Shown here: in pieces, positions 1 to 64,000 of the stretch
Layout: every line of letters starts with the position of its first letter
Position numbering within the stretch: position 1 is the first letter of the stretch
From: a virus
Taxonomy: Duplodnaviria; Caudoviricetes
Virus record (IMG/VR): IMGVR_UViG_3300009873_000081
Span: 39,995-103,994 of that record
Direction: 5' to 3' (one strand)
Length of the DNA stretch: 64,000 nucleotides
Notes under the pieces: generated by a model
What the model was told of the DNA's origin: nothing
What the model saw: only the letters and a program-made list of their open reading frames with translations
The model's database searches: none
Position numbers and translations under genes: made by a program

Positions 1-663
1 GGTCTCTATCTCCTGCCCGTGCGTAGTGCGGCCTTCCCAATAAATTTCGTCATTATGACAATAAATACTTTGGTCGTTGGGAATTTGATCCCTAATCTTT
101 TTTGGTAAACTTGCAAAGAAATCAAGCGGCCTTAAAAGCTTGGTAACGATGATAACTGGCGCATCGTCAAATAAAGGATGAGCACCAGCAGCCTTATCAG
201 TAAAAACGTTGCGATAAGAAAGATCACGAAATCTTAGTTCTCCGCGTCCATAGTCAGCAATATTGTCCACATCGTTGAGAATCCAACCGATGCCGTGCTT
301 TTGCTGACGTGTTACTGTGCGCTCCATGAGCACGCTGCCCAAAGATTGATAAAAATGATAATCAAGAAAGTCATTCAGAACTTGCGCCAGTCCCACGTCT
401 TCCTTGCGAGTGCCATAGACAATACCTGTAGGCTTTTGAGCAATCATCATACTTATTCTGGTCAAAAGCAACGGGCGAAGCTTATTGAGCACAATGTCAC
501 TGCCGCCCCTCGCACGAAGCTTGTCCGACCACCCTTTCGTGTGTTGAGCACCAGCAACAGCCTTCTCATTCTTATCACGACCGCGCCGCCACTCCTGGCT
601 ATCAGTTTTGTATGCCTCGTAAGCATCCCAATCCATTTTTATTTGTTGGTCATTTACTGCCAT
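1..663 (-). CDS. Phage portal protein, N-terminal part (runs off window)
   Basis: Not in the ORF track. Manual translation from ATG at 663 gives MAVNDQQIKMDWDAYEAYK...IVLNKLRPLL...KEDVGLAQVLNDFL...HGIGWIL...NVFTD...FDDAPVIIVTK, open to base 1. Resembles P22-type portal N-termini and lies just downstream of TerL. Confidence 0.75.
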   Translation of the reverse strand, partial: MAVNDQQIKMDWDAYEAYKTDSQEWRRGRDKNEKAVAGAQHTKGWSDKLRARGGSDIVLNKLRPLLLTRISMMIAQKPTGIVYGTRKEDVGLAQVLNDFLDYHFYQSLGSVLMERTVTRQQKHGIGWILNDVDNIADYGRGELRFRDLSYRNVFTDKAAGAHPLFDDAPVIIVTKLLRPLDFFASLPKKIRDQIPNDQSIYCHNDEIYWEGRTTHGQEIET

Positions 664-666
664 AGC

Positions 667-1074
667 TTAATTCGCTTTATAAATATTCCAATCGTAACAA
701 CGATTAACCAATTGTCGATTTAAATTCTCGACAACTGAGCAAAACTTTTCCTCGTCTTTCAGCAGATCGAGCTTTCTTCGTCTTGCCCAGGTCAGCGCCG
801 CATGTGTGATCTCATGAGTAGTCACGCCTACGCCCAAATCTCTTTGCCAGAAAAAGACACATCCGCACAAACGCGGATTCTTGAATTTCTCCTGTGAGTT
901 TGCAAACGATACTACACAAGCTCGAAGCGATTTGCCCATTTGATTTCTTTCGATACCTGTGGCTCTTACAGCTTCGAGCATCGTCTTTTTTCTTTGAAAA
1001 ATCCAAACCAAAAAATAAAGCGACTTGTTTTCAGGGTAAATGCGAAATTTCCAAAATAAGTTGGAGTGTCGCAT
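667..1074 (-). CDS. Small HExxH (zincin-like) phage protein
   Basis: VTTHEITHAAL motif followed by DEE. Confidence 0.5.
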   Translation of the reverse strand: MRHSNLFWKFRIYPENKSLYFLVWIFQRKKTMLEAVRATGIERNQMGKSLRACVVSFANSQEKFKNPRLCGCVFFWQRDLGVGVTTHEITHAALTWARRRKLDLLKDEEKFCSVVENLNRQLVNRCYDWNIYKAN

Positions 1075-2739
1075 TTAATAAATCCCAAGTTCAGCAAAAT
1101 TTGTCGGCACAAAGCCCAAATCGTCGTCAGGCTCGTCGCGCTCGATTCTGAATTTTTCCAATCTTGTTAAGGCTCGAAACAAAGGCTCAGTACAAACGTG
1201 AGAATTTTCTTCACCAAATTGCAATGAATCGAGAAGGTGAGGCGATTTCATAGAGTCAAACAAACGACCTTCATGCTCGATTTCTTTCATTTCTGGCCTT
1301 ATGGCAATCTGTCCTAACGAAAGACGAGGGTTCAAACCAGCATAAATACGGCCTTTTTTGTCTGGCGGCTGGTACTTGATAAAGATTGGCGAAAACGGAT
1401 ATTTGGCAAAGAATGTATCACCAACAACTTTTTCGTTGGTCATAGGCGCGTAGATTCTGGCTCCGCCAATGGCCTCGATAACGACGCTATTATAGAAATA
1501 TTTTTTATGCAGCTCTAAAGCTCGATCTATAATTTTAGTTGGCGACATAAAATTGTAATCAAACTCTAAAATCCAAGTCATATTAAAAACAATCGGTTCT
1601 CCGATGTTCTCGATTCTTTTAAAAACTCTGCCACGAGCGACGGTCATCAAAACCCGCTCGTCAGCGTTGTCGCCTTCAGCAAAGGCAGGATCAATATAGA
1701 GAAAGGTATAAACCGGAATTGGATCGGGGTATTCGTCAGAGATCAAAACATTTTGCACACCTTCGTAGCGTTTGAACGTCATGTGGTGATAAACCCATCC
1801 TGTCAGTTCCTTAGTCAATTCCGGAATGATCACATTTTGACGCTCTGCCAGGAAAATACCTCTTTTACCTTCTTCAACAGCTTTCTTTGCCTGTGCTCTT
1901 AATCTCTCAGTTGGATGATAGCTTTCCCAGATACTAACGCCTTTGATTTCTTTTGGATCGTCAAGTAAATCAGGAGAGCCGTCAGGAAGCACCAGTGAGT
2001 GAAAGGAAGTTCCTTTGTATTTCTTATCCTTCATAATGTGGTCGAGCAAACAGCCGGGGCCAAGCAAATTTCCAATATACCTGACCTTGCCATAAGTTGA
2101 ATCTATTGCGTACTCAACTTCTCTCTCCCAGAAGGATTTATGCGACTCAAGCGTGGAAGGCTCACGCATGTCTGGTGAGTCTTCTACATCATCGCCTAGT
2201 ATCAAAGTATAACGCCAGCCCTTTTTCTGACCGGAACGCACACTACCTCCCAAACCGATTGAGCGCAGATAAACGCCGTTGGTCGGCGCAATCTCGTGCG
2301 CACTCCAAACCGATTCTCGGCTTTGTGGCCTAAGCTCACCATAAACTTCTAACAACTTTGGATTGCACTCAATATCAAATTTTAGATCGGCAAGCATGGC
2401 TTTGCCGGAATCCCCCACCTTACCGATAAGTAGAATATAAGGCTCAAGCTTATAGTAAATTCTATAGAGCGTATTAAAGCGAACGTGACTCGTTTTTGCG
2501 AGTTCGCGTGGGCTTGTACAGTAATAATATTGGTAGTTTAGGGCAAGAGAGTAATGAATGCCCCAGTGTGGAGGAGCAATATCCTGAGTTCGCATATAAA
2601 AATGCGGCTCGTTCTCAGGATCACCAAAGAAATACATCGACCAGGCAATAACACGCTTGGTCGTCTCGGTAGGATCGTTTGGCACTGGCGCGAACTCAGC
2701 TTTAATCGCTTCGCGCTGGCTTTTAGTCAAGCTGAACAA
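1075..2739 (-). CDS. terL: Terminase large subunit
   Basis: Walker A-like SPRELAKTS, Walker B ILGDDVED, coupling motif YIGN, RNase H-like nuclease motif YIDPA; near the portal gene. Confidence 0.9.
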   Translation of the reverse strand: MFSLTKSQREAIKAEFAPVPNDPTETTKRVIAWSMYFFGDPENEPHFYMRTQDIAPPHWGIHYSLALNYQYYYCTSPRELAKTSHVRFNTLYRIYYKLEPYILLIGKVGDSGKAMLADLKFDIECNPKLLEVYGELRPQSRESVWSAHEIAPTNGVYLRSIGLGGSVRSGQKKGWRYTLILGDDVEDSPDMREPSTLESHKSFWEREVEYAIDSTYGKVRYIGNLLGPGCLLDHIMKDKKYKGTSFHSLVLPDGSPDLLDDPKEIKGVSIWESYHPTERLRAQAKKAVEEGKRGIFLAERQNVIIPELTKELTGWVYHHMTFKRYEGVQNVLISDEYPDPIPVYTFLYIDPAFAEGDNADERVLMTVARGRVFKRIENIGEPIVFNMTWILEFDYNFMSPTKIIDRALELHKKYFYNSVVIEAIGGARIYAPMTNEKVVGDTFFAKYPFSPIFIKYQPPDKKGRIYAGLNPRLSLGQIAIRPEMKEIEHEGRLFDSMKSPHLLDSLQFGEENSHVCTEPLFRALTRLEKFRIERDEPDDDLGFVPTNFAELGIY

Positions 2740-2744
2740 ATCAT

Positions 2745-2880
2745 TGCTCTAAAACCGTCCTGGCGGTTGTATTCCTGGATACTATCAGTCTGCTGGTGAC
2801 GGTTTCCAGGATGTCCGTGCTTCGCGGCGTCCCGCTAACCAGCAGAGCTTTTATCCTACGCACCGCTATTTAGGTAGGAT
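2745..2880 (-). ncRNA. Candidate pseudoknotted RNA in the terL 5' leader
   Basis: Three crossing complementary pairs (TCTGCTGG/CCAGCAGA, TCCTGGA/TCCAGGA, AAACCGTC/GACGGTTT) plus an ATCCTAC/GTAGGAT hairpin. Confidence 0.4.
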
Positions 2881-2894
2881 TGGCTTTATCAAAT

Positions 2895-3536
2895 CTATGC
2901 ACTAAAAATAAAAGCGTGATTCTCGAAATTTTTTAAATTGCCAAACTGTCCGTGATTTTTGTAGTATTCGAGCTTGAAGCCCAAATCCTGCATTAAGCCT
3001 GTCAAGTCCTTGTCAGTAATGCCGTATTGCCAGATCGCCGTCGAATCGGGATTTCTTTCAATATCTTGATACGACGGATGCTTTTGATCGTGAGGTACAT
3101 TCCTGAAATATTCATCCATGCCCAAACCAAGCAGTCTTATCGAGCTTTCTGATTTGATCCACATCGGATTATAGATCAAAAAGGTCTTGACTTGTTTGGC
3201 ATAAAGCTTGATAACGCTTTTCCAATCCGGCTTTGCCTGATGCAACAATACGTCAAACATAAAGGCAACATCGGCATTGCCGATCTGTCCGGCGATTTTA
3301 GGCGTGGCAAAGTTCCCGCAAATGTCGTAAAGATTCTTTTGGCCGTTTTTTATCTGATAGAATTTTTCTGAAAAAGAGCTGTCAACGATATAAGCACACT
3401 CAGAATGATACTTGCCGAAAGCATAAAACGTGTAAGCCCCGTCTACGTTCCAATTGCCGCCCAGATCGACAAACGATTTCGGCTTCGGCTCCCGGCTAAA
3501 AGCCAGGTCGATCAATTCAAGCTTGTGCTGATTCAC
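2895..3536 (-). CDS. Class I SAM-dependent methyltransferase
   Basis: SFVDLGG motif I, then VD, and FMFDVLLHQ. Confidence 0.7.
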   Translation of the reverse strand: MNQHKLELIDLAFSREPKPKSFVDLGGNWNVDGAYTFYAFGKYHSECAYIVDSSFSEKFYQIKNGQKNLYDICGNFATPKIAGQIGNADVAFMFDVLLHQAKPDWKSVIKLYAKQVKTFLIYNPMWIKSESSIRLLGLGMDEYFRNVPHDQKHPSYQDIERNPDSTAIWQYGITDKDLTGLMQDLGFKLEYYKNHGQFGNLKNFENHAFIFSA

Positions 3537-4018
3537 TTTTTCTCAAATTGAAAGTAAGCGTAGCCGTCTGCGACCGTTCGGAGAGTCGGGACGTAGCCTA
3601 AACCAAGCAAACGGTCATATTGCTCGATCATCTTTTTGTTGTTGGGTGCTTCGGGATTTTTGAAGAGCACACCAGCATTTTCCAAATCGAGTAGAGCTAA
3701 TGGCATTTTTAGAAAGTCATAAGGTGAGAGTGGCTTTGGCTCTGATGTCTCGATTGTTCCGCCAATCTTTACATTTTGCAACGGTGTTGTCTTAGGCTGA
3801 TCTTCAATACCGCGTAAAATAGGTTGAGGAAGAGCCTGTTTGATCGTTGGCTCGACAACAGGATATGGATGCTTTGGGATGGGAGCGTCTTTTGGTTGCT
3901 CTTTTGGCTTGGATAAAATCTCAGAAAAGGTTTTTGCCGGACGTTTAGCAACAGCTTCCGGTTCAAGATTTTTCTTCGTTGCTTTGACATCAGGTTCCTT
4001 ACTTTTTGCCTTTGCCAT
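3533..4018 (-). CDS. Hypothetical Lys/Pro-rich protein
   Basis: 161-aa ORF overlapping both neighbours in the operon. Confidence 0.6.
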   Translation of the reverse strand: MAKAKSKEPDVKATKKNLEPEAVAKRPAKTFSEILSKPKEQPKDAPIPKHPYPVVEPTIKQALPQPILRGIEDQPKTTPLQNVKIGGTIETSEPKPLSPYDFLKMPLALLDLENAGVLFKNPEAPNNKKMIEQYDRLLGLGYVPTLRTVADGYAYFQFEKK

Positions 4019-4163
4019 AACCTTTTGCCTTCGTTGGAGTTTTACCGCCCGCCAGCAATCCCATTAAACCGCGTTGTGCCGAAGTCAGAGGCTTGCCATG
4101 CACTGTGCCGTCTTTTAAGATTCGCTTGGCCTTATATCTTGATAGCAATTTCTTCTTTGGCAC
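3999..4163 (-). CDS. Small basic protein (54 aa)
   Basis: Not in the track. AAGGAG then GTG gives MPKKKLLSRYKAKRILKDGTVHGKPLTSAQRGLMGLLAGGKTPTKAKGYGKGKK; its start lies inside the 3' end of the LAGLIDADG gene. Confidence 0.6.
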   Translation of the reverse strand: MPKKKLLSRYKAKRILKDGTVHGKPLTSAQRGLMGLLAGGKTPTKAKGYGKGKK

Positions 4164-5256
4164 TTTTCATCTCCTTTAGTCTTTTTTCAAAGAAATTTCT
4201 CTTATACAACTCAAAGCTAGACGGTAACTTATTACCATTAGAAAATTTGCAGTACCTATAGAACTTAATAGCTAACTCAGCTTGCTCTTTTTTAACCGTC
4301 ATTTGGCTTACTATACGCTTGAGAAAATCAGCAGCTTTTATGCCATGTAAGCTCCAAACAAATGTATTTGCTAAACGATTAAAATATAACTTTCCGCCGT
4401 TCTGCTTAGTCAATTGAAACAAATGTTTTATAGCTTCAAACTCTCGCATTTGCACAGTAACAACAAGATTATGATAAACAACCGAATTATAGTATCGTTT
4501 TGTACCGTAAATACCTATACATCCTTCGCCATCTACAATACCTGCGAGATAGGCTGAATCCTGTGGCACAGACCAATCAACATTCGGCAGATCAGTACTA
4601 CTTTTGAAATTATTAGCAAGTTTCAATTCTTTTATTGTATTCTCAAATTGATCTCGCCTACTTAGATCGTCATTAGTCACTAAGCTATTACAACGATAGA
4701 AATAGCATTCTTGATAGAAACTTATAGCAAATTCAGCCTGCTTTTTCTTAACCTTTAGAAAAGGCAAAATTCTCCTAAGAAAAACAAAAGCTTTTAAACC
4801 ATAGATATGCCAGCCGTATAGCATCCCGTTTTTTACGATTTTATTTTTTTGCTTAGATTTTTTCGTTTGTGTTAAAAACGCCAGTTGATTCACAGCACCG
4901 CTATTTGTCATTGTAACAGATACAAGCAATTGATGATATGTGGACTTTCTTACACCGAATGGCTTCTTTTTATACACGCCTATAGTGCCCTCGCTATCAA
5001 CTATACCTGCGCAGTATGCAGCATCGCTATCTGACATAGCGAACTTACTTTCGATATTTTCAACTTGTTTGCTTCTTAACTCAATTTTCTTTCGAGGCCT
5101 GTTTCTTATTCTTGATGCCTTTTTATCTGCATCGCAGCATAATCTGCATCTTCCTGTTCTACCATCAGAGTTCCTCTTATCAGGATAAAACTCTGTAAAG
5201 TTTTTACTAATTTTACAAAAATTACAAACTTTTGACATAGGCATACAACTATTCAA
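4132..5256 (-). CDS. Double-motif LAGLIDADG homing endonuclease with N-terminal Cys-rich zinc-finger-like region
   Basis: AYCAGIVDSEGTIG and AYLAGIVDGEGCIG motifs, each followed by KKxQAE.AI.FY; AT-rich relative to flanks. Confidence 0.9.
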   Translation of the reverse strand: MNSCMPMSKVCNFCKISKNFTEFYPDKRNSDGRTGRCRLCCDADKKASRIRNRPRKKIELRSKQVENIESKFAMSDSDAAYCAGIVDSEGTIGVYKKKPFGVRKSTYHQLLVSVTMTNSGAVNQLAFLTQTKKSKQKNKIVKNGMLYGWHIYGLKAFVFLRRILPFLKVKKKQAEFAISFYQECYFYRCNSLVTNDDLSRRDQFENTIKELKLANNFKSSTDLPNVDWSVPQDSAYLAGIVDGEGCIGIYGTKRYYNSVVYHNLVVTVQMREFEAIKHLFQLTKQNGGKLYFNRLANTFVWSLHGIKAADFLKRIVSQMTVKKEQAELAIKFYRYCKFSNGNKLPSSFELYKRNFFEKRLKEMKSAKEEIAIKI

Positions 5257-5262
5257 TCCTTT

Positions 5263-5310
5263 TCACTTCCCAGCTTTTGCTTTGGATGGGTATTTTCTTT
5301 TCTTAGCCAT
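5263..5310 (-). pseudogene. Orphaned original 5' end of the small basic protein gene
   Basis: AAGGAG RBS then MAKKRKYPSKAKAGK*, similar to the N-terminus of the 3999-4163 ORF. Confidence 0.5.
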
Positions 5311-6814
5311 TTGAAATCTCCTTTGCTCGATTCAGTGTTTCGCCGATCATATCTTCAAAATTAAGCGGCACTGGCTCAAACAAGCTTTCCGGCGCTGCAA
5401 CCGCAGGGCTTAGATTGTAACCTGAATCTTTGGCGCGTTTTGGCCATCGTGCCATTACGTTGGATTCAAATTCCGGCTCAACCTTATACCATTTGCCCTG
5501 CCACTTTAGATCGAGCTTGGGATCAGGCGCTTGGGTTTCTGTAGCATACTCCGAAAGCATGTACTCGATCCAGGACAAGCGGACTGCATTTTCCACCTGC
5601 GGCGGGCTTTTTCTTTGTTCCAGCGCGATATTGGGATGGTCTAATGCACTGGCTTCGATAACATGGCTGCTCTTCTCGAATGCGGCAATGAATTGCGCCT
5701 CTTTTACCGGACGATAGAAAGCCACAAATTTAACGTTTTCTCCGGCCAACACACTTTCCGCTTTTTTCCAAAACGCTTCCGGTATATCGTGAGCACGGTC
5801 AAAAACAATCAGCAAATTAGTCTCGCGTTTCGGCTCGAAAAGTGTAATGTCTTTGGCAGTCAAACCCTGCGCATAGTGACTATAATTCATCTCCATGCGC
5901 GGCGCTTTGGGAGAGAGTCCAAAACGTTCTCCTCTTTGCATTCTAATCTCAGCCCAAAGCTTGTCCACAAGCAAATCTTCGGTCGGGGCCACTGCCAAAA
6001 CTACTGAAGGCACAAAGGCATCGAAGAACCAATTGATTAGAACAGCCGCAATAAAGCTTGCGCCTTGATATTGACTGCCACGAAACAAAATTCGGTTATT
6101 TTTGTTTTTGACTACTGACTGCAAAAGCTCGCTTTGCTTTAGCGTTGGCCTTCTTTTTAGAACATCTCGCATATATTTGAGCGGTAGATCACGATAGCTT
6201 TTATAATCCCGACCAGCCTCTAAAAAAGCGAAAAGCCTGAAGCGGCTTTCTGGCGGCAGGCTCTTGTCTTCAAGAAGATGCGCAGCTAAAATCCGGTAAG
6301 CTGCCTTTGCCTCTTCAGTCAACGGCAGATCAACATTTTTGATTTCCTCGAATCGGGCTTCTTCTGTTCCATCAGGTAACTCGTCTTCGTTAGCATCGTC
6401 ATCAAGCAAAGCTTCGGTACTGATACCAACGCTATCGTGGTTTGGCATTAGCAGTCCGGCAAGATAAGCTTTATGCTCTGCCGGCAACCCTTCTACCATC
6501 AACAAAAAGGCGTCTTCTTTTGACATCTCAGACTGCGGCAGACCATAAAATCGGTTGAGTAGAATGTTGGCAGCAGCTACGCATTGACGATTTTCGGTAT
6601 TAGTCGCAACGTCATAAAGCGCGTCAATGACTCGCTTCAAGCGCGACATTTTTGATTTATACCTGTGGTCGGGCCTCTGCATATAAGCCCGACCAAACTC
6701 TGCCAAGCCAAAACCAATTTTGGAGCTTTTGTTATCTCCCGGATACCATTTATTTAAAAAATGATCAGCCGTTTTTGGCGCGGTATAAATTTTACCTGTT
6801 TCATAGTCGCTCAT
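5303..6814 (-). CDS. TerS-like N-terminus fused to a degenerate terminase-type ATPase domain
   Basis: N-terminal helical AAANILLNRFYGLP segment; C-terminal PTLKQ, RGSQYQGASF (decayed Walker A), VAPT, LLIVFDRA (decayed Walker B), AFYRP. Confidence 0.6.
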   Translation of the reverse strand: MSDYETGKIYTAPKTADHFLNKWYPGDNKSSKIGFGLAEFGRAYMQRPDHRYKSKMSRLKRVIDALYDVATNTENRQCVAAANILLNRFYGLPQSEMSKEDAFLLMVEGLPAEHKAYLAGLLMPNHDSVGISTEALLDDDANEDELPDGTEEARFEEIKNVDLPLTEEAKAAYRILAAHLLEDKSLPPESRFRLFAFLEAGRDYKSYRDLPLKYMRDVLKRRPTLKQSELLQSVVKNKNNRILFRGSQYQGASFIAAVLINWFFDAFVPSVVLAVAPTEDLLVDKLWAEIRMQRGERFGLSPKAPRMEMNYSHYAQGLTAKDITLFEPKRETNLLIVFDRAHDIPEAFWKKAESVLAGENVKFVAFYRPVKEAQFIAAFEKSSHVIEASALDHPNIALEQRKSPPQVENAVRLSWIEYMLSEYATETQAPDPKLDLKWQGKWYKVEPEFESNVMARWPKRAKDSGYNLSPAVAAPESLFEPVPLNFEDMIGETLNRAKEISNG

Positions 6815-6882
6815 ATTACACAAAGATAAACAATTACTTGAACTCTGTCAAGTAAAATCTACACAACAGAGGAAAATGGCGA

Positions 6883-7161
6883 TTATTTTGTTCGCCGGAA
6901 GGCAGTTTGAGGGCAGTGTACAGGCGAAAATTTCGGGATGACTTCGGCAGGTCTGCTCCAGTCTGAAACGAGTCCGCCAATTTTGACTCGCGCTCGAACA
7001 TCACATGGAGCGCCGTAGAGCACGACAAAATTCTTTTCAGACTCAACAGTTTTGAAAACTTGTTTGCCTACGGATGTTAATTGCTCGACTTCAAATATTG
7101 CATTTTCAACATCTGATCCCAAAACCAAGACGGGGCTGTATTGGTCAAGGTCGTAAGAAAT
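6883..7161 (-). pseudogene. 3' part of a gene interrupted by the TnpB cassette (Fn3-like)
   Basis: ISYDLDQY...VRARVKIGGLVSDWSRPA...; has no start codon of its own but joins in frame to 8580-8681. Confidence 0.65.
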
Positions 7162-7183
7162 GTGCAGAAAAGTGATAAAAATA

Positions 7184-8431
7184 TTAACACTTGACTTTTT
7201 GCGCAGTCGGACAGACCAGCGCTGGGCGACACACACGCCCTCTATCGGCTATCGGTATCACCGAATCGCCGAATGCTTTCCTTGCTATGCCGATGGCTCC
7301 GTTAACATCGGCGTTGATTGTAAATCCAAGCGAGGACTGGAAAAGTCCGCGCTTGATTCGCTTGCCGAGATAGTTCTCGAAATGTTGCATCGGTTCTTTG
7401 GCAAAATGATCGATCTTGGAAGTGTAGCTTTCCTCGCTCTCCATGACTGTGATACCGTACTCACGCGCCTTGTAGGAAATCATTCCTGCCAAACGAGCAT
7501 GCGGTATTTGCACGAAGTTTTGATTGTTGGATGAACCAAGATTGCTTTCTTGCTTCCAAAATTGATTTCGACCAATGACGATTGTGCCAATGCGATTCTC
7601 TATACAAAAATTTATGATGAATCTGCTGGTCTTGTGCAGGTAATCATTGACTTTGTTGTTGCGTTTCGAGTTTATGCTTTTTATCCTGTGCGAGCTTTTG
7701 GTTTTGATTATGGATTGCAGACGCGCTTTTTCTTTGTTGAAAGACTGGTTGATCGACTTGAGCGGTCTTCCGTTGATCAACGAACTTTCGGAAACGTTTG
7801 AGAACATGGCGGCAAGATTGTTCACGCCAAGATCAAGCGATACAAAGTTTTTCGCATCAACTTCGGCAGATTTTATTTCATCATCATACACTATGTCAAA
7901 GACGAATTTCTGGCTTTGCAATGTAATGCGAACCTGCCGAAATTTATTAGGTTTGATCTTTGTCTTGATCGGCTTTATTTCCTTCAATCCAAACTTATCA
8001 AGTTTAGGAAACTTTATTACGCCACTTTTCACTTGTACCTGCTGGCAAGTAAAAATGACGGTTCCGGTTTTGTTCTCACGAAGATATTTCGGGATTGACG
8101 GTTTGGCCTTGAATGATGATTGATTTTTTTTAAACGCTCTCAACGCTGCAAACCACGATGTAAATGAGCGGCAAGCCTGGATAACTACTTGTTGTGCGGT
8201 CTGTGCTGGTAAGGTGCGATACAATTCATGATTCTCGGAGACGAAAAAATTGATAAAATCTATCGCAGTGAAAACCGGCTCACGCCAAAATACTTTTTGC
8301 CGTTGGACAAAAATCACCGTGTTGTATAAAGCTTTTGAACGATTGGCAAGCTCAAAAATATTTTTGTCAAACGGTCTAACATGTCGTTCGACTTTTGATA
8401 TGAGATTTTCAGGTTTGTTCTTTCGTTTCAT
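7184..8431 (-). CDS. tnpB: RNA-guided endonuclease TnpB (IS200/IS605-related clade without zinc finger)
   Basis: RuvC motifs SLDLGVNN, IVIGRNQFWKQ, EESYTS, NADVNGA; start placed at MKRK after the leader terminator. Confidence 0.92.
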   Translation of the reverse strand: MKRKNKPENLISKVERHVRPFDKNIFELANRSKALYNTVIFVQRQKVFWREPVFTAIDFINFFVSENHELYRTLPAQTAQQVVIQACRSFTSWFAALRAFKKNQSSFKAKPSIPKYLRENKTGTVIFTCQQVQVKSGVIKFPKLDKFGLKEIKPIKTKIKPNKFRQVRITLQSQKFVFDIVYDDEIKSAEVDAKNFVSLDLGVNNLAAMFSNVSESSLINGRPLKSINQSFNKEKARLQSIIKTKSSHRIKSINSKRNNKVNDYLHKTSRFIINFCIENRIGTIVIGRNQFWKQESNLGSSNNQNFVQIPHARLAGMISYKAREYGITVMESEESYTSKIDHFAKEPMQHFENYLGKRIKRGLFQSSLGFTINADVNGAIGIARKAFGDSVIPIADRGRVCRPALVCPTAQKVKC

Positions 8432-8432
8432 G

Positions 8433-8550
8433 AAATAAAAAACCCTTGCAAGGTGCCATCGTGATTCACCGAAACGGTGGATTACGAAACCCGCAAGGGT
8501 CATTCGGTAAATCATGATGGCACTTTAAAAATATAAAATTTTTATGTCAA
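8433..8550 (-). promoter_or_regulatory. Promoter plus attenuator-like leader of tnpB
   Basis: TTGACA-17-TAAAGT; a long 5' stem competes with an ACCCTTGC/GCAAGGGT-polyT terminator. Confidence 0.6.
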
Positions 8551-8579
8551 AAGCAAACACTTTTATCAAATTTATGCAC

Positions 8580-8681
8580 TACAATCGTTTCGGGTGGGTT
8601 AAGATCAGTGCGGTTGCTTTCGAGAATTACAAGTGGGACGTGGGCAGCCAGAGTAAAGAGGAAGATAAAGAACTTGTCCAT
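8580..8681 (-). pseudogene. 5' part of the TnpB-interrupted gene
   Basis: AGGAG upstream; MDKFFIFLFTLAAHVPLVILESNRTDLNPPETIV with a hydrophobic signal-like start. Confidence 0.6.
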
Positions 8682-8780
8682 AAGTTGCTAAACGCTCCTA
8701 AAGTTGTATTATACAGTTCGTTTACCTCCCTCGATAGTCTTTAGGAGCAACTTCAGTGCCTAACGCCGTGCTGCTCAAGA

Positions 8781-8975
8781 TTAATCAGTTAATTCGTGCA
8801 AATCTGGTATTTTTTCCAAGCCTTTTTCAAGTTCCAATCTGACAATTTTATGCCCCATCAGCTTTAGAATGATCGCATCTGTTAACTTCAATTTGCCGAC
8901 ATAATACGAGGTTTTACCAACGTGAACAAACCCGCCTTCGACTAATTTTTGTTTTACACTTTCTTCTTCAGACAT
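8781..8975 (-). CDS. Hypothetical protein
   Basis: ORF overlapping the upstream gene. Confidence 0.5.
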   Translation of the reverse strand: MSEEESVKQKLVEGGFVHVGKTSYYVGKLKLTDAIILKLMGHKIVRLELEKGLEKIPDLHELTD

Positions 8976-9511
8976 AGCAAAATCGTGCGGTTAAAGTGAA
9001 TATAGCGCAGCAGCGGCCTTATACCTTTAAAACACCAATACCAGGGTACTGGGTTTATTCGGGTTTTAGCCTCGACTACAAAATTGGCTTTGTCGATCAA
9101 AGCCATTAACTCGTCTTCAGCAAATTCGTGAAAGTGACGAGGGCCACGTAGAAACCTCGGACGATCAATTGGCGTCGAGATAAACAATCTACCATTATTG
9201 GCAAGCAACTGACAAGCAGATTCCAGACAAACCAAAGGATTCATCGGGTGTTCGATGACCTCAAAGCAAAAAACATAATCAAACTTTCTGTCCAACGAAA
9301 ACTTGTAGTCGAGATCAAAATGGGTATTCTCAATAGAAAATCCTAACAAAGACTCCAACGATTCGGTGAGCTTGGTGCGATCACCCAAATCGAGAGCACT
9401 GCTACCTTCAAATGAAAAATTTTTTAACCATTGCAAAGTCAGCTTCCAGCGTTTTTCTACATCTTGCCTTAAGCCATACTCTTCATCAACACTATGCTTT
9501 AGATCGAGCAT
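8954..9511 (-). CDS. Class I SAM-dependent methyltransferase
   Basis: ALDLG, FDYVFCFEVIEH, GRLFISTP. Confidence 0.85.
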   Translation of the reverse strand: MLDLKHSVDEEYGLRQDVEKRWKLTLQWLKNFSFEGSSALDLGDRTKLTESLESLLGFSIENTHFDLDYKFSLDRKFDYVFCFEVIEHPMNPLVCLESACQLLANNGRLFISTPIDRPRFLRGPRHFHEFAEDELMALIDKANFVVEAKTRINPVPWYWCFKGIRPLLRYIHFNRTILLCLKKKV

Positions 9512-9517
9512 AGAATC

Positions 9518-10504
9518 TCAAAAAACGGTTTTTCGCATCAGACTTATTATATGGCCGCGATAGGCCAAGCTATTTAGGCAAGTTGAAAAGCAGGTTTCGC
9601 ATTTGGTTGCGTTTAGGATCATGCGCCGTGTTCCTAAATTACCTGTTATATCATCGCCAAATTCGTTTTGGCAAACATAAATTTTACCGTCTGCTGCCAT
9701 CACCACAGCCGCACCGTCTAAAAACGAACAGGGGGAAGCTCTTTTGCCAGTACACATTTGCTGTAAATGGTCTTGGTTTAAAGCTTTTGATTTTATATTT
9801 CCTGTTTTGCGTCGGTAAATCTCTTTAAGCTCGGCTTCGGTATCGTTAGCAAGCTGAAAAAGCTCTGCACGATTTCTTAAATCATCACGGTTGTAAGCTG
9901 GTGTTACGTTCCAAACAACGCCCAAATCTTTAGCTAAGGCTTCCAAGCGATTGATCTCGTCCGGTGTTTGAGTAGTAATAACGCTATTGATGGTCGTCTC
10001 AATATCGTATTTCTTGCTTAACTTTACACTTTCCACAGCCTTGTCAAAGGCTTTAGGAATACCACGAATCAGATCGTGACTTTCAATTCCGTCTAAGCTT
10101 ATTGCTACAACAAAGCGAATTCCTCGTAGATCACTGACCAACTTCAAATAATTCTCCAACCGATCCGGATAAAGACCAGATGTGTTCAAGTGTAATGTTT
10201 CAAGACTGAACATACCACAAACCATTGCTGCAAACTGTGGCAGATCGCTATAGAGTAAAGGCTCTCCTCCAGTAATACCTACGTAAGAAACGTCTCTCAG
10301 CAAGCGATCAGACAGATGTTTGTGCCACTCTCTTAGGTCAAGATCGGTAGACTTATTTTGCCAAATATTGCACATTTGGCACCTTAAGCTACAACGATCA
10401 ACCAAGTTTATCGTCAAAGCCAAAGGCTTTTTGCTTAATTTAGCGTACTGATAGCGAAGAATAGGCAGCATATCAAAATCCCAATCTATCGGCTTCCAGG
10501 TCAA
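9518..10504 (-). CDS. Radical SAM enzyme with C-terminal SPASM/twitch-like cysteines
   Basis: CSLRCQMC (CxxxCxxC), ITGGEPLL, ISLDG, C...DGKIYVC...CETC...C. Confidence 0.9.
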   Translation of the reverse strand: MTWKPIDWDFDMLPILRYQYAKLSKKPLALTINLVDRCSLRCQMCNIWQNKSTDLDLREWHKHLSDRLLRDVSYVGITGGEPLLYSDLPQFAAMVCGMFSLETLHLNTSGLYPDRLENYLKLVSDLRGIRFVVAISLDGIESHDLIRGIPKAFDKAVESVKLSKKYDIETTINSVITTQTPDEINRLEALAKDLGVVWNVTPAYNRDDLRNRAELFQLANDTEAELKEIYRRKTGNIKSKALNQDHLQQMCTGKRASPCSFLDGAAVVMAADGKIYVCQNEFGDDITGNLGTRRMILNATKCETCFSTCLNSLAYRGHIISLMRKTVF

Positions 10505-12391
10505 ATTCCTTCAAGCGTTTCTCTAACTGACTATGGCTAAAGCTCGTAGCGTCGAGGTCTTTGCCAAATTCGAGCAAATGAACAATCTCGTGTAACAGGC
10601 CATCGTCAGCAAGAAGATCACAGGCATCAATCAATTTAGCGTTGATCAAAGCGTTGCCAAGAAAACACAATGTATGAATGCACTCCACATATTTCTTTTG
10701 CCTAAAGAGCTTGGCAGTAATATTGATCCGGTCTCGTGCTACTGGCCGACTGCCTAAACTAATGATCTTCTCTTGAGTTCGTCGTTTGGCTAAAAGCCGT
10801 TTGGCAGTGTCTTTGTCTTTGGCAATGACGTAGCCGCCGAATTGGTTTCTGCCGACTGGATAGGATGTAAGAAAGTAAAGCATAGGCTACCAACTGTAAA
10901 TTAAGGCCTGTGTCCGACCTGGCTCACCAAAGATTCAACATCGTCGTAATTTAGCACTGGCAGTCCGAGCGCCTTCAAGTAAAGCTTTATATCTTCTTGC
11001 AGTTCTTTCACCGTCTCTCCGCTTGGACAGACTGGATCGACAGTAATGGCTCTTACTGAGCCGTCTTTGTTGTAGTAAGCTTCGTGAATGCCAAAATTCA
11101 CAAACTTAATAACAGCTAAACTCTTACGAGAATCAACTTGTTCATGCTTGACAACTCGATAGTTCCAACTCATATCAGCACCTGTAGATTAGCCAAGCTA
11201 TACAAACTAACAAACTGGCATAAGGCCAAATCTTAAGCTTAGCCAAGCCAAGCTGATGCAATTTTTGAATCCGATAGTCGTAAAGATTGAGCAACCCGCC
11301 CAGACAAATAAGCGCTAAAGGAAAAACAACCAACCAAGCCAAAATTGTTATGAACTTTTGCATCTGTTTATTCTCCGAGAAATTCTTGCCATCTTGTTGC
11401 GTTTTCGAGTTTTAGTCAAATAAGACACATTTCGTCTCGATCTGCCGTAGCCTTTTTTCGTTGCTTTTCTCATTGTTCGCTCTTGCTAGCTATCTTCGCT
11501 GTGTCACCCGAATAGGTAATGTCCCAACGCCTGAACAGATAAGGTGTTGGCCATACAGGTACAGGCATAGGAACAGGATACGGCTGCGGTATGATCGGAC
11601 TTGGGTTTTTTGCTCTCCACTCCTCAAGCAACTGCTTAACAGCAGTCAGATCAGACTTTGCGTTAATGCCTAAAGCAGCACCCAAGATTTGGTACAGTTC
11701 TTTGGCTTCTTCAAGATCGAGAGTAAACTCTTGATCTTTGATTTTCAGAATAACTACAGGTTTAGCTTCCATAAGATTATAACCCAGTTAAAATAGTAGT
11801 TCTGTTGAACCGACAGTAAAAGCAATGGCATCCTGTCTGAATTGTTTGCACATTCCTTTCGTTCATACTTTTACTCTGATAAAACGGTTTTCAGGTGGTT
11901 CGGTTCTTCTTAGCCGCATGCTACAACTATAGCAATAAGCTTCGTCCTCTGTAAGCATACCAAGATCATCTTCATCGCAACGAGGGCAGTTAGGCATTTT
12001 ACCAGCTTGGGATCAAGAGTTACTTAGACCCAAGCTGGTAAAATGATGTCGTAAGTTGGTTTCATACATCTTCGTTAAAAAGTTGACACGGACAATCACC
12101 AATCTGCTCGTTGATAAAAACCAAACAACCATTTTCAGTGTGGCTAAACCTCTTGTGACCACAAACACAAACTTCATCATCATGTCGATTATCCATTTGC
12201 TTTACGGCTTCAAGAGCTTCTTCAACGTTATAGCCTAACCAGTCTTCATTTCTTTGATCCGACGAGTACAACCAACCGCCACTTGGCCCACACATTTCCA
12301 GAGCTACACCTAAAGGCTCGTACCAAGCTTTAACGTTAGTATACCCTTTAGTTTCAAGAGCTTTCTTGATTTTCTCCGATCTGTATGACAT
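10473..12391 (-). other. Run of small hypothetical CDSs (10473-10883, 10901-11173, 11175-11363, 11470-11772, 12062-12391)
   Basis: Tightly packed co-oriented ORFs; no recognisable motifs. Confidence 0.55.
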
Positions 12392-12419
12392 GGTTGCTAT
12401 GGTTCAAGCTTTCCTTCAA

Positions 12420-12560
12420 CTCGTTACCTTTTAGCTGCCGGTGTATCGGCACCTGAAGTCTACACTTCAGTTCTTGCTTCTACGAGGGTTCTTACCGACA
12501 CTCACTCTCTGCAAGCGTTTAGGCTTTCGCCAAGTTCCGGTGTAACTCACCGTACTTCTT
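12420..12560 (-). ncRNA. Putative omega-RNA/right-end region of the second tnpB
   Basis: ACGCTTGCAGAGAG...GAAGCAAGAA overlapping the stop codon, followed by two hairpins, as is usual at tnpB 3' ends. Confidence 0.55.
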
Positions 12561-13622
12561 TAAGTTTAGAGCGGCATTCAAATCACGATCAATGGATAAA
12601 CCGCAATCGCAGGTGTAATTTCTATCCGAAAGAGTTAAATCTTCTTTAATTGAACCGCATTTTGAGCAAAGCTTACTTGATGGAAAAAATCTATCAGCCA
12701 CAATAACCTGCTTATTACGCCATTTGGCTTTGTATTCGACCTGCCGACGAATCTCACCAAATCCTATATCGTGAATAGCTCGCGCAAGTTTTTCATTTTT
12801 CAACATTCCTCGGACATTCAAGTTCTCAAGTACAATTGTGGAAAAATTACCTGTTATATAGTCTGATAGCCTGTGTGCAAAATCTCTTCGAGTGTTAGCT
12901 ATTCGCCAGTGCAAAACAGATAAACGTCCTGCTGATTTTATCTGGTTGTTACTACCTTTGGTTTTCTTAGAGTGTTGCCGTTGACGCTTTCTAAGTAATC
13001 GCAACTTCTTACCCAAAGGTCTAGGATTATCAAAAAATTTTCCACTTGATAATACAGCAGCATGCCTTAAGCCAAGATCAACACCAATAACTGCTTGGTT
13101 CTCACAAATTGTTGGTTTGATCTCGGTTTCAAGACATATTGCTACAAACCATCGTCTGCCTTCATAACTTACTGTAGTTGAAAGCAGTCTTCCGCTCCGT
13201 CGCATTGGTTTTGCCATTTTTACGAAACCAATTTTTGACAATCTAATCTTGGTGTCTTTAATATAGAAAGTTCCAGGGCCGTTATCAATTCTTGCTGATT
13301 GTTTTCCTGTTTTCTTTTTAAATCGAGGGTATTTGCCCAATCCCTTAAAAAACCTATCAAAGGCAACACCCAAATTTAAGATTGCCTCTTGCACAACACG
13401 TTTTGGTGATTCATACATCCACGGAAAGTACTCACCTTTGATCTCGTTAAGACCTTTGTTAAGCATTTTGACATTTGGCTTTTGACCGTCTCTACGAAGT
13501 GTTTGCCACATTTCTAAAGCCCAATTATAAGCAAAACGAGATGCTCCAACAGCTTGTTTAAGCTTTTCTTCTTGAAAGACGGTTGGATAAATACGAATCT
13601 TCTCTGCTGCATGAGTTTTCAT
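12519..13622 (-). CDS. tnpB: RNA-guided endonuclease TnpB (OrfB type with HTH and zinc ribbon)
   Basis: KIRIYPT...RFAYNWAL, GVDLG, IVLENLNV, PSSKLCSKCG...CDCG..IDRDLNAA. Confidence 0.95.
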   Translation of the reverse strand: MKTHAAEKIRIYPTVFQEEKLKQAVGASRFAYNWALEMWQTLRRDGQKPNVKMLNKGLNEIKGEYFPWMYESPKRVVQEAILNLGVAFDRFFKGLGKYPRFKKKTGKQSARIDNGPGTFYIKDTKIRLSKIGFVKMAKPMRRSGRLLSTTVSYEGRRWFVAICLETEIKPTICENQAVIGVDLGLRHAAVLSSGKFFDNPRPLGKKLRLLRKRQRQHSKKTKGSNNQIKSAGRLSVLHWRIANTRRDFAHRLSDYITGNFSTIVLENLNVRGMLKNEKLARAIHDIGFGEIRRQVEYKAKWRNKQVIVADRFFPSSKLCSKCGSIKEDLTLSDRNYTCDCGLSIDRDLNAALNLKKYGELHRNLAKA

Positions 13623-13987
13623 TGGATTTGCCTTCCTTCAACTCCACGTTCGATTCTGGCTTTAGTACGTTTGTTAAGCCATTCTAACGCCTTTTCCAAG
13701 TGATAATTAGCATAGCCATTTTCTGGACATTTAAATTGACCACTTTGGAAACCATTCAACCGATCAATCACGATTGCAATCAAATTTTCGTTTGTGCAAC
13801 CGTTGACTCCTGCCTCTTGAATTGCACCGTTTTGGAAACTAATCGAGGCAAAAGGCTTATGTCCTTCGCAAGGCACACGATCTTCAGTTGGATAGACTCG
13901 ATACTCATGACAAGCGCCACCTATTCCAGGTAGCCCTAAGCACAGGACTTGTGTACGACCAGGTTCACCGATTTCGACTTTTCTCAT
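13619..13987 (-). CDS. Tad1/Acb2-family nucleotide-signal sponge (anti-Thoeris/CBASS)
   Basis: GGACHEY...FQNG..EAGVNG..NENLIAIVIDRL..FQSGQFKCPEN..A..HLEKALEWLNKRT..R..RGVEG. Confidence 0.8.
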   Translation of the reverse strand: MRKVEIGEPGRTQVLCLGLPGIGGACHEYRVYPTEDRVPCEGHKPFASISFQNGAIQEAGVNGCTNENLIAIVIDRLNGFQSGQFKCPENGYANYHLEKALEWLNKRTKARIERGVEGRQIQ

Positions 13988-13999
13988 AAAGGTTCCTTT

Positions 14000-14533
14000 C
14001 TAAAAAGCGCTCTTTGAACATTGTTCGTTTAAAACAGGCAAGCGCCCTTCTGATTTCAAAGCATTAAGTATATGCCACACACTGGTTCTTGGTACTCTAT
14101 TTCCAAGTTCTTCGGTAATCTTTTCTATATAGCATGTTGACGGATTCGATCTCTTTTGAATCGCTTTTTCATAGGCTAAAAGAACAACAGTCTCTCTTTC
14201 CGTATTCAGCGGCACAGATGAAACAAGTGTTTTCAACTTAACTTTTGGTTGCTTCGGATTTGAGTACCGATGGCCCCCATGAGCTTTTAAAATATCAAAA
14301 GCCTGTCGTTCACTAAAATCAAACCATTCTCCTCTTACACATTTGCTATCCCAAATATCCTGGATTTCTTTCTCTTTCTCCACAGGATCGTCACATTCTA
14401 TAGCCCCAAATACTCTTAGTTCCCTCGGATTGCCAACTTGCAATTGTTGCAGCCTCAATTCAGCACTATCCGTTGTAGAACCTATCTTGAAAAAACTGTT
14501 CCGCTCATCCTGAATAAAATAAACAAATCCCAT
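14000..14533 (-). CDS. GIY-YIG nuclease (MUG113/T5orf172-like) with C-terminal HTH-like region
   Basis: VYFIQ...KIGST...RLQQLQVGNP...RGEWF. Confidence 0.85.
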   Translation of the reverse strand: MGFVYFIQDERNSFFKIGSTTDSAELRLQQLQVGNPRELRVFGAIECDDPVEKEKEIQDIWDSKCVRGEWFDFSERQAFDILKAHGGHRYSNPKQPKVKLKTLVSSVPLNTERETVVLLAYEKAIQKRSNPSTCYIEKITEELGNRVPRTSVWHILNALKSEGRLPVLNEQCSKSAF

Positions 14534-14582
14534 TTGTGTGTCCTATAAGATAGACATAGTAAAGACAACAACTTAGTTAAGC

Positions 14583-14668
14583 TGTCCGAAACTTTCGGAC
14601 AGAAGGTGTCCGAACTGTCCGAGAAAGTGTCTTAAGACTGTCCGATAGGGGTGTCCGAGCCTGTCCGA
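14583..14668. repeat. Cluster of TGTCCGA heptamers
   Basis: Direct copies at 14583, 14607, 14616, 14639, 14652, 14662; inverted copy at 14595. Confidence 0.8.
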
Positions 14669-15726
14669 TGCAAAAGAGACACAGAACCCTTAGAAGGGGA
14701 GACCAAGTCTTGAATTTCTCTTAGTTGTGCCTCCACCTGCCACTTTTTGACTCCAAACTTATCAGCGATCTCTCGAATAGAGATTTTCAAACTGCCTTTT
14801 GCTTTCATCTGACAGGCTTCTACCCAAGTCTCAGGCTCTGATATTACCTTAGCCTCGATCACTCTTGGCTGTGCAGCTTCTTGCACAGTTGGTTTAATCG
14901 GCACAGAGAAGCCGGCTTTAGCAGCAGCAAAGGTTTTTCTGTAGGTCAGGCTCTCCTCTTCAGTATAACCGTGTACCTCGCCTTTTAGCTTCGGGGCCTC
15001 AATATCCGGTTTATCTGCTACCTGCACTTGGGGCTTGAGCTTTTCCGGCTTTGTCACTTCTTCTACTTTCCAAAGTATTGTTCCCCAGTGATAGCCAAGC
15101 GGTGTGCAAGCAAAGAACATGAACGAGAGCATGAAAGCCTGTAACTCATTATCAAACTGCAACATTGCTCCATGATAGATCATAGTACAGGCTGTTAGTT
15201 GCGCAATATAAGCACAAGAGAGCAGTACATTTTTCCACTCGGTATGCACCAAAGTAGCGAAGAATGCCAGCATGATCGCCATAAGCGAAGCCGAAACTCC
15301 GAATTGAATGCCAGACAGTCTGCCAAAGAATGTATCAGCATCTTTTCGTCTCTGTGTAAACTCCGCTTTAACTAAAGCTTGATGCCGCTCAACCAAAGCA
15401 TAGTAAGGTTCCCAAACCCGGTCGATCTCTTTATCAGCCGCAGCAATTAGTTCTGAGTAAGGATTGAACAGGTCTTTAGCTCGCATCGCTCTTTGATTGA
15501 GTGTATCATAAACGGCCTTCGAGCGCTCAAAACTCAAGGCTCGGATTTCAGCCTTGCTTTTTTCTGCCTTCACGTCATTCTTTATTTGGATTGAGTCTAA
15601 TTTGGCTCTTTCTTCTTTAGCTAAATTGACTAAAACCCGCTCACCGTTAATGAACACTTGAAAAGAAAGCTCACCGGCGAAAAGCACAGTAAAACAAATT
15701 CCTATAAATATTCTTCTGAGAACCAT
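14632..15726 (-). CDS. Multi-pass membrane protein with coiled coil and C-terminal HTH
   Basis: About four hydrophobic segments; SIREIADKFGVKKWQV. Confidence 0.65.
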   Translation of the reverse strand: MVLRRIFIGICFTVLFAGELSFQVFINGERVLVNLAKEERAKLDSIQIKNDVKAEKSKAEIRALSFERSKAVYDTLNQRAMRAKDLFNPYSELIAAADKEIDRVWEPYYALVERHQALVKAEFTQRRKDADTFFGRLSGIQFGVSASLMAIMLAFFATLVHTEWKNVLLSCAYIAQLTACTMIYHGAMLQFDNELQAFMLSFMFFACTPLGYHWGTILWKVEEVTKPEKLKPQVQVADKPDIEAPKLKGEVHGYTEEESLTYRKTFAAAKAGFSVPIKPTVQEAAQPRVIEAKVISEPETWVEACQMKAKGSLKISIREIADKFGVKKWQVEAQLREIQDLVSPSKGSVSLLHRTGSDTPIGQS

Positions 15727-16307
15727 AGTTGCCGTAACTCATGTTGCTCCTAACCCACCGCACACCGTCCTATCCAACCCGTTTATTTAAAAAAGTCCGG
15801 ACAGCCTGTTTTGCTGTTAGATACGCACCTTTGGAGGAGCGGCTGCCCGGACTGCTTTCATATCAAGAGCGCTCACATCTCCATCTGGGAGAGCCTCGTG
15901 AGCGCTCAATCTTGATGCACTACTTCAACACAGGATTTGAAGCTTGGCATCGAATAAGGCGCCAGCGATTGTTACTTAAGGGTTACTGGGGAGACCAGAT
16001 TTAAGTAACAATCTGCACTGCTAGCCCAGTGCTTTAACTGGCATAATGCTGGTCTCGATTATTTTTAAAGTAAAGCTCCAAGCAAGCTTGCGTGTAACAT
16101 TTGCTTCGGGATGAGCTATAGTTAATTTGCCTGCCTGGAGCCGTTTTCTATTCATACCGATCAAACAAATATTCAAGCACGTCAGCCCAAGTCGCATCAG
16201 GATCGTCTTTCTTTTTCTCTTCAAGTAGAGCTTGCATCAAGTCCAATAGTTCGGACTCTGAAATCGTCATGATTTTGCCTTTGCGATCCCAAGAGAAAAA
16301 TTTGCCG

Positions 16308-16583
16308 TTATGTTTTATTTTCACTTTGCTCGTTTTCGATTGCAAAATACAGATTAAATGCCGAGTGCATAACATCAACACATTCTTGTTTGGCTAATTC
16401 CAATCTAAAGCGTGTATGTGCACTAACAACTTCACCAAGCTCCTCAATACACGATTTAACATGCCGAAATACGGCACCAGTATTAGTCGTCGTCTCAAAC
16501 CCGTCGTAAAGCTTGGCTTTGTCTATGATTCTTTTTCTAACAACAGCAAGTAAATTATCAATCTTCTCTTCTGGCGTCATCAC
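16308..16583 (-). CDS. MazG-like NTP pyrophosphohydrolase
   Basis: EELGEV...ECVDV acidic pattern. Confidence 0.6.
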   Translation of the reverse strand: MMTPEEKIDNLLAVVRKRIIDKAKLYDGFETTTNTGAVFRHVKSCIEELGEVVSAHTRFRLELAKQECVDVMHSAFNLYFAIENEQSENKT

Positions 16584-16628
16584 TATGGCCCTCCACCATT
16601 GGAGCCGCCGCCTGAATTTGTTTGCACG

Positions 16629-16748
16629 TTATTCTCCTGATTTCCAGATGTTTTTGTATTTCAAATAGCTCGATTCTTCTTCGCTATCGTCGTCAGCATC
16701 GTCGTCATCAACAGTATCCGACGATTCAATCAAAGTTTCATTTTCCAC
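16629..16748 (-). CDS. Tiny very acidic protein (39 aa)
   Basis: Not in the track. AAGGAG then GTG gives MENETLIESSDTVDDDDADDDSEEESSYLKYKNIWKSGE. Confidence 0.45.
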   Translation of the reverse strand: MENETLIESSDTVDDDDADDDSEEESSYLKYKNIWKSGE

Positions 16749-16935
16749 AGATCAACTCCTTTTTGTTGCGTCTGAACCAAACCCGCGCTGGATTCTTATT
16801 GGTTCCCTGCCAATAAATTTTATTATCAGCTCCACACGTGCCAATAAAACCAACTCGATTTTCAAACCAACTGCGCCACACAAACAATGCTGCTGGCAAA
16901 AGAATAGTGTATTGGGTCATAATCCAGTCTCATCT

Positions 16936-17130
16936 CTATAGTTCAACTCCTTGTGCCCTTAAAACATCTTCAAGCTTTTTAACTCGCTCAGTAAGAGACG
17001 GTTCTTTGATTCCAACAACTTCTATCAGCAAACAATTCACATATTCACTCAAATTACCGTTACTGAGTTTCTTGAGTTTGGCAACTAAAGGCTTATCCAA
17101 GCTCATAGCGATTACTTCTTTACGGGTCAT
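16936..17130 (-). CDS. Ribbon-helix-helix-like regulator
   Basis: EVIAMSLDKPLVAKLKKL...NLSEYVNCLL; first gene after the leftward promoter. Confidence 0.55.
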   Translation of the reverse strand: MTRKEVIAMSLDKPLVAKLKKLSNGNLSEYVNCLLIEVVGIKEPSLTERVKKLEDVLRAQGVEL

Positions 17131-17200
17131 CTAACATTACATTCGTTATTAAAAAATTTCGTTATTAAAAAATACAATATCAAACAAAACTCACGCTTAT

Positions 17201-17326
17201 AATATATTATAAGAAAACTATAAAGTCAAGCTTTTTCTTTTGCCTCTTTCGGCCTTATAGCACCCGTTAGATGTTTTTTAGAGAAAGAAAAAATCACTTG
17301 ACTTTTGGATTAAATTTGCTTAGATT
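17201..17326. promoter_or_regulatory. Divergent sigma70-type promoters separating the two arms
   Basis: Minus strand: TTGACT(17229)-17-TATATT. Plus strand: TTGACT(17298)-17-TAGATT. Confidence 0.8.
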
Positions 17327-17331
17327 GATTT

Positions 17332-17456
17332 TGTGCAGGCATAGCTCTCAACAAAAGTCCTTTCCTTCTTAGGAAAGATTCCATTAGCACAATAACAGCC
17401 CCGCGAGTTTTGTTGAGACCCTGCACAAGTTTCTGACTCGCGGGGTTTTTATTTTT
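17332..17456 (+). promoter_or_regulatory. Attenuator-like leader
   Basis: CCCCGCGAGT/ACTCGCGGGG-polyT terminator whose loop is complementary to the 5' leader (TGTGCAGG...TCTCAACAAAA). Confidence 0.65.
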
Positions 17457-17659
17457 GGCCGGTTAGAGAGAAGGAATATCGGCGTCAAACGGCGGCGCGT
17501 TACAGCCTGAGAATTTGCGGATGAACCGAAAGGACAAATGAAAGTCCGAGGCCTGTGGAATTCAGGCCAGTCTAAAAATGGATTGTAGGGAATCGCGTTT
17601 ATATCAGGCTTAACCAAGTTAAAAAACTTGGAACACGGGTTCGAGTCCTGTACCGGCCA
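17457..17659 (+). ncRNA. tRNA-like RNA with an enlarged central domain
   Basis: Acceptor stem GGCCGGT/ACCGGCC-A, T arm ACGGG-TTCGAGT-CCTGT, long variable-arm-like hairpin, about 120-nt insert. Confidence 0.6.
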
Positions 17660-17684
17660 CAAATCAGGCAGCGATGACCGAAAT

Positions 17685-17885
17685 ATGCAAAGACTCTCTT
17701 ACGACATCATCGGCAAAATGGCTGAGACCGAGTTGCCCAAACTTCTCTACCAAAACTACATTCTGCGCAAAGGCAACACACCTAATATTCAGTCTTTTGC
17801 CGACTACGTGCTGCGTTGTTGGGATAAGCATTATAATTTGACCATTAAGCCTGACGGCAAAGAATCCTTTGGCCATTTACGCTAA
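17685..17885 (+). CDS. Hypothetical protein
   Basis: ATG start inside track ORF 17628-17885, downstream of the tRNA-like RNA. Confidence 0.45.
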   Translation: MQRLSYDIIGKMAETELPKLLYQNYILRKGNTPNIQSFADYVLRCWDKHYNLTIKPDGKESFGHLR

Positions 17886-19125
17886 AAGCCACCTGCGGCA
17901 ACGGCATTTAAAAGCCGTACTCGAAGGTGAATACGGCAGAAAAAAGATCAACGTCCCGAAGAAAACCGGCGACGGCAAGGATCATTATTATCGCATCCTG
18001 GCTCCAAAGGGAAAACAAAGACAATGGGCGCGTTTTCTCTCCGACGATGAGTGGAAAGGCATCAGCGAACTTTTTCGTTATCCCACCTTGCGTTTGGTCA
18101 TTCAAGAATTAAAAAATCTTATCGGCGATCTTGGCGGTTGGGAAAAATCAGAAGAGACACAGCTTTCAAGCTGGTCAAACTCGACTCTATGGGACAAGGC
18201 CAATCGAAGCTTACTATTCGATCTCAAGTATTATTACAACAAAGCCAAAGCCGAGCGTGACGAAATCAAGAAAGAAAAACGCATCGACTCGACTTCAGCG
18301 CCCATACATCAACTGGCCAAGATCACTAATACTGATAGAAAAGTTATTTGCCGAATCAGGAAATTTCTGCTGTTGGCTTTTATCGGCAGCGGCGAGTTTC
18401 TGACTATTGGGGACAAAGATTTTTGGAATGCAGTAAAACGAGGGAAGCAGATTAGAAGTTCAGCTTTACAAAACCGTCCTCGGATGGATAAAGAGAAGAA
18501 CCCAAACTCCACCACGCCTAAAAGCGTGACATGCTCTTCAACCCTTGAGCGGAAAGCGGCGATGCCTCTAAAAAAGGTATTACTGGACGTTCCTCTTATC
18601 CGACACGAAGACGGTCTTGAATCAATCGAATCTGAAGACTTCTTAGACAGACTGGATCGAGCCATCATGCTCGACGCCAAGCTCCAGACGGTCGGCAGTA
18701 TCAAGATGTCGGCACTTCCAGCCCATCTTGACTTTGCTTTTACCCTGCCCGACCAGGAATTTAACGATCTAACCATAAAAGAAGTTGCGGAAGATTTCAA
18801 CTTCTCGATGGAAAAGACCGACTTAAGAGCGTTCTTGTGCGCTACTAACATGAGGCCAAGAAAGAAGAAAGCCATTAGAAGCTTTCCGGCTCCGGCCAGT
18901 CTCGAAGAAAACTTCAGATATGCTCGTACTTCCGTAGATGAATCCGATTTCCTGCCATACTACGATAACAGCGAATATTGGAGATCGAGAAACATCTTTA
19001 GAAGCGTAAGAAAACAAGAGCAAAAGATGGTAGAAAAGAAAGAACCTACAAGAGAAGAGAGAGAAAAATCTACTATCGGTCGGTTGATTCTTGCTATTGA
19101 CGGATTTAGCTCTGGACGTGTGTAG
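17869..19125 (+). CDS. Basic protein with HTH-like segment
   Basis: 418 aa; PIHQLAKITNTDRKVICRIRK. Confidence 0.6.
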   Translation: MAIYAKSHLRQRHLKAVLEGEYGRKKINVPKKTGDGKDHYYRILAPKGKQRQWARFLSDDEWKGISELFRYPTLRLVIQELKNLIGDLGGWEKSEETQLSSWSNSTLWDKANRSLLFDLKYYYNKAKAERDEIKKEKRIDSTSAPIHQLAKITNTDRKVICRIRKFLLLAFIGSGEFLTIGDKDFWNAVKRGKQIRSSALQNRPRMDKEKNPNSTTPKSVTCSSTLERKAAMPLKKVLLDVPLIRHEDGLESIESEDFLDRLDRAIMLDAKLQTVGSIKMSALPAHLDFAFTLPDQEFNDLTIKEVAEDFNFSMEKTDLRAFLCATNMRPRKKKAIRSFPAPASLEENFRYARTSVDESDFLPYYDNSEYWRSRNIFRSVRKQEQKMVEKKEPTREEREKSTIGRLILAIDGFSSGRV

Positions 19126-19224
19126 TATTAGTCCCTGCTGTTTCTGAGTTTATTTACTACTACACTATACAGATCATCATCGCCAATAAGGGCTTAGTGT
19201 CTTTAATTTTATAAAGTAAGGTAT

Positions 19225-21072
19225 ATGACAATCAAAAAATTCTTAACTCTTACAGACGGTCAATTACTTTACAATCTGCCGATAGACGTGGATTTGTCAG
19301 GAGTCATGTCAGCAAGACTAAACCAACAGGAGGTAAAGTTAAAAATTGTTTGGAGAATGGAAGGTAATGGCTACTTAGTTCCATACATTTTGTCACCTGT
19401 AGCCAATCCAAGCGAAGCTGATGAAATCGAAATTACCTATGAGACGACAGATTAATGCAAAGAAGCACAGTCATAGAATACCCTGGCGTCTACAAATTAG
19501 AAAAAGCCCGTCATCTCGAGCACATGCTTGACGAGATCGAAAAGTGCGTAGAGCCTTCATCCTTTGTCAAGCTGAGAAAACTGGTCAAAGAGAACAAAAC
19601 CGCTTACGATAGTTTGGCAATGTCAGGAAGATGGATGGTTGGAGCGCCGGAAGCTTTGCTCAGATTGATTTTGGAACTTACAGAAAATAACATAAACCCG
19701 TTGGCATTAACTGAAGCACAGGATCGAATTGAAAAAAGCTTGACTTTTTGATTTTATTTACGTATATTGAATTACAGTCAACGCAGTACAAAAATCAAAC
19801 AAGGAATTTTAACCATGAAAACTCAAGCCAAGCCTAATCTTAGTCCGTTGGGAACATGCAATCGTTGTAGTGATGTGGCTTATGTTCAACTCAAAAAAGG
19901 CATTTCACCTGGAGTTTGGACAGAACCCGAACTGCTTTGCAATGATTGCCTTGATAAAGATCGCAAGGCCATGCTTAAAGCCGCAGGCTGTGAAGAAGAA
20001 ACCATTGGAAATATAACTTTTGAATAATAGGAGAACAGCTTATGAGTTTCTTTGAACAAGAAGTGCAAGTTGAAACCAGAACCGAATCGGGTTTTTGGAC
20101 AAGCTTAAATTTTGCCACTGCTATTCCGATACCAGAGATAGTGCAGGAGTTTTTTGAACCGGCACCATGTGAATGCGGCATATCGAGTCCACCGACACAC
20201 ATAAATCTCATCACAGGAACACGCTTCTATGACGACGAAAGCCATGAGTGTGCAGGGTATCCTTGCTAACAACTTAAAAAATCAGATATGAACACGCTTT
20301 ATAAAATCACTCTGCTGCTTTTTTGCACACAAAGCTTTGCCCAAACCCGCTTTGTTGTTCGACCTGATGAAGTCGGGTTTGTCATGCTAAAATGCAAAAC
20401 CGATTCGCTTCAAATAAGCATTATGGATGTCTCGGGAGAGGAAAATCAGATTACTATTTTAGCCGTACCATACGTACTCAAAAGCAACTTCAACGAGGAT
20501 TCTTTGGAGCTTTGGTATCACATCTGTAAAGACGATACTGCCTTTTACAGCCAAATCACCAAAGCTCCAACAAATAGAAAGTTTTTGTCAAGCCTCAACG
20601 AAATTAAAAAGGGTCGAGCGCCTAAAGGCGACTTGCCTTTTGTCGCACAATCCCACTTATCTACAACCATCTTGAGATTTTCAATTGATCCAGGAAGAAA
20701 GTCCCGGTTTCAAGATGGCTCGACAGTTGGGGCTTATTTCGATATACAGACAGATAGCACTGGCAGCATAATTAAAATCTGGAAAAAGAAGCAGTAGGAG
20801 CTTTAGCCATGTCATTGATGAGGCGAAAATTCATTATTGCTATTGTTTGGCTGTTAGGCTCAGGTCTCTTGATTCTACCCTATTTTGTAGGAAAAGCCGC
20901 AAATGAAACTTTCTTGCATTTGTATCCCATAAGCTGGCCATTTCTCTACAGTATTGGCTTTGTTGTTTGTGGCTGTTTAGTTGTAAGTAACTTACTGCTA
21001 TTAGCATTATTTCCAATCAGTTCTGATATAGCCGACTATTTCGAGAAAAGATCAAATAAAAAACAAATATGA
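19225..21072 (+). other. Six small hypothetical CDSs (19225-19455, 19455-19751, about 19815-20027, 20042-20269, 20288-20797 with signal peptide, 20809-21072 membrane)
   Basis: Packed ORFs with RBSs; internal promoter TTGACT at 19740. Confidence 0.6.
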
Positions 21073-21680
21073 AAAATTTTTCTAAACTCAACGTACTCTT
21101 TTCTAAAGCTAAGCTCAACAAGCGCCCGTCACGAGGATTAGCCCAAAACACACTGTCTGAAATATAGACTTAGCTCAAGTCAAAACATCCAAAATCGTCC
21201 ACCAGCCCTTCGTCACCGTTCTTAAAAAAAATCCTAAAATTTTTTTCGATCTCTACGTACTGTTTTCTAAAATCCTAAAATTTTATTTTTCAAGCACGCA
21301 TAAGAGTGCTTGGAGTCCCACCGCCCACACCCCGGCCGGAGTGTCTTGCCATTCTCGCGCCTCTATAGGAGGGGGTGTATAGCGATATAGACAGAGAGCA
21401 AACGAAAGTACACAACAATTAGCCTTAGGTTACAGCCGATACGCTCGATCCTGTTGTCCCGGCCACTGCACAGTGTCTTGCCTCGAAAGCGGGCCTATAC
21501 CCCTCGCGTTTTTCTCTCCAGCCAAAAAGCATTCTTATTCACCGGGCCGGGCTGTACGATAGCCTTGTGGCTTCCTACAGTGACCGTACAGCAATGATCT
21601 GTTGCATTGACAGCCTTACCTATGCACAAGCTTGGGCAATAAAAAACCCTATGCTGTGTTAGCCATAGGGTTTTTTATTC
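21073..21680. other. Long non-coding region; candidate genome end, packaging site or origin
   Basis: No ORF in the track; an AT-rich repeated block then a GC-rich block; ends in a bidirectional terminator. Confidence 0.4.
21639..21678. terminator. Bidirectional intrinsic terminator
   Basis: AAAAAACCCTATG...CATAGGGTTTTTT. Confidence 0.8.
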
Positions 21681-21696
21681 ACTTTGAGACAAGCTT

Positions 21697-22089
21697 TTAT
21701 TCAAAGATCACACCGTTATAAGCTTGCATACTGTCCGCAAGTAAAAGAAAATCATAAATATGATCAAACTTCAACGCCGGCAAATTATCGGCAAAACGAT
21801 CATAGCTTTGCTTGTGTCGCTCGTACATTTCAAGCAATTCCGCTTTGTCAAACGTTGCTGTGCGCTTGTAATTGCGGATATTATTTTTTCTTTGCCAATT
21901 GCGACAATCGAGGTTATCCAATTGCACAAACTCAAACTCTTGTGTTTCCAGCGACTTGGTACTGTTATAGAGCATCATCATATAGCCGGATTCGACGCAT
22001 TCCGCAAGACTACAGTCTGTCCCAATAATTGCGTTGAAATTTTTGTTTCGCATTGTAAACTCCGTTGTCTTAAAAGTGAATAGCTTCAT
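21697..22089 (-). CDS. Hypothetical protein with its own promoter and terminator
   Basis: TTGCGC-17-TATACT at 22139-22111 upstream; terminator downstream. Confidence 0.6.
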   Translation of the reverse strand: MKLFTFKTTEFTMRNKNFNAIIGTDCSLAECVESGYMMMLYNSTKSLETQEFEFVQLDNLDCRNWQRKNNIRNYKRTATFDKAELLEMYERHKQSYDRFADNLPALKFDHIYDFLLLADSMQAYNGVIFE

Positions 22090-22361
22090 GAATTAAACTT
22101 ACACTTTTATAGTATACGCAAAAAATGCGAATTGCGCAAGCTAATTACGAAATCTTCACAAATAGCTTGCTCATGCTTGTTTTGCGGTATTTAGACGTAA
22201 CGACACAGCTAATATTTAATTATTATGTAGACGTTGTCTTGTTACATTCTTTTAATCAAAAAGATTAGACTTGATTTCCGCATTTTATTTACGTATATTG
22301 TATTACTTCTATGAAGTAACAAATAACAGAAGCAATCACTTAAACTTATGCGAGGCACAAA

Positions 22362-22616
22362 ATGGAAACTGTAAACGTTGCCACCCGCCCCCTGTCCGAA
22401 ATTGCTCGTGAAATTCGCCGAGATTGGAAGCAAGTCAATTTTGGCGCGGCGCCTTACTTGCAGGCAATGGCAAGCCTTAATGCCATTAGTGACACTTACG
22501 GTTTAGATGATGCTAAAAGCATCGTAATCTATTTTCTTGCTAATGCTTCAACTTGGCGCGGTGAAACGGCTAAGCGTATCAAGGCTGAATTGAAACGCAT
22601 GGCAAAAATCAAATAG
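22362..22616 (+). CDS. Conserved small early phage protein
   Basis: RPLSEIAREIRRDW...AAPYLQAM...YFLANASTWRGETAKRIKAELK, a pattern familiar from other phages. Confidence 0.75.
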   Translation: METVNVATRPLSEIAREIRRDWKQVNFGAAPYLQAMASLNAISDTYGLDDAKSIVIYFLANASTWRGETAKRIKAELKRMAKIK

Positions 22617-22636
22617 TCTTATTCGCGTCTCAAACT

Positions 22637-22677
22637 AATGCCCTTGTGATCTAAATTCGCAAGGGCATTTTTATTTT
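22637..22677 (+). terminator. Intrinsic terminator
   Basis: AATGCCCTTG...CAAGGGCATTTTT. Confidence 0.8.
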
Positions 22678-22808
22678 CCCACCTAAATTAAAGTTACATT
22701 CTTTTAATCATAAAAGGTAGACTTGACTTTACGCATTTATTTACGCATGTCTGTAATACTCTTCAGAGTATATAAATAACAGAAACACTTTACTTTGCGA
22801 GGTGAGTC

Positions 22809-23159
22809 ATGAATAAGCGTTTAGTCAACCTTATCGAATTGTCTGGGAATGTTCGCTTTTACGTACCTACTACAAACAACGTGAATCAGGCACAAGATAC
22901 AGCTTCCCACGTGGAAAAAGTCGAAAAACTTTTTTCCGCTTGGTTTGGCGGAGCAACGCAGTACGATGCTTTAGGTTGCTGGTCTTCACCTGCTGCTGGT
23001 CTGGTAAAGGAAAAAGTTATCATTGTGGAATCATTCTGCAATGAGCAAGCTTTACAAGCTAATATTGAAAGCGTTGTAGACCTTGCGGAGCGTGTCAAGC
23101 AAGAGTTATCGCAAGAGTCTATAGCGATTGAAGTCAATAACCGTTTGTATCTTGTTTAA
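22809..23159 (+). CDS. PII/ferredoxin-like fold protein (DUF3574-like or SAM lyase-like)
   Basis: FGGAT...G.W......E...V...QESI. Confidence 0.5.
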   Translation: MNKRLVNLIELSGNVRFYVPTTNNVNQAQDTASHVEKVEKLFSAWFGGATQYDALGCWSSPAAGLVKEKVIIVESFCNEQALQANIESVVDLAERVKQELSQESIAIEVNNRLYLV

Positions 23160-23205
23160 CCTTAACTCTGGACACAAGGAAGTGTCCTAACTTCACTTTG
23201 AGAAG

Positions 23206-23739
23206 ATGAAAAAGCTTATTGAATTAGCTTTAAGCAATCCTAATAGCCGTTTTTGGTATGCACAAGAGAAACGTTTCTTGAAACGCTATGCCAAAAAACG
23301 CAATTGGGATTTTTATCGTTTTTGTGACATTATCGCCATTACTTCGCCGCGAACACAATTGTCGCGTAATTGGAAGTTAGCTTGTAATTATATGGCTGGT
23401 GAAAACTTTTATACGCCAGCTTTGCCCTCGGTTATTTCAGGGTTGAAATATTACGAGCAGAGTGGTATTATCCGAGGGCCAAAAACAAGCCGTTTTTCTT
23501 TAGCCTTACAAGGTGATGAAAGTGCAATCGTTTTAGACATTTATATGGCGAGAATACTGCGTTTTGATTATGAAGCAATGTATCAACCTGAAAACTACTT
23601 GAGACTTTGCAGACGCATTGAGAAGCTTGCACAAGTTTTGGGCTATACGCCGGCGCAAACGCAAGCTTGCTTGTGGATCAATTATCTACAAGCTAACAAT
23701 CGTTCAAACGGATTAAGTTATTCACAACTTGAGCTATAG
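23206..23739 (+). CDS. Phage protein with HhH/DNA-glycosylase-like pattern
   Basis: AITSPR...N, GPKTSRF, IVLDIYM, TPAQTQACLW. Confidence 0.6.
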   Translation: MKKLIELALSNPNSRFWYAQEKRFLKRYAKKRNWDFYRFCDIIAITSPRTQLSRNWKLACNYMAGENFYTPALPSVISGLKYYEQSGIIRGPKTSRFSLALQGDESAIVLDIYMARILRFDYEAMYQPENYLRLCRRIEKLAQVLGYTPAQTQACLWINYLQANNRSNGLSYSQLEL

Positions 23740-26466
23740 GTGAGACTATGCGTACAATAACCGTTTATGTCACCGACAAGGATACTGGCTTAACTTACAA
23801 GGCATTCTCACGCCAGTATCGTGCTGATGAAGTGCTAAAGCACTTCTTTGGCTTGTTAGAAGCTTATGCCGCTTATGAGAAAGTGTTAGGCTGTTTTCAC
23901 ATTGAAATTGAATGAGAGGAACAAATATGAACCGAAAACAACAACTCGTTTGTTTTCTACTTAATGCGTATTGTTGCTTATATGGTGCGCAAGACACAAA
24001 CGACGTTACAGCAGACCAATACTATGAGCAAGTGTCCGCAAGACTTGAGACTTTGCCACTTGCTGAATTGGAAGCATCTTACAAGGTCACTCGTGAGACT
24101 CTGGGTTATTAAAATCTTGTTCTGTTGTTAACCCGCATAGCTTGTATAGTATGCGGGTTTTTTATTTAAGTTTATCAAAAACAAGTCTATAAGCCAAAAT
24201 CGCAGGTAATAGAATATCAAAATTTTATTGTTGAATGCTACCTGCATAGCTATTGTGTCATAATTCGCACTTGGACAGTTACAATACTTTCACAAGATTT
24301 TAGATAAAAAGACTTGACTTTTAGGAATTGTTTGCGTATATTGATTATACAGCAAACAAGTAGAAGCTGTGCTTGGTATACGGTAGAGTAGGATTTTTTC
24401 GCCGATTTTTGGCAAAAGAAAAAGGGATTTTAGCCTAACATACCAAGCACAGCTTAATTTGCAATCAACAAGAGAAGTGGAGTCAAAGCGAGGTGAGTTA
24501 TGAGCAAGGCAAAACAACTTCAGGAAGCGATGTTTCTCCAGTCAATCGGAGAATTTGAGGGAATTGTAGTAAGTGACACCAGCGAAGTGCCGGAGGGCTA
24601 TCGCGGTCAAGTTCTACATATCAATGATCACGGTAATGTAACTTTGTACAATGCTTTCAAAAATGGCAATTTGCATGAAGTTTACGCCATTGTCTAAGCT
24701 TCTGTCGAAAACTCCGCTTGTCTTACGGATTGCAGGCGGAGTTATATGCTAATTGGCTATTAGCATACTGAAGAGACAAGCCAAATGACCTTTATTTTTT
24801 ATTATGGTATAACCCAAATGTGAGGTGAATCATGGATTTAGTCCTAAAAATCAATTGCGATAATGCTGCATTTGCAGACAATGCCGAAGATGAGATTTCT
24901 CGCATACTGCATAATGCCGCAGATGAAATTGCATATCGTTTTGACTCTCCGCCGTTTGAAATTCCGTTGCACGATGTTAATGGCAACAAGGTAGGTACTT
25001 GTAAAATCGAATAGGTGAACTATGCCAACAAATAAACTTTCAGTAAAAGAAGCGCGACTTGAAATTCACTCGGCAATTGCAAGTCTAGACAAGTTGTTAA
25101 CTTGGGCTAAACTTAGTCCGCAAACAAGGGCTGACTTGACTCTTCAAGCCAATCAGCTTGAAAAGCAACTGCAACACAACGTAGATTTTAAGCCAACGGA
25201 GTAAAGCATGCCAAGAATAACTGCAAAAGAATGGGAAGCGCGTGCGAAACAAGCTGAGGCAGGAAACCATTTGCTTTTGCTTGGTTTGCAATGTGCTTTA
25301 GGCGGTGAGTTAGAGCAAATGGGCAGAGTGAAAACCAAAGACGGCGCAACGTATAAATTTGCTGTTGCTCGTTTGACTTCACCACACGGAGGCTTGTTTT
25401 TTACTTCTTTTTCCGCGTCTGGACAAAACACAAGCTTTACTGTCCAATATTTAGATGATGTTATTTTAGACCAACAGGACAAACCGTCAAGCGAGATTGC
25501 TCGAATCCGCTCTAAGGCCGTTGAAATTGCGCAGCTTATGCGCTATAAGCTGCTTGAGGCACAAAAGTAACGTTTTTTAACTTTAAAAGGAAACCCCATG
25601 AACTGGACACAATTGCACCAAAAAGAAGTCAACGCGCGTATTGCAAGGCGCCAAAAGCCTGTTGTGCGGGCTTCTCGCTTGCGTTTGAATGATCTTGGCA
25701 AAATTGCTACTGCTGAGACTCGTGCTGCATCGTTCAAACATTTTTGCAATCTTTTGTCAAGTTATCAGCAAAACAATTCACAGGAATTGAGAAAACAGAT
25801 TGTTAAAATGGCCACCAACTGGAATTTCATGTTGCCGGCTTGGTTTTAGAAACTTTCTCGCCTCGCTTAACCCGCTTGTGAGTCTGTCCAGTTGCGACAG
25901 TAGCAAGCGGGTTTTTTATTTTATTCCGTATTATGCCTGGATATTGCGTTGGGATTGTACTGTTGCTGTATCGTAATAAGCGTTTGTTGAATTTAGATCA
26001 TCGAAAGCAATTGATTAGCATTAGTTTAAGTGGTCTAAAAATATTTTAAAAAAAGACTTGACTTTTGAATGTTTTTTGATTATATTGATTATGTGATAAG
26101 CAATGAAGTAAGAATCACAAAACACTTTGAGAGTACCACCATGAAAAAATATCCGATCACTACACAAAGAGAGCTTCGCCGCCGATTCTGGCAAGAGCAT
26201 CCACAACTTGCTCATTTAAAACGCCGTACCGTTGATTTTGGCAACGGCAAGCAGCACGTTGCCGATGTACGTGTCGCCTGGTGCGACTGGCTGGATGCAA
26301 TGGCAAAATCGAACCAAATTTCACAAGCACTGCTGTACAAAGCAACACTTTAACACGAGTGTTTTCTCTACCTGATCTCACTAAGCTCCTGCTGTTTCAT
26401 CCAAAAGCCTTGTTTCAAGTATGGCCTGACCTGACAGCAGGAGCTAAACTTAAAACGGAGTCAAAT

Positions 26467-26778
26467 ATGAGTCAGCATACACCTGGCCCCTGGTCTGTGA
26501 TAGGATCAGGCGCAGGCCAAACACAAGTTTGTGGCCGCCGTAACGGACAAATTTGTGAGATCGCAAGTTATTTGTATGATGAAACAAATGAGCCAGAACT
26601 TGATGAGCTTGAAGCCAACGCCCGTTTGATCGCTGCCGCGCCTGAACTGCTTGAAGCTTTGAAAGAATTGCAATCCCAAATCCAGCAACATTTCAAACTG
26701 GATGTTAAAAAGCACTTCTCTTTAATGCTGGCCAATGTTGCTGCCAGCAAAGCAATTGACAAAGCCGAGAAAAGCTAA
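26467..26778 (+). CDS. HTPGPW-motif phage protein
   Basis: MSQHTPGPW...EANARLIAAAPELLEAL. Confidence 0.75.
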   Translation: MSQHTPGPWSVIGSGAGQTQVCGRRNGQICEIASYLYDETNEPELDELEANARLIAAAPELLEALKELQSQIQQHFKLDVKKHFSLMLANVAASKAIDKAEKS

Positions 26779-26824
26779 AGTCTCGCGTATGAGCATAATC
26801 GGCCTCAAGGTAGAGGCCAAAACT

Positions 26825-26892
26825 CGCCAGCATGTAAGTTGGCAGGCCGTGAATAAGCACGGTTGGCGGATCATACCCGCCTGTTGGCGCTA
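26825..26892 (+). ncRNA. Degenerate tRNA-like structure
   Basis: CGCCAGCA/TGTTGGCG outer stem, CCGTG/CACGG arm, GGCGG-ATCATAC-CCGCC T-arm-like hairpin. Confidence 0.35.
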
Positions 26893-27550
26893 ACTTTTGA
26901 AATAGCAAAATAACATTTTAGGCTATCTTTGCCTAAAGTTTCTTGTGCTACAAAATAAATTGTTGTTGCTTGCCAATAGCTAAACTGGCACTTTAAAGAT
27001 TCAAGTCTTAAAGCACTATTCCGGAACCACAGCACAAGGACGTGCTGCCGGGGTGCTTAAAACCAAAGATGGAGAAACTAAAATGCTTATCCTTCGCAAA
27101 AGTGAAAACTTCGACGCCTCCGAGACAATTGGAGTATTTGATGACGGTACGACAATGCCGCAGGCAGATCGCTTTGTGCGTAATTTAAATTTAGCTGCTG
27201 AGACTATTTCAGAGCTTGACAGCTTAGATTGTTTATCGCCAGCACAAAAAATAAAACTTGAGCACAATAAAAACTTTATAGAACGCAAAACCGGCGAAAA
27301 GCCGCGCGGCGGTAATATTAGATTCTCGTTTATCAGTGTACCTAAAATTTCACCAAAGGAGTGATGCAAAATGGACACTTTGTTTTATCTTCAAGCTGCC
27401 GGCATAGCGTTGTTTATTCTGTGCTTATTATGGGATGAAATCAAGCAAAAAAATTCTTGAGAAAAAGCTTGACTTTCAAGTTTTATTTACGTATATTGAT
27501 TATACAGTAAACAACGCAGTACATACAAAAACCAACTTTGAGAGGACAAC

Positions 27551-28372
27551 ATGAGACACTCACACCGTATCAAAGAAATTTTTCGGCCTGTTAAAAACTT
27601 GGCCGAAATCGCCACCCTGAATGCCGCCAGCGCATTTGGTGGAGTTTCCAACCGCTACAAGTTTATTCCCACTTCCGCGCCTTTAACTGTATTACAAGAT
27701 CACGGCTGGCAGCCTTACGCCTATGCCGAAGAGCGCGTCAAAAACCAAGACAAACACGGTTTTCAAAAACACGCCATCAAGCTTCGCCACCCGCAGTATT
27801 CCCGCGACAATCTGCAAAATGTGGGCGATACCACGCCTGAACTCATGCTGCTCAATTCGCATATTGGCAATGCGGCCTTTCAGCTTATCTTGTGTCTGTT
27901 TGAGAAAGTCTGCTCGAACGGCCTGATCGTAGAAAAAGAAAGCCTTGCGGATCAGCGGGTTAGGCATGTAGGCTATACCGACCAAGCCGTTGCGGACGCT
28001 TTGCAAGCAATTCTGCCCGCTGTGCCACAAACTTTAGCAGATGTTGAACGCTTTCGCAATATCAAGCTTCTACCCGAAGAAACTCAAGCACTTTCCCAAT
28101 CTGCAATAGAGTTAAGGTGGGACGGTGAAAAATTTGCCGTTGATCCTCGGCATGTAGCTTATGCGTATCGTTCAGCACAAAAAGAAGATAACCTTTGGAA
28201 CGTAACAAATCGCCTGCAAGAATCGCTTGTACGTGGAGGCGTATACGTACAAAACAAAGAAACCGGCGTAAGCACTCGCGCTCGTGCTATTGGTTCGCTG
28301 TCTGAAAGCAATCGCCTGAACAAAGCAATTTGGACGCTTGCCGAGAAAATGGCAGAGCTGAAATCCAACTGA
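27551..28372 (+). CDS. DUF932/DUF945-family protein
   Basis: RYKFIPT...FQKHAIKLR...LLNSH...KVCSNGLIV...H...NLWNV.N.LQESL.RGG; promoter at 27469. Confidence 0.85.
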   Translation: MRHSHRIKEIFRPVKNLAEIATLNAASAFGGVSNRYKFIPTSAPLTVLQDHGWQPYAYAEERVKNQDKHGFQKHAIKLRHPQYSRDNLQNVGDTTPELMLLNSHIGNAAFQLILCLFEKVCSNGLIVEKESLADQRVRHVGYTDQAVADALQAILPAVPQTLADVERFRNIKLLPEETQALSQSAIELRWDGEKFAVDPRHVAYAYRSAQKEDNLWNVTNRLQESLVRGGVYVQNKETGVSTRARAIGSLSESNRLNKAIWTLAEKMAELKSN

Positions 28373-28435
28373 CCTCTCAAAGTGACCACTGCCGCTTCGC
28401 CCGGAGGCGGCAGCGGGTTTAACCGGAGAAAAGCC

Positions 28436-31400
28436 ATGACAAGCGAACAAAATAAAGCCGTCTTAGAGCAACTTTTTGACGTGCGCTTGCAAGATGCTTT
28501 AAAAGCATCAAGTCCGGATGGTCTTCCAACAAATATGAAATCAACAGGCGGGTTAAGGACTAACAACATGAAACGGAAAAAACTTGACGCCGTCGATATG
28601 CTCAACGAGCACTTGGCCAACGAGCCTTTTTTACTGGTTGGCGTCGATCCTGGAGAAGAGGAAGCCGACAATTTCGATCCGTTAAGCTTGCTTAATGATG
28701 ATGAAGAGTTTAACATCTTCTTTTCCGATCTCACACCCGAAGCCCAAGCGCGTTACTTGCGCTGGCGCGAGACCAGTAAAGAAGATGAAAATTTTGAAAT
28801 TTCACCGTTGGTTATTTTATGTAAAGAAGAAAGCGAGACTTAAACATGACCAGCAAACTCACCCAGTTATTGAATCTTATTAAGCTGATAAAAAAGATTT
28901 TCTCGAGGAGAAACCATGCTTGACATTACACAGGGCCCCTGGAAAGCCAGCGACCGATGGGGTAATTTTGGCGATCACAACCGTGCCGAAACCGACGCTC
29001 CGCTTGGACAAGTTTCAAGATTTTCATATTCGATAGCCGACGAAAGCGGCTTCATCGTGGCGCACTGCAACGGGCCAAATGTCACCATGAGTGCCGAAAG
29101 AAGCGAAGCCAATGCCAAGCTCATTGCTGCCGCGCCGGAGATTTTTGAAGCGCTGGTCTATGCTGAGAAAGTCTTGCGGACAATTGCGGCAGGCGAAACC
29201 AATACACCTATCAAAGATGCGCGTGCCTGTGCTGATTTTGCGCTGCAAGCGTTAGTCAATACCGGATTGCCAGTTGAATAGTAGAACCAAGCTATGACCA
29301 AACCCAACCACAAAACCGGACGCTTTACCGTAGTGCCTTCACAAGATCGTTATGGCGCCTACGAAGTAAAAGAGGCGGCAGAAGAGCAGATGTATCAAAT
29401 AAGCCCCGAAGTATTTAGCAAAAACGACTCGGAGAACGCAAGGCTTTTTAGTGTTGCGCCGATCCTGCTCAAAATCCGCGCCGAAGCGGAAAAGCTGCTT
29501 TTGTCCTATCAAAACAAAGTTATTATCCCGCCCGACAGGATCGGATCACAGTGGGAGAAACTAAAACAACTTTTGGAGGCATCAAAATGAGTGCTTGGAT
29601 TCCAACCACAAAATCACTGCCAAGAGGCAGCTTGAAAGTCGAAATTCAACTGCCTGATGGCTCTGTCACTAAAGCCCAGATTGAAGATGTCGAATATGAC
29701 GAAACGATGTGGGTTTTGGACGATGGCAGAAAAGCGCATTTTGTCAATTACAGCGACGAAGATCGCAAGCGCTGGCAAGTTATCAACAAGCCAGACACCG
29801 ACACGCCAGTAGCCTGGAGAAGGATAAAGGAGCAATTAAAAATATGAAACCACGTCTTTCAACCATTGTCATGCTCGGACTGCTTGCCTTTCTTTTCGGC
29901 GTGGTGTTCGAGCTTTCAGCACAGGAGAAAAAAGTTAAAGAGATCGACCTGGGACAAATCAAAATCGAAGCGCCCAAAGAGCTTCAGCTGCTTGCCGACA
30001 GCGTCAAGGCGGCTGAAATCAAGATTCACATGGCCGAAATCAAGCTTGAAATTCTGTATTATCGAGAGTTGTTGCTCTCAATTGGCCACGCCAGAAAAAA
30101 ATATCAAGCTCGGCTGGACAGCTTGAATGCACAGATCAAGCGTCGGCAATAATTTATTTTGACTTGAGCCATGATGAATTACACCGTTTTTTCCAGAGTC
30201 GAATTGGAGCGAATGGCAAAAAGCCGCTTGGGTGACAGCCTGATTTTAAGTAATTGCGATGATTTGGCGCTTATGAAAGAGATCGCTGTTTATGATCTAC
30301 AGAATAAAAATATAGGGCGCAAACAAAAAAGCAAAATTCTCGCTGCCATCGACAACGCCGAAAACAAAAAAGAACTGGCAAAAATTCTGCTTGCATTGAC
30401 AGTTTAAATGCACAGAAAAACCAAGATAGAAGCTTTGAGATTATTCGAGTTAAGAATCAACCAGCTTCAAGATTAGAATGACACTTAAACTTTATCCCGA
30501 CTGGCTGCCGGAACTGCTGTTGCGAGAAGGCTGTAACATTCCGGCAGCCGACTATATGGCCGAGATCGGTGATTTTATCCGAAGCATGGCCGAACGCCGA
30601 ATCGAAGATAAGCCCGGCTTGGAGCTTTTGCTCAGAGAGTTTCCTGAACTGGACAGAAACGATTTTGCGAGGTTGATCCGATGGAAAATGGCACAAAGAT
30701 GACAAAGAGTAATTTCGGATTGTGGCTGGCGCTGGCGGGAATTTTAATAACGGCATTTTGCCTGGGGTGGAGAATCTTTAACTTATTTTGAAAGTAGATT
30801 TATGAAATTCGGAGATTTTAAAATAACCAAACCAAGCACTCTTACGGCTTTGATAAAAGGCGATATTCACAATGCCATCATTAGCGAAACCACTGGTGGC
30901 ATCGAAGCTCAGGAAGCAGCTGGACAAAGGAGTTTTGTCGCCAATGAAACACTGCCAATACAATGCCCACGCGCCGAACTCGAACAAATTGGCTTTGTTT
31001 TCGGAAAGCCAGTGGATGATTTGTTTGTCAGCGTTCAATTTCCCGCCGGTTGGCGCAAGCAGGCGACTGACCATAGCATGTGGTCAGATTTATTGGACGA
31101 AAAAGGCCGCAAGCGCGGCTCTATTTTCTACAAGGCCGCGTTTTATGACCGCGATGCTTTTATGCGCATAAATCGTCGTTATTCCACAGTGTGCACCTAT
31201 GACAACCCTCGCGTTGCCCAGATCAAAGACGGCGATACTATTATTTGGCAGTCGCAGCCGTATGCGGGAGAAAAGACGTTGAGCTTTGAAATCAGCGAAG
31301 AGCTTGGCGGCATTGCCGAGACCATGCTTACCGAGATGTTTCCTGATTGGAAAAATCCGCTGGCTTATTGGGATTAAATCATGAAAACCTTCTCTCTGGC

Positions 31401-33974
31401 GCTCGTTGCCGAAAAGTGCAACGAGCCAAAAGCTTACGAAGTGGTTTTTACTGCTTCGCACACACAAGCGCTCTCACTCAAAGAAGCGCAAGCCAAAGGC
31501 ATTACGCTGGCACGAGCGCTTTGGCCAGCAGCATACGGCTACAGAGAACACAAGGCCGGCGCTTGTGAGATTGCTAAAGAAAACACTTGACTTTGAGAAT
31601 TTTATTACGTATATTGAACTATGAAAATGACCAAAGACTGTATTATGCAAGTTATTCAAGCTTGCGGATACTTGTATCCCTATGCTGACTTTAGCATAGA
31701 TAGAAATGAAATTCTAATTGACTTCGCCACTGCATCTGATCCAAGCGCCTCGGTTGAAAGATTCGTTAAAGCAGGCATACCAAGAGAACAAATCAGAATG
31801 GCACTTATTATTCAAGCGAACGAGGAGTAACCAAAGGAAATATGTATGAAAAATCCCAGCGACTTCGCCAAGATATTTCCCTATAGCTCAGTTGCACGGA
31901 GCAACGAAACTGAGACAGTAGCGCGCAATATCATGGTTATTCTGTCGAGAACTGGCAATGTCTGGCGTGAACTGTCTTGGAAAGAATACACGGAACAACG
32001 TGACATAGATGGCAACTGGAGCCAGAGAGAAAAATTCTATTTTGACAAAGCTGTCGATTACTGCAAAAGCGCCGACACTGCCAAACTATTTAGTGGAGAG
32101 TGGAACCAAAAATGAAAACACGTCTTGAGCTTTTTCAGAAAGTCACAATTTCAGGCAAGCCCTACCGAGTGGTCAGCATCAAATATGGTGACGGTGATGT
32201 CACCTACAGAATGGCCGAAGAGAATAGCGATCTTGCAACTTTAGAGGTGACACAGGATAGAAATGGCACAATGGAAGCAATAACTGAAATTAAAAAGAGT
32301 GGGGCCAATGACAGCCCTTGAAACCGCCAAATGCTGCGGCACTTGCACAGGAGCCAACCAGCAAGCTCGGCCTAAGCCGGAAGATCATGCGCCGCACTAT
32401 ATGATCGCCAAAACCGAGCGCTGGTGCCAAAAGCACAATATTCCAACTGTTCGAGAAGCCGTATGTTGCGAGACAGTTGGTACAAAATGGATTGCAAGGC
32501 CAATCATTTTGACAAATTTTTGTTTGAGCAAAAGCCATGACACTCAACATCTCCGAACATGCTTTTAATCTGCTCACCTACATTTTGGAAGAGCTAACAG
32601 GCGAAGAATACGCGCATATAGACGAAAAAAACTGCGGCCTGCCAAGTTGTGTGTTTTGTGACGAAGTTTTTGTTGTTGGCCCCGACAAGATAAATCATGA
32701 CGAACATTGTCTAACAGCAAAAGCATTGGAACTTTTGAAAGAATTGAGTCGTGAAAATCGAGCTTAAAACCGATCACAACACGCTGCGAGAGTGCTGGTT
32801 GGCTATTATAGACGGTGAAGTCGTTGGTAAGATATTCAGAACACCCGCATCACGTTGGAACTATGAAGCCTTTACTTTACCACCTGATGTCAAATCGGTC
32901 AGAATAAACACGCTGGATGAAGCTATTAAATTTTTCAAAACACAAAAAGGAGAATAGAACCCGTGTTTTCAGTGAGACAAAAGAGAGAGATCGCCGAGCA
33001 AATCCAAAAAATTCTGCGAGAAACTAATCATCCTGAGCTACCAAAAGGCGAAATTAGCTTCTGCCTGCACGTTGACGGCGCGGAATCCTGGAGTTGGGCT
33101 GACATCGTAAACAACGGCTCAGTCGAAAAACCAGATGTAAACCTGCACAACGAATTGCAAGACCCGAAAAGTGAAATTGGAAAGTTTTCAAGAATTTCTA
33201 AAAACTAAGGAGAAAACAATGTCAAAAACCTACGGAGACCGATTTAAAGAGGCTTTAGCTTGTAATACTAAAGCCGAGGCCGACGAATGGCTGTTAAAAG
33301 AGATTGAGCTTTGCTATACCCTTGCTGAGATATGAGACAGTTAATTGAAATCGAATCTTACGAGCATGACTGACTAAACCCCCCAGCCAAGTACAGAAAG
33401 TATGCACAAATTTGTTAAAATCAAAAGAGCTTTTAACGGCTTTAGCATTGAATATGACTATCTACTGTTAGTAGATAATACAGTCAGTTTTTCTGACTAT
33501 TTAATGCACACAGCCGAACAAACCGGCCTGGATTATCTTGAGTTAAAAAGAAAGCCTCAAAATGGATGCCACTGGAGCCGTGTTCAAGAAGCCATCAGAC
33601 TCAAGCTTGAGCTTACCAAAGGCAGGAAAACAATATTAGACGATTTATCAATTGCCAACAGCGTATTTGTTGAAACCGCAACAAAGCTATACGCACAGTA
33701 TGGCGCATTTGTTGTCAATTCAAACGGCGGCATGTTTCCGTTGGACGGCAAATGTGAAATTTTAGAGACTGTCGAATCCGAGAAGCTGGTTTGGCCTTTT
33801 GGCAGGTTAAAAACCGAAGACAGAATTAAAATAACGCAGTGGCCGAACGGCACACACTGGTACGCTCGTGTGGATGGAGAAGACGTAGTCATGGATAACG
33901 AGCAGAAATGGAATACTTACAAAGAAGCTTACGATAAGGCCATACAGTATATCCAGCTTTATTCAAAAAATTAA
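28436..33974 (+). other. Run of about 17 small hypothetical CDSs, including a second GPW/ANAKLIAAAPE protein (28916-29281), 30802-31377 and 33402-33974
   Basis: Densely packed co-oriented ORFs; internal promoter at 31587. Confidence 0.6.
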
Positions 33975-33989
33975 AATAGAAGATTTAAC

Positions 33990-34212
33990 TTGAAATCGTC
34001 AAAAAACTTTCGTATATTGATGTCAGTCGTTTTTTGACAATCTCGTGGCAAGTAGTTCAGCCTGAACCAACTGAGCTTAATGCCTGTGGCACCAAATCCA
34101 TATCCCAACAGAATGAAATCGAGCAGTAACAATTTCGATAAAAGTGGTTTTGTAAACGAGCGCTTTCGGCTTTCTCACCATCGGGATATGGTAGTCGATA
34201 GCGCTTTTTTAT
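33990..34212 (+). promoter_or_regulatory. Promoter and structured attenuator-like leader
   Basis: TTGAAA-17-TATATT; a CCATATCCC/GGGATATGG stem competes with an AGCGCT...AGCGCT-polyT terminator. Confidence 0.6.
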
Positions 34213-34227
34213 TTTACCATACTATAA

Positions 34228-35328
34228 TTGGCTATCAATCCTAAAACCCATCGCTGGTACAAGAAAGTATCACGAGAAGAACGGCAAAAAGAAAGACACG
34301 AACGCCGTCTTTATCGACGCGAAATAAAACAAAAACCGCGTCAAGGTAAACGCAAGTACCCTAAAATAAATCGTAAAAGGTACGTAACGGAAGACGTGCG
34401 CCTGCTTATCATTGAAATGAGCAGAATACAAAGCTATAACCAGCGCTTGATAGTTTTAGAGAAACAATTAAGAAGCTTGGGAGGATTCAAAGCCAGATCG
34501 AAATGGGGTATAAATAAAGATAAAATAATCAAGCTGCATCAAGAACGCAATCAAGTTCAAAGCTCTATTTCCGAATACAAGAAGTACGCCCAGCTTAAAA
34601 ATGGCTACAATTGCAATCCGTATTATATTGCTAAAGCTTTAAAACTGGACGCAGCTATTGTTTATCGCGTTCAGCGAATGTTTGCCTGGACAGGAAATGT
34701 TATTTTCTGCCGGGACAGGCGAAACCATCTAAAGCCCGACGAGGCCAAAGAGAACCCATTGCCGAGAGAAGCAAAAGCACAAGCGGCCAATTCCGTTGAG
34801 AATAAGCAGGCGCTTTTGACCAAGACGGCAATGCTTAGAGCAAGAATAGCACCGAACCCTTGTGCTGCTCCCCATTCCGAAGAGACCAATTCATCCGGTC
34901 TGTACGACACTCCCCTCGCTCGCAAAGAAGGTTATCGCAACAACGCCGTATCAAAACGTCAGATCGACACCCAAGCAGTTTTGGCTAAAGCCGACTTTCT
35001 GCTAAATCACGATTATATCATCACTAACGAAGAGCTTCTTGAAAAAGAAATAAACTTCAATCCTGATGATTATTATCGTCAAACCACTGCCCACTATCAA
35101 AAAGTCTACCGAGGCTTTGGCAAGAATAAAAAGCCTGAGATCATCGAAGACTTTGATTGCCCTCCAGATTCCTACACCTATAAGCAACACGAAATGAGTT
35201 TAGGTATTCTGGAAAAAGACGGCATGAATTTAACAGAATTAGGCATGAAAGTCTATCATATTGATCCACCTAAGCCAAAAGAGTATTACGAGGCACTAAG
35301 CGCTCGTATGATCGCAATGGGTTTCTAA
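34228..35328 (+). CDS. Basic protein with HTH-like segment
   Basis: Arg/Lys-rich N-terminus; PYYIAKALKLDAAIVYRVQRMF. Confidence 0.6.
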   Translation: MAINPKTHRWYKKVSREERQKERHERRLYRREIKQKPRQGKRKYPKINRKRYVTEDVRLLIIEMSRIQSYNQRLIVLEKQLRSLGGFKARSKWGINKDKIIKLHQERNQVQSSISEYKKYAQLKNGYNCNPYYIAKALKLDAAIVYRVQRMFAWTGNVIFCRDRRNHLKPDEAKENPLPREAKAQAANSVENKQALLTKTAMLRARIAPNPCAAPHSEETNSSGLYDTPLARKEGYRNNAVSKRQIDTQAVLAKADFLLNHDYIITNEELLEKEINFNPDDYYRQTTAHYQKVYRGFGKNKKPEIIEDFDCPPDSYTYKQHEMSLGILEKDGMNLTELGMKVYHIDPPKPKEYYEALSARMIAMGF

Positions 35329-35465
35329 TCGGATCGCAGTAAGACGTTTTGAGCGTTTAAAACAACATCAAGATTGTCTCTCGGAAGCAAGTGATAGGTT
35401 ATAATAATCTATCTACTCTTCGGAGGGATAAATAGGGTTGTATTCTCTAAACTGAATTATAACTT

Positions 35466-37310
35466 ATGCAACTGCAAGACAAAATAGAAATTCTGATTAC
35501 CAACTTTCAAAGAAAGCATGGTTATCCTCCAACTACTGTGCTTTTACCTGAAATCGAAGAAAACAAGATCATGGGCTTGGTTGTGAAGCAAGGCCCAAAA
35601 TTAGCGGTAGGCCTCGGCACTAAGCTTTTATTTTGGGATGATAGCCAAAATAAAGATTTCAAGCTCAAGCCGGTTGTTATAGTAAAGTCTTGGCAGGAAG
35701 TCTTAAATGATTATGACAACGACAAAGCGTCTTTATCTGTGCTATTAAGCAAAGTGGTCGAATTTGAAATGGAGCAAAGGCTGGCACAGTAATTTTCTAA
35801 AACCGGAGAAATCTTATGAACTTATTTGAAGATTTTGTTGAAGAAAACACAACCTATGAAATATCCTGCTCTTGTTGCGGATCAACCTACAACGATTTGC
35901 TAAGTGCAGATGAAGCTATTAAAATTGCTGTTGAAAAAGGATGGCAAGTAGTAGATGAGAAACTTTATTGTAATGATTGCTTAGAAGATGAGTAAGGTTT
36001 TATGAACGATATTTTCAGACCAAAACACAATCCTGCTCAATCTCTTTACGATGTCTTTCAAACCGAAGCCGAGAAACGTCCTAAAAGAGAGCTTGAAGAA
36101 TGGCAGAGAAAAGAAGTTATGGCAGTCTACGAAGAAGCCTTGCGCTGGCATGAAAGAAATCCTGAGAAGTACAAAGAGATCACTGTTGCCGATGTGCAAG
36201 ATGCACAAAGGCAAGCTTGGGGACACGTAGACTACGGAGCAAAATGGGCATACGCTGTGGTTGAGAGAATGCGTTATTAAACTTAAAGGCGAGTTAACTA
36301 TGTCCAAAGTTCTCAAAAATGGCGGTGTTGTTTCCGATCCTGCTGGTGATGTTTTGTTTTCTTATGGTGCCAACCGTTGGAAATACCTGACTCCTGACGA
36401 GGCATTAGAAGCCTGTAATGGTAGTTGGGATTTGGTTAGCCAAGTCGATGCTTTGGTTGACGAAATATTCCAAGAACGCCAGGATAGCAGAGATGATCGA
36501 GCGCGGACTTGTGACAAAAGAAAAATAAAATAAGACTTGACTTTCTCAAATTTATTGCTTATATTAGAATCATGCAAAACAACGAAAAAATAGAAAGCCG
36601 CATTCAGACGCTGCACGTTATTTTCTGCGATTACTGCGGTACTTACGAGCATACCGACGCCGAGCGCCCAGCCTCAAAGCTGGCTGAGAAAATTTTAAGT
36701 CTCGGCTGGACAATTAACGAGCGCGGCGCGATTAAATGCGGGCCGTGCAATTGGAAAGAGCGCCACAGAGAATAAGGAAACATTATGAAATTGTTTGTTT
36801 TGTTTGGTCAGCGTCAAGAAAGGTATGCCGGCCAATTTGGTATTGAAGCTCTGGATTGCCAGACCGAATACGAGGTAGACGATAATCCAGAGCTTCTGCA
36901 TAAGAAAAAGGAATGGCACCAAACACACGGCGATTTTGCGGCTCTGGAAATTGTTGAGCTTGATGTTGATGAAAAAGCGGTTGAAGCAATTTTATCTCCT
37001 GCGCATCAAGCGATCACAGCAAAAGTCAAAGCAAATGGATAATCCTGAAAGAAACTTAGCTGCTTATTTCCTGACAGCGCCCGAAGGCTCAGAATACTCG
37101 ATTGAAAGCCTTGAGCCTGCCGACATTGTCGCCATTCTTAATGTGCTTGGCATGGCTTATCAAAAACATCACTGTGGTAATGATAGTATCGGTTGGAACG
37201 AGCTTTCCGACCAAATTCATTTAGTAATATGCCGTGTGGTTGGAACTCGAATCTATCAAAAGTGGTCGGCAGATTGTGAAGTGAAAGAAAGCTATGCCAA
37301 CATTACATAA
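35466..37310 (+). other. Small hypothetical CDSs, including Cys-pair zinc-ribbon-like proteins
   Basis: ORFs 35466, 36002, about 36300, 36572, 36785, about 37035; promoter at 36537. Confidence 0.55.
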
Positions 37311-37623
37311 TCTCAAAAACGGTACTCCTGACTTTGGCCTAAAAGCTGTTTACATAGGCCGCAAGTCGTCAGGAATGCACTACGGCAACCCATATTCGCA
37401 TTTACCTTTGCACCGAACAAAAGCGGCTGTGCAAGTTAAAACTCTACAGGAAGCCATCAATAAATTTCGTGATTGGCTGGATGGCAAGATCGACCAAGAC
37501 TTGGAGCCAGAGCGCCGCCAGTGGATTTTGTCGCATTTGGACGAATTACGCCAAGCTGATGTGCTGCTGTGTTTTTGCAGTCCGGAGCCTTGTCATGGCG
37601 ATGTTTATTTGGAGAAATTGTAA
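37294..37623 (+). CDS. DUF4326-family protein
   Basis: VYIGR...GNPY...LLCFCSPEPCHGDV. Confidence 0.85.
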   Translation: MPTLHNLKNGTPDFGLKAVYIGRKSSGMHYGNPYSHLPLHRTKAAVQVKTLQEAINKFRDWLDGKIDQDLEPERRQWILSHLDELRQADVLLCFCSPEPCHGDVYLEKL

Positions 37624-37865
37624 TGATCTGGACATCTACAATAGCTGCGTCTGGAATCGAATATGCCGAGATTCCAGGCTATATATTCAGCCTGGACGAT
37701 TGGGGTAGTTTTGTCAATGTCGATGTCTGCTTCTGGCCGCCACAAGGTTTTAAGCCGCTGCAAGAAGCTACAGCCGGCAGCGTGCCCGAAGCCAAAGAGT
37801 GGGCGGAGCGAGTCGCAAAAACACTTGGAAAATAGTTTGGAAAATAATTTAGAAAGGAGCTTTTT

Positions 37866-38423
37866 ATGCAGTCTAAAACCAAGTATTACGTCATTGGGTC
37901 GATTGTTTTAATTGTCCTTGTTGCTATAACTTATTTTGCTGTTCGTATTTCTTATTCAAATACTGAAGTACGCCAGCGCAATTTGGTTATGGCACAGCAA
38001 GAAACCTGCAAGGCTTTTTTTGATAAAATGTGGAAGGTTTTGCAGCAGAAAGCTCAAGTCTCGAATGAATACAAAAACGCTTTTAAGGAAATCTATCCTG
38101 GACTTATTGCTGGCCGCTATTCCAATGACAAAGGCGGCAGCCAAATGTTAATGAAATGGGTAACAGAGGCTAACCCCAACTTTGATATTTCGCTTTACAA
38201 AGAACTGTCCAGCGCTATTGAAAGCGAACGCACAGCCTTTTTCTATGAGCAAAAGAAACTCATATCAATGCAAAACGAACACAAGAACCAGCTTCAGACT
38301 TTTCCTGGCACGTGGTTTCTTTCTGGCCGTCAAGTTGTAGAAATTGCAGTTATTACGTCTGATGTGACTGCGACGGCTTATGAATCCAAACAAGAGAACA
38401 ATGTTAGCCTTTTTAACCAATAA
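37866..38423 (+). CDS. LemA-like membrane-anchored helical protein
   Basis: N-terminal TM segment; EANPNFD...LYKEL...IESER...TFPG. Confidence 0.6.
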   Translation: MQSKTKYYVIGSIVLIVLVAITYFAVRISYSNTEVRQRNLVMAQQETCKAFFDKMWKVLQQKAQVSNEYKNAFKEIYPGLIAGRYSNDKGGSQMLMKWVTEANPNFDISLYKELSSAIESERTAFFYEQKKLISMQNEHKNQLQTFPGTWFLSGRQVVEIAVITSDVTATAYESKQENNVSLFNQ

Positions 38424-38428
38424 GCATC

Positions 38429-39565
38429 ATGCTAATTTACTTAGCTTTACTTTTTCCGATTGTTACTGCTGTTTTGCTTCTGGCGTTCTATCGCAAATAT
38501 TTGGTTTGGTGGGAAATTTCGATACCGTTTGTAGCCTCGCTTGTAGTCGTAATAATAACTAAGTGGGCTTCCGAAACTTCGCAAGTGCGGGATACTGAGT
38601 ATTGGGGCAGTCTAGTTACTCAGGCTGAATATTATGAAGATTGGAATGAGCGTGTATCTTGCCGACATGATAGGTATTGTACCAGAACAGTTACAGACTC
38701 ACAAGGTCAAACAAGAACAGAAAGCTATGTATGTGGTAAAGAGCATAGCTATGATGTAGACTACCACCCTGCTGAATGGTTGATGTTGACAGATTGTAAA
38801 GAGCGCTTTAGCATTGAACAAAGCTACTATTATAAGCTTGTGGAGCAATTTGGTAACGAAAACTTTGTTGAGCTTAATCGCGATTATCATTCCGATGACG
38901 GTGATAAATATATTTCGGTTTGGAATGGAGAAGAAAGCTCTGCTCGACCTGTGGTTACGCTACATACCTATGAAAATCGGGTTCAAGCTTCTAAAAGCGT
39001 TTTTAACTACGAGGCTGTTTCTGATTCTGACAAAGCTTTTTATACTTTGTTTGACTATCCAAATCCGAAGGGCTATTCTTGCAACTCTATCTTAGGTGCT
39101 GATTATCCTGATGCTGAAAAGAAACTGCGCTATCTAAATGGTTACTTGGGGCCAAAGAAGCAACTGCGAATCTGGGTTCTGGTATTTAAAAATCAGCCGC
39201 GTAACGCAGGTTTGGCGCAGGAAGCTTATTGGAAGGGTGGTAACAAGAATGAATTCGTAGTTTGTATTGGCATAACTGATTCAAACAGAGTCGCATGGTC
39301 TCATGTTTTTTCCTGGTCAGAAGTTTTTGATTTAAAAGCGGATGCAAAGAATTTTGTTGAATCACAAGCCAAACTTGATCTGTCTACGATAGCTATTTGG
39401 CTTGAGCGTAACTTGCAGAATCGCTTTGTGCGCAAGCAGTTTGCAGAGTTTTCTTATCTGACAGTAGAGCCTTCAGGGTTTGCAATAGCTTCGGGCTTTG
39501 TTATTGTGCTGTTGTCTTGTGTCGGCACCGGTATTTTTGTTGTAAAAAACGGTATCGAAAAATAA
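38429..39565 (+). CDS. Membrane protein (two N-terminal TMs, one C-terminal TM), likely partner of the LemA-like gene
   Basis: Hydrophobic termini; YWKGGNKNEFVVCIG. Confidence 0.7.
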   Translation: MLIYLALLFPIVTAVLLLAFYRKYLVWWEISIPFVASLVVVIITKWASETSQVRDTEYWGSLVTQAEYYEDWNERVSCRHDRYCTRTVTDSQGQTRTESYVCGKEHSYDVDYHPAEWLMLTDCKERFSIEQSYYYKLVEQFGNENFVELNRDYHSDDGDKYISVWNGEESSARPVVTLHTYENRVQASKSVFNYEAVSDSDKAFYTLFDYPNPKGYSCNSILGADYPDAEKKLRYLNGYLGPKKQLRIWVLVFKNQPRNAGLAQEAYWKGGNKNEFVVCIGITDSNRVAWSHVFSWSEVFDLKADAKNFVESQAKLDLSTIAIWLERNLQNRFVRKQFAEFSYLTVEPSGFAIASGFVIVLLSCVGTGIFVVKNGIEK

Positions 39566-39612
39566 ATTAGAAAAGACTTGACTCTTAGAAAAAGTTTACG
39601 TATATTAGAATC

Positions 39613-40233
39613 ATGGAAACGACAAAACCAAATTTCGCTAATGGCCTGGTTATCGCTTATGTGACGAGCTTTGAGTTCGGACTGCCACACTTGGCTGAAG
39701 TAAAGATCAAATCTGAAACAGACGCATCCTATCTTGGCGTAGAAATGCTCCAAGACGGGCTGTGCAATCTTGGCCTCTTTTACCGAGTATCAAAACGCTT
39801 GTCTAAAAACGATCGGCATGCAAAGGTTTTTTCAACTGCTAAAGCTGCGCTTGATTATCTTTATGGACAAACGCTGGAAGTTGCAAAAGCAGCCGACGAA
39901 CAAATGCAGCTTGTTAAGCTTGCAATGGAGCAAGCTAAAAATTTGTAAGGATGTGCAGGAATGAACAAAGCGTCAATCAAATCAAAAGATATTTATTTTG
40001 CAATTATTGGCAATCATACTAAAGAAGTAACCGGTGTTTGCACAGGTGAATCCTTGCTTGATGTGTGCAAGGAGGATCATTGTCCGGATTTTGTCGAGAT
40101 TACTAAAGAGCAGTTTGATGATTTTGGTGACAATGGTATTGTGCTATCAGAAAATTTGAAAAGGTATACATCTAAAATTGTAATGAGAGTTAAATTGACA
40201 CCGATACGAGCAAGTCGCCCAAAGCATACGTGA
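39613..40233 (+). other. Two hypothetical CDSs (39613-39948, 39961-40233)
   Basis: Follow the promoter at 39578. Confidence 0.55.
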
Positions 40234-40268
40234 TTGCCAAAGCAAGAGAAACCAAAAGGAGAATTAAA

Positions 40269-40964
40269 ATGTTGACCAAAGACGACTTTATTTTTATCGA
40301 GGGCGGCACTTTTCAAATGGGCAGCCCTGAAACCGAGATTGATCGCTTTAGTGACGAGACTTTGCACCAAGTCACGGTTGCCGATTTTTACCTCGGCAAA
40401 ACGCCCGTCACCCAAAAACAATGGCGCGAGATCATGGGCGGCAATCCCTCCCATTTTAAAAATTGCGATGATTGCCCGGTTGAAACCGTAAGCTGGTACG
40501 AGGCGCAGGCCTTCATTGATAAGCTGAATACAAAAACCGGCATGAAATTCCGCTTGCCGACTGAAGCCGAATGGGAATACGCCGCGCGTGGCGGGCGTAA
40601 ATCTACCGCCTCAAATTTGTATGCCGGCAGCAACAATTTGGATGAAGTGGGATGGTATGATAAAAATTCAAACGGCAAGACTCATCCGGTTGCCGCAAAA
40701 AAGCCGAATGAATTGGGCCTGTACGACATGAGCAGCAATGTTTATGAGTGGTGTCAGGATTGGTATGACGAAAAATATTATGGTGAATGCCAAAAGAAAG
40801 GAACGGTGGAAAATCCTACGGGGCCGGAAAGCGGTTCGCGCCGGGTGGTGCGCGGCGGCAGTTGGTACTACGACGCGCGGTATTGCCGCTCCGCTTATCG
40901 CAACAGGATCAATCCTGCCTACTGCGGCGTCAACATTGGCTTCCGCCTGGTGTTCGTCCCGTAG
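40269..40964 (+). CDS. Formylglycine-generating enzyme (FGE-sulfatase, C-type lectin fold) domain protein
   Basis: GGTFQMGS, PVTQ, RLPTEAEWEYAARGG, PNELGLYDM, RVVRGGSW, IGFRL. Confidence 0.93.
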   Translation: MLTKDDFIFIEGGTFQMGSPETEIDRFSDETLHQVTVADFYLGKTPVTQKQWREIMGGNPSHFKNCDDCPVETVSWYEAQAFIDKLNTKTGMKFRLPTEAEWEYAARGGRKSTASNLYAGSNNLDEVGWYDKNSNGKTHPVAAKKPNELGLYDMSSNVYEWCQDWYDEKYYGECQKKGTVENPTGPESGSRRVVRGGSWYYDARYCRSAYRNRINPAYCGVNIGFRLVFVP

Positions 40965-41055
40965 TCCCAGAAAGGATTAGATATGGCGTCTCTAAACAGA
41001 ATCAAGCTTTGAATGATCAGATTGAGAAAAAATTTACTGAAAGGACAAAACCAAA

Positions 41056-41358
41056 ATGAACGATCTTATTCTTGCAAACCAGCCTGAGACCATTGTACAG
41101 GCTGTCGATCCTACCCAAGCTCGAAACGTGCTACACTTGACGCTTACTCCTGAATTGGGTGGTGATAGAACGTTTAACTTTGCAGACTTGGACTTGGATC
41201 GAGGTATTGAATCTACTCAAGAGCAAGTTTTCAATGCGCTCGACCGAGCTTTATCAGATGATGGCATTCGATTACCGCGAGGCAGCTATGTTGTTCAGCC
41301 TAATGCTACCTCTAACAGTCTGTCGGTTTTTCCAAAATCTGGATTTGGTAACATCTAA
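41056..41358 (+). CDS. Ubiquitin-like (beta-grasp) protein candidate
   Basis: 100 aa with a beta-beta-alpha-beta-beta pattern, ending VFPKSGFG-NI; shares an operon with E1 and JAB genes. Confidence 0.55.
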   Translation: MNDLILANQPETIVQAVDPTQARNVLHLTLTPELGGDRTFNFADLDLDRGIESTQEQVFNALDRALSDDGIRLPRGSYVVQPNATSNSLSVFPKSGFGNI

Positions 41359-41389
41359 CTTTTTCACAAACTTGAGTTAAGGAGAACTT

Positions 41390-42916
41390 GTGGATAATCT
41401 CAACACACTGCCTGAGCAAACCGATCAGCAACGTCTTGTCGCTTACAAGGCGATCATAGCCGCCTGCACACATACTTTCAGTAAAAACAAGCTGCAAGTA
41501 GACAAGATGAAAGACGCGCTCAGGGCTTTTTATCCGCTGGCTAAGACCGATCCGCTCTTTGCTTGCAAGTTAGCAGCTTGGAGCGCTTCGGACAAGAATG
41601 AGTCACGTGATCTGAAGCTGATTAGTATTTACACGAATAGCCTGTCAGACGCCGATGGAAGTTTATTCACTATTGGCGGTACGATCCGTAAGCCCAACTT
41701 ACGGCAGGTCTCGGCAGCGCTCTTATCGAGCTTGAATCCCAAAGAACTCTTTCGCTTGGCTTATCTTCGTAAGCTCAAGTGGTCGCCCAACGGCCAGATC
41801 GAAGCGCAGCATTTTCCCAACAGCTTGCGGACAGCGATCCGGCAATATTTGGAGTCGTTGCCTGCCTCGGCACTTAAAGCTCATGTTAAAGCCGGCTTCT
41901 CGCGGCATTTGATCTCGACGTTTCGATTGGTTCATGCACAGCCTACAGCACAACAAGCTATAATCTTGCGCTGGCAACAGCAGGAAAAACGCGGTCTGAA
42001 TGTCGAAGTTGCAGCAGCAGAGAATCCGTTTAAAGGCTTGTCCGACAAGAAGATTGCCCAAAAGATCGTAAACGAAAAATTCAAGTTTCGCCAGGCGCTG
42101 TCGCTGCTCGAAAAAGAGCCAAACTTAACTGTCTTGGAAGCTTTGCTTGAAGTTGGCAGTCCGAACGAGCTTTTGGTACAAACCAGCCTGTTCGACAAGG
42201 GCGGCCTTCTGGCTGTACCTGAGCTTGCTGAGAAGTTCTATGCCAAGCTTGCTCAAGCTAAAAGCGCTGACCGTCTCGATACGATCAAATTTGAGACGAC
42301 CGAGGGGGTGAAAGAAAGACTGGCTGAGTCTCGTGCCAAGAGTCGGCAGGCTCAGTTCGGGCAGTTGGATGGTGAGCTTTGGATGGATGTTGACAAATCA
42401 GGCTCGATGAAAATTGCTATTGATCAGGCCAAAGAAAGTGCCGCTACGGTTTGCGAAATTGTCGGCGCTGAAAACTTCTTTTGGGGCTTGATCGGCTCAG
42501 GCGGTACAGTACTGACTGATAAGCCGACAACCAAAGAAAAGGCCATGTCAATTCTCTACTTGCACCAGGCCAACGATAGTAATACCGACTGCTTCGCCAA
42601 TCTGCGTGGTGCGATGCAAAAACGGAATATCAAATACTGGATGATCCTGACTGACGGTGGACATAATCTCGGCTCAACCGACTTGTCAAAGATGAAAAAA
42701 CCGGATGCGGCCATTATTGTCAAGCTTGGCAATTACACGCATGACCTGGAAGGCCACTTGCAGAAAAATAAAATTCCGTTTGCGGCGCATGATCCGAGCA
42801 TTTTGAAATCCAGCAATCTGGTTGTGCAAAGCCTCAAAGCGATTTTGAAGGGCGAGACGGCGATCATCGAAGAAATAATGTCAACAAATTTGGCGCGTTA
42901 CGGAGTCAATCTGTGA
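41390..42916 (+). CDS. Ro60/Rsr-like TROVE plus vWA protein
   Basis: Helical N-terminal region with DPLFACKLAAW...RD; MIDAS DKSGSM and ILTDG; adjacent Y-RNA-like array. Confidence 0.7.
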   Translation: MDNLNTLPEQTDQQRLVAYKAIIAACTHTFSKNKLQVDKMKDALRAFYPLAKTDPLFACKLAAWSASDKNESRDLKLISIYTNSLSDADGSLFTIGGTIRKPNLRQVSAALLSSLNPKELFRLAYLRKLKWSPNGQIEAQHFPNSLRTAIRQYLESLPASALKAHVKAGFSRHLISTFRLVHAQPTAQQAIILRWQQQEKRGLNVEVAAAENPFKGLSDKKIAQKIVNEKFKFRQALSLLEKEPNLTVLEALLEVGSPNELLVQTSLFDKGGLLAVPELAEKFYAKLAQAKSADRLDTIKFETTEGVKERLAESRAKSRQAQFGQLDGELWMDVDKSGSMKIAIDQAKESAATVCEIVGAENFFWGLIGSGGTVLTDKPTTKEKAMSILYLHQANDSNTDCFANLRGAMQKRNIKYWMILTDGGHNLGSTDLSKMKKPDAAIIVKLGNYTHDLEGHLQKNKIPFAAHDPSILKSSNLVVQSLKAILKGETAIIEEIMSTNLARYGVNL

Positions 42917-43674
42917 GCCACAGTAGAATTAAGCTTTGTCCTGTTGTAGCTGGACGAGCCTACAGCGACGAGTCAGTATTTTCTCTGAGTAAACCAGACG
43001 GCTGGCACGAAGTAGATGTGTTGAATCGAGAGTATATTCGTGCCAGCCGAATGCAGGACTTGTTGACTTACAAAGCGCCGGTCAAAGCTTACTTCTTACG
43101 TGGTCAACTGGTGCCAAAAAGCTTCGATGTTACCAAGCGTTTTGAAGTTTCGCTGAAAGAATATCTGCTTGGCAAAGACCAAACGTTTCAGGACTTCGAT
43201 GTTTTGGCTTTTTGTAAAATTCGCAACAAAGTGTTTTTAGTAAGAAAAGAAGCTTCTGACGGCGCTTTGTTCTTGCCCAAGATGAAACTGGTCAACGGCG
43301 AGAAGTTGGAAAGCGCCAAAGGGCTATCACCTGAACAAGTTTACCTTCTCGGCTGCTATGCGATGATCTTGGCCGAGCAGAAAGCCAAGTTGGAAGCTGA
43401 GAACTTGCCGAATCGAATAAAACGTGTGTTTAGCTTAACTGGTGCGAAGCTGGTTGAGTTTAAAACAGCAGCTAAAGGCTTGATCGAAATTTCGTGGCAA
43501 TATTTACAACACACATTTCTTTCAACAGTTTACGAAAAGGATTTGCGCGTTCTATCATCTGGTTTTTGTTTAGCAGGAAGTGATAGCAAACAGACTCTTG
43601 CGTCTTTGCCTTGTATAGCTAAAGAGGCTATCGAAGACGATAAGTTATATATAACTCGTCATGTAAATAGTTAG
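42913..43674 (+). CDS. E2-like conjugating enzyme candidate
   Basis: C-terminal alpha/beta domain with SSGFCLAGSD...TLASLP; sits between Ubl/Ro and JAB/E1 genes. Confidence 0.45.
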   Translation: MSHSRIKLCPVVAGRAYSDESVFSLSKPDGWHEVDVLNREYIRASRMQDLLTYKAPVKAYFLRGQLVPKSFDVTKRFEVSLKEYLLGKDQTFQDFDVLAFCKIRNKVFLVRKEASDGALFLPKMKLVNGEKLESAKGLSPEQVYLLGCYAMILAEQKAKLEAENLPNRIKRVFSLTGAKLVEFKTAAKGLIEISWQYLQHTFLSTVYEKDLRVLSSGFCLAGSDSKQTLASLPCIAKEAIEDDKLYITRHVNS

Positions 43675-43682
43675 ATAAGAAA

Positions 43683-44582
43683 ATGAAAGAAGAATGGGCA
43701 TTTATAAGAGGTTTTAAAAATAAGTACGATGTTTCTACTTTCGGTCGAGTTCGATCTATTGGGCGTATAATAACGTCTGGAAGAAGCTACAAGAATTTTA
43801 GAGCAACAAAGACATTTATAATGAAGTTGAAACTGAGAAATGACGGTTATTTGTCAGTTTCTTTATGTCGAAATGGCAGCCGTAAAAGTTATGCTGTGCA
43901 TCGTTTAGTTGCTAAAGCTTTTATTCCTAATCCGTCAAACAAATCACAAGTTAATCATAAGGATGGAGTAAGATCAAATTGTCGAGTAAATAATCTGGAA
44001 TGGTCTACTGTTTCGGAAAATCATAAACATTCCTTTGCCAAGCTAAATAGAAAGAAGCCTCAAGTTTGGCTTGGAAAAAAGGGTTTTGATAATTTTAATA
44101 GCAAAGCTGTTTTACAATTTACACTGGACAATAAGTTCGTAGCATTGCATGGTAGTGCTATGCTTGCAGCAAGTGCAGTCGGTTGTTCTTCTCATTCGCG
44201 TATTGCAAAAGTATGTCGAGACCAAAACGGAACGACATCAAGGAATCACAGATGGATATACGAGTCTGACTATTTGCAAGGTTTCGGAATAGAAGCAGAG
44301 TCGAAAAAGAAGAAGAATAAACGGTCTATTCATTATACAGGCTTTATTGCAGAACCTTTTAATAGCTTGTTTTGCTCTAAAATTTCAGCAAAGATTATAA
44401 AAAGAGGCAATCATTCTTATGCCGTGAATGAAGTTGATTGTAAGCTTTGTTTATCAAAATTAGGATCGGACAATCGCCAAACCTTAGCCAGCCTGCCAAA
44501 TGTAGTCAAGCAGGCGGTAGACGGACATAAGCTGGTTATAACTCGTCATGTTGGCGATGATAACGGAGACGATGGCGAATGA
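43683..44582 (+). CDS. NUMOD4-HNH homing endonuclease fused to a duplicated C-terminus of the upstream gene
   Basis: WAFI.GF...YDVSTFGRVRS, VHRLVAKAFIPNP...VNHKDG..N..NNLEW...EN; ends GSDNRQTLASLP...LVITRH. Confidence 0.9.
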   Translation: MKEEWAFIRGFKNKYDVSTFGRVRSIGRIITSGRSYKNFRATKTFIMKLKLRNDGYLSVSLCRNGSRKSYAVHRLVAKAFIPNPSNKSQVNHKDGVRSNCRVNNLEWSTVSENHKHSFAKLNRKKPQVWLGKKGFDNFNSKAVLQFTLDNKFVALHGSAMLAASAVGCSSHSRIAKVCRDQNGTTSRNHRWIYESDYLQGFGIEAESKKKKNKRSIHYTGFIAEPFNSLFCSKISAKIIKRGNHSYAVNEVDCKLCLSKLGSDNRQTLASLPNVVKQAVDGHKLVITRHVGDDNGDDGE

Positions 44583-44983
44583 AAGAAGTATTCCTGCTTA
44601 AATCAGCAAGAGAAGTTGTTTTTATCGACGGTACTGCAAGCTCTGTTTTAAAAAACGGAGATTTTTTTAGAATCCGAGATTTTATAAAAGAAGCTGATCG
44701 CCGGTACGGGAAAAAAGCGTACACTTTAATGTTGCATTCTCATCCCAATGGTTTTGAAAACCTGTCACAAGCCGATGTTGATACGATGATTGGCCTAAGA
44801 TTGGGACTGGACAGAAATTTCATTTGTGGTATTGTAACCGAACGGATTGTAAAATTGTTTCGAGTGAAGCTGTGGAATAAGCAAGTTTATATTCAGAATT
44901 TGGATTGGTTGGATAGAGTGGTGACTAAATTATTGCTGAGAAATCTAATCAACGAATTGAGAGACAAGTCTAACTACTTATGA
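44579..44983 (+). CDS. JAB/MPN metallopeptidase (deubiquitinase-like)
   Basis: N-terminal Glu and HSHP...LSQAD JAMM motif. Confidence 0.85.
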   Translation: MKEVFLLKSAREVVFIDGTASSVLKNGDFFRIRDFIKEADRRYGKKAYTLMLHSHPNGFENLSQADVDTMIGLRLGLDRNFICGIVTERIVKLFRVKLWNKQVYIQNLDWLDRVVTKLLLRNLINELRDKSNYL

Positions 44984-45573
44984 ACAAAACCGTAACAATT
45001 TTTGGTCTGGGTGCGATTGGCTCCAATCTTGGCTATAACTTATTCCAGGCAGAGCCACGTCTTATCATAAACGGTATTGATAAAGATATTGTCGAGCAAC
45101 GCAACCTCGGCAACCAAATCTATTCGCAGCCGTTTGTTGGCCAAAGCAAAGTCGATGCCTTTGTGGCCGAGCTTTACATGCGAACGCAGAGTATGCCGAA
45201 AGGCAAGTTTATCAAGGCCGAATTGGGCAAGGACAGATTGAGTTTAGACGGACTGTTCGTAGATGCTTTTGACAATTTCAAATCGAGAGATATTTTGCAT
45301 CAAATTGCAAAATCTCGCAATGTCGAGTCTGAAATCGTTCATCTTGGCTTTGGAGTTATCGACAAATCTTTGTTCGGCACAATCCAGTGGAATGGCAGTT
45401 TTCAAACAGGACAAACCGACGCTCCAGGGCAAGACGTATGCCAAATCCCCGATGCAACGTGGTGGATCAAGGGAGCCGTTGCGATCATGACGCTAAACGT
45501 GCTGAATTTCTTGCGCAAGGGCGAGGTAAAGAATCTGGTTATCAAACCCGATCTTTCCACCAAAAATTTATAA
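44980..45573 (+). CDS. ThiF/E1-like adenylyltransferase
   Basis: GLGAIGS, IDKDIVEQRNLGNQ, GQSKV, VDAFDN...R, Cys in QDVC. Confidence 0.9.
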   Translation: MNKTVTIFGLGAIGSNLGYNLFQAEPRLIINGIDKDIVEQRNLGNQIYSQPFVGQSKVDAFVAELYMRTQSMPKGKFIKAELGKDRLSLDGLFVDAFDNFKSRDILHQIAKSRNVESEIVHLGFGVIDKSLFGTIQWNGSFQTGQTDAPGQDVCQIPDATWWIKGAVAIMTLNVLNFLRKGEVKNLVIKPDLSTKNL

Positions 45574-45581
45574 GAAAAAGC

Positions 45582-45610
45582 TTGATTTTTAATTGTTCTT
45601 TGCTTATATT
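45582..45610 (+). promoter_or_regulatory. Promoter for the ncRNA array
   Basis: TTGATT-17-TATATT. Confidence 0.75.
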
Positions 45611-45650
45611 AGATCAGCGATAGTAATTGTTCTTTGATGATGAAAAAAGC

Positions 45651-45780
45651 GCCAGCCACGCTGATGAAGTTTGTCTACATGGATCGCCCAATTGGTAGGG
45701 CATATCACTGTTAATGATAATGTTGCGGGTTCAAGTCCCGTTCCAAATGCAGTTTGACAATATTCGCTTGTGTGGCTGGT
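45651..45780 (+). ncRNA. Y-RNA-like unit 1, containing tRNA-Asn(GUU)-like D, anticodon and T arms
   Basis: CCAGCCAC-GCTGA...CTTGT-GTGGCTGG closing stem; GCCC/GGGC D arm, TATCA-CTGTTAA-TGATA, GCGGG-TTCAAGT-CCCGT. Confidence 0.75.
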
Positions 45781-45794
45781 TTTAGATTTGAAAA

Positions 45795-45928
45795 GCCTTT
45801 TGCGCTGATGTCAAGTTTTTACACGGACTCGAAATCCGAAGCTCTCTCCCCAAAACTGTCTCAAATGATCGGGATGGTTCTGGGGAGAGCAACAAGCAGT
45901 ACAAAAACTTTACGCTTGTGCAAAAGGC
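45795..45928 (+). ncRNA. Y-RNA-like unit 2
   Basis: GCCTTTTGC-GCTGA...CTTGT-GCAAAAGGC; CGGA-CTCGAAA-TCCG anticodon-like hairpin; long CTCCCCA/TGGGGAG hairpin. Confidence 0.7.
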
Positions 45929-45941
45929 CATCTCGAAAAAA

Positions 45942-46086
45942 AGTCCTTTCACGCTGATGCAAGTAGCCTACATGGTGCTTGGGTTCGAGTCCCAACGGAA
46001 GCTTCGGCTTTTGTAGCTCAGTTGGCAGAGCAAGTGTTTTCGGAACACTGTTAAAGTGAAAGCTATTAGCCCTTGTGTGCAGGACT
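45942..46086 (+). ncRNA. Y-RNA-like unit 3 with a circularly permuted tRNA module (YrlA-like)
   Basis: Order is T arm (TTGGG-TTCGAGT-CCCAA), acceptor-like stem capped by TTCG, then D arm (TAGCTCAGTTGGCAGAGC). Confidence 0.8.
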
Positions 46087-46095
46087 CCCCGATAT

Positions 46096-46256
46096 AAGCA
46101 GTATACGCTGATACTTCAGTTTCTACACGGATAAGTCGCCGGCCTAATAAGCCGGTTATCTTCGTTCAAATCGAAGGTTTCCCGCAAAAAGAATAGATTA
46201 AAAAACGGGAAACTTGACTAATGCAGTTTGAAACTATGTGCTTGTGTATGCTGCTT
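46096..46256 (+). ncRNA. Y-RNA-like unit 4
   Basis: AAGCAGTATAC-GCTGA...CTTGT-GTATGCTGCTT; CCGGC-CTAATAA-GCCGG; T arm CTTCG-TTCAAAT-CGAAG. Confidence 0.72.
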
Positions 46257-46278
46257 TTTATTTTTAGGAGATTTTAAT

Positions 46279-46707
46279 TTGCTAATAAAGCATGGTCATC
46301 GTGCAATTTATAAAAATTGCGATGTTTGTGGTGTTCTATTTTTAGCCAGAGCAGACAGTCTAAGTAGACGAGGAGAGCGATTTTGTTCAAGAAAATGCGG
46401 TTGTAAGATTGGTGTTGCGTTGTTGTCTAAGTTAGACCGAGCAAAAGAAAAGAATGGTAATTGGAAAGGCGGTTTAAGCAAAAACCATTATCACTATAAA
46501 AAATTGCAAGTAAAACGCTATCCTGAAAAAGTAAATGCACGTGAGAGTGTTCACAGGGCAGTAAGATCGGGAAGACTAATAAAGCAACCTTGCAAAGTTT
46601 GTGGTGAGTCAAAAGTCTTTGCACATCATGTCGATTATTCCAAGCCTCTTGAAGTCGAATGGTTGTGTAGAAAACACCACCGAGAAGTTCACAATAATAG
46701 GCACTAA
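46279..46707 (+). CDS. Zinc-finger/HNH-like endonuclease
   Basis: CDVCG...FCSRKC, NGNWKGG, CKVCG...AHHVDYSKPLEVEWLC..HH; start moved to the TTG after AGGAG. Confidence 0.75.
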   Translation: MLIKHGHRAIYKNCDVCGVLFLARADSLSRRGERFCSRKCGCKIGVALLSKLDRAKEKNGNWKGGLSKNHYHYKKLQVKRYPEKVNARESVHRAVRSGRLIKQPCKVCGESKVFAHHVDYSKPLEVEWLCRKHHREVHNNRH

Positions 46708-46708
46708 A

Positions 46709-47290
46709 ATGCAAAAGGTAGGATTTAACAAAATCGACTTGCTTAAGTTTGGCAACGAAATTCAAACAGTCGGTTCGATCCTGTCTGACTCGAAGAATAT
46801 CTATCTGCTCGAATACCCTGCTGCCAGCTTTGACGGCAAAGAAGTTAAGCAGATCGTACTCTCTGAAACCGAATGGCAAACGCTGCTGAATCAACTCGAC
46901 TCCTGCCAGACCGAAGTGAGTTGGGATGGCAAGAAAGCGCTTTTTCGTAAATGCCAGCGCGTGATCGACAATTTCGTTTGCTGGAAAGTTTACAAGCGCG
47001 ACAACTACACCTGCCGTTACTGTGGACGCGACGCTGTGCCGCTGACGGTCGATCACGTTATTCTGTGGGAAGAGGGTGGCCAGTCGGTGGAAGAAAATCT
47101 TATCACCTGCTGCAAGCCCTGCAACCGTGAACGCGGCAAGATGCAGTACGATGAATGGCTAATTTCGCCTTTCTACGAAAAGTCCATGCGTAGTCTTTCG
47201 GCAGATGTTCAAGAACAGAACTTACAAGTCGTCAGCAGATTGGATTATCTCCGCACTTTGAAGGGGCCAGTGCGGAGCAAAAGAAAATGA
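46709..47290 (+). CDS. HNH endonuclease (McrA-like)
   Basis: RDNYTCRYCG...TVDHV...GG...NLITCCKPCN. Confidence 0.85.
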   Translation: MQKVGFNKIDLLKFGNEIQTVGSILSDSKNIYLLEYPAASFDGKEVKQIVLSETEWQTLLNQLDSCQTEVSWDGKKALFRKCQRVIDNFVCWKVYKRDNYTCRYCGRDAVPLTVDHVILWEEGGQSVEENLITCCKPCNRERGKMQYDEWLISPFYEKSMRSLSADVQEQNLQVVSRLDYLRTLKGPVRSKRK

Positions 47291-47341
47291 CATTTTGTAA
47301 ATAAGGCTTGACTTTGTCGATTTTATTACGTATATTGTGTA

Positions 47342-47447
47342 GGCAGGCTCTTTGTCCAATGGCGTCCGGTGTAGGATTGCTGCTTTGCATAAACCGGTTT
47401 CAATCCGGAGAATGAAGCGAGCTTACTTGACCGGATAAGAGCCTGCT
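47342..47447 (+). ncRNA. Stand-alone stem-closed small RNA
   Basis: Promoter TTGACT(47308)-17-TATATT; GCAGGCTCTT/AAGAGCCTGC terminal stem. Confidence 0.55.
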
Positions 47448-47476
47448 GAATTTATATCGAGCGATCAGCAAGATAA

Positions 47477-48594
47477 ATGGTGATTCAGACGAAGATTGAG
47501 ATGCTTGAGATTTGCTTCAAGCACAGGTTCGGCAGGCTGCCCGAAGTTCTGTTTGCGCCGGAACCGAAGCGAGAAAGCAAATACGAGCCTAAAGACGCTT
47601 ACAAGCCCAAGTTTCTAAAGTCTGATCGTCTCTCGGTACAGGGCTACGGCTGGCAACTGTTCTGGGATGTGCCTGAGCCAATAATGCTCGACCTGCTGGC
47701 AAAAGAAAAAGCCGAAGCCCGATTTAAGGAAGCGCTTGAGGAGATAAGAAAACAATGCAAGTCAAATACCAAATCATCAAAACCGAGATTCAGAGCAAGA
47801 CCAGGCTTTGGATCATTAAAAACCAACGGTACAGAACATCAACTCGAAAGAATAGTAAAAGCTTGGGAAGCAACAGACCAAGAGCCTTACAGCCAGTTTG
47901 ACCGCGGCGAATACACTGAGATCGAGTACGAGAAGATCGGCGGCATGACACCGCGGCATGACACCGAAGGGCGTGTTCTTGGATAACAAATTTGCGCCGT
48001 TCTCGCAAATGAAACTCGATGTAGACAACAGAATTTATATCAAAAACTGGCTCTATGAAAAGGAGTTTTCTTAGATGTCTCGCTCAATCAATCAAAAGCC
48101 TTCCGGCTACAACACGCCAAAGCTGATCTTGAAAGCTTCTACTAAACGCCGCAATCGGCAGTATACTCGCGCTTATTTGCACAGCGTCAAAACTGGTGTA
48201 GTGCCTAAAAAATAAATTCCAGCGTACAAACGCTGTGACGATCTGTGGAATTACGACTAAGATGAAAAGCATAATGAACTTGGCTTTTGCTGAAATGGTT
48301 GTAAAGAAACTCAAAGCACAAGGCATAGAAGCTCATATTTATAATGTTGCTCAAACCGGCTCGATCTATATTCGTTTTGCCAGAAAAGAATTTTGCTCTC
48401 TAAGGATAGGTGATCATGATGGAAGAGAAAAGTACAAGTATAAATTTAACCTGCGGAGTGACATCGAAAACTTTTACGAAGAGATCGACAAAAATATCAG
48501 ACGGTACTATTATCCGTTTAGTGACGTTGACGAGCTAGTGCAGTCGATCAGACGCTTTCAAGAAAGCCGAAAAGACTATCATTATGAAAGTTGA
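47477..48594 (+). other. Hypothetical CDSs (47477-47986, about 48262-48594)
   Basis: Co-oriented ORFs. Confidence 0.5.
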
Positions 48595-49177
48595 AATTAA
48601 AAGTAAAAACCGTGTTTACGATGGCTTCTTCAAAATAGATGAAGTTGCAGTTGAACACGAGCGTTTCGACGGCTCCAAGCAAACAATTAAAAGACTGTGT
48701 TTCGAGCGCGGCGATGCGGTTGCTGCTGTAGTGCTTGATCCTAAAACCAACGAGCTTTTGTTTACCGAGCAATTTCGCTATCCGGCTTATTCTCGCAGTG
48801 GTGAATCAACAATAGTTGAGCTTGTAGCTGGAATGGTCAAGCCGGAAGAAGAATCCAGCAAGACGCTGGAGCGAGAGATTGTCGAGGAACTCGGCTATGA
48901 GATTGATAATTCAACTTATCTTGGCACGTACTTTCTTTCTCCTGGTGGCTCGTCTGAACGTGTTTTCTTGTATTTTGTTAAGCTTGGCGATAAGATTGGC
49001 AACGGTGGTGGTTTATTGGAAGAAAACGAAGATATAAGAATCATTCGTATCCCGGTAGACGAGCTTGTGCAGGAAAGCAAGTGGAGCTTAGGTTTGACTC
49101 CGTCTATTGCTAAGTACAATTTTGACGATGCCAAGACTCAACTTGGTTTGATGCTATCACAAAAGCTTTGGTCATGA
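48584..49177 (+). CDS. Nudix hydrolase, ADP-ribose pyrophosphatase-like
   Basis: ERGDAVA, EQFRYP, ELVAG...REIVEELG, SPGGSSE, GGGL..ENEDI, DAKT. Confidence 0.9.
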   Translation: MKVEIKSKNRVYDGFFKIDEVAVEHERFDGSKQTIKRLCFERGDAVAAVVLDPKTNELLFTEQFRYPAYSRSGESTIVELVAGMVKPEEESSKTLEREIVEELGYEIDNSTYLGTYFLSPGGSSERVFLYFVKLGDKIGNGGGLLEENEDIRIIRIPVDELVQESKWSLGLTPSIAKYNFDDAKTQLGLMLSQKLWS

Positions 49178-49270
49178 GCTTATCGAATGGGCTTGGAGTT
49201 TCAATAGGTATTACATCAAATGGTCTTTATGACATGAACAAAACAGTTTCAAGGGGTTTGGACAAAACGG

Positions 49271-49735
49271 TTGGTTTTTAATCTTATGATCGAACTAAAA
49301 GCAAACATCTGGGACAAACAGTTCGACGGCTGCTGGCGTGTGATTCCTATCAATTGCCAAGTAAATTCAAAAGGCGAATTGATTATGGGAGCAGGACTGG
49401 CCAGAGAAGCAAAAAATCGTTATTCCACACTGCCTGAGTATTGGGGCAGACAATACAAAGATGGCTACACCGGACTCGATCCTTATAGTCCAAATGATGC
49501 AATAAAATTGCTGGCATTCCCAACAAAAGACCACTGGAAGGACGATTCGGACATTCGGCTTATAGCCATAAATTTGAAATCGCTTTATGGACTTTATCAG
49601 GCTGGCTATCTTGAGAAAATTGTTTGTCCTCGTCTCGGTTGTGGTCTTGGAAAGCTTGATTGGGACACGCAGGTTAAACCGTTGGTTGAGAAATATTTCG
49701 GTGATGATCCCAACTTTATTGTGGTGAATTTATAA
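49271..49735 (+). CDS. Macrodomain (ADP-ribose processing) protein
   Basis: INC...MGAGLA, FPTKDHW, PRLGCGLGKLDW. Confidence 0.88.
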   Translation: MVFNLMIELKANIWDKQFDGCWRVIPINCQVNSKGELIMGAGLAREAKNRYSTLPEYWGRQYKDGYTGLDPYSPNDAIKLLAFPTKDHWKDDSDIRLIAINLKSLYGLYQAGYLEKIVCPRLGCGLGKLDWDTQVKPLVEKYFGDDPNFIVVNL

Positions 49736-49850
49736 TATGAAGAAGATTAAGCTGTCTGGAATCGTACAGAGAAAGTTGTGCCAAACCAAAGCAAAAATAG
49801 AAAATTTCTCTCTTGAATCTCATCAAGAGTTTTGCTAAATTGACTCTGTA

Positions 49851-49941
49851 GAAAAAGAAAAACGCCCAGTGAATCATCTGGGCGTCAAAGGAAGGACAAA
49901 GGTTACAAAAGAATATACGCATATTTTGGCTTAAAGTTCAA
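49851..49941 (-). ncRNA. Candidate small RNA of about 55 nt with promoter and terminator
   Basis: TTGAAC-18-TATATT, pyrimidine-rich body, ACGCCCAG/CTGGGCGT-polyT hairpin. Confidence 0.5.
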
Positions 49942-50122
49942 GTAAAATATGCTAAAATTCTGTCCTGCCTGATTTTTCTCGCCTGTATTGTGTAGAAGGG
50001 TGGTTGTGATCGCCTCTTTGTCATTAAGCAATTCTGTGAATATTACATCGCATCCGCGTGAAGCTAAGACGCGAAAGCACAAAACTGTGCTCCGTTTGCA
50101 CAGCATCTTTGGCAGTTTTATC

Positions 50123-50572
50123 ATGACGGAAACCAGCAAAAAACATGCGTTGGCTTTTGATTTGAAGCAAGCGCTGACCAATCTTGATTTTTCCCACTCA
50201 CACAGTGATAAAGTTTTGGGAGAATTCGCCAACTGGATTCTGGTGACGTATTTTGACTATGTCGAAGTTGCCTTGCTGAAGGATGCTGTTTTAGGACTGG
50301 CCAAGCTGGAAAAATCCGAAAAGCCTCTGACCATCGTTGAGCTTTTGGAGAAGTCCTTAGTTGTTGCTTTGGAAAGTAGCAAGACCTGGGATCAGCTTTT
50401 AGGATGGACGGCGGCCAAGCTTGCAGATGGAGCCAACACGGATTCGCTTGATGATCGTTTGCTTACTACAGTCAGGAACTTACCTCAGCATGAACGAGCA
50501 AAACTAATCAGGACGGTCAAATATGGTCAAGAACGATCTGCAATACGTAGACACGGCACTTTGGGGATATAG
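50123..50572 (+). CDS. Hypothetical helical protein
   Basis: ATG-started part (MTETSKK...) of track ORF 49988-50572. Confidence 0.5.
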   Translation: MTETSKKHALAFDLKQALTNLDFSHSHSDKVLGEFANWILVTYFDYVEVALLKDAVLGLAKLEKSEKPLTIVELLEKSLVVALESSKTWDQLLGWTAAKLADGANTDSLDDRLLTTVRNLPQHERAKLIRTVKYGQERSAIRRHGTLGI

Positions 50573-52736
50573 AAGCAGGAACAATCCGAAACGCCTCTCA
50601 TGGTTGGTTAATTACCTCAACACCTTAAGCCTCGGCAACGCCCAAAATCTCGAAAACGTTTTTATCGGCCAATACCTTTTTGGTGCAGACTTTCTTTCGC
50701 ACGTCGAAAAAGAAAAATCAATTTCAGGCTACAAGGGTTTGCACATCTCGCCTTTTATTATGACCGATACGGATGAAAAAGGCAGTGTCTTGGATAGCGT
50801 GGCAAAAGTCAAAGACCTGATCGAGCACTTTGATAGCTTTGGATTGACACTATTTGAAAACATGCTGATCAGATTGACCGGACACAAGGGCTTTAATTTG
50901 ATCATACCGGCAGGAACCATTGGCTATGAGCCACGAGAAGATTTTTCTGACGTAGTTTACCGATTTGTCGAACTGCTCTTGCCAAACGAAGGAAAAACCA
51001 GAGGCTGGCTCAACTGGCATAGATCGGAAGATTCAGATTACGCCAGAGAAGCCAACAAGTTAAAACACACTGATTCGAGCATTTACGAAAAAAGCAAACT
51101 TTATCGTTTGCCATGCACAAAGAATGCACCAAAATCTCCGGAAGAAAACGATGGACAACCTTACGGATTCTGTCTTTACCTGGACAAAAATGAAACCGAA
51201 GCCGTTTTTAACAATCCCAAAGAAATCTTTGATATATGGAGCCAGCCCAATGGACGAGGAGTAACCAAAGAATATTTAGATGGCAGCCATTTTTGGACTT
51301 ACAAACCCGTTCCCAAGTTGCAGGAGCTTTGGGAAAGAGCTATTGAGCTTGCCAAAACCAAACCAACCTATCATTTAGTCACTGGATCAAAAGGCAGTTT
51401 TAATCCGCTTGGCGCTTTAGCTCCTCGTTGTATAAAAAAAGCCTGGGATGTTATTAACAACGGTGGATTAGGCGTTGACAAAGACGGCAAAACGGTTGAT
51501 CTTCTGGCCGGACGTTGCAATGATACTTTTGAGGCGATTTTGCCTTATGTCTACCGTATGTTTCCAGATGAAGATTTCTTCTGTGCTGCAATTAGACGAC
51601 TCAACTCCAAGCTTGAGAAGCCGATGTCCAGCAGTTCGGTAGATGGTATGCTGGCGACGTTTTTGAAGAACAAGTATGGCTTCTCTTGTGGCAACGACTC
51701 TGGACGTGGAAAGCTCCTGCAAAGCTTCTGTGGCGGTTATTGCAGCAAGGAAAAGCGAACCTGGGTCTACGGCCACGAAGCTTATGACAAGATGAACAAA
51801 TTCTGGCTACAAGGCGACAGCCCTGTGACTACCGGCATGAGATTCTGGGATGAAATGTTTCGAGGGCATCTACCGGGACAAGTTGTTTGCTTTCAGAGTT
51901 TGCCGGGGGTCGGTAAAACCAGTTTCAACGGCAGAATCTTTCGTCATCAAGTGCCGATTGGGAAGCAGCATGATAAGATTTGTGTGTTCTCAACACCTGA
52001 AGAAAATCACGAAATCATTCAAACTTATCTCTCGATGCAACAGGGCGAAATGACCCTTTCACGCTTAAAAGAGGAGATAAAACGAGATGGAAGAGCTAAC
52101 GGAAAAATTCAGGATTTCAACGAAAAGTACGGCAGAGACTACGTGCTTGACTATATTAGGGGAAAAACGCCCAAAGCCATACGTGAGAATTTGGAGCAAA
52201 TCAGGCAAAACAGTGGCAAGAATTTCTTCTCTATCATATTGGATAGCGTCACTTTCATCAAACCCGACAACGACAACTTGCAAGGCGCAGCCAGAGCCGA
52301 GTCGGTAGCCAATGCGATGGAAGATATTGCTGCTGAATTTAATACGACGTTGTTTATTTCCATTCATTTGCCAAAATTTGAAGCCTACAATAGTTTTGGC
52401 AAAAAACGTAAACAACGGCTTACTGATGGCCGTCCGAGCCTGGTAGGAGCCAAAGGCACAGTCGATTGGGCTGGCTTAGTCAGTCATTTGGCTTCGATCT
52501 ATACCAGAGGCGACCGCGTTGTAATGTTGGCACCGGAAAAAGGAAGGCTTAGAGATGACGGCAGACCGTTACCACATCCTCAGCCCTACTTGCGATCAGG
52601 TCACTATATGTTATACTCACTTGAAGAAGCTGCACAGCTTTATGGTGATAGAGTCAATGATGTCTTTGGCGTGGACAGTTACGAATTAGAGACCATTGCA
52701 GAACATGGCGATCATGAGTTGGAGAGTCAGGAATGA
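50523..52736 (+). CDS. Primase-helicase (AEP-type primase plus SF4/DnaB-like helicase)
   Basis: DTD, TGHKGF, RLP primase motifs; PGVGKT Walker A, IILDS, SIH. Confidence 0.8.
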   Translation: MVKNDLQYVDTALWGYRSRNNPKRLSWLVNYLNTLSLGNAQNLENVFIGQYLFGADFLSHVEKEKSISGYKGLHISPFIMTDTDEKGSVLDSVAKVKDLIEHFDSFGLTLFENMLIRLTGHKGFNLIIPAGTIGYEPREDFSDVVYRFVELLLPNEGKTRGWLNWHRSEDSDYAREANKLKHTDSSIYEKSKLYRLPCTKNAPKSPEENDGQPYGFCLYLDKNETEAVFNNPKEIFDIWSQPNGRGVTKEYLDGSHFWTYKPVPKLQELWERAIELAKTKPTYHLVTGSKGSFNPLGALAPRCIKKAWDVINNGGLGVDKDGKTVDLLAGRCNDTFEAILPYVYRMFPDEDFFCAAIRRLNSKLEKPMSSSSVDGMLATFLKNKYGFSCGNDSGRGKLLQSFCGGYCSKEKRTWVYGHEAYDKMNKFWLQGDSPVTTGMRFWDEMFRGHLPGQVVCFQSLPGVGKTSFNGRIFRHQVPIGKQHDKICVFSTPEENHEIIQTYLSMQQGEMTLSRLKEEIKRDGRANGKIQDFNEKYGRDYVLDYIRGKTPKAIRENLEQIRQNSGKNFFSIILDSVTFIKPDNDNLQGAARAESVANAMEDIAAEFNTTLFISIHLPKFEAYNSFGKKRKQRLTDGRPSLVGAKGTVDWAGLVSHLASIYTRGDRVVMLAPEKGRLRDDGRPLPHPQPYLRSGHYMLYSLEEAAQLYGDRVNDVFGVDSYELETIAEHGDHELESQE

Positions 52737-54382
52737 TACAGTTACGAACACCACTCTACGAAGTCAACAGGCTGAAGCAAACTGTCGATCCTGACTTCTT
52801 AAAGATTGCCAACAAACCGTGCAACCGTTGTGATCTGTCGCCAGTCAGAAACAAAGCTTGTAAGCAGCCGGTTCCTCCAGTTGGTAATTTGGAAACAGCC
52901 AAGATGCTTATTTTGATGCAAAACCCTGGCGACACTGAGAATTCTCACGGAATTCCGGCCTGTGGGCCAGCACGTACCTTTATCAACGAATTTCTAAAGC
53001 GTGGCTTGACCTTTGACGATTTTGTTCTGGCTAATGCCCTGTGGTGTTACACTGAAAGAGGCCAAAAGATTGGTGCTCGTCATGTCAATGCTTGTCGTTA
53101 CAACTTGTCTTATCTTTTGACTAAAGGACATTTTGATTTAGTCGTTCCAGTTGGCGACTATGCTCTGAAAATGATCGAAGGACAAGACGCTCGGCTTGAT
53201 CTTCGTGCTGGCAATCCTGGTCATGTCACTTGGTTTCCTGACCAAAATCAAAAAGGTGATCCAGTATTCAAGAAGTGCGAGTTTGACGATTTTCCGATTT
53301 ATCATCCTACTCATATCGACTACCTGGAAAGCGATTATGGCAGAGTTCGGGCACGACAAGATATGTTCAGTCATATCGACTATATAGTTGCCCAATATAA
53401 AAACATCAAGACTGGCAAAAAATTAGAACTGCCTTATAAGCATTTTACCGCAAGGACTGAAGAGGAGAGCCACAAATGGATTGACTGGTTGGCCGAGAAT
53501 GCCGAATGGCTGGCTATCGACTTTGAGACCTGGCAACTGACCCATACACCACAAGGCATCTTCTTTTCATGCTCATGGGCACCCTGGCACTCAATTGGGT
53601 TCTGGCTTTATCAATGTGTCGATCTGCCCGAAGATAAATATTACATGATGAAAGGAAATAAAAATTCCAAGTTTGAGATGAAATGGGAGCTAAAAGACTG
53701 GCATAACGAGGGGTCAGCCAAAAGAATCATGGCGCACTTTAATGATGCAATCATACAAAAGAAAAACCGGCCTTACATTTTCGGCCAGCACGTGCAGATT
53801 GAAATGTCCTGCTTGGATTACTTCGGCATCAAGCTCAAGCCCAAGTTTGACGATTATTCCAAACCAGGGGCAATAATTTTTGATACTATGGTCGGTCTTA
53901 GAACGGTGATGCAGACACAAAGCGTCTCGATGAAAGTCTTGATGCAGAAGTCCATGCCGCTTGAAGCTTCACAAAAGGACTGGGTTGATGATGTATTGAC
54001 CGAAAATGAAGTGTTTTGTACTGGCTACGGTTTGTTAGCCAGGAAACCTGAGCGGCCTGATGACGAGTTAATCAAAATCGGATTGCAATACAACGATTGG
54101 CAAAGCATGGTTAGAGAAAAAGGACTGACACCAGCCAAAGCGCGAGATGCGTGTCCGCTCTCTCAAGCCGACCTTGCGGACATCGACAAGTATTGGCTCG
54201 AACGTCCGGCTATGCTCAGACACAGGCTTTTGGAGCATCGTTGTAAGCTTGATACAGACATTACAGGGCGTTTGCAAGATGCTTATTGGAAGTTGGCTTT
54301 GTCTGGTCAAGCTTTGGAAAATCTTAATTCAATCAATTTGACAAGAATGGAACAACTGCAAGGAGTGAACGAAGATGATTGA
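52733..54382 (+). CDS. Uracil-DNA glycosylase family 4-like domain plus 3'-5' exonuclease (N-terminal half of a split SPO1-type DNA polymerase)
   Basis: CNRCDL, QNPG..E...G.P.CGPA, NAL.C, VG..A, IYHP; exonuclease motifs AIDFET, FDTM, LDTDIT. Confidence 0.8.
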   Translation: MIQLRTPLYEVNRLKQTVDPDFLKIANKPCNRCDLSPVRNKACKQPVPPVGNLETAKMLILMQNPGDTENSHGIPACGPARTFINEFLKRGLTFDDFVLANALWCYTERGQKIGARHVNACRYNLSYLLTKGHFDLVVPVGDYALKMIEGQDARLDLRAGNPGHVTWFPDQNQKGDPVFKKCEFDDFPIYHPTHIDYLESDYGRVRARQDMFSHIDYIVAQYKNIKTGKKLELPYKHFTARTEEESHKWIDWLAENAEWLAIDFETWQLTHTPQGIFFSCSWAPWHSIGFWLYQCVDLPEDKYYMMKGNKNSKFEMKWELKDWHNEGSAKRIMAHFNDAIIQKKNRPYIFGQHVQIEMSCLDYFGIKLKPKFDDYSKPGAIIFDTMVGLRTVMQTQSVSMKVLMQKSMPLEASQKDWVDDVLTENEVFCTGYGLLARKPERPDDELIKIGLQYNDWQSMVREKGLTPAKARDACPLSQADLADIDKYWLERPAMLRHRLLEHRCKLDTDITGRLQDAYWKLALSGQALENLNSINLTRMEQLQGVNEDD

Positions 54383-54689
54383 TCTAAAACGTTATATCGA
54401 AAACCACATAGATTGGTCTGAACAAACTTTTGGCAATGGGCAGAGGACTATTGGAATAACAAAGCACATTGCTAAAGAGCTTGAAGAAATAAAAGCTAAA
54501 CCAGATGATATTGAAGAATGGATTGATGTTATTATTTTAGCAATTGACGGAGCTTGGCGAGCAGGTTGGAGTGCTGAAGATATTGTTGACAATCTTGTTT
54601 TAAAACAAAAAATAAATATAAGTCGTGATTGGCCTCCAGTTGGAACCGTATCAGAAGATCAACCATCAGAACACTTGAAAAATTTATGA
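54375..54689 (+). CDS. DUF550-like dATP/dGTP pyrophosphohydrolase domain protein
   Basis: WSEQTFG...HIAKELEEI...EEWIDVIILAIDGAWRAG...KQ.IN..RDWP. Confidence 0.85.
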   Translation: MIDLKRYIENHIDWSEQTFGNGQRTIGITKHIAKELEEIKAKPDDIEEWIDVIILAIDGAWRAGWSAEDIVDNLVLKQKINISRDWPPVGTVSEDQPSEHLKNL

Positions 54690-56326
54690 TACCAGTCCCT
54701 CCAAATGTCACACAGGCTAATATTGACTTGCAGAACGTGAGTCAACGCTTGGTTCCAATTTTGTGGCGCTGTCATAAATATGGTTTTCCGATTGGCAGTG
54801 CAGACTTGAGTGACAACGTCTTTGCCTTCAAAGCCGAAGCCTGGCAAAAGCGCTTGGCTGATCTCAAGACCAAGCTGTTTGACTTTGTTGGCAAGCCGTT
54901 CAATCTGGATAATCATCATCCTACCAGCAAGAACGGTGTTCGGCACTTTCTCTATGCCAAAAAAGAACAAGGTGGTCTTGGTCTTGAGCCAGTGAAAGTT
55001 CATGGGAAAATCTGCTCAAATAAATACGCTGTTTGCAAACTGCATTACGATATTCAGCAAAACAAAGAAGAAGAGCTTAATCGAATCTTTAAGACCTTGA
55101 TTGAGATTCGGATGCTTCAGCATCGTTATCGTTTTGCCACTGCCCGAATGCTCCTCTTTGAGTCCTGCAAGCGTTGTGACGATGACACTAAGTTCAAGTG
55201 TCTTTATTGCGGAGGCACAGGACACGGCAAAGTTTTGGGCTTCGATCCAAAATATTGCTCAGAAAAGAACGGCTGGATTTATTTGCATCCTTATTTCATC
55301 CAAACACAAATTACACTTCGGGTTGGTTGTGTCGATCCCAACTTGGAACAAGTGCCAAGAAATAACGAAGAATACGGCATTGACGTAAGAGATCAATATT
55401 GCACTGAGCCTGATGAAACCTTCGTTTTTGTCGATGGAGCTAAAACCGAACGACTCTTTGCAGCGATTCGGTTCAATGATCCGGTTATGCTGGACGAAGT
55501 TCGACGAGGACACGCAGCAGTAGCAGAATTTGGCGAGCAAATCTTTGGCGTACCAGCCAACCAAATTACTAAAAATAGCGTTGAATATGCTACTACAAAA
55601 ACCCTGGTCTACGCAACTCAGCTTGGCGGTCAGGGTGATACTGTCCACAGAAAGTTCATGGAGAACTATCGCTACTTCGATCCCGAATATTGCCAGGAGA
55701 TGGTAGACAAATGCCAAAAACGTTATGAAGCTTACTACACTAATGCCAAAGAAGAGGGCTGGAAAGCCTTGAATGACGGCTATTGGGTAACATATCATGG
55801 TCAGAGATTCTTGTGTGAAAAACCTTATAACCTTGATGGCTACAGCCATTGGAAATGGATTAAAAGTCCACGAGCACAACAAGAGTGGGATCGCTTCATG
55901 CGGTTTTTTATGGCCAGTCATATTCAGGGGCCGGCTACGGGATTTCACATTCAAAAGGCAGCGCTTGAATCTCAGGACGCTATTGACCGAATGCTAAACC
56001 CAAATTGGGACGAATCGAGAATCGAGAATGGCAAGCCAGAGATCGCACAGATTTGCTTACTTAAACACGATGAAATTAGCGTAAGATGCAAAAAAACAAT
56101 AGCTTATGAGATAGAAAGAATTATAGCAAAAGCTATAACAAATTTAGAAGATGTTGGGCCTTATCTTAAGGGTACTGTGTTGCCTGATCTAAGATTTGAT
56201 CTAAAATCGGAATCGGAGAGACAAATACAATGGGGTGTACACCCTGATCCCCAATGGCAAACAATGACAAAGGAGAAAAACAGTGAACACTACTACAACA
56301 GTAATGGCTTCAGGTTCAAATCGTAG
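54686..56326 (+). CDS. Family A DNA polymerase, catalytic half (divergent)
   Basis: TLRV...PNLEQVP, motif A VDGAKTE, motif B K...Y...G, IQG, motif C HDEI. Confidence 0.8.
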   Translation: MIPVPPNVTQANIDLQNVSQRLVPILWRCHKYGFPIGSADLSDNVFAFKAEAWQKRLADLKTKLFDFVGKPFNLDNHHPTSKNGVRHFLYAKKEQGGLGLEPVKVHGKICSNKYAVCKLHYDIQQNKEEELNRIFKTLIEIRMLQHRYRFATARMLLFESCKRCDDDTKFKCLYCGGTGHGKVLGFDPKYCSEKNGWIYLHPYFIQTQITLRVGCVDPNLEQVPRNNEEYGIDVRDQYCTEPDETFVFVDGAKTERLFAAIRFNDPVMLDEVRRGHAAVAEFGEQIFGVPANQITKNSVEYATTKTLVYATQLGGQGDTVHRKFMENYRYFDPEYCQEMVDKCQKRYEAYYTNAKEEGWKALNDGYWVTYHGQRFLCEKPYNLDGYSHWKWIKSPRAQQEWDRFMRFFMASHIQGPATGFHIQKAALESQDAIDRMLNPNWDESRIENGKPEIAQICLLKHDEISVRCKKTIAYEIERIIAKAITNLEDVGPYLKGTVLPDLRFDLKSESERQIQWGVHPDPQWQTMTKEKNSEHYYNSNGFRFKS

Positions 56327-57077
56327 ACAAACGGTTATAGCAGATCAAAGAGGTGTTGAAGTAAGAAGAATAATCGGTTTTAGGAATCATTATATTAGTA
56401 GAGATGGCATTCCTTACTCTTTTTATAATAGAAAACTGAGAAAACTTACTTCGTTTATAAATAAACATGGCTATGTACAGATTGGCATAGGTGAAAGCAA
56501 AAGTATCAAAGCCATGAGATTACACCGTTGTGTTTTGTTGGCATTCTCAGGCAGACCAAAAAAGGGCCAAGTTGCTCGTCATTTGGATGGTAACAAATTG
56601 AATAATCATATTGAAAATTTGGTTTGGGGAACTCATAAAGAAAATCGTGCTGATATGGTTCGACATGGAACTGTATTAAATGGAGAAAAACACTGGAAAG
56701 TTCGTTTGAATGAATTGCAAGTTAGAATAATCAGGAGGTGTAAAAGTCTATCTGCAAAATTCATTGGAAGTATTTTTGATGTCAACCGAGAAACAATTTA
56801 CTCAATTTGGAATGGCTCAAATTGGGACTGTTTGCCTGAGTCAAACAATAAGCGGGCTAATGCGCTGACAGCTATTTCGACAGTTTATAGAAAGCTAAAC
56901 TTTGCTCAATACCGTATTATGCTAAGATGCAGACATCTGCCAACCAATTTCTTGTGCAGAATTTTCTCGGTTAGTGATTTTACTGTGTTAAAGTTCAAAA
57001 ACAATAAGATTAGCTACAAGAGATGCAAGTGGCATAACAAGACTCTTGGTCAGTATGTTCGTGATCTCGTTGTTTAG
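56283..57077 (+). CDS. HNH homing endonuclease
   Basis: LHRCVLLAF.G......ARHLDGNKLNNHIENLVWGTHKENRAD; AT-rich. Confidence 0.88.
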   Translation: MNTTTTVMASGSNRRQTVIADQRGVEVRRIIGFRNHYISRDGIPYSFYNRKLRKLTSFINKHGYVQIGIGESKSIKAMRLHRCVLLAFSGRPKKGQVARHLDGNKLNNHIENLVWGTHKENRADMVRHGTVLNGEKHWKVRLNELQVRIIRRCKSLSAKFIGSIFDVNRETIYSIWNGSNWDCLPESNNKRANALTAISTVYRKLNFAQYRIMLRCRHLPTNFLCRIFSVSDFTVLKFKNNKISYKRCKWHNKTLGQYVRDLVV

Positions 57078-57167
57078 CATTTTTGAGTGTGATGAAAACT
57101 TAACAAATATGTGCTTGACTTTTCAGTTTTAATTGCTTATATTAGAAGTGTAATGGATGAAGAGTAA

Positions 57168-57273
57168 GCAAGCTTGGCTGCGGCGAGTAATCGAGATCAA
57201 CTGACCGCGATCCTACGACGCTATTTGTCAGACGGTCTAAAAAAATAATCTTCTAGTAGCCAGCCAAGCTTGC
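57168..57273 (+). ncRNA. Stem-closed RNA or structured leader
   Basis: Promoter TTGACT(57115)-17-TATATT; perfect 13-bp GCAAGCTTGGCTG/CAGCCAAGCTTGC stem. Confidence 0.45.
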
Positions 57274-57303
57274 GATTTTTAACTTGAGTTAAGGAGAGCT
57301 AAA

Positions 57304-59066
57304 ATGTACTCATCTAAAGGCGTTCCAAAACCGCACATCAACGCTGACGGTTCTTGTTCTTATATCTGGATGGATTTATACAAGCCATCTGGTAAGTGGG
57401 AATACGGAGGTGTTGTCTATGTCGGCGACGTTAAGCCCTGGCAAGACAGCGATTTGTTGATGGATGCAATTAGAGCGAACCAGGACATTGTTGTCGATAG
57501 CGCACTCGTTGGCAAGCACGGCGAGTATTGGACAATTGTTGTCGATGATCTGGTTAGCTTGGCCAAGTTGCCTGAATACAAGTTTCTCTGGAAACGCATT
57601 ATGCAAATTGGTAGAGATGAGTAAAAAAGTAAAATTCTCGCATTATGCCGTCAAAGATGGGAAAGCATAGATAGCATTGCTGAACAGGTCTTTCCTAAAT
57701 TTAAGCTTATGAAGGATGAGTTGGAACGCAGAGAATTAGAAGCTTGGTTAAAGGAGATAAAAACAGATGGTTGACAATCTCGATCTTGATTTTGGCCTGC
57801 CGAAAGAACCAAAGCAAAAACCATATCCTGCATCCAGCTTTCCGGTTCCAAAGCTGACAGAAGATTCTGGAAAAGACTACTTGCCAGAACACATATTCGG
57901 AGCATTTGGCGACAAGCGATTTACGCTGCCTGATTTTGTCAAACCTGATGAAGTTGCCCAAGCCACGACAACACTCAGTATTTTGCTTGGCGACCGAAAC
58001 AAGCTCGATAAAATTCTTGAAAAAGAAAGAGAATGGACGACTATTCAGCGCCACAAATTTGCTGACATTCTCGACCAGATGGACAGAAAAGACGCGCATG
58101 ATTCTTTGAATTGGCTGTTGGCGACTTTTGGTGATTTGACTAATCCGGCCAGTTCACTTGATTTGCAAGGAAAAATCTTGCAATGGCCACATTTGGGAGA
58201 GCAGTTCATCGGAGCAAAGGCCGTTGGCTTTTTGTTGCTCAAAGCGCTTAACCGTGAAAAAGAAACTATAGAAAAAGAACTGCTCAAATTTGAGGCGGAA
58301 ACCCAGGCCGCCGCCGCAAAGGATACTTTTGAGAAACTGGTTGCCATTAAAATCTCAAGCCCAGGTGAAAAAGACAAAAATGTAGCTCCATCCAGTGTGC
58401 CTATGTCAGACGGCAACACAGAGAAAGGTCGAATCCGTCTTTATGGACAGAAGCTCGATGAATTTGACGAACGGCTGAAAGAAGTCGGTGAGCAGATCGA
58501 CTACGTGAGCCAGATGGCTGTAGCTATAGCTGATACTTACAACTTGTTGCTGCATGTTTCGATTCAAAATCAGGGATTGAGAAAAAATAACATTCAGCAA
58601 GGTGCTTAATGTTTAATGAATCAAAGTTTTGTTCAAAATGTAGACACACTAAGGAGCCTAACCAATGATAGAATATAAAATAAAAATGATGCTGCCTGAA
58701 GGATGGTCAACTGCTGATCTTCAGGAATACATAAAAACTGCCATCGGGTTTGCTGGTGGATGGTTTCATCCTGATCATCCGTTTTTTAGCTTGAGAAGTT
58801 CTGATGTTCATATCGAAGAGGTCAAGCGTGTGCCAGAAAAGATCAATGGCGAACCTTATATTTTAGATGTCTGCTTGGACATTCACACTCAGAACTCAGG
58901 CTCACTTGAAAGACAGCCTGATTATGAAGAAACCATTGCTTTTCTAAAGCAAAAGCTACTTTCATGGAAGCCCTCGCCTGATTTTACTCGTGATTTTGAC
59001 GATGCTGTGAAAAATCTTATTGCTACGACTTTGAAGGAGTCAGAGATCAGAAACAAGATTATTTAG
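57304..59066 (+). other. Hypothetical CDSs (57304-57624, 57767-58609 coiled coil, 58665-59066)
   Basis: Each has an AGGAG-type RBS. Confidence 0.65.
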
Positions 59067-59116
59067 GACTTTTATCAATTACTTATTATCAATTTATTTA
59101 TCAAGGAGATTTATCT

Positions 59117-60664
59117 ATGCCAGTTACTTCAACCCACGATTTTTTGGAACAGAACTTTGAAGCGCCGGATTGGGGCACCAGAGACACTGGAGCCAGCGCC
59201 TTTCCCTATCCGCGAAAAAAAGACATCACCAGCAATCTCTCTAAAGTGCTGTCTTGGACGTTCGAGTTCAGGCCGTTCTCAAAGATATTTCCGGTCTATC
59301 GTTTTCGCTATCCTACCTGGGTGGAAATTCAGGAAAATAACGAAAAACGACTGATCCCAAGTTCCAAAGTCATTAACCTGTCCAAGCCGATCTATTTGAA
59401 CTTGGATGACGGCAAATGGCAATGGAACATTCACAAAGACGAAGAAGCTGAAGGCCGAACTTCTGGAGAGCTTCAGATGCTTAAGTTCTTTGCAGAAATT
59501 TTTGAGCCTGAATATGAGCGCATCGTTCATAAATTCAAGGATAAATTGGACGATAAGGCTCTTGCTGAAAAGGTTGGGAGCTACAAACCGGACAAATTCG
59601 GCCCGGACTCGAAAATTTATGGCTCTTTCGTCATCGTCAACGAAAAGGTTCAGGCGCTCGACATCAAGGCCACGAGCTTTAATCCCCAAGCCCAAAAGAA
59701 CTTTCGCAAGACTTTGGACTTTGAGAACGGCATTCGTCAGTATCTCGAAATGACCAAAGACGCCAAAGTAGTTTGGCCGTTTCTTTTGACCAGCTTTATC
59801 TTCACGGCGCTCGAATCCAGCCAAAAGAACACCGATGGCTCGGTACGGATTGCCTACGAACCCAAGCCGATGGGCGTTGGTGATGACATGCCGGAACTGG
59901 ACAAACTTTTCGTCTGCCAATTGAACAAGCGTGGTGAGCTTATCACTCCGCTTATGGTTCATCCTGCTGATGCCAGAGAAGTGGCCAAATACCTGGCTGA
60001 AGTTCGCAATCCCAATCTTAAACCTGAAGAAGCCCGTACCATCGAACGGCCAAAGTTTCGTCAGTATCCCGATCAAGACAGCGGCCACGTTGTTTTCATC
60101 AACCAGGGTATTGGCAAACCTGAAGGCGTCTCGATTGATCTTTGGAAGGGCAGCCGTAAGGATTACTTTTCGCCTAACGTTCTGAAAGAGTTGGCAACCG
60201 AGAAGAACCTGTTTAACTACAAGCCTAGCGACGCGCTTTCCATCTTCGGCGGCTTCAAGATCACAGTTAATGGTGAATGGATTCCAATTGCTGAAAAAGA
60301 CCTAAAAGCCAATTATGCTGGCCAGCGTGAAGGCAAGCACTTCATGAAGTATCAAGACAAAGACGTTGAAGTGACCTATCACTTTGGACATCTTCAGGAA
60401 AACCCGCTTGACCCCGACTTGCCAACGTCTGAAGTCAAAGAAACTCCTATTTATTCTGACGATGTTCGCAAGCGCATTCGGCAGGCTGCCGATCTTTACA
60501 ACATTCCGATCTGGGGCGGCTATCAGAAATCGGATGATCCTTTTGCCTTTCTAAAAGATAGCAAAACTGTCGTTCAAGCTGTAAGGGAAGAGACTGAAGA
60601 AGAGTTCAATCCTGAGCAGCCGGTTCCAAGTAAGAAACTGGTTCCTGAGTTTGCTTCAGTTTAA
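59117..60664 (+). CDS. Large hypothetical replication-region protein (possibly ssDNA-binding)
   Basis: Strong RBS, acidic C-terminal tail, location between the polymerase and SbcCD genes; function inferred only. Confidence 0.45.
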   Translation: MPVTSTHDFLEQNFEAPDWGTRDTGASAFPYPRKKDITSNLSKVLSWTFEFRPFSKIFPVYRFRYPTWVEIQENNEKRLIPSSKVINLSKPIYLNLDDGKWQWNIHKDEEAEGRTSGELQMLKFFAEIFEPEYERIVHKFKDKLDDKALAEKVGSYKPDKFGPDSKIYGSFVIVNEKVQALDIKATSFNPQAQKNFRKTLDFENGIRQYLEMTKDAKVVWPFLLTSFIFTALESSQKNTDGSVRIAYEPKPMGVGDDMPELDKLFVCQLNKRGELITPLMVHPADAREVAKYLAEVRNPNLKPEEARTIERPKFRQYPDQDSGHVVFINQGIGKPEGVSIDLWKGSRKDYFSPNVLKELATEKNLFNYKPSDALSIFGGFKITVNGEWIPIAEKDLKANYAGQREGKHFMKYQDKDVEVTYHFGHLQENPLDPDLPTSEVKETPIYSDDVRKRIRQAADLYNIPIWGGYQKSDDPFAFLKDSKTVVQAVREETEEEFNPEQPVPSKKLVPEFASV

Positions 60665-60811
60665 CTTTTGACCCCTCGCAAGAGCCGCCAGCCGAGTCTC
60701 TCTTACTCCGGACAAAGCTGGCGGTGATTTTAAAAAATGGGTTAAAAAAGACTTGACTTTTGATAAAAATTTACTTATATTAGATTATGGAAATTAAATA
60801 AGGATAAACCA

Positions 60812-61520
60812 ATGACACCGAAAAAAATCTATAACAAAATCGAGCAAAATGCCGAATATATTTTGATCCCTGGCGGCAGTTATAAATTTTCGGTGGCCAG
60901 AAAAACGACGCAAGTGCCGGATTTGTATTTCGCCAAATATAAGGAAAAAAACATGATCACACCAACAAAAAACTACATCGAACCACAAAATCCACTCGTG
61001 GGCAATCGTGTACCCTGTCCATTTGGCTGCACTCATCAACATCTGGTTGTAGCAGGCCGCCAAATCGTGCAAGACGCATTGCAACGGCCAGAATATCAAT
61101 TCACTGGCGAACGGACATCAATCTGCGGCAGCCTCGCAAGCGCGACAAAACAAAAGGCCTGCCGGATTGTTTGGGCTTCCGGCAGACTGTTGACCGAATC
61201 CGAAGCCAATGAGCTTTACAAGCTTTGGCAAGCCGAAATTTTCAGAGAGGCGGCAGAGTATGGCGCTCATTAAAAAGTTGTCTATTGGCAAAATTGATTT
61301 CGATTCGTCTGGCCAGGTGGATGGCATTGACGCCATAACTGGCGTGCCTCCGATTCAAGAGCTTAAAATATACATCGAGCGTTCTGGCAAAGACCTAACC
61401 ATACTGCCGACTGAAAAAATCTCCGGAAAATCTGTCAGGCTGCCGTTGAGACTGGCTGGCAAACTGCTTAGGCTGGTAAAAGACTTCGATAAAATTGGAA
61501 GAAAGGCTGTGGACTTATGA
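60812..61520 (+). other. FGE-like fragment fused to a hypothetical ORF (60812-61273) and a further small ORF (about 61260-61520)
   Basis: YILIPGGSYKF...VPDLYFAKY, then an internal RBS and ATG at 60953. Confidence 0.5.
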
Positions 61521-61561
61521 AAATACTTTTTGTACTTTCCATGTCGTGGTTGGAGATATAA

Positions 61562-62551
61562 ATGAGCATAGTTATTTTTTCTGATACTCATTTCGATAGT
61601 GGCGATCCTTATAAGCTAAGTCAGCACAAAGAAAATGCTTTAAGGATCGCACTCGAATATGTGATAAAAAACGATCTCGGTGTTCATGCAGGCGATCTTT
61701 TTCATAGAAGGAATCCTAATACTGATATTTTAATTTGGGTTTCAAGAATATTTTCTGATGTCTTAGGCAATAGAATAAAAGACTTCATTACGTTAGTTGG
61801 TAATCATGGCGACAACGAGCGCGAGTTCAGCCCAATGGAGGTATTTGCCAACGGCGCAAAGTGTTACGGTGCTGCCATGACTTTCATCGGCAGCAAGTCT
61901 TATCCTTACGACACCATCCTTTTCAGAGGATGGCTTTCTAATAGTTTTGAAGGACTGAATAAAACTCCTGATGTCAAATATCTCATCACTCACGCCCGCG
62001 TCAAAGAGTGGGTGTTTGGCTCAAGCGAAAAAGCCTTTGCAAAATCGGAGCTTTTAAATCTCGGCTTCGATAGAATACTTTTGGGAGATAACCACAAGGC
62101 CAGAGACGAGGGAGTTTTAGTATCGGTAGGCTCGCTTTGTCCTAAGGACTTTGCTGATCGAGACGTAGTAGCGGGATTTGTCGTTTTCGATCCCGACCAC
62201 AACGAGTACAAGCGTGTGACGATTCCAGACTATCCTATCTTTCGGATAGTTGAGATTTATGAGCACGTCGAATTTGAGCCAAATCCTGAATACATCAAAG
62301 CCAACATTATCCGATTGAAATTTATCGGAAGTCCTAAATTCGTCCAAGACAAGTCAAATCAAAAACTGTGGCTGCAAAAGATTTGGGCGATGCAGCCGTA
62401 TCACGTGGACGAGCGGCCTGAGATATTTCAAATCAACCCTGAGCTTGCGCTGAACAGAGCGGAAGAAATTCCGATTGAAGAAGAGATAAAACAAGCTGCA
62501 AAGGCTCAGGATTGGTCACAAGGGTCGCTTAACGTTGCTTTAGGGTGCTGA
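61562..62551 (+). CDS. SbcD/Mre11-like metallophosphoesterase nuclease
   Basis: FSDTH, AGDLF, VGNH, ITH, LGDNH, VGS. Confidence 0.88.
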   Translation: MSIVIFSDTHFDSGDPYKLSQHKENALRIALEYVIKNDLGVHAGDLFHRRNPNTDILIWVSRIFSDVLGNRIKDFITLVGNHGDNEREFSPMEVFANGAKCYGAAMTFIGSKSYPYDTILFRGWLSNSFEGLNKTPDVKYLITHARVKEWVFGSSEKAFAKSELLNLGFDRILLGDNHKARDEGVLVSVGSLCPKDFADRDVVAGFVVFDPDHNEYKRVTIPDYPIFRIVEIYEHVEFEPNPEYIKANIIRLKFIGSPKFVQDKSNQKLWLQKIWAMQPYHVDERPEIFQINPELALNRAEEIPIEEEIKQAAKAQDWSQGSLNVALGC

Positions 62552-62552
62552 G

Positions 62553-62747
62553 ATGAAAGATAGAACAATCTACGCTGAAAAGTATAAAAAACGTAGTATG
62601 TTGGTAAGAAAGGACAGACTGCCCAAAAAGTTGCCAATGTTTAATGATAATGTGAAGATCGAAGAAATAGAAATTACTGAATTCGGCAAGCTCGAAAGAG
62701 ATGGCAAAGAGTTTGAGTACGCTATCTGTAAAATACTTGTTTCCTAA
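62553..62747 (+). CDS. Hypothetical protein
   Basis: Fills the gap between the SbcD-like and SbcC-like genes. Confidence 0.45.
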   Translation: MKDRTIYAEKYKKRSMLVRKDRLPKKLPMFNDNVKIEEIEITEFGKLERDGKEFEYAICKILVS

Positions 62748-64000
62748 TGCAATACACTCTCCAAATAGACGGTCAGTTCTGCTCTTTGCAAGATCGAGAG
62801 TTTGAGTTCCCATCTGGGATGACGATTGTCAGCGGCAAAAACGGGAGCGGCAAAAGCTCATTGCTTCGCGCCCTGACATTAGCTATCACAGATAAAAGCT
62901 TGGGCGACCGAGGCAACCAGGGTAGCCGTCCAGATACCTACTACACACTCAAGCTTGCCAATGGTGTGTTTGAAACCGAATCTGGGCGTACTGAAAAAGA
63001 AGGCCTTATTTTTACCGGAAGCTACCCAAACGGAGAGTTAAAAGGCGAACGGCAAGAAAACATAAATAAATTCTTGGGCTGGCTTGAGATTAAGCCAGGG
63101 TCGGCGTTTGATACGTTGCTTGAAAGGATTCAGTTTAGCGAAGCCAGCCCAAGCATATTTACATTGACACAAAAGAAGTTGCTGGAAAGCGTGACCAGCA
63201 GCTTGTCCGACCGCACGAGGCAGTACCAAGTCAAATTTAACAACATCAAGATCGAACGCGACAGGATAGCAGCAGAATTAAAAACTGCAAGGCAACGAGC
63301 GCAAGATTTATCAGGCTCAGAGTTTGTTTCTACAGATGAGCTTGAAGAAAAGATCGTGCTCGAATCGGCAAAAATCAACAACAGGCCAGAACCGTTTAAA
63401 ATACCTTATCTGCAAAAGCAGATAGAAGAGCAGAGAATCGAGCTTAAGCAATCAAATCAAAAGTTCGATGCACTTTGTCTGCAAGCGCAGAAAAGAATCG
63501 ACGCGCTCAAAACCAAACTTGTAGATAAACAACTTGACGAAAAAGAAATAAAAAACACTCGTGATAAAGTTTTTCGAGAACTTTCAGTTTTAGATTCTGA
63601 GATTCAAAAACTCCGCGCCAGCCTGATAAAGCCTTTATATTGTCCGGAATGCAATACCGCTTTGGTCTTGGCTGGACAAACGCTAAAAATAGTAGCGATG
63701 GAATCTTTGGCAGAGCTACAACAACAGATCAAAGAAAAATCCGAAGCTAAAGCACAACTGGGAGCAAAAGAGAACGATTTAAACTATAAGCTCGATTTGC
63801 TTGAAGAAAAGAAAGAGCTTGACCGCCTGTTGACTGGATTAGAAAAGGCACATATCGAGCATCAAGCCAAAGGTGAGGAGATCACTGAAAAAATCAACAA
63901 ACTCGGAGCCACGTTAAAAGACGCTATCGAAGCCGAGCCGTTCTGGAAGCGCGTAGACGAACTGCAAAAAGAATTGGCAGTTATCAAGAGCAACAACAAA
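62747..64000 (+). CDS. SbcC/Rad50-like ATPase (runs off window)
   Basis: Not in the track. MQYTLQIDGQFCS...IVSGKNGSGKSS Walker A, long coiled coil, CPEC zinc hook near 63641. Confidence 0.88.
   Translation, partial: MQYTLQIDGQFCSLQDREFEFPSGMTIVSGKNGSGKSSLLRALTLAITDKSLGDRGNQGSRPDTYYTLKLANGVFETESGRTEKEGLIFTGSYPNGELKGERQENINKFLGWLEIKPGSAFDTLLERIQFSEASPSIFTLTQKKLLESVTSSLSDRTRQYQVKFNNIKIERDRIAAELKTARQRAQDLSGSEFVSTDELEEKIVLESAKINNRPEPFKIPYLQKQIEEQRIELKQSNQKFDALCLQAQKRIDALKTKLVDKQLDEKEIKNTRDKVFRELSVLDSEIQKLRASLIKPLYCPECNTALVLAGQTLKIVAMESLAELQQQIKEKSEAKAQLGAKENDLNYKLDLLEEKKELDRLLTGLEKAHIEHQAKGEEITEKINKLGATLKDAIEAEPFWKRVDELQKELAVIKSNNK

What the first reader, a model, noticed from the sequence alone, without database searches (positions are those of the whole stretch)
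45700..46160. The Y-like RNAs display 7-nt anticodon-type loops, possibly as decoys for anticodon nucleases
Seen: CUGUUAA (Asn GUU) in unit 1, CUCGAAA (Ser CGA) in unit 2, a second CUGUUAA sequence in unit 3 and CUAAUAA (Ile AAU) in unit 4. All fit the CU-NNN-AA loop consensus, but no unit has a chargeable CCA end. Inference: they could bait host tRNA-cleaving defence nucleases (PrrC/RloC/PARIS-type) or tRNA-binding enzymes and deliver them to the Ro-Ubl machinery.
Basis: inference. Interest (0 to 1): 0.7.

Follow-up and report, generated by a model that had tools for sequence, protein, structure and literature searches.

The report
Phage Y RNAs keeping anticodon arms
Four small RNA genes beside a phage's Ro60-like ring protein are Y-RNA-type partner RNAs, and three of them copy tRNA down to a true anticodon arm. 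Related phages keep this arm while its three "anticodon" letters change freely, so the RNAs imitate tRNA rather than decode, and the idea that they bait tRNA-cutting defence enzymes remains untested.

Summary
Partly confirmed. Window 45651-46256 holds four tandem Y-RNA-like units behind one promoter-like site, 3' of a Ro60-fold gene and an E1/JAB set.

- Real 7-nt loops on stems: unit 1 (CUGUUAA), unit 2 (CUCGAAA, 4-bp stem, no other tRNA feature) and unit 4 (CUAAUAA).
- Unit 3's CUGUUAA is not a loop. Its conserved anticodon-type loop is UUUCGGA (46038-46044).
- Three such CU-NNN-AA hairpins occur against 0.09 expected.

I collected 59 distinct scaffold-embedded tRNA-like units in 44 loci of this Ro-like family.
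- The anticodon stem covaries at all five pairs, and 52 of 59 loops have 7 nt.
- U33, R37 and A38 are kept, but there are 26 different triplets.
- A34 is common (12/52 against 1/66 in ordinary tRNAs), and acceptor stems are mostly imperfect.

They are tRNA mimics, not decoders. Published YrlA lacks an anticodon loop, so this is a new variant of a known kind. Nothing supports nuclease decoys specifically: the PARIS recognition string is not enriched and no RNA-repair gene is present. Nothing excludes them either.

Earlier notes of this scan describe similar handle-tagged tRNA mimics beside phage Ro60-like proteins on other DNA.

The parts
41390..42916 (+). Ro60-like ring protein (508 aa; helical repeat ring plus vWA domain with MIDAS residues D335, S337, S339, T399, D422)
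   Evidence: No Pfam TROVE hit. The AF2 model has pLDDT 88.5. Twelve of the 13 Foldseek PDB hits at E <= 0.001 are Ro60/TROVE (9kop, 9l5y, 1yvp, 2nvo; best E 4e-8; TM about 0.5). Invariant MIDAS columns are listed.
42913..43674 (+). 253-aa protein with an invariant Cys219, co-conserved with the Ro-like gene; possibly E2/UBC-like in its C-terminal half
   Evidence: tblastn finds it in 45 of the held sequences. AF2 pLDDT 90. No Foldseek hit. VIA-align matches are weak only: residues 163-244 to the FANCL central domain (Z 5.0-5.1), Ubc9 (Z 4.7) and Tsg101 UEV (Z 4.3); residues 3-117 to the Mpa inter-domain (Z 5.8).
44579..44983 (+). 134-aa JAB/JAMM-like protein (weak)
   Evidence: No Pfam hit for the window protein. 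The gene in the same position in L024 and L025 carries Prok-JAB (weak).
44980..45573 (+). ThiF-type E1-like enzyme (197 aa)
   Evidence: Pfam ThiF, E 4e-9. Co-occurs with the Ro-like gene in 37 of the held sequences.
45582..45610 (+). Promoter-like site ahead of unit 1 (TTGATT, 17 nt, TATATT)
   Evidence: By eye, similar hexamers lie ahead of the arrays in L023 and L005; I did not scan those loci.
45651..45780 (+). Unit 1: Y-type scaffold (outer stem, UGA/CUU internal loop, inner stems) carrying a tRNA-like cloverleaf in natural order
   Evidence: MFE -48.9 kcal/mol, z -3.6. Scaffold covariation. Model R1 scores 92.4 bits.
45677..45749 (+). tRNA-like module of unit 1. U8, A14, G18G19 and T loop UUCAAGU are present. 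The acceptor-like stem has 5 of 7 pairs (C2.A71 and A3.A70 mismatched), with no CCA.
   Evidence: Rfam tRNA 55.9 bits; ARAGORN Asn GTT; acceptor pairs counted.
45703..45719 (+). Anticodon arm of unit 1: UAUCA / CUGUUAA / UGAUA (loop 45708-45714)
   Evidence: The helix covaries at 5 of 5 pairs in 17 units.
45795..45928 (+). Unit 2: the same scaffold with a small hairpin and a long hairpin whose sequence is conserved (CUCUCCCCAA...UGGGGAGA). Not tRNA-like.
   Evidence: MFE -57.2 kcal/mol, z -6.7. Aligned with L002 and L023.
45824..45838 (+). Small hairpin of unit 2: CGGA / CUCGAAA / UCCG (loop 45828-45834)
   Evidence: Homologues: GGUU/AUUUGA/AACC (6-nt loop) in L002 and CGGU/CUGUUAA/ACCG in L023.
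45942..46086 (+). Unit 3: scaffold carrying a circularly permuted tRNA-like module, in the order T arm, closed acceptor hairpin, D arm, anticodon-type arm
   Evidence: Rfam YrlA 28.2 bits (below the gathering score of 69) and tRNA 31 bits. Fold; alignment and covariation.
46033..46049 (+). Anticodon-type arm of unit 3: AGUGU / UUUCGGA / ACACU (loop 46038-46044)
   Evidence: The stem is CUGAU/AUCAG in L005 and CUGUU/AACAG in L025. Fifteen of 19 permuted candidates have a 5-bp stem with a 7-nt loop one nucleotide after the D arm.
46048..46054 (+).
   Evidence: The same position reads CUCUUAA in L002 and CUCACAA in L023.
46096..46256 (+). Unit 4: scaffold carrying an anticodon-type arm, a T arm and a long hairpin, with no D arm. 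A U-rich tract follows, to about 46267.
   Evidence: MFE -55.5 kcal/mol, z -6.4. Aligned with L002 and L023.
46139..46155 (+). Anticodon-type arm of unit 4: CCGGC / CUAAUAA / GCCGG (loop 46144-46150)
   Evidence: Homologues: UCAGU/AUUACCC/ACUGA in L002 and UCAGU/CUUGUAA/ACUGA in L023.
46160..46176 (+). T arm of unit 4: CUUCG / UUCAAAU / CGAAG
   Evidence: It is GCGGG/UUCGAUC/CCCGC in L002 and GUAGG/UUCGAUU/CCUAC in L023.

Best explanation
The stretch is an array of four Y-RNA-like partner RNAs of a very divergent, phage-encoded Ro60-like protein.

Each unit has the same scaffold: the paired 5' and 3' ends, an internal loop (5' UGA / 3' CUU before GUG) and a UACAYGG junction. This is the type of scaffold that Ro60 proteins dock on. 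Each unit also carries a different module.

Three modules are tRNA mimics joined to the scaffold at different points of the cloverleaf:
- at the acceptor stem in unit 1;
- in the variable region in unit 3;
- in place of the D arm in unit 4.

Unlike published YrlA, each of the three keeps a closed anticodon arm with a tRNA-format 7-nt loop.

Inferred mechanism. The scaffold holds the RNA on the Ro-like ring. The tRNA-shaped module, anticodon arm included, acts as a look-alike that tRNA-recognising proteins can bind or modify, which tethers such a factor to the Ro/E1/E2-like/JAB set or titrates it. The shape and loop format matter. The triplet is free or diversifying. The RNAs do not decode.
For: Shown here.

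(1) Ro60 fold of the neighbouring 508-aa protein, with MIDAS residues invariant.

(2) Scaffold.
- Compensatory changes in the outer and inner stems across homologous arrays.
- The 5' ...AUG / 3' ...CUUG strings resemble the Rfam YrlA consensus.
- Duplexes between the flanks of scaffold-embedded modules have median -22.1 kcal/mol, against -13.0 for ordinary tRNAs of the same loci (P 3e-10).

(3) Homologous arrays after the same operon in L002, L023, L005 and L025.

(4) A covariance model built from 17 units finds 59 distinct scaffold-embedded units in 44 loci, seeds included.
- The anticodon helix is 97.6% paired, and all five pairs show changes on both sides.
- 52 of 59 loops have 7 nt; U33 47/52; purine 37 52/52; A38 46/52.

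(5) Permuted units: 15 of 19 candidates have a perfect 5-bp stem with a 7-nt loop one nucleotide after the D arm. Chance is about 0.7% per site.

(6) They are not decoders.
- Acceptor-like stems have all 7 pairs in 7 of 76 units, against 57 of 68 ordinary tRNA hits.
- A34 other than ACG occurs in 12/52, against 1/66.
- Loops of 5, 6, 8 or 9 nt occur in 7 of 59.
- One orthologue (L025) has lost the whole module and is a 65-nt bare scaffold.

Established knowledge. Y RNAs tether Ro60 to effectors, and YrlA mimics tRNA and is a substrate of tRNA enzymes (PMC4201824). YrlA lacks an anticodon loop and a free CCA end (10.1101/312249).
Against: - No transcript, end-mapping, binding or modification data exist for these RNAs.
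- Ro60 homology rests on a predicted fold (TM about 0.5); Pfam TROVE does not match.
- The Rfam YrlA model stays far below its threshold: 28 bits here and at most 32 in relatives, against 69.
- No candidate tRNA-binding partner is identified.
- The 253-aa neighbour has only weak UBC-like similarity.
- Unit 2 has no tRNA feature, so mimicry is not a property of every unit.
Confidence: 0.6

Rival explanations
1. The anticodon arms are decoys or competitive inhibitors for host tRNA-cleaving defence nucleases (PrrC, RloC, PARIS AriB, colicin-like, retron/Septu-type). Different triplets bait different nucleases, and the Ro/Ubl proteins dispose of the captured enzyme.
For: - The loop frame is conserved while the triplet changes fast. 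In close pairs of units (body identity 75-91%), triplet sites differ at 8 of 12 positions against 1 of 16 frame positions.
- L007, L014 and L011 share an identical stem but have loops of 9, 6 and 7 nt.
- Arrays carry several different loops per phage.
- Non-decoding A34 loops could bind without being used.
[quoted passage not shown] GUU is the unit 1 triplet here, and UGU occurs in L023.
- A Ro60-like phage protein (Bas63 gp130) beside tRNA genes counters a defence system (10.1101/2024.10.10.617714).
Against: - Fast triplet change is also what relaxed constraint gives.
- Lys UUU, the classic PrrC and PARIS target, is rare (1 of 52).
- The AriB string U36AAUC is not enriched (5/52 against 8/66 in ordinary tRNAs).
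- No RNA-repair or anticodon-nuclease-related gene is in the contig.
- The defence countered by Bas63 gp130 (ppl) is not known to target tRNA.
- The host and its defences are unknown.
Confidence: 0.15
2. The anticodon arms are relics. Phage tRNA genes were repeatedly captured into Y scaffolds. Only the T/D elbow or the overall L-shape is used, and the anticodon arm persists without a function of its own.
For: - The Ro-like gene often lies in or beside large phage tRNA arrays.
- Triplets are diverse.
- Loop length is not strictly kept, with 7 of 59 deviating.
- A whole module can be lost (L025).
- Published YrlA works without an anticodon loop (10.1101/312249).
Against: - All five stem pairs show compensatory changes, with 97.6% pairing, across loci whose Ro proteins are only 31-37% identical to the window's.
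- U33, R37 and A38 are retained.
- The arm is kept in three different joining topologies, including unit 4, which has lost the D arm but kept the anticodon arm.
- CUAUUAA recurs on nine unrelated stems.
Confidence: 0.15
3. Unit 1 (and relatives) is a working tRNA gene. RNase P and 3' processing release a tRNA-Asn(GUU) from a Y-like precursor duplex, CCA is added, and it decodes AAC and AAU for the phage.
For: - Rfam tRNA 55.9 bits and an ARAGORN call.
- The tertiary-pair nucleotides are present.
- CCA is encoded in 19 of 59 relatives.
- It is the only cloverleaf-order tRNA-model hit in the 104-kb contig.
Against: - Two adjacent mismatches in the acceptor stem here. Across the family, only 7 of 76 acceptor-like stems have all 7 pairs, against 57 of 68 ordinary tRNA hits.
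- A34 triplets that bacterial decoders avoid: 12/52 against 1/66.
- Loops of 5, 6, 8 or 9 nt.
- The triplet differs between orthologues (GUU, CAU, AAC) and one orthologue lacks the module.
- The constant Y-type scaffold is shared with the non-tRNA unit 2.
Confidence: 0.07

Closest known systems
YrlA (Y RNA-like A; Rfam RF02553; Salmonella, Mycobacterium, mycobacteriophages; Chen et al. 2014, PMC4201824; Wang et al. 2018, 10.1101/312249)
   Same: - Encoded next to a Ro60-type gene.
- The 5' and 3' ends form the stem with an internal loop (5' ..AUG.., 3' ..CUUG..).
- Unit 3 has the permuted order T arm, closed acceptor hairpin, D arm, with the conserved tRNA tertiary nucleotides and no free CCA.
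   Different: - The Rfam model scores 28 bits against a gathering score of 69.
- In YrlA the anticodon stem runs straight into the Ro-binding stem and there is no anticodon loop. Here the arm is closed by a 7-nt loop and the scaffold leaves from the variable region.
- Units 1 and 4 have other topologies.
- The partner protein is not recognised by Pfam TROVE.
Deinococcus radiodurans Yrn1 (Chen et al. 2014, PMC4201824, Fig. 2E as described in the text)
   Same: The tRNA-like part is in natural order, with a stem-loop in the anticodon-arm position between D-like and T elements, as in unit 1.
   Different: Yrn1 was modelled with a 6-nt loop, an incomplete D arm and no variable arm. Unit 1 is a complete cloverleaf scoring 55.9 bits on the tRNA model, with a 7-nt loop.
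Thermus phage phiLo Ro60 with Yrl1 and Yrl2 (PMC12135203; PDB 9KOP, 9L5Y)
   Same: - A phage-encoded Ro60 with several Y-like RNAs encoded beside it.
- 9KOP and 9L5Y are the top two Foldseek matches of the window's protein.
   Different: The phiLo Yrls are described as stem-bulge-stem RNAs with a CGAA motif that bind host PNPase. 'Anticodon' does not occur in the paper's text and 'tRNA' only twice. There is no E1/JAB neighbourhood.
Bas63 gp130, a Ro60-like protein upstream of tRNA genes (PhageMaP preprint, 10.1101/2024.10.10.617714)
   Same: A structurally Ro60-like phage protein beside genes annotated as tRNAs. The authors suggest that some of these may be Y RNAs, and they report a counter-defence phenotype.
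   Different: - That suggestion was not analysed at the RNA level.
- tblastn of the window's Ro-like protein against 50,697 GenBank phage records finds only one weak hit, in an uncultured 595-kb phage. It is therefore not a sequence-detectable relative of gp130.
Phage tRNA variants that escape tRNA-cleaving defences (T5 tRNA-Lys, -Thr and -Asn against PARIS AriB; 10.1101/2025.02.04.636281)
   Same: Phage-encoded tRNA-shaped RNAs whose anticodon stem-loop sequence is what counts in a conflict with host nucleases.
   Different: Those are working tRNAs that replace cleaved host tRNAs. The units here have imperfect acceptor stems, are embedded in a Y scaffold, often carry non-decoding loops, and show no enrichment of the AriB string.

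Membership tests
Y RNA (Ro60-associated non-coding RNA) | The 5' and 3' ends pair into a long stem that contains a conserved internal loop or bulge (the Ro60 docking site) | tested here: met
   - The folds of all four units close with the terminal stem.
- Outer and inner stems covary across arrays.
- The strings CGCUGAUG and CGCUUGUG are repeated in the units and resemble the YrlA consensus.
Y RNA (Ro60-associated non-coding RNA) | Encoded next to a Ro60 orthologue | tested here: met
   The Ro60 fold comes from AF2 plus Foldseek. Units lie within a few kb of the Ro-like gene in 44 loci. Pfam TROVE itself does not match.
Y RNA (Ro60-associated non-coding RNA) | Physically bound by Ro60 | not testable with these tools
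   Needs RIP or EMSA.
YrlA (Rfam RF02553) | Reaches the family's gathering score (69 bits) | tested here: not met
   Unit 3 scores 28.2 bits. The best score in eight related loci is 32.2 bits.
YrlA (Rfam RF02553) | Permuted tRNA-like domain: T arm, closed acceptor hairpin, D arm | tested here: met
   Unit 3, and 16 of the 19 permuted candidates in relatives.
YrlA (Rfam RF02553) | The anticodon stem is continuous with the Ro-binding stem, with no anticodon loop (10.1101/312249) | tested here: not met
   A closed 5-bp arm with a 7-nt loop follows the D arm in 15 of 19 candidates, and its stem covaries.
tRNA (Rfam RF00005) | Cloverleaf reaching the gathering score (29 bits), with a 7-nt anticodon loop, U33 and purine 37 | tested here: met
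   Unit 1 scores 55.9 bits and unit 3 scores 31 bits.
tRNA (Rfam RF00005) | A 7-bp acceptor stem ending in a free discriminator plus CCA | tested here: not met
   Unit 1 has 5 of 7 pairs, no CCA, and both strands continue into the scaffold. Across the family, 7 of 76 units have all 7 pairs, against 57 of 68 ordinary tRNA hits.
tRNA (Rfam RF00005) | Aminoacylated and used in decoding | not testable with these tools
   Indirect evidence against: A34 triplets and odd loop lengths.
Anticodon-nuclease decoy or counter-defence tRNA | Carries the recognition sequence of a known tRNA-targeting nuclease more often than ordinary tRNAs do | tested here: inconclusive
   Only one nuclease could be checked. 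AriB's U36AAUC occurs in 5/52 units and 8/66 ordinary tRNAs. Lys UUU is 1 of 52. Host nucleases are unknown.
Anticodon-nuclease decoy or counter-defence tRNA | Binds or inhibits the nuclease, or rescues infection on defended hosts | not testable with these tools
   Needs biochemistry and plating assays.

The most novel reading that the evidence does not exclude
A widespread, uncultured-phage system consists of a divergent Ro60-like ring, an E1, an E2-like protein and a JAB peptidase. It uses arrays of Y-scaffolded complete tRNA mimics whose anticodon triplets diversify on a fixed loop frame. The arrays act as a bait library that captures host tRNA-targeting immune nucleases, or other anticodon-reading enzymes, and hands them to the protein set for neutralisation. 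That would be a new RNA-guided counter-defence principle.
Probability: 0.12. Interest if true: 0.85.

Novelty: new variant of a known kind. Interest (0 to 1): 0.55.

Why it matters
Bacterial Y RNAs are known to mimic tRNA, but what the mimic is for is still open, and the described class (YrlA) lacks the anticodon loop.

Here a large, unannotated phage family of Ro60-like proteins comes with Y RNAs that keep the entire tRNA, anticodon arm included, in three different joining topologies. The loop frame is fixed and the triplets are variable.

This matters for three reasons:
- It gives a concrete handle on which tRNA-reading proteins Y RNAs engage: swap or delete the arm, then pull down partners.
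- It shows that tRNA finders will mis-annotate such units as tRNA-Asn, -Met and so on in phage genomes.
- It ties Ro/Y biology to the current phage-host conflict over tRNAs and to an E1/JAB set.

Tried and rejected
- Direct DNA search of the array against GenBank phages found nothing.
- Single-protein scans of viral contigs with the Ro-like and E1 proteins found nothing. An alignment-based scan was needed.
- Pfam and PHROGs give no name to the 508-, 253-, 134- or 100-aa proteins. Sequence search of the PDB with the 508-aa protein was empty.
- My first regex/stem scanner for scaffolds had a register error and missed the known units, so I discarded it.
- RNAalifold on the four-sequence and five-sequence alignments did not draw the anticodon arm of unit 1 and mis-registered that of L005 and L025. 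I set the structure by hand and tested it by pair counts and by a non-circular positional test.
- My hand-set columns for the scaffold helices of A4 were off register and were left out of model R1. Scaffold support therefore rests.
- The idea that the E1/Ubl genes mark a tRNA-thiolation relay (TtuA/B/C-like) was considered. The 253-aa protein shows no PP-loop ATPase match by Foldseek or VIA-align, and U34 is not conserved (20 of 52). It is not supported, though absence of a match does not exclude it.
- PARIS-type mimicry was checked through the U36AAUC string and showed no enrichment.
- RtcB is absent from the contig.
- I sent no complex prediction, because no protein-protein claim is made.
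Full report
**What is at the coordinates**

The window is the 3' 64 kb of a 104-kb IMG/VR phage contig. Between 45651 and 46256 on the + strand lie four tandem units of 130-160 nt. They share the strings CGCUGAUG near the 5' end and CGCUUGUG near the 3' end.

Each unit folds with its two ends paired into a long stem interrupted by an internal loop. The fold z-scores are -3.6, -6.7, -2.2 and -6.4. A promoter-like site (TTGATT, 17 nt, TATATT) lies at 45582-45610, and a U-rich tract follows unit 4.

Rfam gives only two kinds of hit. The tRNA model matches at 45677-45749 (55.9 bits) and at 46007-46064 (31 bits). YrlA matches at 45950-46061 with 28.2 bits, far below its gathering score of 69. ARAGORN calls the first match tRNA-Asn(GTT). 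These two are the only tRNA-model hits in the whole contig.

**The observation**

- Unit 1: UAUCA/CUGUUAA/UGAUA, the anticodon arm of a full cloverleaf.
- Unit 2: CGGA/CUCGAAA/UCCG. The stem has four pairs and there is no other tRNA feature.
- Unit 4: CCGGC/CUAAUAA/GCCGG, followed four nucleotides later by a T arm, CUUCG/UUCAAAU/CGAAG.

The 'second CUGUUAA' of unit 3 (46048-46054) is not a loop. Its first two bases end the stem AGUGU/ACACU, whose 7-nt loop is UUUCGGA (46038-46044). The rest is linker.

Hairpins with a CUNNNAA loop and at least four stem pairs occur three times in the array, against 0.09 expected from the rest of the window.

**Neighbourhood**

The 508-aa ORF at 41390-42916 has no Pfam, PHROG or PDB-sequence match. 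Its AlphaFold model (pLDDT 88.5) matches Ro60/TROVE structures in 12 of the 13 Foldseek hits at E <= 0.001. The top two are Thermus phage phiLo Ro60 (E 4e-8, TM about 0.5). The MIDAS residues of the vWA domain are invariant in 35 homologues.

Downstream lie four genes:
- a 253-aa protein with an invariant cysteine and only weak UBC/RWD-like similarity;
- an inserted HNH endonuclease;
- a JAB-like protein, so named from a weak Pfam hit in orthologues;
- a ThiF-type E1.

The Ro-like, 253-aa and E1 genes co-occur across the family. No RtcB is present in the contig, and none of the window ORFs scanned with Pfam is an RNA ligase or kinase.

**Homologous arrays**

Contigs encoding Ro-like proteins 52-66% identical to the window's carry arrays in the same place after the E1 gene.
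- L002 has the same four unit types in the same order.
- L023 has the four types in another order.
- L005 and L025 have two units.

Scaffold stems show compensatory changes.

| Unit type | Window | L002 | L023 | L005 | L025 |
|---|---|---|---|---|---|
| Unit 1 type | CUGUUAA | CUCAUAA | CUGUUAA | CUAACAU by hand; CUAACA (6 nt) in the model alignment | whole tRNA-like module absent (65-nt bare scaffold) |
| Unit 3 type | UUUCGGA | UUUAGGA | UUUAGGG | CUUCGGA | UUUAGGG |
| Unit 4 type | CUAAUAA | AUUACCC | CUUGUAA | none | none |
| Unit 2 hairpin | CUCGAAA | AUUUGA (6 nt) | CUGUUAA | none | none |

For the unit 3 type, the stems covary: AGUGU/ACACU in the window, L002 and L023, CUGAU/AUCAG in L005 and CUGUU/AACAG in L025.

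**The wider family**

Alignment-based scans gave 17 viral and 80 metagenome loci of the Ro-like family, mostly 31-37% identical to the window's protein. ARAGORN and inspection showed tRNA-like modules embedded in the same kind of scaffold next to the gene. The scaffold has an outer stem, an inner stem, a UUACAAGC junction and an ACUUG string on the 3' strand.

A 17-sequence alignment (A4) supports the D, anticodon and T helices.
- 96.3% of cells are paired, against 67.2% in shuffles.
- The covariation score is 0.784, against 0.228 in shuffles (0 of 500 shuffles reach it).
- All five anticodon-stem pairs change on both sides.

The covariance model R1 found 163 hits in 99 sources. Full-length, scaffold-bearing hits amount to 59 distinct units in 44 loci, the 17 seeds included. 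Ordinary tRNAs match only the core of the model.

Among these 59 units:
- loop length is 7 nt in 52, and 5, 6, 8 or 9 nt in 7;
- position 32 is a pyrimidine in 47 of 52, U33 in 47 of 52, purine 37 in 52 of 52, A38 in 46 of 52;
- CU-NNN-AA fits 29 of 52;
- there are 26 different triplets (AUU 9, CAU 5, GUU 4, UUG 4, UAA 3);
- CCA follows the acceptor-like stem in 19 of 59.

For the permuted type I used a test that does not select on the arm. Of 19 candidates defined only by junction, T arm, closed acceptor hairpin and D arm, 15 have a perfect 5-bp stem with a 7-nt loop starting one nucleotide after the D arm. One more has a 6-nt loop. Chance is about 0.7% per site.

**Not decoding tRNAs**

- Acceptor-like stems have all seven pairs in only 7 of 76 scaffold units, against 57 of 68 ordinary tRNA hits in the same loci. 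Unit 1 has two adjacent mismatches.
- A34 triplets other than ACG, which bacterial decoders avoid, occur in 12 of 52 units against 1 of 66.
- The 40-nt flanks of scaffold units form far stronger duplexes than those of ordinary tRNAs (median -22.1 against -13.0 kcal/mol, P 3e-10).

**How the triplet behaves**

In pairs of units whose bodies are 75-91% identical, triplet positions differ at 8 of 12 sites, while the four frame positions differ at 1 of 16. This rests on only four pairs.

L007, L014 and L011 share the identical stem UCAGC/GCUGA but have loops of 9, 6 and 7 nt. So the frame is kept and the triplet is free or diversifying. These data cannot tell relaxed constraint from positive selection.

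The triplets are not simply random either. CUAUUAA recurs nine times on unrelated stems.

**The decoy idea**

GUU and UGU do occur in the close arrays, and L002 unit 1 reads UAAUCA at positions 36-41. Across the family, however, U36AAUC is no commoner than in ordinary tRNAs (5/52 against 8/66), and UUU is rare.

The decoy reading is therefore neither supported nor excluded. The host is unknown.

**Comparison with what is known**

- tRNA mimicry by bacterial and phage Y RNAs is established (PMC4201824). The solved YrlA domain lacks the anticodon loop and a free CCA end, and its anticodon stem runs into the Ro-binding stem (10.1101/312249).
- D. radiodurans Yrn1 was modelled with an anticodon-like arm carrying a 6-nt loop.
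- Phage phiLo Ro60 binds two stem-bulge-stem Yrls and host PNPase (PMC12135203).
- The PhageMaP preprint notes a Ro60-like Bas63 protein upstream of tRNA genes that 'are possibly Y RNAs', and reports that it counters the ppl defence.

The units here differ in several ways. They keep complete anticodon arms. They attach the scaffold at three different points of the cloverleaf. They come in arrays. They partner a Ro-like lineage that Pfam does not recognise, and that has only one weak match among 50,697 GenBank phage records. I class this as a new variant of a known kind.

Earlier notes of this scan describe 'handle-tagged' tRNA mimics beside phage Ro60-like proteins in other genomes, with a handle CUUACAGCAA close to the UUACAAGC junction seen here. 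I treat these as leads, not evidence.

**Verdict**

Three loops are right, one is mis-assigned, and the true unit 3 loop is UUUCGGA.

The best explanation is an array of Y-type partner RNAs of a phage Ro60-like protein whose tRNA-mimic modules retain a selected anticodon arm. The shape and loop frame matter and the triplet does not, so a role as bait or tether for tRNA-recognising proteins is the most likely one. That role is inferred, not shown.

The anticodon-nuclease decoy is a live but unsupported special case.

Noticed in passing
window 43683-44582: An HNH endonuclease gene (NUMOD4 + HNH_3) sits between the 253-aa gene and the JAB-like gene. The orthologous operons in L002, L005, L023 and L025 run straight from the 251-258-aa gene to the JAB-like gene. 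It is therefore an insertion in this phage.
   Followed up: partly
L025:3695-3759 versus L005:9834-9991: Two closely related arrays differ by the presence or absence of the whole tRNA-like module in their first unit. L025 has a 65-nt bare scaffold, which is a natural minimal Y-like RNA.
   Followed up: partly
L010:5849, L052:1519, L053:6714 and 6877, L062:5827, L074:5805: In permuted units of relatives, the loop of the closed acceptor hairpin begins with N-CCA directly after the acceptor 3' strand. The mimic thus keeps an internal copy of the tRNA 3' end.
   Followed up: no
window 45840-45895; L002:10552-10604; L023 about 5375-5425: Unit 2 carries a long hairpin whose stem sequence is almost invariant (CUCUCCCCAA ... 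UGGGGAGA) in three arrays. That points to a sequence-specific partner different from that of the tRNA-like units.
   Followed up: no
L026:4283-4780 (same as L027, L028): In a relative with a 50%-identical Ro-like gene, that gene is followed directly by four ARAGORN-called tRNAs (Leu-UAG, Leu-UAA, Cys-GCA, Tyr-GUA). The 253-aa homologue follows them. I did not check whether these have Y scaffolds.
   Followed up: no
all loci: The loop CUAUUAA (anticodon AUU, not used by ordinary bacterial tRNAs) recurs in nine units from different loci on unrelated stems. No explanation was found.
   Followed up: partly
window 42913-43674: The 253-aa protein is predicted confidently (pLDDT 90) but has no clear structural relative. 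Its N-terminal beta domain resembles the Mpa inter-domain (Z 5.8), and its C-terminal alpha/beta domain with invariant Cys219 weakly resembles UBC/RWD/UEV folds (Z 4.3-5.1).
   Followed up: partly
window 40230-40964: An FGE-sulfatase (formylglycine-generating enzyme-like) domain protein (Pfam E 6e-51) is encoded just upstream of the Ro operon in a phage genome.
   Followed up: no
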